Origin: an uncultured Bacilli bacterium
Lineage (GTDB): Bacteria > Bacillota_I > Bacilli_A > RF39 > UBA660
Reading direction: 5' to 3'
Assembly (NCBI GenBank): GCA_947594925.1
Contig: CANQEJ010000004.1
Location: 1-50,083 of the forward strand
Length of the DNA: 50,083 bases
Shown here: positions 1 to 50,083 of the stretch, one piece after another
Layout of the letters: each line of letters begins with the position of its first letter
Position numbering within the stretch: the stretch's first letter is position 1
Program-made: the position numbers and the translations under genes
The notes under the pieces: generated by a model
Database searches by the model: none
Told to the model about the DNA's origin: nothing
Seen by the model: only the letters and a program-made list of their open reading frames with translations

Positions 1-192
1 CTTATTATCACATCATCGGTTCCTAATATTTTGATGGCAAATTGGAATAACTGTCATACTTCTATTTTAATTGCACAGCGTCCTCTAGTCTTTTTATAAA
101 TATAACTTGTTAAATAGTTAAAATTATTTTATAATTAAGTTATAGATGTTTATTAACAAATGAATATTTATAAATAGAAATAAGGAGGAAAT

Positions 193-1746
193 ATGGGACT
201 ATTTACATCACCCATTGTAACTCTTTTAATTGGAATTTTATCCGGTTCTGGGCTTGTTACGCTTACTGTGTTTATTAGAAATAGTCACGCAGAAAGTAAA
301 GCTAATAAATATTTACAAGATGCTAAAAAAGAAGCAGAAAAACATAAACGCGATAGTATCTTAGAATTAAAAGAAGAATCTTATCGATTAAAACAAGAAA
401 CTGAAAAAGAAATTAAAGAGAAAAAGCATGAGTTGTCTTTAAATGAAGATAAATTAATGCAAAGAGAAGCTAATCTTGATAAAAGAGAAGAAATGCTTCA
501 AAATCGTGATGCTTTGCTTGATCAAAAAGATAATAATTTATTAGCTAAACAAAAAGAATTGCAAGAAAAAGAAGTTAAAATGGAAGAACTTTTAAAAGCA
601 GAAATGCAAGAATTAGAAAAGATTTCGAAATTTTCTAAGGAAAAGGCTCATGATTTAATCATGAAAAGAGTCGAAGATACAATGGCTAAAGAAATAGCTA
701 ATTATATCAAAGAAGAAGAAGCTAAAGCAAAATTGGAAGCGCATGAAAAAGCTAAGCAATTAATAGTTGGAAGTATGCAAAGATATGCTAATGATGTTAC
801 CAATGAACAAACTGTTAGTACTATTGAGCTTCCTAATGATGAAATGAAAGGACGCTTAATTGGACGAGAAGGACGTAATATTCGTTCAATTGAAGCTGTA
901 ACGGGAGTTGATTTAATAATTGATGATACTCCAGAAGCGATTGTTATTTCATCATTTGACCCTTTAAGAAGAGAAATGGCAAAAATTACAATTGAGACCT
1001 TAATTAAAGATGGTCGTATTCATCCAACTAGAATTGAAGAAGTGTATGAAAAAGTAACAAATGATATGAATACGAAAATTACCGAAATTGGTAATGAAGC
1101 GGTTTATGAATTAGGACTTACGAAAGTAGACCCTGATTTAGTTAATTTGATTGGTAAATTACATTTCCGTACTAGTTATGGGCAGAATGCTTTACAGCAT
1201 TCTAAAGAAGTTGCTCATTTAACTGGCTTAATGGCTAGTGAATTAGGTGAAAATGTGGCTTTAGCTAAAAGAGCAGGATTATTACATGATATTGGGAAAG
1301 CAATTGACTTTGAAGTTGAAGGAAGTCATGTTGAAATTGGGGAAACTATTGCGAAAAAATATCATGAAGATAAAGTTGTTATTAATGCTATAACATCTCA
1401 TCATGGCGACGTCGAACCAACATCAGTTATTGCGATTTTAGTCCAAGTTGCTGATACTTTGTCTGCAGCTCGTCCTGGTGCTCGTAATGATTCATTAGAA
1501 AATTATATTAAACGTCTTGAGCAATTAGAAGAAATTGGTAATTCTTTTGAAGGCGTAGAAAAAACTTATGCTATGCAAGCGGGACGTGAACTTCGTGTTA
1601 TTGTTAAACCAGATGAGGTTGATGATAAAGAAAGTTACAAAATTGCTCGTGATATTAAAGAAAAAATTGAAGAAGAAATGCAGTACCCTGGCACTATTAA
1701 AATTAATGTTATAAGAGAAACAAGAGTTCAGGAAGAAGCAAAATAA
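193..1746 (+). CDS. rny: Ribonuclease Y
   Basis: N-terminal TM helix, coiled coil, KH domain ([13 protein letters not shown]), HD domain ([10 protein letters not shown]); SD AAGGAGG upstream. Confidence 0.97.
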
Positions 1747-1777
1747 TTCTTCTTTTTTCATAGAAAGAAGGTGGATA

Positions 1778-3964
1778 ATGTACGCTAATATTTTAGTAGA
1801 ATATAATGTTAAAACTCTAGATAAGACTTTTACGTATAAAGTAGCACCTAAAATTAAAGATAAATTAAAAGTAGGTATGAAAGTAAAGGTCCCTTTTGGT
1901 CATACTTATATTAATGGTTTTGTAATTGGTCTAGAAAATAAAACAGAAGAAGATTTAAATAATTTAAAAGAAGTTACGGAGATAGTAGATGAAAATTTAG
2001 TTTTAAATCAAGAATTATTAGAATTAGGTAAATATTTAAAAGAAAAAACATTATGTTCTTTAATTAGTGCTTATCAAACTATGCTTCCACCTTCTTTAAA
2101 AATAAAAAATCAGAAAAATAATTATGAGTTAACGGCAACATATATCATTTTAAATGAGGAAGTAGATATTGAAAAATATATTAGGGAAAATAAAAGAAGT
2201 GTTAAACAAATAGAAATATTAAGAAATTTACAAAAACATTTAAAAATTTTAAAAAAAGATATTAATTCTAGTAGTTTAAAAACTTTAATAAATAAAAATG
2301 TAGTTAAAGAAGTTAAAGAAAAAAAATATCGTATTAATATTAATCTTCAATTAAAACAAGATAATCCTCTTACTAAAGAACAAGAAGAAGTATTTAAGGC
2401 AATTAAAGATAATTTAGAAAAAGAGAAAACTTTTTTATTGTATGGTGTAACGGGAAGTGGTAAAACAGAAGTATATATTCATTTAATAAAAGAAGTTATC
2501 AAAAAGCAAAAACAAGCCTTACTTTTAGTGCCCGAGATAACTTTAAGTACGCAACTTGTTAAAAGATTTTATGAGAGATTTGGTAGTAAAGTAGCTATAT
2601 TTCATAGTGCTTTATCCGAAGGGGAAAAGTATGACGAGTATCAAAAAATAGCGAAAGGGGAAGTTGATGTTGTAGTTGGAACCCGTAGTGCTATTTTTAC
2701 GCCTATTAAAAATTTGGGTATAATTATTATTGATGAAGAACACTCCGAAAATTATAAACAAGAAAAAATGCCTCGTTATACAACAATTGATATGGCTTTA
2801 TTTCGTTCTAAGTATAATCAAATCCCCTTAGTTTTAGGAAGTGCTACACCTAGTTTAGAAACAATGGCTCGCGCAAAAAAAGGGGTGTATACCTTACTTA
2901 CTTTAAATAATCGAGTTAATAATGCTACTTTACCGAAAATAACTATTGTAGATATGAAACAAGAAATGAAAAAAAGAAATCCCTTATTTAGTGATTTATT
3001 ACTTGCTAAAATTAATAATTGTTTAGAGAAAAAAGAACAAGTGATTATTTTGTTAAATCGGCGAGGGCACTCCACTATTATTACTTGTCAAAATTGTGGC
3101 CATACTTTTAAATGCCCGCATTGTGATATTTCTTTAACTTATCATAAATCTGCTAATAATTTAAGATGCCATTATTGCGGCTACACGATTTTTAAACCTG
3201 AAGAATGTAGTGAGTGTCATGAAAAAGCTTTAAATTATCTAGGAACGGGAACCGAAAAGTTAGAATTAGAGTTACAAAATAATTTTCCAAAAGCTAATAT
3301 TGTGCGGATGGATGTTGATACAACGATAAGAAAGGGTTCGCATGAGAAAATTATTAGTTCTTTTCAAAACGGGGAATATGATATTTTACTTGGAACGCAA
3401 ATGATTTCTAAAGGCCTAGATTTTGCTAATGTTACTTTAGTAGGAGTTATTAATGCAGATTTATCTTTAAATATGCCTGATTTTAAAGCCCGAGAAAGAA
3501 CTTTTAGTCTTCTTACCCAAACGGCTGGACGTTCCGGAAGAAGTAATAAAAAAGGAGAAGTTGTTATCCAAACTTTTGACCCTAATAATGAAATATATAA
3601 ATTTATTTTAGAAAATGATTATAATTCTTTTTATAACTATGAAATGGCTTTTAGACATGAATTAGACTATCCGCCTTATTATTATTTAGCTAGTATTAAA
3701 ATAACGAGTAAAGATTATAATCTAGCAAGTAAAGAAGCTAATAAAGTTGGTAATTATCTTCTTAAAAATCTCGAAAAAACAACTATAGTTTTAGGCCCAA
3801 CCACGGCTAGTTTATTTCGTCTTAATGGAATTTTTCGCTTTCAAATAATTATTAAATATAAAGTAGATAATAAACTAAATGATGTTTTAAGAAAATTAGA
3901 TGATATGTATATTATTAACAAGCAAGTTAATCTAGAAATTGATACTTCTCCAATGACAATCTGA
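1778..3964 (+). CDS. priA: Primosomal protein N' (replication restart helicase)
   Basis: GVTGSGKTEVY Walker A, DEEH, SATPS, Cys-rich Zn region (CQNC/CPHC/CHYC/CSEC), QTAGRSGR. Confidence 0.96.
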   Translation: MYANILVEYNVKTLDKTFTYKVAPKIKDKLKVGMKVKVPFGHTYINGFVIGLENKTEEDLNNLKEVTEIVDENLVLNQELLELGKYLKEKTLCSLISAYQTMLPPSLKIKNQKNNYELTATYIILNEEVDIEKYIRENKRSVKQIEILRNLQKHLKILKKDINSSSLKTLINKNVVKEVKEKKYRININLQLKQDNPLTKEQEEVFKAIKDNLEKEKTFLLYGVTGSGKTEVYIHLIKEVIKKQKQALLLVPEITLSTQLVKRFYERFGSKVAIFHSALSEGEKYDEYQKIAKGEVDVVVGTRSAIFTPIKNLGIIIIDEEHSENYKQEKMPRYTTIDMALFRSKYNQIPLVLGSATPSLETMARAKKGVYTLLTLNNRVNNATLPKITIVDMKQEMKKRNPLFSDLLLAKINNCLEKKEQVIILLNRRGHSTIITCQNCGHTFKCPHCDISLTYHKSANNLRCHYCGYTIFKPEECSECHEKALNYLGTGTEKLELELQNNFPKANIVRMDVDTTIRKGSHEKIISSFQNGEYDILLGTQMISKGLDFANVTLVGVINADLSLNMPDFKARERTFSLLTQTAGRSGRSNKKGEVVIQTFDPNNEIYKFILENDYNSFYNYEMAFRHELDYPPYYYLASIKITSKDYNLASKEANKVGNYLLKNLEKTTIVLGPTTASLFRLNGIFRFQIIIKYKVDNKLNDVLRKLDDMYIINKQVNLEIDTSPMTI

Positions 3965-3968
3965 TAAA

Positions 3969-3997
3969 TTGACAAATTAGTGTAAATATGATATGAT
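3969..3997 (+). promoter_or_regulatory. SigA-type promoter with extended -10
   Basis: TTGACA(3969-74)-17 bp-TATGAT(3992-97), with TG at 3989-90. Confidence 0.75.
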
Positions 3998-4031
3998 TAA
4001 AGTATCAATGGGGATAGGTTGGTTTAATGAT

Positions 4032-4056
4032 AATCCTACATTGTTAGGATTTTTTT
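4032..4056 (+). terminator. Terminator-like hairpin inside the 5' leader (possible attenuator, or priA terminator)
   Basis: AATCCTA-cattgt-TAGGATT followed by T-run. Confidence 0.55.
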
Positions 4057-4073
4057 ATGAAGGAGAAAGAGAT

Positions 4074-4949
4074 ATGAAAAAAAGTTTATTATTAATAACA
4101 ATGCTTTTAGTTTTGACATTAGGAGTAAATAATGTTAAAGCTTCTTCTGATAAAAAGAAAGTACAAACTAATTTTCAATATAAATTAGTGTGTGGTTACT
4201 ATAATGGTAGTGATGAACTTACTTGGGGTTCACAAGAATATAATAATGATTTTAAAAATTATGATGGAACTGAAAGTAACAGTAATAGAGCTTGTGGAAC
4301 AACAAGTGTTACTAAGAATTATCCATTAGGAGACCCAGAAGCTAATAATTTACCACGTGATGTTGAAATGATTTATGATAATTGTATGGGTAGTACAGGA
4401 AAACAAGCTGGTAAAGTTGGTCAAAGTTGTTCAAATGAAGGAGCTGTTCGTACCTGTACAGTAAAATGGACTGGCTATTGTTATAAAGACCCAAATGCTT
4501 CTAAAAAAACAAATAGTAAGAAAAAAAGAGAATCTAAGAATTTCTCATTAACTAATACTTCTATTTATACAGGAGAAACAACGGAGATTTCTCAAAATGG
4601 TGCTTGCTATGAATATAAAGTAGTAGATGATGACATTTTAGCTTATGATGAAAACGACGATAGTTTTAAAGGCTTAAAAGCAGGACGTACATATATTAAA
4701 TGTTATGACCAAGATGGTAAATATTTATCACGTAAAGCAGTAAAAGTAAAACAAAAAACGGAATATCGTTATGTTACAGAAAAAACAGCTATGTATAAAG
4801 ATTCTAAAGGGCAATCTGAAGAAAAGGTCATAAAAAAGGGAAGTAAAGTAAAATATTTAACTGTTAAAGTAAATGGTTATTGTAAGATTAAAAAGGGTTT
4901 TGAAACTGGTTATGTAGAGTGTGAAGATTTAACAGTTGAGAAAGTTTAA
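4074..4949 (+). CDS. Secreted Cys-rich protein with Ig-like and C-terminal SH3b-like domains (paralog of 38745..39656)
   Basis: Start reassigned to ATG 4074 (SD AAGGAG; signal peptide MKKSLLLITMLLVLTLGVNNVKA); C-terminal KVKYL..NGYCKIK..TGYVEC resembles SH3b. Confidence 0.7.
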   Translation: MKKSLLLITMLLVLTLGVNNVKASSDKKKVQTNFQYKLVCGYYNGSDELTWGSQEYNNDFKNYDGTESNSNRACGTTSVTKNYPLGDPEANNLPRDVEMIYDNCMGSTGKQAGKVGQSCSNEGAVRTCTVKWTGYCYKDPNASKKTNSKKKRESKNFSLTNTSIYTGETTEISQNGACYEYKVVDDDILAYDENDDSFKGLKAGRTYIKCYDQDGKYLSRKAVKVKQKTEYRYVTEKTAMYKDSKGQSEEKVIKKGSKVKYLTVKVNGYCKIKKGFETGYVECEDLTVEKV

Positions 4950-4960
4950 GATGTCTATGG

Positions 4961-4990
4961 AAATGTAAACAAAATTGTTTACATTTTTAT
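4961..4990 (+). terminator. Intrinsic terminator
   Basis: AAATGTAAAC-aaaatt-GTTTACATTT plus T-run. Confidence 0.6.
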
Positions 4991-5018
4991 TTTGTGTTAA
5001 AATAAAAAAGGTGAGAAT

Positions 5019-7520
5019 ATGAAACACGTTTTAGAGCGAATCAGTGATTATACAATGGAAGATTTAATGGGGGATAGATTTGCTAAGTATGCTAAATATA
5101 TTATTCAAGATAGAGCCATACCTGATGTTCGGGATGGTTTAAAACCGGTGCAAAGACGTATTTTGTATGCAATGTATAAAAACAAAAATGTTTATGAACA
5201 TGGTTTTGTTAAAAGTGCCCAAACAGTTGGAGAAGTTATAGGTAAATATCATCCCCACGGCGATACATCAGTTTATGATGCGATGGTTCGTATGAGCCAA
5301 GATTGGAAACAAACAAATATCTATATTGAATTCCAAGGTAACAATGGTTCTATTGATGGTGACCCACCTGCTGCTTATCGTTATACAGAAGCTAAATTAG
5401 CTAAAATTAGTAATGAAATGTTAAGGGATATCGAAAAAGATACGGTTGAAATGGCCAAAACATTTGATGATTCTCGAGAAGAACCAACAGTTATGCCTTG
5501 TCGTTTTCCTAATCTTTTGTTAAACGGAGCCACAGGTATTTCCGCTGGTTATGCAACGAATATTCCTCCTCATAATTTAGGAGAATTAATTGATGCTACG
5601 ATAAAATTAATTGAAAAACCAGATACTAAGCTTAATGAAATTATGAAAATAGTTAAAGGACCAGACTTTCCTACTGGAGGTATTATATATGGGGAAAATG
5701 GTCTTTTAAGTGCCTATACTGATGGAAAAGGAAAAATAATTGTTCGAAGTCGTTATACTTATGAAAAAGAAAAAGGAAAAACCCAAATTGTTATTACGGA
5801 AATTCCTTTTGAAGTTAATAAAGCTTTATTAGTTCGTAAAATAAATGAAATAAGAATTGAAAAGAAAATAGATGGTATTGCCGAAGTACGTGATGAATCA
5901 GATAAAGAAGGTTTAAGAATTGTTATTGATTTAAAAACTGGAGCAGATAAGGAGATGATAACTAATTATCTTCTTAAAAATACTGATTTACAAGTATCTT
6001 ATTCTTTTAATATGGTAGCAATTGTTGATAAAAGGCCTCGTCAATTAGGTATTATTCCCATTTTAAAAGCTTATATCGCTCATCAGGAAGAAGTTGTTAT
6101 TAGAAGAACGAAATTCGATTATGACTTTGCTTCTCGAAAACTACATATAACAGAGGGTTTAGTAAAAGCTTTAGCAATTTTAGATGAAGTTATTAGAGTA
6201 ATTAGAGCTAGTAAAAATAAAGCCGATGCTAAAGATAATTTAATTAAAGAATTTGCTTTTACGGAAAAGCAAGCTTCCGCTATTCTAGATTTACAATTAT
6301 ATCGTTTAACTAATTTAGATGTTTTAGAATTAGAAAAAGAACTAGCTAATTTACAAAAAGTTATTGCTTTTTTACAAAGTATTTTAGATAGTGATGAAAT
6401 GCTTCATAAAGTAATAAAAGAAGAATTAAAGAAAATTAAAAAGGAATATAGTAAACCTCGTAAAACCGATATAGTTGCCGAAATTGAAGAAATTAAATTA
6501 GATATGAAAACAATGATACCAGAATATAATGTGGTTGTTGTAGTAACTAATGAAGGTTATGTTAAAAAAGTTAATCTTAAGTCTTATTCTTCTTCTAATG
6601 GAGAAAGTACTACTTTAAAACCAGGAGACTTTATTACTGGTCTATATGAAGTAACTACTTTAAATACAATAATGCTCTTTACTAATCTAGGAAGATATTT
6701 ATATGTACCTGTTCATGCTATTCCTGATGCTAAATGGAAAGAATTAGGAAAACATATTAATAATGTTATTCCTATGGAACAAGAGGAAAAAATTATTGGT
6801 TCATGGGTAGTAAGTGACCCAAATAAAGAGATTGTTTTATTTACGAAAAATGGGCAAATTAAAAAGACTAAAGTTCAAGACTTTGAAGTAACCAGATATT
6901 CAAAACCTTTAACAGCAATTAAACTTAAAGATGATGATGAACTAATTAGTATCGCCCAAGCTTTAGATAATATTTTAATTGTTACAAAAAATGGTTATTA
7001 TGTTAATTTTAATAGTCAAGAGGTTGCTCCAATTGGTGTTAAAGCTAGTGGAGTACGTGGCATTAATTTAAAAGATGATGAAGTTATTTGGGGTGGTTCT
7101 TTTGATGAAAATACCCAATATATTAATATCTTTACTAATAATAAGACAGCCAAGCGAATTAAAGTTAGTGATTTAAATGTTTCTGGACGAGCTAAAAGAG
7201 GTAGCACGTTGTTAAAAAAACCAAAGACAGTTAATTATGAAGTTGCTTACGTTCTGGCAACTAGTTCTAAAGATGATATTGGTATTAAATCTGATAGTGA
7301 AATAAGAGAGTTAAAAAATAGTGATATACCTATTATGGATTTAAATTCAACTGGTTCTGCTATTAGTAAATATCAATTAGATGCAGCCTTTAAAATTGTT
7401 AAGTTAACTTCTATTTTAAAAAATCCTAAACTAACCGAAGAGGAAGAAGAAAAACCTTCCCAAAGTACCGAAGTGGAAGAGTTAACAATTGATGACTTTA
7501 TAGATGACTTTAAATTATAA
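5019..7520 (+). CDS. parC: DNA topoisomerase IV subunit A
   Basis: Firmicute ParC-type N-terminus (EDLMGDRFAKYAKYIIQDRAIPDVRDGLKPVQRR), HPHGD, RYTE catalytic Tyr, C-terminal beta-pinwheel without a canonical GyrA box. Confidence 0.92.
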   Translation: MKHVLERISDYTMEDLMGDRFAKYAKYIIQDRAIPDVRDGLKPVQRRILYAMYKNKNVYEHGFVKSAQTVGEVIGKYHPHGDTSVYDAMVRMSQDWKQTNIYIEFQGNNGSIDGDPPAAYRYTEAKLAKISNEMLRDIEKDTVEMAKTFDDSREEPTVMPCRFPNLLLNGATGISAGYATNIPPHNLGELIDATIKLIEKPDTKLNEIMKIVKGPDFPTGGIIYGENGLLSAYTDGKGKIIVRSRYTYEKEKGKTQIVITEIPFEVNKALLVRKINEIRIEKKIDGIAEVRDESDKEGLRIVIDLKTGADKEMITNYLLKNTDLQVSYSFNMVAIVDKRPRQLGIIPILKAYIAHQEEVVIRRTKFDYDFASRKLHITEGLVKALAILDEVIRVIRASKNKADAKDNLIKEFAFTEKQASAILDLQLYRLTNLDVLELEKELANLQKVIAFLQSILDSDEMLHKVIKEELKKIKKEYSKPRKTDIVAEIEEIKLDMKTMIPEYNVVVVVTNEGYVKKVNLKSYSSSNGESTTLKPGDFITGLYEVTTLNTIMLFTNLGRYLYVPVHAIPDAKWKELGKHINNVIPMEQEEKIIGSWVVSDPNKEIVLFTKNGQIKKTKVQDFEVTRYSKPLTAIKLKDDDELISIAQALDNILIVTKNGYYVNFNSQEVAPIGVKASGVRGINLKDDEVIWGGSFDENTQYINIFTNNKTAKRIKVSDLNVSGRAKRGSTLLKKPKTVNYEVAYVLATSSKDDIGIKSDSEIRELKNSDIPIMDLNSTGSAISKYQLDAAFKIVKLTSILKNPKLTEEEEEKPSQSTEVEELTIDDFIDDFKL

Positions 7521-7546
7521 AAATTGATGCAAAACATCAATTTTTT
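7520..7546 (+). terminator. Intrinsic terminator
   Basis: AAAATTGATG-caaaa-CATCAATTTT plus T-run. Confidence 0.7.
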
Positions 7547-7593
7547 CTATATAGTTTAAATAATTCATGATATGATTTTAGTGGTGAAGTACT

Positions 7594-8460
7594 ATGAAAT
7601 TAGTTGATGATTTTAAGGAATATCAAATTCTTTCTATGAATAAGGGGATGAAAACGGAAAATTGGAACGGTGTAATTTTAAAAAGGCCAGACCCTCAGAT
7701 TGTTTGGGAAGACCAAGAAAGTAATAGGAAAATAGATGCTATTTATCATCGTAGTAATAAGGGTGGTGGAGCCTGGGAGATTTTTAATAATTCTTTAAAA
7801 TCTTCTTGGCAAATTCATTATCAAGATTTAACTTTTAATTTAAAATTAATGGGTTTTAAACATACTGGTTTATTTCCAGAGCAAGCTTATAATTGGAATT
7901 TAATAATGACAAAAATCAAAGAAGCTAAAAGGCCGATTAAAGTATTAAATTTATTTGCTTATACAGGAGCAGCTAGTGTAGCGGCTTTAAAAGCCGGAGC
8001 TACAGTTGTTCATGTAGATTCTTCTAGAGGTATGATAGATTGGGCTAAAGAAAATGTTAAATCCTCTGGTTTAGAAGATAAACCAATTCATTTTCTTGCC
8101 GATGATGTAGTAAAGTTTGTCAAAAGAGAAATAAGAAGAGGACACCAATACGATATTATTTTAATGGACCCACCTTCTTTTGGCAGAGGTGCTAATAAAG
8201 AAGTATGGGATATTGAAAAAGATTTAGATAATTTAGTTTCTTTATGTTCGCAAATATTTAGTCAAGAGGGAATAATGTTTTTAATTAATTCTTATACTAC
8301 AGGATTATCCAAAACAGTTTTAGAAAATATTTTAATTAAAAGAATTAAACAAAAGGGATTTATTTCTAGTGATGAATTAGGAATAAAAATGCAAAATAGT
8401 CAGTTAATTCTTCCTTGTGGAATTTATGCTAGATGGGAAAAAGAAAAAACAATAGAGTAG
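7594..8460 (+). CDS. Class I SAM-dependent methyltransferase (RlmI/RlmK-related, COG1092-like)
   Basis: HTGLFPEQ, VLNLFAYTG, DPPSF motifs. Confidence 0.88.
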   Translation: MKLVDDFKEYQILSMNKGMKTENWNGVILKRPDPQIVWEDQESNRKIDAIYHRSNKGGGAWEIFNNSLKSSWQIHYQDLTFNLKLMGFKHTGLFPEQAYNWNLIMTKIKEAKRPIKVLNLFAYTGAASVAALKAGATVVHVDSSRGMIDWAKENVKSSGLEDKPIHFLADDVVKFVKREIRRGHQYDIILMDPPSFGRGANKEVWDIEKDLDNLVSLCSQIFSQEGIMFLINSYTTGLSKTVLENILIKRIKQKGFISSDELGIKMQNSQLILPCGIYARWEKEKTIE

Positions 8461-8516
8461 TTCTTTTTTCTTTTTTTATTACATATAGTTAAATGTAAAT
8501 TAAAAAGGAGGAAATT

Positions 8517-8777
8517 ATGGAAATATTAAAAGTATCTACTAAATCAAATCCTAGCAAGGTAGCAGGAGCGATAGCTAATATTTTTCGAGAAAAAGGTACG
8601 GTAGAAATTCAAACAATTGGAGCTGGTTCTTTAAATCAAGCGATAAAAGCAGTATGTATAGCAAGAGGATTTCTAGCACCTGGTGGTGATGATATAGTTA
8701 TTATTCCATCATTTAATGATATCGAAATTGACGGAGAGCAAAAAACGGCCATGAAAATTATTATTGAAAAAAAATAG
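8517..8777 (+). CDS. spoVS: Stage V sporulation protein S
   Basis: MEILKVS.KSNP..VAGAIA...IGAGSLNQAIKA..IARGF, typical of SpoVS; SD AGGAGG. Confidence 0.95.
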   Translation: MEILKVSTKSNPSKVAGAIANIFREKGTVEIQTIGAGSLNQAIKAVCIARGFLAPGGDDIVIIPSFNDIEIDGEQKTAMKIIIEKK

Positions 8778-8795
8778 ACACAAAGTGTCTTTTTA
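8776..8795. terminator. Bidirectional terminator between convergent genes
   Basis: AGACAC-aaa-GTGTCT flanked by A/T runs. Confidence 0.55.
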
Positions 8796-9185
8796 TAATG
8801 CAGAAATAAACATATAAGCAATGGCTAAACCAAAGGAAACTGTAGAGCCAATAATGAAAGCTGCTGTAATAAAACCATTTGGTTTATATACTAAAGGAGT
8901 ACCACCATCTTCTTCTATAGTAGAAGCATAAATAGGATTAATTATTGAAGATAAATTTTTGTCATAGTTATCAATAACTTTAGCTTGCGCAGAATTTAAT
9001 TTATCAGCTGGTAAAGATTTTAACATTTTACAATATATTTGATATTCTTGAAATGTTTTAAAATTTTTATCATTTAAATAATGTTGTTTTTCATTAGCTT
9101 CGTTCATTAAAGTAATAAATTCTGTAACATCTAAGGAAAATTCATTATTATCAATTTTATGAGTAAATTCTTGAAAAGAAATCAT
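8793..9185 (-). CDS. Hypothetical protein with C-terminal membrane anchor
   Basis: 130-aa ORF abutting the upstream ORF, SD (AAGGTG), C-terminal KPNGF plus hydrophobic helix. Confidence 0.65.
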   Translation of the reverse strand: MISFQEFTHKIDNNEFSLDVTEFITLMNEANEKQHYLNDKNFKTFQEYQIYCKMLKSLPADKLNSAQAKVIDNYDKNLSSIINPIYASTIEEDGGTPLVYKPNGFITAAFIIGSTVSFGLAIAYMFISAL

Positions 9186-9437
9186 TTAAACACCTTCTTC
9201 ATTACTATTGTAAATAAGAGCATTTAATTTTATAACATCAAATAAATCTTTGGCGCTCATATTACTAATATCCAATTTTAATTGATAACTTTCAAAAATA
9301 GTTTCTAAATTAAAATTGCCTAAGTTTATTTTATTATTATCTAATTCTAAAATATTATTATTAATAGATATTTTTTTAAATTCGGAGTTATTTTGTTGGA
9401 TAACTTTTAAAACGACTTCATTAATACGACCAATCAT
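9186..9437 (-). CDS. Hypothetical protein
   Basis: 83-aa ORF, SD AGGAG, upstream minus-strand promoter. Confidence 0.65.
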   Translation of the reverse strand: MIGRINEVVLKVIQQNNSEFKKISINNNILELDNNKINLGNFNLETIFESYQLKLDISNMSAKDLFDVIKLNALIYNSNEEGV

Positions 9438-9463
9438 AATATCAAACTCCTATTCTAATAATT

Positions 9464-9492
9464 ATTTTACTAAATTATCATCTTTTTGTCTA
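9464..9492 (-). promoter_or_regulatory. SigA-type promoter for the two minus-strand ORFs
   Basis: TAGACA-17 bp-TAAAAT on the minus strand. Confidence 0.55.
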
Positions 9493-9524
9493 TTGGGTTT
9501 TCTTTTTTTCTTTTTCGTGCAAAA

Positions 9525-9567
9525 ATGTCAACCAAAAACTTTCTGCTTTACAACAAACCGGGGGGGG
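9525..9567 (+). repeat. 43-bp dispersed repeat, copy 1 (poly-G promoter element)
   Basis: ATGTCAACCAAAAACTTTCTGCTTTACAACAAACCGGGGGGGG is identical to 50041-50083. Confidence 0.95.
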
Positions 9568-9574
9568 GTATAAT
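9547..9574 (+). promoter_or_regulatory. Promoter with G9 homopolymer in the -35/-10 spacer (candidate phase-variable)
   Basis: TTTACA(9547-52), 16-bp spacer ending in G9 (9560-68), TATAAT(9569-74). Confidence 0.75.
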
Positions 9575-9609
9575 AGACTTAGATGTAAAGATAGGAAGGA
9601 ATAAATGTA

Positions 9610-11319
9610 ATGAAGGAAAGAAAACGTAAAATAACAACAATAACTATAATAGGAATAATGTTGATACTTGCAATAACAACATTTACTTATGCTATATGGA
9701 GTAGGACACATATTCAAACAGGAATAAATAAAAATACATATGCTTGTTTTGATATTAGTTATGAAGAAACAAATGGACAGGGAATAACTATGGAAAATGG
9801 TTTTCCTCAAAAAGATGAACAAGGTATGCAAAATGACCCATATGAAGTACAAATAGAAAATACATGTGATACAGTAACTTCATATAATGTAATACTAAAT
9901 AAAGAGCATAGTTCTGATTTAGCTGATGAACATTTAAAAATAGCTGTAGATAACGATTATAAATTATTATCTGCAGCAACTCAAACTGCTAAGAGAACAA
10001 TCCAAGATTTCACTAATGAAGCATCATACATAATAGGGACAGGAGTAGTAGGACCAAAACAAACAAAGACTGTCCAAATAAGAAGTTGGATGGATGAAAA
10101 GACATCTGAACAAGATGGAGAAAATAAAAGTTTTACTTTTAAGATTACTATTGAAAATGTTGTAGGAATAAACGGTGAAATACCTTTAAAAGATATGATA
10201 TTAGCTGCTCAGCCTATTAATGATGAAATAACAGATTTTTCTTTTGTTTTAAGTGATTGGAAAGAGAAAGAAGTTAATATTGATGCATCTAAAGGAATAT
10301 GTGTTGTGCAAGATTATAATGACATAGAGTGGAATGAAATAGATTATTTTACTTTTTATAATAAAGGTGTTTGTAATGTTAAAGATGTAGAAAATTATGT
10401 AAATTGGTATACATTTGGTAATGATATGCAAAATAGTAGTTCGGGAATTTATAGAATAAAGGAAGTAAATGAGACTACTATTACTAAAGTAGATTATCAA
10501 ACATATGTGCCAAAAGAAAAAGATGGACTGGTTAAAGCCCAAGATGACGATGGAACAAGTTATATTTATCGAGGAGTAATAAACAATAACTATATATCTT
10601 TTGCCAATAAATTATGGAGAATTGTTCGTATCAATGGTGATGGTAGTATCAGAATTATTGCTGATGAACAAATAGGAAAAAGTAAATTTAATAATGAATA
10701 TCAGGGGCAGAAATATGTTGGTTACACCTATGATAATAGTGAACATTGCACAAATGATAATCCATGTAAAAGTGAATATAATGGTTCAGCCACTTTTAAA
10801 AAATCTAATGACTGGGTTGATAGTGTTGTTAAAACATACTTAGAAAATTGGTATTATGAAAATTTAAAAGAAAATGATGATGAAATTGTTTTAACCACTT
10901 TCTGCAATGATACTACAATTGGTAATACGTATAGTTGGGGTATAACATATGGGGCGGGAGAAAGAATTGAGAAAAATAATACAGCAATGTTAAAATGTCC
11001 CGATACTGATAAAGACTATGGAGGAGTATATAAATTAAAAATTGGTTTGATTACAGCCGATGAACTATTATATGCAGCTATTCCTTATCGTCCTATTGAC
11101 GCAATTAAAGGTAATTATCTGCTTCATAATTATCAATGGTGGACAATGACCCCAGCGGCAATATCAAATAATGAAACTTATATTTATTATGGTTACGGTA
11201 CTTCAAGTGAAGATGATTATGCTACAGATTTATTTGAAATATATCCAGTTATCAACCTAAAATCAGACGTAACCGTAACGGGTGCCGGAACACAAGATAA
11301 TCCATATGTTGTACAATAA
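9610..11319 (+). CDS. Surface/secreted protein: SipW/TasA-like N-terminal signal (TFTYAIW) and C-terminal CLec-like domain
   Basis: Basic N-terminus, hydrophobic helix and TYAxW; C-terminal YIYRG..NNYISF...WRIVRIN.DG, IGLITADE, WWTMTP, YPVINL, GAGTQDNPY. Confidence 0.65.
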   Translation: MKERKRKITTITIIGIMLILAITTFTYAIWSRTHIQTGINKNTYACFDISYEETNGQGITMENGFPQKDEQGMQNDPYEVQIENTCDTVTSYNVILNKEHSSDLADEHLKIAVDNDYKLLSAATQTAKRTIQDFTNEASYIIGTGVVGPKQTKTVQIRSWMDEKTSEQDGENKSFTFKITIENVVGINGEIPLKDMILAAQPINDEITDFSFVLSDWKEKEVNIDASKGICVVQDYNDIEWNEIDYFTFYNKGVCNVKDVENYVNWYTFGNDMQNSSSGIYRIKEVNETTITKVDYQTYVPKEKDGLVKAQDDDGTSYIYRGVINNNYISFANKLWRIVRINGDGSIRIIADEQIGKSKFNNEYQGQKYVGYTYDNSEHCTNDNPCKSEYNGSATFKKSNDWVDSVVKTYLENWYYENLKENDDEIVLTTFCNDTTIGNTYSWGITYGAGERIEKNNTAMLKCPDTDKDYGGVYKLKIGLITADELLYAAIPYRPIDAIKGNYLLHNYQWWTMTPAAISNNETYIYYGYGTSSEDDYATDLFEIYPVINLKSDVTVTGAGTQDNPYVVQ

Positions 11320-11324
11320 TAAGT

Positions 11325-11346
11325 TATAAACGCGGAAGCGTTTATA
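11325..11346. other. Perfect 9-bp stem with GGAA loop just after the stop codon
   Basis: TATAAACGC-GGAA-GCGTTTATA. Confidence 0.7.
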
Positions 11347-11595
11347 TAAATAGAAAGAGAAACTTTACCTTCGTTATGTAAGTATTCCTATTGTTTCTTT
11401 TTCTAATTAAGGAAGATAATTGTTTATATTATCTTCTTTTTAACTATATAGGAAAAAATGAAAGTTTTAAATGATAATTTTAATTAGAAAAGTAGCACTC
11501 ATAAAATCCCAAGTCAAATTATGAATATTTAATGTTCAAATCTTGAAATTTATGTTATACTTTTATAGTAGGTTAATAGTAAGTTAGGTGATATC

Positions 11596-12558
11596 GTGAA
11601 AAAAATGATAATATCTGTTCTTTTAATTAGTATAGTTTTTTTAAGCTTTACACCATCAGTATCTGCTGATACCACTTGTTTCTATAATAGTAGTGAAAGA
11701 AGTGGGGGATATTATGAATACGGTGAACTTACTATTAAAGACCCTTCTAATTCAAATGCTAAAGCTTCTTTTCAAAATTTGATGGGGCCAAAACTTGATT
11801 GCAGTGGTTGGGCAGATGCGGGAGTTTACGGAGCATGTGTTTTAACTTTCTTTATTGGTTGTGGCATTGCAGCAAATTTGTGGGCTGATAATATGTGTAG
11901 TTTTAGGGCTAATGATTTAAAAACGAACGATTTAAAAGATTATTCTTCAGCCGCTAGTAAAAATCTTAATACTAAATTATCATATATTGATGCTCAAGGA
12001 AAAAAACAAAGTGTAAATCTTCCTAATACTAATTTAGGCTCTGAGTGTCCTGAATATTTAGGTGTTGTTATTAGCGACTCTAGTGATGCATCTAATGTTC
12101 AAGTTTTTGCAGGAGATAGCAGTACAAAGAATTTTATTGATAATTATATAAATAGTAATCCTGATTATAATTATGTTATTTGGGGTTCAGAATTTGAAAG
12201 AACTGGCCATGATAGTTCAGATGGCAGTGGTGGGGGGTCTTCTCAAGATGACAGTAATTTAAATACATGTGTAGGTGTTTTAGGGAATAAAGTTAATGGA
12301 GAATATGAAAGTGGAAGTGTAGGGGCTTTATTACAACAGATTTTTGATTATATGAAAATGGCTGCTGTAATTTTAGTTTTTGTTTTTTCAGTAATCGATT
12401 ATGCTAAAGCAATTGCTGCCCAAAATGCTGATGCTTTTAAAAAAGCTAATGTTAATTTATTAAAAAGAATTATATTTGGTATTGTATTCTTCTTGATACC
12501 AACTTTAGTAAATCTTATTTTAAGTGTTATAGATTCTTCTACTTGTGGTATACAATAG
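11596..12558 (+). CDS. Secreted Cys-rich protein with C-terminal VirB2/TrbC-like pilin domain
   Basis: Signal peptide; C-terminal two-helix hydrophobic hairpin (IFDYMKMAAVILVFVFSVIDYAKAI...KKA...KRIIFGIVFFLIPTLVNLIL); first gene of the T4SS-like operon. Confidence 0.6.
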   Translation: MKKMIISVLLISIVFLSFTPSVSADTTCFYNSSERSGGYYEYGELTIKDPSNSNAKASFQNLMGPKLDCSGWADAGVYGACVLTFFIGCGIAANLWADNMCSFRANDLKTNDLKDYSSAASKNLNTKLSYIDAQGKKQSVNLPNTNLGSECPEYLGVVISDSSDASNVQVFAGDSSTKNFIDNYINSNPDYNYVIWGSEFERTGHDSSDGSGGGSSQDDSNLNTCVGVLGNKVNGEYESGSVGALLQQIFDYMKMAAVILVFVFSVIDYAKAIAAQNADAFKKANVNLLKRIIFGIVFFLIPTLVNLILSVIDSSTCGIQ

Positions 12559-12573
12559 TTTGTAGGTGAGATA

Positions 12574-15147
12574 ATGAATTTAATTGATGTCGGTCAAGTT
12601 TGGGATGTTATTAATGGTTTATTTGTAACTATTGATTCCGTAATTTATAAATTTGTTGGCTGGTTATATGAATTATATATATTAATTAGTAGTGCCAGAA
12701 TATTCCAAACAGAAACTTTTGAATTATTTATAAATCGTATATATGTTATTTTAGGGGTTATTATGCTATTTTTCTTGGCATATACGATTTTAAAAAATAT
12801 TGCCGACCCAGATTCATTTGCTAAAGGTGAAAGCTCAATGGGAAAAATTATTTCCAACACCGTTATTTCTTTAGTTCTTATTGCTATCTTACCAACAATT
12901 TTTACTTTTTTATATCATGCTCAAGAAATTTTATTAAAAGAAAATATAATTGGAAGATTAATTTTAGGAAATTATTCGACTGCTTCAGAGACTTTACAAT
13001 TAACTTTTGAAGAAGATGTTTGTAATAATTTGAATACTTTAAAAGGCGATGGAAAATATACAGTTACTAATGGGACTTGTACAATTAGCTGGGAAGGTAA
13101 AAATACATCTAGTACAGTTGATTTAGCCGGAAATGCTATTGCTGTTGATATATTTACGGCCTTTTACTATCCGTATTTAACTGAGGGTGAAAATAGTGAG
13201 TATGAAGCAATGGAAGATGCTGCTAGAGCTCAAGCTGAAGCTTTAGGTGAGGACCCAGAATCATTTGTTAATAGTAATCAATTTTATAATGCGGATTTTC
13301 ATTATGACGAGTGGGAAGATGACCATCATAGTATGAACGCTAAAGAAGATTTTTTATATTCCAAAATAGCTAGTTATGACGCTTGTCATAATATGGCGGA
13401 TGGATATGTTTATGGTCCAACTGCTTCAGCTTGCGCTGCGGAAATGCTTGTTAATAATAAATTAAATAATCTTAGTAATGATATGCTACCTTTAAACTTT
13501 AAATCTGTAATGCAGTATGCTAAAACTACAGGGGATTTTAGTGGATTTAAATTACTTTCTAATTTTGTTTATGAAGACCGTATTCAATATTCTCTTATTA
13601 TATCTACGGCAGCTGGTTTGTTTGTTTGCTATATTTTTATTTCATATTGTATTGATATGGGTCTTAGAGCAGCAAAATTAGGTTTTGCCCAATTAGTTGC
13701 ACCGGTGCCAATACTTGCTCGTATTGTGCCATCTCAAAAGAAGATGTTTGATAGCTGGACTAAATTTACTTTGAGGTCTTATTTTGAAGTATTTGTCCGA
13801 ATTGCTATTATATTTTTAGGAATATTTATGATAACCCATTTGCCTAATGTTCAGGATATGTGGGCAGATTCAATCTTTGCTAATATTACCTTTATGTCTA
13901 TTAAAGGACCACTTATAATGGATATTAGTTCTGCTTCTTGGGGAACTAAATCTATTGCTCGTGTTGCTGTTATTATTGGTATTTTAATGTTTGTTAAACA
14001 AGCACCGAAATTAATTTCCGATGCTCTAGGCATTAGTATTAATACCGGTTCATTAAATATTCGCAACAAGTTAAAAGATATGGTAGGTGGCGAACACGTA
14101 GTCAGAGGTTTAAATGCGGTTGGAGCTCTTCCTGGCCGAGGTATTGGAGCTATTAAAGGTGGCCTTGGTAGTATGTGGGCAGCCAATGTTCATGGTAACG
14201 GTAAAGTACCTTTGAAAACAGCCTTTGCGCATGGTATGAAACAAGGCTGGAAAAATCCGAAGAAGAGCTTTAATAAGAACTTTAGAGAAACTTATGGTGA
14301 TATCACCGGAGATGTTAAGTCTAAACCTTCATTAATTAACGAAGGACCAACACTTGCAAGTCGAGTAACTAATAAAATTGATAAAGATTACAAAAAGGCG
14401 GTTGGAAAAGGATATACTGCTGAACTTGAAAAAGATGTTGCTAATTTTGAAGCAACTGACCCAAGATTTACAAGAGCTATTGAAGCTAAACGTAGTGAAT
14501 ATCGCGAAAAAATTAGAGAAGTTCAAAACAGTGAACAATTTAAAAATATTAAACAATCTGAACGTACTCGTCTAGAAAGAGAATTCCAAGACAATGAAGG
14601 TTCGCGTATTGCTAAACGTATGAAAGATTATGAGGATAGTCAGGAATATCGTTATGCTAGAACAATGGCTTATCGTAGAGCTGAAACGGAAGTTCGGGAG
14701 GAAGCAGCTAGAAATGGTGAAACTTTAAATGCTATGGAAATTCAAGAAAGAGCAAGACGCAAGGAAACCGATTATTTAATTGATAGTTTGAAACAAATGA
14801 ATTCCGAAAATGCTCGTCAATATATGAAAGATAAAGACCGTCGTGATAATATTGCTCAAGAACTTGACCGTAAAGCTAATGAAAATGCTATTAACTCTAT
14901 GAGACAATCTAATGTTGAATATAGAAAAGCTTTAGAAAATGTTAATAATACTACTGCTATTAGAGCAGAAGTTACAGAAAATGTTAGAAGAGAAATTACA
15001 GCTAATCCAACATCAGCAGCCGATTCTCGTTATGTTCGTAACTTAGATGAACTTGAAAATAAAGGTAAGATTACTCGTAAGAAAGAATTTGAAGATAACT
15101 GGACAGATTTATGGAACAAAACTTACAATGAAAAGAATAAGAAGTAG
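12574..15147 (+). CDS. Extended VirB6/TrbL-like polytopic membrane protein
   Basis: Multiple TM helices, RAAKLGFAQLVAPVPI and KQAPKLISDALG-type motifs, Gly-rich segment, long charged C-terminal helical tail; operon context. Confidence 0.7.
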   Translation: MNLIDVGQVWDVINGLFVTIDSVIYKFVGWLYELYILISSARIFQTETFELFINRIYVILGVIMLFFLAYTILKNIADPDSFAKGESSMGKIISNTVISLVLIAILPTIFTFLYHAQEILLKENIIGRLILGNYSTASETLQLTFEEDVCNNLNTLKGDGKYTVTNGTCTISWEGKNTSSTVDLAGNAIAVDIFTAFYYPYLTEGENSEYEAMEDAARAQAEALGEDPESFVNSNQFYNADFHYDEWEDDHHSMNAKEDFLYSKIASYDACHNMADGYVYGPTASACAAEMLVNNKLNNLSNDMLPLNFKSVMQYAKTTGDFSGFKLLSNFVYEDRIQYSLIISTAAGLFVCYIFISYCIDMGLRAAKLGFAQLVAPVPILARIVPSQKKMFDSWTKFTLRSYFEVFVRIAIIFLGIFMITHLPNVQDMWADSIFANITFMSIKGPLIMDISSASWGTKSIARVAVIIGILMFVKQAPKLISDALGISINTGSLNIRNKLKDMVGGEHVVRGLNAVGALPGRGIGAIKGGLGSMWAANVHGNGKVPLKTAFAHGMKQGWKNPKKSFNKNFRETYGDITGDVKSKPSLINEGPTLASRVTNKIDKDYKKAVGKGYTAELEKDVANFEATDPRFTRAIEAKRSEYREKIREVQNSEQFKNIKQSERTRLEREFQDNEGSRIAKRMKDYEDSQEYRYARTMAYRRAETEVREEAARNGETLNAMEIQERARRKETDYLIDSLKQMNSENARQYMKDKDRRDNIAQELDRKANENAINSMRQSNVEYRKALENVNNTTAIRAEVTENVRREITANPTSAADSRYVRNLDELENKGKITRKKEFEDNWTDLWNKTYNEKNKK

Positions 15148-15158
15148 GAGGTTAGTAT

Positions 15159-15470
15159 ATGAATAATTATTTGATACCGGCAAACTCGAAAAAGTCGCAA
15201 CTTATTTTAGGGTTCTTTAATAAGATTGATTTATTTGGAATATTTCTACCTGGTATAGGTTTGACGGTCTTTTTGCTTTTTGCTTTTAAATCTAATAATG
15301 TGATTATTACAGTTTTGGATTTACTACCGGCGCTAATTGCTGCTTTCCTTGTTATGCCGGTGCCAAATTATCATAATATGTTTACGCTTTTAAGTAATGT
15401 TCATACTTATTTTAGCCGTAGAAGAAAGTATTATTGGAGAGGATGGTGTGCAAATGGCAAAGACCACTAG
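15159..15470 (+). CDS. PrgI/VirB3-like small membrane protein
   Basis: 103 aa, YLIPAN N-terminus, two TM helices, basic RRRKYYW; upstream of VirB4. Confidence 0.7.
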   Translation: MNNYLIPANSKKSQLILGFFNKIDLFGIFLPGIGLTVFLLFAFKSNNVIITVLDLLPALIAAFLVMPVPNYHNMFTLLSNVHTYFSRRRKYYWRGWCANGKDH

Positions 15471-16011
15471 TATTTCAAAGTATTCAGAAGATTGGGTACC
15501 TGTAAAAAGTATTATGAACGGTATGATAGAACTAGAAAATGGAAGCTATGTTGCCGGAGTTAAAATTGAATCTAAAGATATCTTTATTATGGATGCCCAA
15601 GCTCAGAATAATGTTATATTCGGGATGAGAAATTTCTATAATGCTATTGATTATGAATTTTGGTTAGTAATTGCGGATAGACCAGTAGATATTAATATTT
15701 ATCTTTCGCAGTTACAAGTATTATATTCGCATGCAGTTAATCCAGAAGTTCGGAAATTAATTGACCAAGATATTAATAAAGCTAACCTTTTTATGAGTAA
15801 TGAAATGAACGTAGTGGATACTGAATATTACATTTTATTTAAAGAGAAAAAACAAGAAATTATTCAAAAGAGAATTCATAATTTAATAACTAATTTAGCT
15901 AATGCTGGAGTTAATTCCGCACAGGCATCAAATTCCGATTTGAGAATGCTTTTAGATAATTTCTTAAATGGGGGAGCCACGACAAGTTTTGGGACGGTGA
16001 TGAGTTCATGA
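15454..16011 (+). CDS. VirB4-associated accessory subunit (TrsD-like)
   Basis: Start reassigned to ATG 15454; WVPVKSI.NG.I.L.NG.YV..VKI N-terminus; overlaps neighbours on both sides. Confidence 0.55.
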   Translation: MAKTTSISKYSEDWVPVKSIMNGMIELENGSYVAGVKIESKDIFIMDAQAQNNVIFGMRNFYNAIDYEFWLVIADRPVDINIYLSQLQVLYSHAVNPEVRKLIDQDINKANLFMSNEMNVVDTEYYILFKEKKQEIIQKRIHNLITNLANAGVNSAQASNSDLRMLLDNFLNGGATTSFGTVMSS

Positions 16012-17792
16012 GTTTAAAAAGTGAAATAGCTCCAAAAGGTTTAATTTTTAAACCAACTGAGTTTATAATAAGTGATAAATATGCCACTATATTAACTATA
16101 GTTAGTTATCCTAAATATATTGCGCATGGTTATTTAGCTAATTTAACAAGCATTTCGGGAGTTAAGGTTGTAATTAAACATATTCCTATAGAGTTTTCAA
16201 CTATTTCAAAAATGTTAAATAAAGAAATAGCCGATTTAAAAATGCGTTATCAACATGAAAACGACCGTACAATTCAGGAAAGAATTCGTCAAGATTATGA
16301 ATCTATTGAACAATTTGTTTCTATGTTAGCTTCGACACAGTCTCGAATTTTTGATTTTCAAATGCACATTATGATAACTGCTAATAATAAAGAAGAATTA
16401 GAACTTAAAAAAATTCAAGTTCGTTCCTTTTTGGATGCCTTGGGTATGCGTGGTATTCCCTTAATGTTTGAACAAGAAAAGGTATTAAAATCAATGATAC
16501 CTATTTTCCCTAAACAAGATATTGAAGACCGTGTGGGAACACCAATTCCAGCGCCAACTATAGCAGCAATGTATCCTTTTGTTTTTGATAGTATTAAAGA
16601 CCCTGGTTATTCTACACTTTTAGGTGTTGATTTCTCTGGAGGAGTTGTCTTATTTAATCAATTCTTATATCAAATCAAAAAAGAACATAATCGAAATAAT
16701 GCCAATGTTATTATTTTAGGTACATCTGGTTCTGGTAAATCAACAGCAGCAAAACTTCTATTACGTAATCATATTCGTAATAGTTATAAGATTGTAGCCA
16801 TTGACCCAGAAGGTGAATTGGAAGAAATGACCCGTAACTTAGGAGGAGACTTTATTGACCTAGGTAAGGGTGGCGAATTTGGGATGATTAACCCTTTAGA
16901 GATTGTTATGGATGCGGATGAAGAAGAAATAGCTCAAGGTTTAGGTTATACAATTTTAACTAGAACTTTACAATCTTTAAAAGCTTTTATGAAATATTAT
17001 AGTCCATCTATTGAAGATGATGTTTTAACTATGTTTAGTGAAGTTGTTCAAGATACTTATAAACGTTATAAGATTGATTTTGATTCTGATTTTACCCATT
17101 TAACTTCCGAAGATTATCCAACTTTTGATGATGTTTATGCAACGATTAAAGGACGTATTTTATCAATGCCTGAAAAAACCCAAGAACGGGATATTATGGA
17201 ACGTTTAGAGTTACGGGTTCGTCCTTTAGTTAAAGAGTTGAGATATTATTTTACGGGACATACAACTATTCAAATTAATAGTAATCATATTGTCTTTAAT
17301 ATTCGTGAACTTATGAATAGTGATGAAAATATTCGTAATGCCTTATTTTTCAATATTTTGAAATATGCTTGGGGTTTATGTTTGGATAAATCATTGAATA
17401 CAGTTATGATGGTTGATGAAGCGCACGTGCTATTATCAGGACGTAATGAGTTAGGAGCAGAATTCTTAGCGCAAATTCAACGTCGTAGTCGTAAGTATAA
17501 TACGGGAACTATTATCATTACACAACAACCAACTGACTTTGCTGCTCCAAATATTATAGTCCATGGTAAGGCAATATTTGATAATGCTTCTTATTATTTA
17601 ATTATGGGATTACGTAAACAAGCAGTTGATGATTTGGCTCAATTAGTTGATTTAAATGATAATGAAAAAGAAAGAATTAAATACTTTAATCAGGGAGAAG
17701 CCTTATTTGTTTGTGGAAGCAGACGTATGCAAATTAACGTAATTCTGACCCAAGAAGAACTTGATTCCTTTGGTAGTGGAGGCGGATTATAG
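16008..17792 (+). CDS. virB4: VirB4-family T4SS ATPase
   Basis: N.NVIILGTSGSGKS Walker A, IDPEGE, INPLE, VDEAH Walker B, RRSRKYN..IIITQ, GEALF. Confidence 0.9.
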   Translation: MSLKSEIAPKGLIFKPTEFIISDKYATILTIVSYPKYIAHGYLANLTSISGVKVVIKHIPIEFSTISKMLNKEIADLKMRYQHENDRTIQERIRQDYESIEQFVSMLASTQSRIFDFQMHIMITANNKEELELKKIQVRSFLDALGMRGIPLMFEQEKVLKSMIPIFPKQDIEDRVGTPIPAPTIAAMYPFVFDSIKDPGYSTLLGVDFSGGVVLFNQFLYQIKKEHNRNNANVIILGTSGSGKSTAAKLLLRNHIRNSYKIVAIDPEGELEEMTRNLGGDFIDLGKGGEFGMINPLEIVMDADEEEIAQGLGYTILTRTLQSLKAFMKYYSPSIEDDVLTMFSEVVQDTYKRYKIDFDSDFTHLTSEDYPTFDDVYATIKGRILSMPEKTQERDIMERLELRVRPLVKELRYYFTGHTTIQINSNHIVFNIRELMNSDENIRNALFFNILKYAWGLCLDKSLNTVMMVDEAHVLLSGRNELGAEFLAQIQRRSRKYNTGTIIITQQPTDFAAPNIIVHGKAIFDNASYYLIMGLRKQAVDDLAQLVDLNDNEKERIKYFNQGEALFVCGSRRMQINVILTQEELDSFGSGGGL

Positions 17793-17810
17793 GATAAAAG
17801 GCGGTGAGGT

Positions 17811-19730
17811 ATGGACAATAACGATGAAAGAGAACAAAAACGTCTTGAGCAACAACGTAATGAACAAAATAATATAAAAAATGCTAGAGCTGCGGTGGAT
17901 ATCGCAGCTAATTCTGGTGTTCCAGGTGTAAGTACAGTTGGCCATGCTGCTAAAATCGCTGATACTCTCACTGGTGGCAAAGCTACAGAAGTTATGGGCA
18001 AGAATTTGACTAAATCAGTTACTGGTAATTTTCCAACTAGTAAGAAAGTGCAAGGTCAAATTCAAGATGTATCTAATGCCTTAGCAGAAAGTGGAGCTAC
18101 TGATGCCATTGCTGGGGCAATGGGAGCCAAAAAAGCTTTAGGTGGTAATAAAACAAGTGTTGCTAGTCCTAAAAGAGCCAATAGTATGGTGCCTAATAAT
18201 ATGCAAGGGATGCCTAAACCAGAAGAGCCTTCTTTAAGTGAGGCACAAAAAAAAGAAAGTGATTTAGATAGTGATATTGATAAAGTTTCGGAAGAATTAG
18301 CCAATGAAGAAGCAACAAATGAAGAAAATAAACCACAAGTGGAAAATTCGAAATTACATGGAGAAGCTAGTAAAAGTTTAGCTAAGTTTTTAATGAAAAA
18401 TCCCCAAATTTTAGGGGTAGCTTTGATGGCTATTGGGGGATTTATGATGATTGTTTTTGTTTTAGTTATTTTATCTTGCTTTATGGGCTCTGGTGATAGC
18501 GCTAGTGCTAGTTCTTCAGGGTCTTCCCATTTTGGTTCAACTGCCTCGGCTTCTGTTACTGATTCTTGCCAGCAGATATCAGAACCATTAGATACCTTTT
18601 TGAAAAGTAAAGGTACTTCTTTAGAAGATTATAATAATTATATTATTAGTGAAGTTTATAAAGCCGGGCTAGGGACAAGAAATGGCGTTGTGGCTGCTGC
18701 TGTTTCTTTAGTCGGAGGTTTATGTCAAAATTACCAAGCTCGTTTACCTTATACAATGGGTGGTGCACATCCTCCAGATTTTTATGGTGCTAAAGAGATA
18801 TGGGGTAGTGTTATAAATAATGGCGCTGGGGAAATGCGTTTTGGTTATGGACCTTACTATTATGAAGGACCAGATTGTAGTGGTTTTGTAAACTGGGCAA
18901 TTCATAATGGCGGATATAAAGTATCCGATATGACGGCTGATAGTTTTGGTAGTTATGGAGCTACGCATTCGATGAGTAGTTTTACTGGTCAAGCCGGAGA
19001 TGTTTTATTTAATAATCACCATGTTGTTTTAATTATTGGTGTTGAAGGTGATAATTATTTAATTGCGGAGGCTTCTTCAGGTGAAAATGGCACTCGTATT
19101 ACCAGAGAACCAATTAAAAGTGGTAATTATCAAATTGTAGATATGACATCTTTTTATAGTGATGCTTCTAATAAAGTAAGTGACTATCCGGAAAATAAAA
19201 CTTCTAATTTTCAAACAACACCTGATGGCTCAGCAAGTGGTAAACCTATTATCTTTGTTGGAGATAGTCGAACAGTTATGATGTGTGAAACATATAATTT
19301 ATGTGAAAGTAATAAACATGTTGCTAAGGTAAGTATGGGTTATAACTGGTTAGTAAGTGATGCTATAAATGAAGTAAATTCTCTTCTTAGTGGTAGTAGT
19401 GAAAGTTATAATATTATTGTTACTTTAGGAGCTAACGATTATGATTATCAGGCCTCTAATTATGTTAGTAAAGTAAATGAATTAGCCAATGGTTCATGGT
19501 CTAGTCATAATGTCTATTTTGCTAGTGTGGGACCTTTTGAAGGTAGTAGTGAAAATAGTGGAGTAGAAAAGTTTAACAGTGATATAAAATCTGGCTTAAA
19601 TAGTAAAGTAAAATATTGTGATATTTATTCGAAAATGGTAAATGGTGGTTATAAAACAACCGATGGAACGCATTATGATCAAGAAACTTCTCAAAAAATG
19701 TATAATTATTTAAAAGAGTGTCTAGGGTGA
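17811..19730 (+). CDS. Membrane-anchored NlpC/P60 peptidoglycan hydrolase fused to an SGNH/GDSL hydrolase domain
   Basis: TM helix near aa 200-225; PDCSGFVNW...HHVVLIIG...AEAS (NlpC/P60); FVGDSR, LGAND, DGTHY (SGNH blocks I, III, V). Confidence 0.8.
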   Translation: MDNNDEREQKRLEQQRNEQNNIKNARAAVDIAANSGVPGVSTVGHAAKIADTLTGGKATEVMGKNLTKSVTGNFPTSKKVQGQIQDVSNALAESGATDAIAGAMGAKKALGGNKTSVASPKRANSMVPNNMQGMPKPEEPSLSEAQKKESDLDSDIDKVSEELANEEATNEENKPQVENSKLHGEASKSLAKFLMKNPQILGVALMAIGGFMMIVFVLVILSCFMGSGDSASASSSGSSHFGSTASASVTDSCQQISEPLDTFLKSKGTSLEDYNNYIISEVYKAGLGTRNGVVAAAVSLVGGLCQNYQARLPYTMGGAHPPDFYGAKEIWGSVINNGAGEMRFGYGPYYYEGPDCSGFVNWAIHNGGYKVSDMTADSFGSYGATHSMSSFTGQAGDVLFNNHHVVLIIGVEGDNYLIAEASSGENGTRITREPIKSGNYQIVDMTSFYSDASNKVSDYPENKTSNFQTTPDGSASGKPIIFVGDSRTVMMCETYNLCESNKHVAKVSMGYNWLVSDAINEVNSLLSGSSESYNIIVTLGANDYDYQASNYVSKVNELANGSWSSHNVYFASVGPFEGSSENSGVEKFNSDIKSGLNSKVKYCDIYSKMVNGGYKTTDGTHYDQETSQKMYNYLKECLG

Positions 19731-19734
19731 TGAT

Positions 19735-28898: not shown

Positions 28899-30617
28899 GT
28901 GAGTAGTACAACCTTTACTATTTTAGCCGTAAGTTATTATATACTTGCTGTAGCCATTGTTATAGTCGTTTTAAATTTAATTGGTAGAAAAGAAAAGAAT
29001 TCTTATAAAAATGAAATAAATTCATTAGAAAGAGATAAGAACTTAATTATCTCAGCATCTATTTTAACAGAACTAAATAAAGTAGAATCACTTTTAAATA
29101 ATGAAAAGATGGAAGAAACTTTTGGAGAGTGGCAAAAAAGATTTAAAAAGATTAAAGATGAAGAAGTTCCAAAAATATCGGATGAATTATTGGAAGTAGA
29201 AGAATTATTTCAAGATAAAAACTATAAAGATTTAAAACAAAAAATTGCTCAAATTGAATTACAAATATTTTATGTTAAAACTAGAGCTAATTTCTTACTA
29301 GAAGAAATTAGAGAAATAACTCTAAGTGAAGAAAAAAATCGTGAAACTATTACTAAACTTAAAACAATGTATCGAGAGATATTTAATAAATATAATAAAG
29401 AAAAAGAAGATTATAAGTTAATATCTAGTCCTATTGAATTACAATTTGAAAATGTTGATAAGTTATTTAGTGCATTTGAAATAGCAATGGACGATGGTTC
29501 ATTTTCTGAAGTAGGAAAAATTGTAAAGGCCATTGATGATACAATTGGTAATTTAAAATTAGTTATCGAAGAGGCACCTTCTATTATAATGATTGGAAAA
29601 ACTATTATTCCGAAAAAGATTGCAGATATTAAAACTATTTCTGAGAAGATGCGTAAAGATGGTTATAATATTGATTATTTAAATATTGAATATAATATTA
29701 CCGAAACAGAAAAGAAGATATCTGATATCTTTGCTCGCCTAAATGTTTTAAATATTGAAGATTCTATTTTTGAACTTAAAACTTTAGTAGATTATTATGA
29801 TAGTTTATATAATGATTTTGATAAAGAAAGAATTTCCAAAAAGATTTTTGAAGATTATTCACGCACTATTTTAGTTAAAGTAACGAAGTTAATGAAAATA
29901 AATAATGACCTTTTAAAGAAATTAGGAGCTATTAAATATAGTTATGATTTAACTGATGAAGATGTTAAAGTAGTAGGAGATATTAAAAAAGAATTTTTAG
30001 ATATTAAAAAAGAATATGACCAAGTTATTGCTGCGCATCGTTCGAAAGCTTTTGCTTATTCGCGTTTAGGCAAAGATATGGAAGTTTTAAATGTGCGTTT
30101 GACTAAAGCTGAGGAAAGATTAGAACTAGCTTTAAGAACTTTAGGAAGTTTAAAAGAAGATGAACTACGAGCTAGGGAACAATTAGATGAAATTAAAGAT
30201 ATTTTAAAGAAATCGAAATATAAAATTAAAAGCTTTAAATTACCAGTAGTTCCTAAAAAATATTATGTGGAATTAGCGGAGGCTACGGAAGCTATTCAAG
30301 AGATGGTTAGAGAGTTAGATAAAAAACCAATTTCTATTAAAGTTTTAAATACTAGGGTAGATACAGCCCGCGATTTAGTCTTGAAATTATTTAATACGAC
30401 TAATGAATTAGTGAAAACTGCCTGGATGGCAGAGATGGCTATTGTATATGGAAATCGTTATCGTCCTACTAATAAGGAGATTGATTTAGGTCTTTCTAAA
30501 GCCGAAGGTTTATTTAATAGGGGAAATTTTAAAGGGGCTTTAGAAAATGCTATTAATACAATTAATATTATTGAACCAGGAATTCATAAAAGGTTATTAG
30601 ATGCTTATCAAAATTAG
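28899..30617 (+). CDS. ezrA: Septation ring formation regulator EzrA
   Basis: N-terminal TM, long coiled coil, C-terminal AEMAIVYGNRYR (QNR-patch-like), divergent from rpsD as in Bacilli. Confidence 0.88.
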   Translation: MSSTTFTILAVSYYILAVAIVIVVLNLIGRKEKNSYKNEINSLERDKNLIISASILTELNKVESLLNNEKMEETFGEWQKRFKKIKDEEVPKISDELLEVEELFQDKNYKDLKQKIAQIELQIFYVKTRANFLLEEIREITLSEEKNRETITKLKTMYREIFNKYNKEKEDYKLISSPIELQFENVDKLFSAFEIAMDDGSFSEVGKIVKAIDDTIGNLKLVIEEAPSIIMIGKTIIPKKIADIKTISEKMRKDGYNIDYLNIEYNITETEKKISDIFARLNVLNIEDSIFELKTLVDYYDSLYNDFDKERISKKIFEDYSRTILVKVTKLMKINNDLLKKLGAIKYSYDLTDEDVKVVGDIKKEFLDIKKEYDQVIAAHRSKAFAYSRLGKDMEVLNVRLTKAEERLELALRTLGSLKEDELRAREQLDEIKDILKKSKYKIKSFKLPVVPKKYYVELAEATEAIQEMVRELDKKPISIKVLNTRVDTARDLVLKLFNTTNELVKTAWMAEMAIVYGNRYRPTNKEIDLGLSKAEGLFNRGNFKGALENAINTINIIEPGIHKRLLDAYQN

Positions 30618-30630
30618 AAAGAGGTCGTAA

Positions 30631-31350
30631 ATGAAAAAAACAATTATAATTATAATTGTAGTAATTGCTTTAGCAACTACGGCAATTATTTGCAATATTG
30701 ATTTTAAAAAAGAAGATAAAAAGGAAACAAAAGTTAGTGATGCTACTAAATTTAAAGAAGAATATGAAAAATTAAATGATGAGATAAATCCTAATAATCA
30801 AAAAAAATATCCTAAAATGAATATTCCTAGTGATAATGTTATTAAGTATGTTGATGTAAATGAGGTTTTAGATATTTTAGATAGTAAAACGGCAGTTATT
30901 TATTTTGGCTATCCCGAGTGTCCTTGGTGTCGTAATGCTGTTCCAGTTTTATTAAATGCCGCTGTAGGTATGGGGTTAAGTAGAATTTACTATTATAATG
31001 CTAATCAAATTAAAAATGTTAAAGAAGTCGATAAAGATGGTAATATTATTGAAACCCAAAAAGCTAAAGATGGTTACCGAGAACTTTTAGAGGCTTTAGA
31101 TAGTATTTTAGAAGAGTATACGTTAACAGATGCTAATGGAAAAACTGTGCATACTGGCGAGAAAAGAATATATGTTCCTTTAGTTGTGTTTGTTAAAGAT
31201 GGGGAAATTGTGGCTTATCATGAAGCGACTGTAGATTCCCAAGAAGACCCATATATCTTACTAGATGATAAACAAACGGAAGAATTATACAATATTTATG
31301 TAGATAATATCGGAAAAATTACAAATAGTACATGTGATGATAAGTGTTAA
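30631..31350 (+). CDS. Membrane-anchored thioredoxin-fold protein
   Basis: N-terminal TM; YFGYPECPWCR (CxxC); VPLVVFVKDG cis-Pro motif; terminal CDDKC. Confidence 0.8.
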   Translation: MKKTIIIIIVVIALATTAIICNIDFKKEDKKETKVSDATKFKEEYEKLNDEINPNNQKKYPKMNIPSDNVIKYVDVNEVLDILDSKTAVIYFGYPECPWCRNAVPVLLNAAVGMGLSRIYYYNANQIKNVKEVDKDGNIIETQKAKDGYRELLEALDSILEEYTLTDANGKTVHTGEKRIYVPLVVFVKDGEIVAYHEATVDSQEDPYILLDDKQTEELYNIYVDNIGKITNSTCDDKC

Positions 31351-31407
31351 GAATTTGCTAAATTTAGCAAATTTTTTTGTCAAACTTGTAAAAAATGCCG
31401 AAAATTG

Positions 31408-31523
31408 TTGAAATGTGACGAATGTTAATATATAATTTACTTAGAGTGCCAAAGCAAGTATATGGGCATTTAGTTCAGGGGATTACTCATAAATTAGTCC
31501 TATGAATAAAGTGGGATTTTTTT
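31408..31523 (+). promoter_or_regulatory. SigA promoter and structured leader ending in a terminator-like hairpin
   Basis: TTGAAA-17-TATAAT (31408-31436); hairpin AGTCCTAT/GTGGGATT plus T-run at 31496-31523. Confidence 0.55.
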
Positions 31524-31567
31524 GTGAAGTTATTCTAAAAAATATAGTAGTAAAAACGGGAGGGAAT

Positions 31568-32650
31568 ATGGAAAAGAAAAATGAACTTGCAAAAGAAGAA
31601 AGAACAATATTTATTGTTCTAGCTATTATTGTTTTAGTAGCTATAGGGGTTTTAGTAACTTGGTATTTTACTAAAGATAAAGATTTAGAAGAAAAAGACA
31701 AAGTTACAAAGGATAAGACAGTGGAAACTAAGAAGAAAGATACTAGCGATTTAGATGAAGATTCTGATTATACTTATACACCAACTGATAAAGTAGTAGT
31801 AAGCGATAATGTTGTGGAAGAAGAAGTAGAAGTTGTCAATGTTGCCGAAGTTGCTCAAGCAGAAACTGGTAGTATTGTAAATGATGAATCATATGATTAT
31901 AGAATACCTTTTTATCTAGTAAGTGATACAGTAGCATTTGATAATGCTGTTACAATGGATGAAACAGGAGAAATTGTTAATATTAATGAAGGTAAAATTA
32001 TTAAAGTAAAAGGTTATAAAGATTATACGGAAGATATGATTACTCCAGAAGAAATTGATGTAACTGGTAATTATATTATTAATGAAGATAATACAATAAC
32101 ATTTACTGCTAATGGTGTATACGGAATTGTTATTCAAAATAGTGATGGAAAAGAACATGAAGTATATGTCAGAGTATACGATAATCAACAATTTAATATT
32201 ATGTCTAATTCATTTGTTGATTTAATTTTAGAAGACTTACAACCTATTAATTCATATGATGCTAATAAATATACTGAATTTATGAACGCTTTATATGATT
32301 ATAAAAATTTTGTAGGTAGTGATAATGATAAGAGAGTAGCTTTTGGTAATTTAATGAGTTTATTCGGTGAATTATTAGAAACTTATAATCCTAATGTTAC
32401 ATATGGTACTGGTAAAGCCGAAGAAGATAAAGAAAATGAAGTTACTTATGGAACCGGAGGAGCAAGTGAAGGAACTGTTCAAACTGTTGTAACATATGGT
32501 ACAGGTGGTAGTGAAGCTACACTAAATGAAGTTACATATGGTACTGGTAAAGCCGAAGAAGAAATAGTTAATTCAGTTATTTATGGTACTGGAAAAGGAC
32601 CTGATGAAGGTAGCAATAATATAACATATGGTACGGGAATTCCGGCCTAA
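31568..32650 (+). CDS. Membrane-anchored acidic protein with six C-terminal (V/I)(T/I)YGTG repeats
   Basis: Start reassigned to ATG 31568 (SD GGAGG); single N-terminal TM; repeats visible in the translation. Confidence 0.75.
   Translation: MEKKNELAKEERTIFIVLAIIVLVAIGVLVTWYFTKDKDLEEKDKVTKDKTVETKKKDTSDLDEDSDYTYTPTDKVVVSDNVVEEEVEVVNVAEVAQAETGSIVNDESYDYRIPFYLVSDTVAFDNAVTMDETGEIVNINEGKIIKVKGYKDYTEDMITPEEIDVTGNYIINEDNTITFTANGVYGIVIQNSDGKEHEVYVRVYDNQQFNIMSNSFVDLILEDLQPINSYDANKYTEFMNALYDYKNFVGSDNDKRVAFGNLMSLFGELLETYNPNVTYGTGKAEEDKENEVTYGTGGASEGTVQTVVTYGTGGSEATLNEVTYGTGKAEEEIVNSVIYGTGKGPDEGSNNITYGTGIPA
32393..32650 (+). repeat. Intragenic degenerate tandem repeat (~15 codons x6)
   Basis: 32-nt exact duplicate GTTACATATGGTACTGGTAAAGCCGAAGAAGA at 32396-32427 and 32531-32562. 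Confidence 0.9.
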
Positions 32651-32731
32651 ATAAAAAAGAACGACTAGAGTAATAGTTGTTTCTTTTTTTGGGAAAATAA
32701 TTTATAATAAAAGAAGAAAGGGTGGTCATTT

Positions 32732-34015
32732 ATGAAAACAATTTCTTTACTCCCTGCTGATGTGTACACAGTTGTAAATAGAACCATCCTAACGGAAGTA
32801 GATAAAAAGAATTTAATTACTTTATATGAACCTATTATTGGTTCTTTAGCAGTAAGTTTATATTTAACTTTATGGCGTGATTTAGATAAGTTAGAAATAG
32901 TTAGTATTGATTATACTCATCATCATTTAATGAGTATTTTAAAGATGGATTTAGATACAATTAGAATAGCAAGAGAAGCTTTAGAAAGTGTAGGGTTAGT
33001 CAAAACATTTTATAAAGAAGGTCAAATAAATAGTTATGTTTATGAGTTATATTCGCCAATGGCTGCTAGTGAGTTTTTTGCCCATCCCATTTTAAATGTT
33101 ATATTATATAATAATTTAGGAAAAAAAGAATATGATTTAATCAAAAAAGAATATGAACAAAGACATATGGATTTAACTGGTTATACCGATATTTCGAAAA
33201 TGTTAAATATGACTTTTAAATCTATTAGTTCTAACATTGAACATTTTGAAGTGCAAGAACATCAAAATAATCCTATTAAATTAGAAGAACAAATTGATTT
33301 TGATTTAATAACATCATCTATTCCAAAAGGGATTTTAAATGAGAAAGCTTTTAATAAAAAAACTAAAGAACTTATTAATGAGCTAGCATTTTTATATAAT
33401 TTAGATTCTCTTAAAATGGCTGAGATTTTAAGAACTGTAATTAATGAAAAAGGTTTTATTGATAAAGAAAATCTTCGAAAAAGTATTCGTAAGTATTATC
33501 AATTTAATAATAATGGCAGTCTGCCAACTTTAATATATCGTAAGCAACCAGAGTATTTAAGAAGTCCAAGTGGAGATACATCTAAGCGTGGAAGAATAAT
33601 TCATGTCTTTGAAACAACTAGTCCTTATGACTTTTTAAAAAGTAAATATAAAGGAGTAAGACCAACCAGTCGCGATTTAAAATTATTAGAATATTTAGTC
33701 GTTGATTTAGAATTAAAACCTGCAGTAGTAAATGTTTTAATTGATTATGTTTTAAGAAGAAATAATAATAAATTAAATCAAGCTTTTATTGAAGCTATAG
33801 CAGGACAATGGAAAAGACTTAATATTAAAACTGCTTCAGAAGCTATGAGTGTTGCGGAAAAAGAACATCAAAAATATACGAAAAAAGCAACGAAAGTTAC
33901 AACAACTAAGATTAGTGAAAAACAGCCAGTATGGTTTAATCAAAATATAACTAAAGAAGAAATAAGCCCAGAAGAAAAAGAAGAATTAGAAGACTTATTA
34001 AAAGAATTTAAGTAG
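32732..34015 (+). CDS. dnaB: Replication initiation/membrane attachment protein DnaB (Firmicute helicase-loader cofactor)
   Basis: LYEPIIG..AVSLYLTL, LESVGLVKT, VVNVLIDYV, IAGQW; upstream of dnaI. Confidence 0.88.
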   Translation: MKTISLLPADVYTVVNRTILTEVDKKNLITLYEPIIGSLAVSLYLTLWRDLDKLEIVSIDYTHHHLMSILKMDLDTIRIAREALESVGLVKTFYKEGQINSYVYELYSPMAASEFFAHPILNVILYNNLGKKEYDLIKKEYEQRHMDLTGYTDISKMLNMTFKSISSNIEHFEVQEHQNNPIKLEEQIDFDLITSSIPKGILNEKAFNKKTKELINELAFLYNLDSLKMAEILRTVINEKGFIDKENLRKSIRKYYQFNNNGSLPTLIYRKQPEYLRSPSGDTSKRGRIIHVFETTSPYDFLKSKYKGVRPTSRDLKLLEYLVVDLELKPAVVNVLIDYVLRRNNNKLNQAFIEAIAGQWKRLNIKTASEAMSVAEKEHQKYTKKATKVTTTKISEKQPVWFNQNITKEEISPEEKEELEDLLKEFK

Positions 34016-34023
34016 GTGAAATT

Positions 34024-34908
34024 ATGCTTGAAGTAAATAATAAATTAACAAGTAAGAAAGATTTAAATAGCACTTTAAAAAAGGATTTAACGATTGCTTT
34101 AACAAATCCACAAGTAAAGGCAATTGTAACTAATTTAAATATTCCTTTAGAAGTAGCAATGAAATATACTTCGAAATTAGAAGATGCAGCCGTAGAGTTA
34201 AATAATTGTGAAAATTGTTCTTCTTTATTTGCTTGCAAAAATAAAATAGAAGGATATGCTTACTGTCCTAAAGTAGATGATGATAAATTAATATTTTCTT
34301 ATTTTGCATGTAAATATAAAGAAAAAGAATTACAAAAGGAAAAACAAAATGCTAGTAAAAAAGAAAAAGTACGGATGAAAGATATTGATATTAATGATAA
34401 AAATAGGGTCAAAGTTATTAAGTGGTTAAAATCTTATTATGATAATTATGAAAAAAACCCTAATCAAAAGGGTCTTTATTTACATGGTAATTTTGGTTGT
34501 GGTAAAACTTTTTTAATCTCGGCTTTATTAAATGAGTTAAGTGAGAAAAGAGTGAAAACGGAAATTGTTTATTTTCCAGAAATGCTTCGAGATTTAAAAG
34601 ATGATTGGGATACTTTTGCCGAGAAAATGGATTATTATGAAAATGTTGATATTTTATTAATTGATGATATTGGAGCAGAGAAAGTAACAACATGGGGTCG
34701 TGATGAAATATTAGGAACAATTTTACAACATCGGATGGATAATCATTTATCAACTTTTTTTACTTCTAATTTAACTATTGCTGAATTAGAACATCATTTA
34801 GCTTTATCAAATTATAGTGAAGATGGCGTAAAAGCGCGTCGAATTATTGAAAGAATAAAACAATTAACTGTGGATATGGAAATGATTAGTGAAAATAAAC
34901 GGGATTAA
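34024..34908 (+). CDS. dnaI: Primosomal helicase loader DnaI
   Basis: N-terminal Cys cluster, GLYLHGNFGCGKT, LLIDDIGAE, RDEILGTILQHRM, TFFTSN. Confidence 0.93.
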   Translation: MLEVNNKLTSKKDLNSTLKKDLTIALTNPQVKAIVTNLNIPLEVAMKYTSKLEDAAVELNNCENCSSLFACKNKIEGYAYCPKVDDDKLIFSYFACKYKEKELQKEKQNASKKEKVRMKDIDINDKNRVKVIKWLKSYYDNYEKNPNQKGLYLHGNFGCGKTFLISALLNELSEKRVKTEIVYFPEMLRDLKDDWDTFAEKMDYYENVDILLIDDIGAEKVTTWGRDEILGTILQHRMDNHLSTFFTSNLTIAELEHHLALSNYSEDGVKARRIIERIKQLTVDMEMISENKRD

Positions 34909-34919
34909 GAGGACCAGTT

Positions 34920-35462
34920 ATGAAGAAGTATTATAAAATTATTCCTATTGGAGCTTTAATTATTTTAGTTTTATTACTTTTTATTAATTATTTATATATT
35001 AATGATTATACTAATTCTATTTATGTTATGACCCAAAAAGATGAAAGTGGTAAAATAGCGTATTATGAAATTAATGACCGAAAAAATTATCGAGAAGTAG
35101 AAAAGTTTAAACCAGCGAAGAGTAAAGTATTAACCTTAAATAATTGTTATAATATGAAAAAAGTTAAGGAAGAAAGTGAGACTTCTTTAGAAGAGTTATG
35201 TACTTTACGAGATAGTCAAAATGATGCTGTGTATTTAACCCAAGATTTAAGAAATATTGTTTCTTTAATTGGAAAGAAAGTGCATCATGAAATATTAGTA
35301 GGGAAAGTAATAATATTGGACGATGATTATTATGTGGTAATTAGAACCAATGTTAATTGGTATTCTCCTTGTGATTTATATAAATATAATAAAGAAAAAA
35401 AGGAATTAGAAATTATATATAATTTTAATAAAGAAGAAGTAGTAGGTATCAAATTAAAGTGA
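34920..35462 (+). CDS. Hypothetical protein with N-terminal membrane anchor
   Basis: 180-aa ORF, SD GAGGA, N-terminal TM. Confidence 0.7.
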   Translation: MKKYYKIIPIGALIILVLLLFINYLYINDYTNSIYVMTQKDESGKIAYYEINDRKNYREVEKFKPAKSKVLTLNNCYNMKKVKEESETSLEELCTLRDSQNDAVYLTQDLRNIVSLIGKKVHHEILVGKVIILDDDYYVVIRTNVNWYSPCDLYKYNKEKKELEIIYNFNKEEVVGIKLK

Positions 35463-35649
35463 TACATCGAAAGTTCGTGTTTTTAAAGGTTATAGGATAG
35501 TAAAATAGATTTAGGAATATATATTATAGAGTCTGGGGGTTTAACATATAATTTTCGATGTATCGGCAGGTAGAATAACATATAGTAAAATAGAAATTTG
35601 TCACAATTTGCTAAAAATAAAAAATATTTTGATAAAAGGAAGTGTTTAG

Positions 35650-36003
35650 ATGTCTCAGTATGCTCATAAGGCAATGACTAAAGATTTAATTAAGTTTTGT
35701 GATTATATGTATGGACGCAAAACGCCTAAAACTAAAAGAGATATAGAAAACTTTGAAGCTAATTATTTTGCTATGTGTCTTCTGCTTCCCGAAAATCTAT
35801 TAATGGAAACGACCTTAGTATTATGTGGGAGTTTAAAAGTTTTATTAGAAAATAGGGATTATTTTAATTGTATTGCTACTTTATTTAATGTTGAGCCTTG
35901 GCTTCTTAAAGTAAGAATAGATGAAATTTTAGCTAAAGAAGATTATGAAATATTAGAACAAGAAAGTAAAAATACCTTAATTAGAAAATTTACTAATAAT
36001 TAG
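35650..36003 (+). CDS. ImmA/IrrE (DUF955)-like C-terminal fragment lacking HExxH
   Basis: EANYFAMCLLLP and IATLFNV..LLKVRI match the ImmA/IrrE C-terminal pattern. Confidence 0.55.
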   Translation: MSQYAHKAMTKDLIKFCDYMYGRKTPKTKRDIENFEANYFAMCLLLPENLLMETTLVLCGSLKVLLENRDYFNCIATLFNVEPWLLKVRIDEILAKEDYEILEQESKNTLIRKFTNN

Positions 36004-36062
36004 TTATTAAAATATTAAGGAATTGATTTGCTATCTTGGTTAAAAAGTTATATAATATATTC

Positions 36063-36260
36063 GTAAATTGATTATGAAAGACATGATTTTTAAGAACTTT
36101 TTAAAAAGAGACTTAGTGGTTGGTGGAAACTAAGAGAAGACTTAAAAGTTACTCCTTTCTAGAGAGTTTAATAAACTCCGGTTAGAAGCCGTTATCTTAA
36201 ATTAAGCAAACAAAGGATGGTACCGTCATTAAATTGGCTCCTTGGTATTATCCTTTTTTA
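36063..36260 (+). promoter_or_regulatory. T-box riboswitch (threonine)
   Basis: Promoter TTGCTA-17-TATAAT (36028-56); AGAGA box, GGTGG distal loop, candidate ACT specifier, GCCGTTA motif, T-box AAGGATGGTACC (36213-24); precedes the thrS operon. Confidence 0.85.
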
Positions 36261-36275
36261 TTTTAAAGGAGGAAT

Positions 36276-36896
36276 ATGATGAATATAGAGGTATTTACCC
36301 AATCAGCAATTAAACTTACAGGTAAGAATATTATTTATTTTGACCCATATAAAATTGCTACGGCGTTTCATGATGCTGATTATATATTTATTACCCATGA
36401 CCATTATGACCATTTTGATTTAGCATCACTTAAAAATGTTATGAAAGATGATACTAAATTAATAATTCCTAAAATAATGGAAAAAGAAGGAAGAAAAGTT
36501 ACAAATAATATTATGTTAGTGGAACCTAATCAAAATTATGAATTAGATAGTTTAGTTTTTCGGACATCTGCTTCTTATAATTTAGATAAACCTTATCACC
36601 CTCAAGAAAAAGGTTATGTTGGTTATAATATTAAGATAGATGAGACTTGGTATTATATTATGGGAGATACTGATGTTACAGAGGATATTAAAGATATTAA
36701 AACGGATATATGTTTTGTTCCGATTGGAGGAACTTATACGATGAACGTTCAAGAAGCTGCTTCTTATATTAATGAAATAAAACCGAAAAAGGTAATTCCA
36801 ATTCATTATGGAAGTATTGTTGGTGATATTAGTTTAAAAGATGATTTTCAAAATTTAATTAATAAAGATATTATAGTAGATATTTATATAAAATAG
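36276..36896 (+). CDS. MBL-fold metallo-hydrolase
   Basis: YFDPY, ITHDHYDHFD, GDT, PIGGTYTM, IPIHYG. Confidence 0.9.
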   Translation: MMNIEVFTQSAIKLTGKNIIYFDPYKIATAFHDADYIFITHDHYDHFDLASLKNVMKDDTKLIIPKIMEKEGRKVTNNIMLVEPNQNYELDSLVFRTSASYNLDKPYHPQEKGYVGYNIKIDETWYYIMGDTDVTEDIKDIKTDICFVPIGGTYTMNVQEAASYINEIKPKKVIPIHYGSIVGDISLKDDFQNLINKDIIVDIYIK

Positions 36897-36909
36897 GAGG
36901 AATTTAATA

Positions 36910-38664
36910 ATGATAAATATTAAAGAAAATGAAAATTTAAATACGTTAAATCATAGCTGCGCACATGTATTGGCTCAAGCTATTAAACATTTATATCCAG
37001 ATGCGAAATTTTGGGTAGGACCTGTAGTCGATAGTGGCTTTTATTACGATATTGATTTAGGCGATATTGTAATTAAAGAAGAAGATTTTCCTAAAATTGA
37101 AAAGGAAATGAAAAAAATTATTAAAGATGGAAAAAGAATAGTTCGTAAGGAACTTTCGAAAGATGAAGCTTTAGAGATGTTTAAAGATGACCCTTATAAG
37201 ATTGATTTAATTTCCAGGATGGATGAAGAAAATACCGTTATTTCTTGTTATACGCAAGGCGATTTTACAGACCTTTGTCGGGGACCACATATGGAAACAG
37301 TTAAAGCTTGTAAGAATTTTAAATTATTAAAAGTTTCCGGAGCTTACTGGAAGGGAGACAAAAATAATAAGGTTTTACAAAGAATTTATGGTGTTTGCTT
37401 TCCCACTGAAGAAGAGTTAACTGCTTATTTAGAAGAATTAGAAGAAGCTAAAAATCGTGACCATCGTAAAATAGGTAAAGATTTAGATATTTTCTTTATG
37501 AACGATTTAGTTGGTAAAGGGTTACCTATGTATTTACCAAATGGTTATATAATTTGGGAAGAGTTAGAAAATTATATTAAGGATAAAGAGAAAAAGTTAG
37601 GATATCAACATGTTTTAACACCACCTTTAGGAAATGTTGAGTTATATAAAACTTCTGGTCACTGGGAACATTACAAAGATAATATGTTTCCTAAAATGGA
37701 AGTGGAAGGCGAAGAATTTGTTTTACGTCCAATGAATTGTCCTCATCATATGATGATTTATGCTAATGCTATACACTCATATCGCGATTTACCAATTAGA
37801 ATAGGGGAAATTGCTCGTGACTGTCGCTTTGAAGCTAGTGGAGCTTTAAAAGGAATTGAAAGAACTCGTTCTTTTTGTCAAAATGATGCGCATCTTTTCG
37901 TAACGCCAGAACAAATTGAAAGTGAATTTACCAGTGTCGTTAATTTAATTTTAGAAGCTTATAAAGATTTAAATATTACTAATTATACATTTGAACTTTC
38001 TTTAAGAGACCCAGATGATAAAGTTAAATATCATAATGACGATGCTATGTGGGATATGGCTGAAGATACTTTAAGAAAAGTTTTAAATAATATTGGAATT
38101 GTTTATACGGAAAAAATAGGGGAAGCAGCTTTTTATGGACCAAAACTTGATGTTCAAGTTAAACCAGCGGTAGGAAATGAGATAACAATTTCTACTTGTC
38201 AATTAGATTTCTGTCTGCCAGCAAAATTCAATTTAACATATGTCGATAAAGATGGTTCGAAAAAAACACCAGTTGTTTTACACCGGGCTGTATTTGGTTC
38301 TATTGACCGTTTTATTGCTTACTATTTAGAAGAAACAAAAGGGGCTCTTCCTTTATGGTTATCACCAGTGCAAATCAATGTTATTCCTGTTAATAATGCT
38401 TATCATTTAAAATATGCAGAAGAGATATATGAAACATTAAAAGAGCAAGGTTTTAGAGTAGAACTTGATGACCGAGATGAAAAATTAGGCTATAAAATGC
38501 GTGAAAGTCAAACTAGAAAAATTCCTTATAATCTTATTTTAGGTCAAAAGGAAGTAGATGACAAAACTATTAGTTATCGTAAATATAGTCAGACTGAAAC
38601 TGTTACTTTAAATACGAAAGAATTTATTAAACAAATTCAAAATGAAAAGAATAATTATCAATAA
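36910..38664 (+). CDS. thrS: Threonine--tRNA ligase (no N-terminal TGS domain)
   Basis: HSCAH, DLCRGPH, RDHRKIG, LRPMNCPHH, EAAFYGPKLD, HRAVFGS. Confidence 0.97.
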   Translation: MINIKENENLNTLNHSCAHVLAQAIKHLYPDAKFWVGPVVDSGFYYDIDLGDIVIKEEDFPKIEKEMKKIIKDGKRIVRKELSKDEALEMFKDDPYKIDLISRMDEENTVISCYTQGDFTDLCRGPHMETVKACKNFKLLKVSGAYWKGDKNNKVLQRIYGVCFPTEEELTAYLEELEEAKNRDHRKIGKDLDIFFMNDLVGKGLPMYLPNGYIIWEELENYIKDKEKKLGYQHVLTPPLGNVELYKTSGHWEHYKDNMFPKMEVEGEEFVLRPMNCPHHMMIYANAIHSYRDLPIRIGEIARDCRFEASGALKGIERTRSFCQNDAHLFVTPEQIESEFTSVVNLILEAYKDLNITNYTFELSLRDPDDKVKYHNDDAMWDMAEDTLRKVLNNIGIVYTEKIGEAAFYGPKLDVQVKPAVGNEITISTCQLDFCLPAKFNLTYVDKDGSKKTPVVLHRAVFGSIDRFIAYYLEETKGALPLWLSPVQINVIPVNNAYHLKYAEEIYETLKEQGFRVELDDRDEKLGYKMRESQTRKIPYNLILGQKEVDDKTISYRKYSQTETVTLNTKEFIKQIQNEKNNYQ

Positions 38665-38688
38665 AAGCTTCTTATAAGCATTTTGCTA

Positions 38689-38717
38689 TTGACAAAATAC
38701 AAAAAAAGTGGTATCAT
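38689..38717 (+). promoter_or_regulatory. SigA-type promoter with extended -10
   Basis: TTGACA-17 bp-TATCAT, with TG at 38709-10. Confidence 0.7.
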
Positions 38718-38744
38718 CAATCCCGTTGAAATGGGGGATTTGAA

Positions 38745-39656
38745 ATGAAAAGAAAGAATTTAGTGAAAAAGGTTATTTTAGCTTTAGGAGCTTTAGCTTT
38801 ATTAGTATCATATACTGATGTTGCTAGTGCTTCTCAAACAAAAGTAAAAGTAAGTACTAATAATCAATTTAAATTAACTTGTGATTATTGGGATGAATCT
38901 GGTGAATTAACTTGGGGAAATCAAGAATTCATTGGAAACTTTGCTGATGCGGAAGGTTATGAAAGTAATAACTCTAGAGCTTGTGGAACAACAGCAAAAA
39001 CTAAAAAATATCCTTATGGTGATGAAAATTATGATAATTTACCTTTAGGTTCATCAGTTGTTTATGATAGTTGTACAGGCTCAACTGGAAAACAAAAAGC
39101 CGTAGTTGGTCAAAGTTGTAGTAAAAAGGGGAAAGCAAAATTATGTGCTGTTAAATGGGCTGGTTATTGTTATAAAGATGAAGAGTCAGCTAGTTTGTAT
39201 AATGCCGATGCCGAAGCTGCTAAATTTAGTATTGCTAAATCAAGTATAACTGTTAATAATACAACAAAATTTAAAAATGTTGATGCTTGTGCTTATATCG
39301 ACATTGCTAATGAAGATATTATTAGTTATGATGCCGAAGATAATGTGGTTACTGCTTTAAAAAGTGGTTCAACCAAAGTTCGTTGTTATAATAACAATGA
39401 TGATGTAATTCGTACGATTAATGTTACAGTTAATGATAAAAGTAATTCTAAATATCGTTATGTAAATGTTAGTACTGGTATGTTTGCTAAAAAAGATGGT
39501 ACTGGATTATTTACACCATTAAGTACATGTACAAAAGTAACATATTTAAATAAAAAAATAGATGGTTATTGCAAAATTAAATATAATGGTAAAACTGGTT
39601 ATATTTTCTGTCCAGAATTAAGTGTTAGTGAACCTACTGAGTGTTCTATGAATTAA
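38745..39656 (+). CDS. Secreted Cys-rich protein with Ig-like and SH3b-like domains (paralog of 4074..4949)
   Basis: Signal peptide; shares ELTWG.QE, RACGTT, GSTGKQ..VGQSCS, VKW.GYCYKD and GYCKIK..TGY with 4074..4949. Confidence 0.75.
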   Translation: MKRKNLVKKVILALGALALLVSYTDVASASQTKVKVSTNNQFKLTCDYWDESGELTWGNQEFIGNFADAEGYESNNSRACGTTAKTKKYPYGDENYDNLPLGSSVVYDSCTGSTGKQKAVVGQSCSKKGKAKLCAVKWAGYCYKDEESASLYNADAEAAKFSIAKSSITVNNTTKFKNVDACAYIDIANEDIISYDAEDNVVTALKSGSTKVRCYNNNDDVIRTINVTVNDKSNSKYRYVNVSTGMFAKKDGTGLFTPLSTCTKVTYLNKKIDGYCKIKYNGKTGYIFCPELSVSEPTECSMN

Positions 39657-39680
39657 GCATTGAATTTCAATGCTTTTTTT
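39655..39680 (+). terminator. Intrinsic terminator
   Basis: AAGCATTGAA-t-TTCAATGCTT plus T-run. Confidence 0.7.
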
Positions 39681-39691
39681 AGTGCCCTTTC

Positions 39692-39720
39692 TTGACACAG
39701 CTAAACGCATTAGCTAAAAT
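39692..39720 (+). promoter_or_regulatory. SigA promoter with palindromic candidate operator in the spacer
   Basis: TTGACA-17-TAAAAT; AGCTAA-acgca-TTAGCT at 39699-39715. Confidence 0.6.
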
Positions 39721-39770
39721 TAAAGCAGGAGGAATTGGCCTCAAGAAAGCAAAATAGAAAGGATTACAAA

Positions 39771-40661
39771 ATGAGTTTAGTATTAGAAAATGTCAGTAAA
39801 AAATTTGGTAATAAAATAGCGGTTAAAAATCTATCTTTAACTTTAGATAAACCTGGTGTTTATGGTTTACTAGGAACTAATGGAGCCGGTAAAACAACAA
39901 CAATTAGAATGCTTTTAGGAATTCTCAAAAAAGATGAAGGAAGTATTACTTGGAATAATAAAGAGGTAGAAAGAAAGGCGGTTAATTTTGGTTATTTGCC
40001 AGAAGAAAGAGGCGTCTATCCGAAAACAGTAATTAGAAGACAACTTTTATATTTTGCTATTTTAAAAGGTATGAAAAAGAAAGCTGCGGAAAAGGCTATT
40101 ATTCATTGGGCCAAAATATTAAAAGTGTCCGAATATTTAGATATGCCCGCCGAGAAGCTATCGAAAGGCAATCAACAAAAAATTCAATTTATGAGTGCAA
40201 TTATTCATGACCCACAATTAATAGTTTTAGATGAGCCATTTAGTGGGTTAGACCCAGTAAATACAGAAATTATTAAAAATGTAATTATTGATTTAGTTAA
40301 AAAAGGTAAATATATTATTATGTCTGCTCATCAAATGGTAACTATTGAAGAATTTTGCAGTGATATATTAATATTAAATAAAGGAAAAACAGTTTTACAA
40401 GGTAATTTAAAAGAAATAAAAAATACTTATAAAGCCAATAGAGTAGAAATAGATGTCAATCAAGATATTAAGAAAATTATTAAAGAATTAAATTTAGAAA
40501 TAGAAATAGAAAAAAATAATCAATATAAAATTAAAATTGATGATGAGAAAAAAGCTTATAAATTATTAGAACGGGTAGTAAAAGAAAATATTGCTGTAAC
40601 CAAGTTTGAAATTGAAAAACCAACTTTAAATGATATATTCATTGAAAAGGTAGGTGAGTAA
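39771..40661 (+). CDS. ABC-2 type transporter ATP-binding protein (YhaQ/NatA-like)
   Basis: GTNGAGKTT, GYLPEERG, LSKGNQQK, LDEPFSGLDP; start taken at ATG 39771. Confidence 0.92.
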   Translation: MSLVLENVSKKFGNKIAVKNLSLTLDKPGVYGLLGTNGAGKTTTIRMLLGILKKDEGSITWNNKEVERKAVNFGYLPEERGVYPKTVIRRQLLYFAILKGMKKKAAEKAIIHWAKILKVSEYLDMPAEKLSKGNQQKIQFMSAIIHDPQLIVLDEPFSGLDPVNTEIIKNVIIDLVKKGKYIIMSAHQMVTIEEFCSDILILNKGKTVLQGNLKEIKNTYKANRVEIDVNQDIKKIIKELNLEIEIEKNNQYKIKIDDEKKAYKLLERVVKENIAVTKFEIEKPTLNDIFIEKVGE

Positions 40662-40662
40662 A

Positions 40663-41880
40663 ATGAAAGATATTGGAATTGTTTCTAAATTTACTTTTAT
40701 GGAAATGATTAGAAGAAAATCTTTTATTGTTTCGACTATTATCATTATGCTTTTAATTATTATTGGTTTTAATGTTCCAAATATTATTAATATGGTTTCA
40801 AAGGAAAGTAATATTAGTGAGAGTAGTAAAATCTTAATATCTGACCAAGAAAATGTTTTTGAAGGGAAATTAGATGCTTTAGATACTAAAGAATTAGGGT
40901 ATAGTTTAAAAATTAAAGATAGTTCCTTTGCCCAAATTAAAAAGGAAATAGAAAGTTCAAAGATTGCCGCTGGTATTATTATTGAAAAAGAAGATAATGA
41001 AATAACTTTTCGTTATGTTGTCAATGACACAATGGCTATGATGCCACAGGATTTAGAAAAAGAATTAGAAAGTTTATATACTAATTTACAAATAGAAAAG
41101 TTAGAACTTAACTCTGATGAAATTAAGATGCTTACTCCAACATTTAATACCAAAGTAGAACAAACAGCCACTATTAAAGGAAATATTTTAGTTATTACTT
41201 TATTATCAATAGTCTTATTTTATGCTATTTATTTCTGTGCTTATCAAGTTTCTAGTTCAATAACCACGGAAAAAACTTCGAAAATTATGGAAACTTTAGT
41301 AACTTCAACTAGTCCCAGAAATATTGTTTTAGGAAAAACTATTGGGATTGGCTTAGGAGGTTTAATGCAGATGTTAATTCTAGTCTTAACTGCTATTTTA
41401 AGTGCAAAATTATTCTTAAATAGTGAAATGTTAAAGATGGTATTAACATCAACGCAAGTAAGTCCTTTAAATATTTTCTTAATTATTGTCTTCTTTATAT
41501 TAGGTTATTATCTTTTTGCCTTAATATATGCGTTATGTGGCTCTACGGTAAGTAAACCAGAAGATATCCAAGCCGCCAATATGCCAGTAGCTATAATTAC
41601 TATAGCGGGATTTTATTTATCAGAATTAATTATTTCGACCCCAGTTGGACCTTTAACAACCTTTGCTACTTTATGTCCTTTTTCATCACCATTTGCAATG
41701 CCATCGAGAATAATGATGGGATTGGCTACGGGAAAAGAAGTATTAATTTCGTTAATAATATTAATTGTAGCTATTTTCTTAGTTGCTCATATTGCGATTA
41801 AAATTTATTCTAATGCCATTTTAAATTATGGCTCTAGAATGACTATTAAAGATTTAATTAAAATGTATAAAGCTAAATAG
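40663..41880 (+). CDS. ABC-2 type transporter permease (YhaP/NatB-like)
   Basis: EKTSKIMETL, LGK.IG, PFSSPFAMP.R, multiple TMs. Confidence 0.9.
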   Translation: MKDIGIVSKFTFMEMIRRKSFIVSTIIIMLLIIIGFNVPNIINMVSKESNISESSKILISDQENVFEGKLDALDTKELGYSLKIKDSSFAQIKKEIESSKIAAGIIIEKEDNEITFRYVVNDTMAMMPQDLEKELESLYTNLQIEKLELNSDEIKMLTPTFNTKVEQTATIKGNILVITLLSIVLFYAIYFCAYQVSSSITTEKTSKIMETLVTSTSPRNIVLGKTIGIGLGGLMQMLILVLTAILSAKLFLNSEMLKMVLTSTQVSPLNIFLIIVFFILGYYLFALIYALCGSTVSKPEDIQAANMPVAIITIAGFYLSELIISTPVGPLTTFATLCPFSSPFAMPSRIMMGLATGKEVLISLIILIVAIFLVAHIAIKIYSNAILNYGSRMTIKDLIKMYKAK

Positions 41881-41966
41881 AAATCAGAAATTTACTCTGA
41901 TTTTTATTTTGGGAAGCTTAACTTTTTTTCTTTTCTAAAATATGCTAAAATGGTGTTGGTGAAATA

Positions 41967-43061
41967 ATGATAACAGAACTTGAAGATGTTTTACAAACAA
42001 TTATTGAGGCGGGCTTTGAAGCTTATGTTGTAGGAGGCTATGTCCGTGATTATATTTTAGGGAAACAAACTAATGATGTTGATATATGTACAAATGCACT
42101 ACCTAGAGACTTAACTACAATATTTGCTCAAGAAAATATTAAAGTATCTACTTATGGCTCTCTTAAGCTTTTAAAGAATAAATTTAATATCGATATTACA
42201 ACTTATCGTAAAGAACTTAAATACGTTAATGGTAAACTTGCCGAAATTGAATATATTAGCGATTTAGAAACTGATATTAAAAGAAGAGATTTCACTATTA
42301 ATGCTTTATATATGGATATGCAAGGTAATATTATCGATAAAGTAGGAGGACTTAAGGATTTAAGAACAAAAACAATTAGAGTTGTTGGTAATATTGAAGA
42401 TAAGTTTAAAGAAGACCCTTTACGTATCCTAAGAGCTTTAAGATTTAAAATAACTTTAGATTTTAATTTAGATGATGATATTATTGAATATATTCATAAT
42501 CATAAGGAAGAATTAGCTTTAATTTCTAATACGCGAAAAAAAGAAGAAATAACGAAGATGCTGATATCTAAAAATGTTGTTTCGGGATTTCAATATTTAA
42601 AAGACCTACAAATTTTAGATATTCTGGGAATAAGTTATCATAATTTAAAATATCTTGATGATATAAATGGGATGTACGCGCAATTAGAATTACCTGAGGA
42701 TTATCCTTTAACTAAAGAAGAAAAAGATAATATTAAGAAGATTAAAGAAATAGTAAGTTATAAAACAGTTGATTTAGGTATTCTTTTTAATTATGGTTTA
42801 TATCTATCTGGTGTAGCAGGGGAAATATTAGGAATAGATAAAAAGGAAATAAATGAAAGATTTAAAAATTTACCGATTAAGAGTGAAAGTGAACTTTCTA
42901 TTGATGGCGATGAAATTCAAAAGATATTAGAAATAGAACCATCTAAAGTAATTCAAGAAGTGCAAAATGGTTTAATTATGTTAATATTAAATGGAAAATT
43001 AGAAAATAAAAAAGAAAGCTTAATAGAATTTTTAAAAGAAAATAAAAGGATGTGGGTTTAA
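41967..43061 (+). CDS. cca: CCA tRNA nucleotidyltransferase
   Basis: VGGYVRD, DVDICT, RRDFTINAL, EDPLRILRA. Confidence 0.9.
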   Translation: MITELEDVLQTIIEAGFEAYVVGGYVRDYILGKQTNDVDICTNALPRDLTTIFAQENIKVSTYGSLKLLKNKFNIDITTYRKELKYVNGKLAEIEYISDLETDIKRRDFTINALYMDMQGNIIDKVGGLKDLRTKTIRVVGNIEDKFKEDPLRILRALRFKITLDFNLDDDIIEYIHNHKEELALISNTRKKEEITKMLISKNVVSGFQYLKDLQILDILGISYHNLKYLDDINGMYAQLELPEDYPLTKEEKDNIKKIKEIVSYKTVDLGILFNYGLYLSGVAGEILGIDKKEINERFKNLPIKSESELSIDGDEIQKILEIEPSKVIQEVQNGLIMLILNGKLENKKESLIEFLKENKRMWV

Positions 43062-43709
43062 ATGCTTGATTATAAAAATATTTTAAATGTAAAACATTAT
43101 GTTGTTTCCGAAGTAATTATTAAAGAACTTTTAAAATTTTCTTTAACTTTAAATGAATTTTTGTTAGTTATTTATTTTTATAATGAAGATAATAAAGTGT
43201 TTGATATAGTGGAAATAAAAAAACGTTTAGGTTTAGAAGAAAAGGATATTTTAGAAGCCTTTAATAATTTAACTGTCAAAAAGTTAATTAATATTGTCGT
43301 TTCTAAAGATGAAGGAGGAAAAATTACTGAAACAATATCTTTAGATGGTTTATTTGCTAATTTAACTAATACGCTTAAAGAGGATAATAAGGACCAACAA
43401 AAGAGTAATGTTTTTGATATTTTTGAACAAGAATTTAATCGTTCTCTAACCCCAATAGAATATGAAATAGTTAATGCTTGGCTAGATAATAATACGAGTG
43501 AAGATTTAATAATGGGGGCTTTAAAAGAAGCAACATATAATGGTGTTAAGAGTTTTAGATATATTGATAAAATAATTTATGAGTGGCAAAAGAAAGGCTT
43601 TAAGACGATGGAAGATGTTAAGGCTCATATTAATAATCAATATAAAGAAGAAAAAGGCAAAAAAGAAGAGTTATTTGATTATGATTGGTTAGATGATGAT
43701 GAAGTATAA
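43062..43709 (+). CDS. dnaD: DNA replication protein DnaD
   Basis: FEQEFNRSLTPIEYE, ALKEA, YIDKIIYEW, YDWL; upstream of nth as in Bacilli. Confidence 0.9.
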   Translation: MLDYKNILNVKHYVVSEVIIKELLKFSLTLNEFLLVIYFYNEDNKVFDIVEIKKRLGLEEKDILEAFNNLTVKKLINIVVSKDEGGKITETISLDGLFANLTNTLKEDNKDQQKSNVFDIFEQEFNRSLTPIEYEIVNAWLDNNTSEDLIMGALKEATYNGVKSFRYIDKIIYEWQKKGFKTMEDVKAHINNQYKEEKGKKEELFDYDWLDDDEV

Positions 43710-44322
43710 TATTTTAGAAAAGTTAGATATAATGATACCTAATCCCCATTGTGAATTAGAATATAATTGCGACTACGAACTTTTAATTGCGACAGTGTTA
43801 TCGGCGCAATGTACTGATGCACGGGTTAATATGGTAACTAAAGAATTATTTAGTAAGTATGATATATTTTCTTTAAGTAAAGCTTCTTTAAAAGATATTG
43901 AAAATATTATAAGACCGGTAGGAACTTATACGAAAAAAAGTGAATATATTTTAAAAATAGCGCAGGCTTTAGTAAATGATTATGAGGGAAAGGTTCCTAA
44001 TAATCGAAAGTATTTAGAAACTTTGCCGGGTGTAGGGCGTAAGACTTGTAATGTAGTCTTATCTAATATTTATAATGTTCCTGCTATTGCTGTTGATACC
44101 CATGTAGAAAGAGTAGCTAAAAGACTTTCTTTAGCTAAGGATAGTGATGATGTTTTAAAAGTTGAACAAAAATTAATGCGCAAGGTTCCAAAAGCTAAAT
44201 GGAGTAGAACTCATCATCAATTAGTTTTATTTGGTCGTTATATTTGTAAAGCTAAAAATCCTCTTTGTGCTAATTGTTTATTACAAGAAGAGTGTAAATA
44301 TTACAAAAAAAATACTAAGTAA
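43693..44322 (+). CDS. nth: Endonuclease III
   Basis: LLIATVLSAQCTD, LPGVGRKT, AVDTHV, C-x6-C-x2-C-x5-C 4Fe-4S motif. Confidence 0.96.
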   Translation: MMMKYNILEKLDIMIPNPHCELEYNCDYELLIATVLSAQCTDARVNMVTKELFSKYDIFSLSKASLKDIENIIRPVGTYTKKSEYILKIAQALVNDYEGKVPNNRKYLETLPGVGRKTCNVVLSNIYNVPAIAVDTHVERVAKRLSLAKDSDDVLKVEQKLMRKVPKAKWSRTHHQLVLFGRYICKAKNPLCANCLLQEECKYYKKNTK

Positions 44323-44334
44323 ATAGTATTTTTT

Positions 44335-47322
44335 TTAGTTACATGTATTTGATACGGTAAAGTCAATCTTTTCGGTATAAACAGAACCACCATAACGAAT
44401 TAATACTTCAACAGTAAATGTTCCTTCCGTACCAAGAGGAATTCCCGCATTTAATTTAGAATTGTTTTTATAATAGTTAAAGCTTAAATTAGAAGCAGAA
44501 ATTGTTGTACCATTAACTTTTGCATTTACTTTACCATTAGCTGTCCATGTTACACCATTAGTAGGTTTTTTACAGAAATCAGCATCATTATATGATATTT
44601 CTACTGGACCACCATTACTATTGTTAGAAGCACCACCCGTACCATAAGTAGTATTTGATGAACCTTTAACATCAACACTTATACCATTACTCATATTAGA
44701 TTTAAAATTACTATAAGTTGATTTGATTATAAAGGTATAAGTAGGAAGACCAGTCATTGTATAGGTAAAGGTATTAGAATCGGTAAATCCTAAATCTTGT
44801 AATTCACCAGAAGCTGTTTTTAAGAAGACTTCATAACCAACAGAACCTAGAACACTTTGATTATAACTAATCATATGTTTTAAATATCTTTGATAACTAT
44901 CACCATAAGCTTTTTTCATGTAATCTTCTAAGTAAGAAGAATTTAGAGCATTAGGAGTACTTATTGGGTCCCAAGTTAAGGTAATAGAATTTCCCGATAC
45001 AGAAGCATCACCATCAGTTGGGTCATTTAATTTGGTAAATCTTGGTGAAGTTTCTTTTGGAGCACTTTCTTTATTAAAGTATTCTGTAGATATTAAACTT
45101 GATGGCGTGTAATTACTTGGTTTTTGCGCAGGGTTAGTACCTAGTTCTACTTGAGCTTCAACAACTCCATCAGGAACACTAAATTTAGAATTTTCTTTAA
45201 AGATACGATTTCCTAAAGCTGCTGATATCATAACTCTTTGATTAGCACCATCAATGGCTGTTGTATAGTATTCACTAGTAATTTCATTATAACCATACCA
45301 TAAAGATATAGAATAGTCAGGGGAATAAATTTCTACCCAGTTATCGTGGCTGACTGAATCTGGTAAGTTATGTTTTTCAATAAATTCTTTATCAATTGTT
45401 GATGTACCTGTTTTGGCAGCGACATCGGTACCATTAACATTAATACGTCCACCAACATTATTAGCACCAGCATAAGTTAACATATTATTCATCATGTAAG
45501 CAGTTTCTTCGCTCATAACTTTCTTTTTCTTGATTTCTGGTTCATAAGTACGGTCATCTTGACGATAAATTATTTTAGTAAATGAGTAAGGTTCAATGTA
45601 GTAACCACCACGACCAAATGCCGCATAGGCAGCAGACATTTCTAGAGGGGTCATACCATCAAATCCTCCGATAGCTGCAGATTCATATAATTTATCACCA
45701 TAATCAATACCTAAACTGTGAACAAAATCACTAACTTTTTGTTTATCAAGTTGTTGGAAAGCTTGAATTGCTGGAATATTACGAGAACGATACAATGCTG
45801 TTTTCATTGTCATCATACCCATATAAGAATTATCAGAGTTTTTAAGTGGGGTACCATCAGAATAAGTCATTGGTTCATCGAAGAAAATAGAACCTGTATT
45901 ACCATTATTATATTCTAGATATGGACCATAAGCAAAGAACGGTTTAGCACAAGAACCTGGTTGACGTTCCATATTTGTTGCATAGTTCCAATCGCCAATT
46001 TTACGATTACGTCCAGCCCCGACAGCAATAATAGAACCATCTTTAACAGAAGTTACAGCAATACCAGCTTGAATAACATCATTTTTCCATTTATAATATT
46101 CGCCAGCATATAGATTATTAATAACATCTTGAGGTTCTTTTTCTAGAGTTGTATAAATTAACATTGGGGTATTATAAGGGTCGTTTCCTGTTCTATTTTG
46201 AACATCTTCAACAACGGTATCAATAAAACCTTGATATGGATTAGATGAAGCTTCAACTTCACTAGTTAACATAGATTCAATACTAATAGCATTAGCAGCA
46301 TCTGCTTCGTCTTGAGAAATATAACCATGACGAACCATTAATTTTAATACAGTATTACGACGTTTAGCTGCTAAATCGGGATTTTTAAAAGGATCATAAG
46401 AAGCGGGTGCTTGGAACATACCAGCAATTAAGGAAGCTTCCGCTAGATTTAAATCACGAACAGATTTACCAAAATATAATTGACAAGCTTGTTCTACTCC
46501 ATAAGCACCACCATTACTACTTTTACCTAGCCATGGAGCATTAACATAAAATTCAATAATTTCCTCTTTAGTATAATTTTTTTCAACTTTAAAGATAGAC
46601 ATATAAATATCGGTAAACTTACGAATAATACCAGCTAAACCATGAGATTCTGTTGAAGTAAAGGTATTTTTAACAACTTGCATGGTTAGAGTTGAAGCAC
46701 CACCTGCTGAAGAGTTACCACTCAATTGACCAAAGGAAGCACGCATGAAACGAGCAAGGTCAAAACCACTATGTTGGAAGAAACGAGAATCTTCGGTAGC
46801 AACAATAGCATCAACTAAAACTTGGGGTAATTCATCATAAGTAACCAGTTCTCTTTTTTCACTACCAATTCTCGCGTATTCATCACCTTTAGCATCATAT
46901 AAAATAGTAGCTTCTTTATTATATAACTCATCTTCATCAAATTTCGGAGCTGTTATAACAATATATAACATAAATAATAATAGTAAAGATAAAATAATAA
47001 TAGCAATGGTTGTTAAAATCGTTAAAATACGATGTTTTTTAGCTTTTTCTTTTTTAGGTGGTTTAGAAACTTTAGGAGTTTTTTTCTTTTCCACTTTTTC
47101 GACTTTTGTAACTTTAGTTTCTTTTAAACTATTATTACTTGTATTGCTTGTTTTTTTCTCTTTTTTAACTTTACTTTTTTTATCATTAACAGTTTTTTTA
47201 ATACTAACTCCTCCTTTTTTTAGCTTATCACTAATTTTGCCAATCTTATCATCAATTGATTTGTTAATATCTTCAACTTTATCGTTAAGTTTATCTAACT
47301 TACGTTTTTTCTTCTCATCCAT
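44335..47322 (-). CDS. ponA: Class A penicillin-binding protein 1A
   Basis: Lys-rich cytoplasmic N-terminus, TM, EDSRF and GASTLTMQ (transglycosylase), SCAK, SRN, KTG (transpeptidase), FN3-like C-terminus; downstream of recU. Confidence 0.9.
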   Translation of the reverse strand: MDEKKKRKLDKLNDKVEDINKSIDDKIGKISDKLKKGGVSIKKTVNDKKSKVKKEKKTSNTSNNSLKETKVTKVEKVEKKKTPKVSKPPKKEKAKKHRILTILTTIAIIILSLLLLFMLYIVITAPKFDEDELYNKEATILYDAKGDEYARIGSEKRELVTYDELPQVLVDAIVATEDSRFFQHSGFDLARFMRASFGQLSGNSSAGGASTLTMQVVKNTFTSTESHGLAGIIRKFTDIYMSIFKVEKNYTKEEIIEFYVNAPWLGKSSNGGAYGVEQACQLYFGKSVRDLNLAEASLIAGMFQAPASYDPFKNPDLAAKRRNTVLKLMVRHGYISQDEADAANAISIESMLTSEVEASSNPYQGFIDTVVEDVQNRTGNDPYNTPMLIYTTLEKEPQDVINNLYAGEYYKWKNDVIQAGIAVTSVKDGSIIAVGAGRNRKIGDWNYATNMERQPGSCAKPFFAYGPYLEYNNGNTGSIFFDEPMTYSDGTPLKNSDNSYMGMMTMKTALYRSRNIPAIQAFQQLDKQKVSDFVHSLGIDYGDKLYESAAIGGFDGMTPLEMSAAYAAFGRGGYYIEPYSFTKIIYRQDDRTYEPEIKKKKVMSEETAYMMNNMLTYAGANNVGGRINVNGTDVAAKTGTSTIDKEFIEKHNLPDSVSHDNWVEIYSPDYSISLWYGYNEITSEYYTTAIDGANQRVMISAALGNRIFKENSKFSVPDGVVEAQVELGTNPAQKPSNYTPSSLISTEYFNKESAPKETSPRFTKLNDPTDGDASVSGNSITLTWDPISTPNALNSSYLEDYMKKAYGDSYQRYLKHMISYNQSVLGSVGYEVFLKTASGELQDLGFTDSNTFTYTMTGLPTYTFIIKSTYSNFKSNMSNGISVDVKGSSNTTYGTGGASNNSNGGPVEISYNDADFCKKPTNGVTWTANGKVNAKVNGTTISASNLSFNYYKNNSKLNAGIPLGTEGTFTVEVLIRYGGSVYTEKIDFTVSNTCN

Positions 47323-47333
47323 AATTACACCTT

Positions 47334-47885
47334 CTAAAAATATATTTTATCAACAATTTTTAAATAATCAAGCTCTGGAGCATAGGTATATTTAATTTCG
47401 TAACCATAAGTTTTAATAAAATCATAGGGAATAGATTTTCTTTGATGAGTTTGAATATAATCTAAAAAATCTTCTCCTTTTAATAAATAAACTATTTGAT
47501 TAATAGAAATAATTAAAAAAGTTATTCCTCCATGTTTAATTATTCTTTTCATATGTTCTATTTGATGAGCATGGATATTACTTAAAGGAAAAGATGTCTT
47601 ATTTTGGGTAACTTTTGCTTCAAAATCAATATATTTTCCTTTATATATACCATTATAATCTAAGGTTGATTGTTCTTTAAAATAGCCTCTATCAATTATC
47701 TTGTGATTATCTTTATAAGATACTTTTACAACGCCAATAGGAGTAGGCTTTTTATGGATTACAGCTTTATCTAATTCTAAATAGTAATTATTAGAATTAT
47801 TTAGCATTGTTTCTAAATCCATGCCACGGTTCTTATAAATTATTTGCTTCGAAAAAGTTTGTTCTTTGTTGCTTAATTTAGCCAC
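47334..47885 (-). CDS. recU: Holliday junction resolvase RecU
   Basis: NRGMDLE, IHKKPTP, STLDYNGIYKG.YIDFEAK, HQIEHM; GTG start at 47885 behind SD GGTGA. Confidence 0.95.
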   Translation of the reverse strand: MAKLSNKEQTFSKQIIYKNRGMDLETMLNNSNNYYLELDKAVIHKKPTPIGVVKVSYKDNHKIIDRGYFKEQSTLDYNGIYKGKYIDFEAKVTQNKTSFPLSNIHAHQIEHMKRIIKHGGITFLIISINQIVYLLKGEDFLDYIQTHQRKSIPYDFIKTYGYEIKYTYAPELDYLKIVDKIYF

Positions 47886-48033
47886 AATAATCACCATCAC
47901 AATTATACTATAATCTTATGCTTTTGGCTATATTCTCAAGCTATTTTTTTATGGACTTGTCATAAATTAGGATGTTTTGACGAAAGTCTAGAAATATAAT
48001 AAGAAAACATTATAATTAAAATAAGGTGAAATT

Positions 48034-48129
48034 ATGATAAGAATAGATTATTTAATTAATCAAATTATTGAAGATGTAACTTTAGCTACAATAACTTTGG
48101 ATACTAAAGAGAAAAAATCAGATGTTTGA
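48034..48129 (+). CDS. Putative 31-aa small protein (MIRIDYLINQIIEDVTLATITLDTKEKKSDV)
   Basis: SD AAGGTGA at good spacing, TATAAT at 48011-16; below the ORF-track cutoff. Confidence 0.45.
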   Translation: MIRIDYLINQIIEDVTLATITLDTKEKKSDV

Positions 48130-48155
48130 TTTTTTTTATGCTTTTTTCCATCTAG

Positions 48156-48184
48156 TTGACAAATAATCCTAAAATTTTTATAAT
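48156..48184 (+). promoter_or_regulatory. Consensus SigA promoter
   Basis: TTGACA-17 bp-TATAAT. Confidence 0.85.
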
Positions 48185-48209
48185 TAAAGAGTAAGAAGGG
48201 TGATTTTAA

Positions 48210-48542
48210 ATGTATAATGAAAGAATATATCTAACACCACAAGAAGTTTTAGATAAAGAATTTAAAATAGATGCACGTGGTTATCGTCCTCAAGAGGTAG
48301 ATAAATTTTTGGATATGGTTATTCATGATTATACAGAGTTTATCACAATAATAAAAAAACAAGAAAAAGAAATTAGTGTTTTAACCAACGACAATATTAA
48401 TCTAAAAAATGAGATACGTCGTTTACGTACTAATTTAGAAGCTGCGGAGGATTCTAGTGTTTCTAATAAATATGTAAATAATGTAGACCTTCTTCAAAGA
48501 CTTAGTAAATTAGAGAAAGTTGTTTTTGGGAAAAATGAATAA
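48210..48542 (+). CDS. gpsB: Cell division regulator GpsB (DivIVA domain)
   Basis: KEFK...RGY...EVDKFLD, C-terminal NVDLLQRLSKLEKVVFG; lies between recU and rnpB. Confidence 0.9.
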   Translation: MYNERIYLTPQEVLDKEFKIDARGYRPQEVDKFLDMVIHDYTEFITIIKKQEKEISVLTNDNINLKNEIRRLRTNLEAAEDSSVSNKYVNNVDLLQRLSKLEKVVFGKNE

Positions 48543-48888
48543 AATCTGGACAAATGCTGCATAAAAATTATGTAGAGGAAAGTCCATGCTCACACAATCT
48601 GCAATGATTGTAGTGTTCGCGCTAAAGGAAAAAATAACTTTAGGTAGAGAAATCTAACGGCTCTGAACTTTCCTTAAAGGGAAATAGTAAGTATAAAAGT
48701 GCCAAAGTGACGAAGAACTTGGAAACGAGGGAAGTGGAACGTGGTAAACCCCGCGAGTGAGAAACCCAAATTTTGGTAGGGGAACCTCTTTAAGGGAATA
48801 AAAAACTAAAAAGAGGACTTATACTTTAGTATAGGTAGATAAATATTTGTCGCTCTTTACGAGTACAGAACATGGCTTATAAGATTTT
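48541..48888 (+). ncRNA. rnpB: RNase P RNA, bacterial type B
   Basis: GAGGAAAGTCCATGCT, AGTGCCA, GGTAAACCCC, GAAACCCAAATTTTGGTAGG, ACAGAACATGGCTTA; complementary ends AAAATCT/AGATTTT. Confidence 0.95.
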
Positions 48889-48918
48889 ATTTATTTTAAA
48901 TGTTAGGAGTGAAAATTC

Positions 48919-50083: not shown

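Follow-up and report, generated by a model that had tools for sequence, protein, structure and literature searches.

Within the window, by which we mean the whole stretch of 50,083 nucleotides that was analysed, an open reading frame for a protein of 569 amino acids lies behind a compact promoter whose two hexamers are separated by a spacer that ends in nine consecutive G residues (Table 1). The first-pass annotation had described this arrangement as TTTACA, a 16-nt spacer ending in G9, TATAAT and 35 nt to the start codon, and each element of that description is borne out from the sequence; its further remark that a run of nine G would be very unexpected in such AT-rich DNA also holds, both in the window, which contains three G8 words against 0.18 expected, and for the runs of the genome as a whole that are set out below. 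A consensus scan ranks the promoter at 9547-9574 first among the 31 promoter-like sites found between 8400 and 12700 (11 of 12 hexamer matches, spacer of 16 nt), and shuffled sequences yield about as many such sites (29.4 ± 5.7 versus 31), so that this promoter is distinguished by its quality and its context rather than by the count of the scan. A homopolymer of at least about seven residues does stand between a recognisable -35 and a recognisable -10 at 9547-9574, and the combined pattern TTTACA-N7-9-G7-TATAAT, which none of 100 shuffles contains, is present a single time in the window. If, as we infer, the promoter fires, transcription would be expected to start near position 9581.

Table 1. 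Coordinates of the poly-G promoter, the gene behind it, the downstream genes and the second cassette copy in the window
Feature	Position	Strand	Remarks
Upstream arm of the cassette (GTCAACC...AAACC)	9527-9559	+	contains the -35; seen in 42 copies
-35 hexamer TTTACA	9547-9552	+	5/6 match to TTGACA; sequence and consensus scan
Spacer ACAAACC + G9	9553-9568	+	16 nt
G9 homopolymer	9560-9568	+	proposed slippage tract; its length is the main difference among cassette copies (G7-G9)
-10 hexamer TATAAT	9569-9574	+	perfect; adjoins the G9 tract
Conserved leader	9575-9609	+	column identity 97-100% over +1 to +60 after the tract
GGAAGG, Shine-Dalgarno-like	9594-9599	+	in the leader
ATG of the 569-aa ORF	9610	+	35 nt past the -10
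569-aa ORF	9610-11319	+	N-terminal helix; predicted beta-sandwich ~45-186; predicted C-terminal enlarged C-type-lectin-like domain ~190-569
Palindromic hairpin, terminator-like	11325-11346		just 3' of the stop codon; T-run on the - strand only
Two proteins without Pfam match, 320 aa and 857 aa	in 11596-22790	+	in the conjugation-like gene set
VirB4/TraG-P-loop-like ATPase	16008-17792	+	
NlpC/P60 hydrolase	17811-19730	+	
VirD4/TraG coupling protein	20475-22790	+	
Second cassette copy	50043-50083	+	TTTACA at 50063-50068; contig ends after G8 (one of the 13 ends within a tract)

An ATG-TAA start-stop (ATGTAATG) spans the 9605-9612 region, 5 nt 3' of the GGAAGG, where it overlaps the real ATG, and is kept in nearly all copies of the cassette to which this promoter belongs. 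Rfam returned a chance match only for 9300-9800 (URE2_IRES, E 0.54), so that the cassette corresponds to no known RNA element. Directly downstream of the gene and on the same strand, a gene set resembling those for Gram-positive-type type IV secretion or conjugation extends from 11596 to 22790, with the hairpin and a gap of 276 nt between it and the poly-G gene.

The encoded protein and its family

The 569-aa protein begins with a basic stretch followed by a hydrophobic helix, as seen in the sequence and in an AlphaFold2 model, and because of this N-terminus the label of a secreted or surface protein, possibly one engaged in binding, appears reasonable. The first-pass annotation had spoken outright of a surface-protein gene; surface location is a prediction, with which the basic and hydrophobic N-terminus agrees. 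The hydrophobic segment does not end in a cysteine, that is, no lipobox can be read from the sequence. None of the families in Pfam and NCBIfam scores above threshold for the 569-aa protein. DUF6273 (PF19789) comes to 16.0 bits (E 0.011), below its gathering threshold of 23.5 bits, and matches one relative, P0026, at 27.9 bits, above that threshold, thereby suggesting that DUF6273 is a distant neighbour at best.

The AlphaFold2 model, built with 50 sequences (pLDDT 83.7, pTM 0.73), aligns over residues 190-569 with residues 32-303 of 9qa6_A at Z 13.9 and an rmsd of 3.2 (193 aligned residues), the next match being at Z 7.3, and Foldseek likewise retrieves 9qa6_A with the C-terminal part of the model (E 8.6e-5). 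The fold match is thus clear of background, and 9qa6_A is the N-terminal domain of the IgA peptidase of Thomasclavelia ramosa, which has been characterised as an enlarged C-type lectin-like domain that is not needed for catalysis (PMC12237041); a fold that the model has in common with this domain does not in itself show a function. The best scores of the N-terminal sandwich (residues 45-186), with WxLIP at Z 6.5 and the TasA fibre at Z 6.2, are middling, that of the TasA fibre lying in the range of chance arrangements, and may reflect nothing beyond a common arrangement. The NCBIfam SipW models do not match the 569-aa protein and match one distant relative below cut-off. The genome holds two genes for SipW-type signal peptidases, and a secretion route of the SipW/TasA type is what we take to be a lead for the family. 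One of the two SipW-type matches (C10:10634-11014) has an in-frame TGA and may be a broken gene or a case of local recoding; the genes of the family require no reassignment of TGA.

A search with the 569-aa protein among open reading frames of at least 100 aa reveals 45 paralogous frames in the genome, most of which, where their start is visible, are preceded by the cassette; a few of the 45 have no G run. The family unites a large number of paralogues that share a conserved 5' end, diverge in the mature part and have homopolymer promoters of their own, an organisation that resembles that of the vlp genes of Mycoplasma hyorhinis. It was found in each of the nine further genomes of the genus included in the search (16-46 matches per genome), and matches across the family-level group are weaker than those within the genus. 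In a protein database at least 2,498 relatives at E ≤ 1e-5 were found among the 7,999 candidates scored, with almost no annotation, one of them being named a hypothetical protein of a 'Bacilli bacterium'. One paralogue that has an ordinary promoter carries a run of ten G within its coding sequence instead (C13:23670-23679), which splits it into frames of 171 and 464 aa in different reading frames; this could be either a copy that is phase-variable at the level of translation or a pseudogene.

A promoter cassette repeated through the genome

The genome that holds the window (contig C4) comprises 1,040,717 bases in 58 contigs with 27.8% GC, and the lengths of G/C homopolymers in it are distributed bimodally, with 11 runs of 6, 4 of 7, 25 of 8, 19 of 9 and 1 of 10; the 45 runs of 8 to 10 residues compare with about 0.25 runs of at least 8 expected from base composition. 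Forty-two of the 49 runs of at least 7 residues sit in one and the same cassette of promoter, 5' untranslated region and signal anchor, which reads GTCAACCAnnAACTTTCTGCTTTACAAYAAACC, then G7-9, then TATAATGGACTTAGATGTAAAGATAGGAAGGAATAAATGTAATGAAGG, and which extends over about 130 nt to take in the promoter, the leader and roughly the first 17 codons. Three of these 42 copies are duplicates from contig overlaps, so that the cassette occupies some 38-39 loci. Among the 28 complete copies the tract is G7 in three, G8 in eleven and G9 in fourteen.

Conservation along the cassette was computed as column identity on the 12 copies whose flanks extend at least 200 nt upstream and at least 250 nt downstream (G7 in three of them, G8 in four and G9 in five). 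Identity is about 45-50% beyond some 45 nt upstream of the tract, reaches about 90% at positions -33 to -1 and 97-100% at +1 to +60 after it, and falls to about 60-70% within the coding sequence, a profile that points to promoter, leader and first codons having been kept constant while the genes behind them diverged. Within this otherwise conserved cassette the tract is the most variable site, its position being fixed and its length differing among homologous promoters. In 29 of the 32 poly-G promoters scored in the genome, the best-matching -35 is TTTACA.

The conservation of the entire cassette, leader included, might also mean that the tract and its flanks make up a binding site or a structural element, be it an operator inverted repeat or a G-tract that alters the melting of the promoter, through which the copies would be regulated together. 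There is indeed an inverted repeat of 12 nt at 9546-9557 and 9579-9590 (83% complementary, with the core CTTTACA / TGTAAAG) that brackets the tract and the -10, and at the tpr promoters of Treponema pallidum a CRP homologue has been described as acting together with poly-G (PMC7864442). A binding site, however, would not tolerate changes in length of 1-6 nt, and the inverted repeat was not noticed, by eye, in the cassettes of other species. We hold this explanation to be quite improbable, and co-regulation would in any case be compatible with switching, to which it would add without replacing it.

Spacer lengths and variation of the tract

Each spacer in the cassette consists of 7 nt plus the G run, whereby G7 gives 14 nt, G8 gives 15, G9 gives 16 and G10 would give 17. 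When, for each -10, the best-matching -35 at a distance of 13-22 nt is taken, the 32 scored poly-G promoters of the genome have spacers of 13 nt (one), 14 (two), 15 (twelve), 16 (fourteen) and 19 nt (three), and not one of the 32 has a spacer of 17 nt. The proposal in the first-pass annotation that G10 would yield a 17-nt spacer and turn the gene ON is therefore right in its arithmetic, while the ON state itself is a product of that arithmetic and not of evidence. The fetched loci of 13 other genomes contain 58 runs, of which 53 have a -35 with at least 4/6 matches, and the spacers of these 53 are distributed around greater lengths: 14 nt in one, 15 in two, 16 in two, 17 in three, 18 in seventeen, 19 in twenty-five, 20 in two and 21 in one.

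The tract lengths seen in an assembly are the majority state of the cells, and two readings of the spacer lengths offer themselves. Under one of them most copies are 1-2 nt off the optimum, too short here and too long in the relatives, and only a few members of the family would be ON in any one cell; under the other, these promoters work best at a length other than 17 nt, and the simple 17-nt rule may fail. We tentatively favour the former, since the shift goes in opposite directions in this genome and in its relatives.

Indirect signs that the tract varies in length come from the assembly itself. Thirteen of its 116 contig ends stop within a run (12 after G8 and one after G9), eight contig heads begin exactly 69 nt upstream of a tract, and three pairs of end and head overlap by exactly 77 nt (69 + G8), the next base being G in two of them and T in one. 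These overlap lengths suggest a de Bruijn graph with k=77, and the terminal 77-mers at the tract ends occur nowhere else in the assembly; where a node that ends in G8 and includes at least 36 nt of locus-specific sequence branches, the reads of one locus must continue with both G and T. The 13 breaks accordingly fit a heterogeneity in length that depends on the locus, and errors of sequencing or PCR in homopolymers, co-existing strains and assembler heuristics could be other sources of them. Five further contig ends pass the tract and stop 38-65 nt beyond it, at a distance at which repetition by itself would end a contig; some 20 copies are assembled through without a break, the tract at 9560-9568 with its G9 among them. 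Taken over the whole bin, the cassette and its immediate surroundings contain at least 27 of the 116 contig ends (13 within the run, 5 shortly after it and 9 heads at 69 or 93 nt upstream), and the cassette repeat is a main cause of the bin's fragmentation.

That so many runs lie at contig ends, 12 of which stop at exactly G8, could raise the suspicion that the poly-G is an artefact of sequencing or assembly, for instance of G calls in two-colour chemistry. This suspicion is scarcely credible and we rejected it: 28 complete copies are embedded in contigs and flanked by conserved sequence on either side, the 77-nt overlaps of the graph account for the contig ends, and the poly-G form is found again in contigs of four further sequencing runs and in the genomes of other species and genera. 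The four runs belong to the six public DNA runs that contain the stretch, which was found in no RNA run; examined as k=31 contigs, all four have flank contigs that stop at 9547, where the repeat begins, and each has one contig with a form one G shorter (G8), which may stem from any of the paralogues. Summed depth rises at the repeat from 54.5 to about 3,500-4,300 in X1 and from 38.3 to about 3,400-4,600 in X2, a ratio that is not to be read as a copy number. A scan of JGI metagenomes with 39 nt of the cassette yielded no matches.

Taken together with the anatomy of the promoter, the copy number of the cassette and the architecture in relatives, these observations make it likely, in our judgement, that the locus is part of a multi-locus transcriptional phase-variation system comparable to vlp of M. 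hyorhinis or porA of Neisseria meningitidis. The G9 would be the variable part of the spacer in a sigma-70-type promoter, which in turn would belong to a cassette of about 130 nt placed before some 40 paralogous genes for putative secreted or membrane-anchored proteins. A G would be gained or lost through slipped-strand mispairing as the DNA replicates, presumably at a useful rate, and each such change would alter the distance between -35 and -10 and with it the strength of the promoter, independently for each copy, such that expression would follow tract length and a population would carry many combinations of expressed family members. The slipped-strand homopolymer switch of the first-pass annotation hence finds support as a class of mechanism in the comparison among the 28 copies, the relatives and the 13 assembly breaks, and what does not stand is the picture of a single odd locus, in the place of which there is a genome-wide family.

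The same cassette could, of course, have been duplicated with its G run as a fixed part that does not switch, in which case the differences in length would be neutral noise or fixed settings of promoter strength. The locus at 9560-9568 and about 20 others do assemble unbroken, no assembled copy of the genome has a 17-nt spacer, and the closest pair of paralogues (99.3% identity over 600 nt of coding sequence) has G9 in both members, the other pairs being at most 90% identical and hence carrying little information on the rate of change. Matches above cut-off to the MutS_V and DNA_mis_repair domains indicate, moreover, that MutS and MutL are present, by which slippage should be damped. Yet runs of 8-10 G have been kept in a genome of 28% GC at more than 100 times the expected number, tracts recur at the same promoter position with other flanks and other genes in other genera, the tract is the most variable site within a cassette that is otherwise 97-100% conserved, and the breaks at 13 contig ends fall precisely inside the tract, on 77-mers unique to their locus; in view of these points we regard a cassette without switching as unlikely. 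Absence of mismatch repair as a cause of slippage is ruled out by the MutS_V and DNA_mis_repair matches.

Related genomes and known switches

Within the genus, the pattern of G7 followed by TAWAMT is found 32, 22, 20, 15, 11, 9, 2, 1, 1 and 0 times in ten genomes, and the reversed control pattern is absent from all ten. Of 151 genomes sampled from the family-level group, 22 contain at least one match and 7 at least four, with one genome of another genus reaching 31. The layout in the fetched loci of relatives consists of TTGACA (or TTGCAA or TTGCCA), 8-10 nt, G7-G13, TATAAT and a leader, with flanks that differ from those described here, and the genes behind these tracts encode proteins whose N-terminus is basic and hydrophobic; some of these proteins are only distantly related or unrelated to the family of the 569-aa protein. 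Conversely, ordinary promoters that lack a G run precede the family genes of three species of the genus (G007, G008 and G009), and in three or four species of the genus the protein family occurs although poly-G promoters are rare or absent. The tract is thus best seen as an add-on to the family that some lineages use heavily.

A scan of a genome collection, carried out without a control, located a -35, G8 or longer and TATAAT in at least 119 stretches, which shows no more than that the layout is not unique to this family; the 80 matches listed include many gut Firmicutes and, by name, Clostridia, Christensenellaceae, Treponema, Helicobacter, Streptobacillus and Saccharibacteria, from gut MAGs as well as isolates.

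Homopolymer switches in promoters are textbook matter for a few pathogens, and vlp, the case most similar in organisation, consists of a handful of genes with a conserved 5' region and a divergent mature part. In M. hyorhinis every member of the vlp family has a poly-A in its promoter, and insertions and deletions in it switch transcription (PMC10502178). Both systems are multigene families in a small AT-rich genome with a homopolymer promoter of its own for each member. They differ in that the homopolymer is poly-A there and poly-G here, where there are about 40 copies, and in that the proteins described here are not repeat-rich lipoproteins but have 500-590 aa, predicted beta-sandwich and lectin-like domains and no lipobox cysteine; lacking a lipobox and any Pfam or NCBIfam match above threshold, the family is organised like vlp without being a member of the vlp protein family. 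The genome also contains PBP genes, from which it follows that the organism is walled.

At porA of N. meningitidis a poly-G lies in the spacer, and the length of the tract sets that of the spacer and thereby the level of transcription, with an optimum of 17 nt (PMC7864442). The position of the poly-G and a surface-exposed product, which in the present case is a prediction, are common to both systems, but porA is a single locus of a Gram-negative pathogen, whereas here we find a repeated cassette in an uncultured Firmicute-like lineage of the gut, the assembled spacers of which are 13-16 nt and never 17. In T. pallidum the poly-G of tp0126 likewise lies between -35 and -10, again with an optimum of 17 nt, and runs of G7-G11 occur in the promoters of tp0126, tprE/G/J and tprL, which encode putative surface proteins, their lengths varying within isolates (PMC7864442). 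The promoters of T. pallidum are, in contrast, not copies of one cassette, the gene families are different ones, and switching was measured there, whereas here it is inferred.

A further parallel is offered by the poly-G contingency loci of Campylobacter jejuni, another small AT-rich genome, which has a few dozen variable G/C runs of at least 8 residues, mostly within coding sequences, and which to our knowledge is without MutS and MutL. The genome studied here resembles it in having a few dozen G/C runs of at least 8 in a small AT-rich genome, and differs from it in that nearly all tracts lie in promoters (one lies within a coding sequence) and in that MutS and MutL are present. Among open-access full texts, we found no paper on a system of this kind in Bacilli-like lineages of the gut that are uncultured.

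The mechanism is accordingly a known one, and it is the lineage, the scale and the protein family that are new. What deserves attention is a density of about one putative switch per 25-30 kb, the uncultured commensal that hosts it and an unannotated lectin-like family; in other words, a promoter homopolymer device at very high density in an uncultured commensal with a reduced genome, attached to a large family without any Pfam match above threshold. A fuller picture, which we put forward tentatively and as possible rather than probable, would comprise some 40 poly-G promoters that switch independently of one another, one per 25-30 kb, in front of lectin-like surface proteins, with most copies parked 1-2 nt off the optimum (too short here, too long in relatives) and a small and changing subset expressed in each cell. 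Such an arrangement might be the densest contingency system of promoters and a commensal counterpart to the antigenic variation of pathogens, directed perhaps against host IgA or phages.

If switching does take place, about 6% of a 1-Mb genome would be spent on variable surface display (an estimate from 40 genes of about 1.6 kb each). Metagenome bins of this group would then be expected to fragment at the cassettes, the tract lengths would hold information on populations that is lost in assemblies, and the family with its beta-sandwich and enlarged C-type-lectin-like domain would become a candidate for interaction with the host or with phages.

G runs in this genome are also found in settings other than the main cassette. 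Family genes on C11 and C17 have a second type of poly-G promoter, TTGCAA-N10-G9-TATAAT, and an element with a run of six G, AAACCCA-G6-TTAATATG, lies about 100 nt upstream of three cassettes (C23, C26 and C41) and also at a loose end in run X4. Runs of G8-G9 precede genes outside the family at C7:26320, C22:6773-6780 and C49:2995-3003: one such run takes the form TTGCAA-N10-G9-TATACT before a 255-aa protein without Pfam match, another that of TTTACA-N7-G8-TACTAT before a 102-aa helical protein, and one G9 stands where a ribosome-binding site would be expected, 10 nt upstream of the ATG of a DUF2229/HGD-D-like gene.
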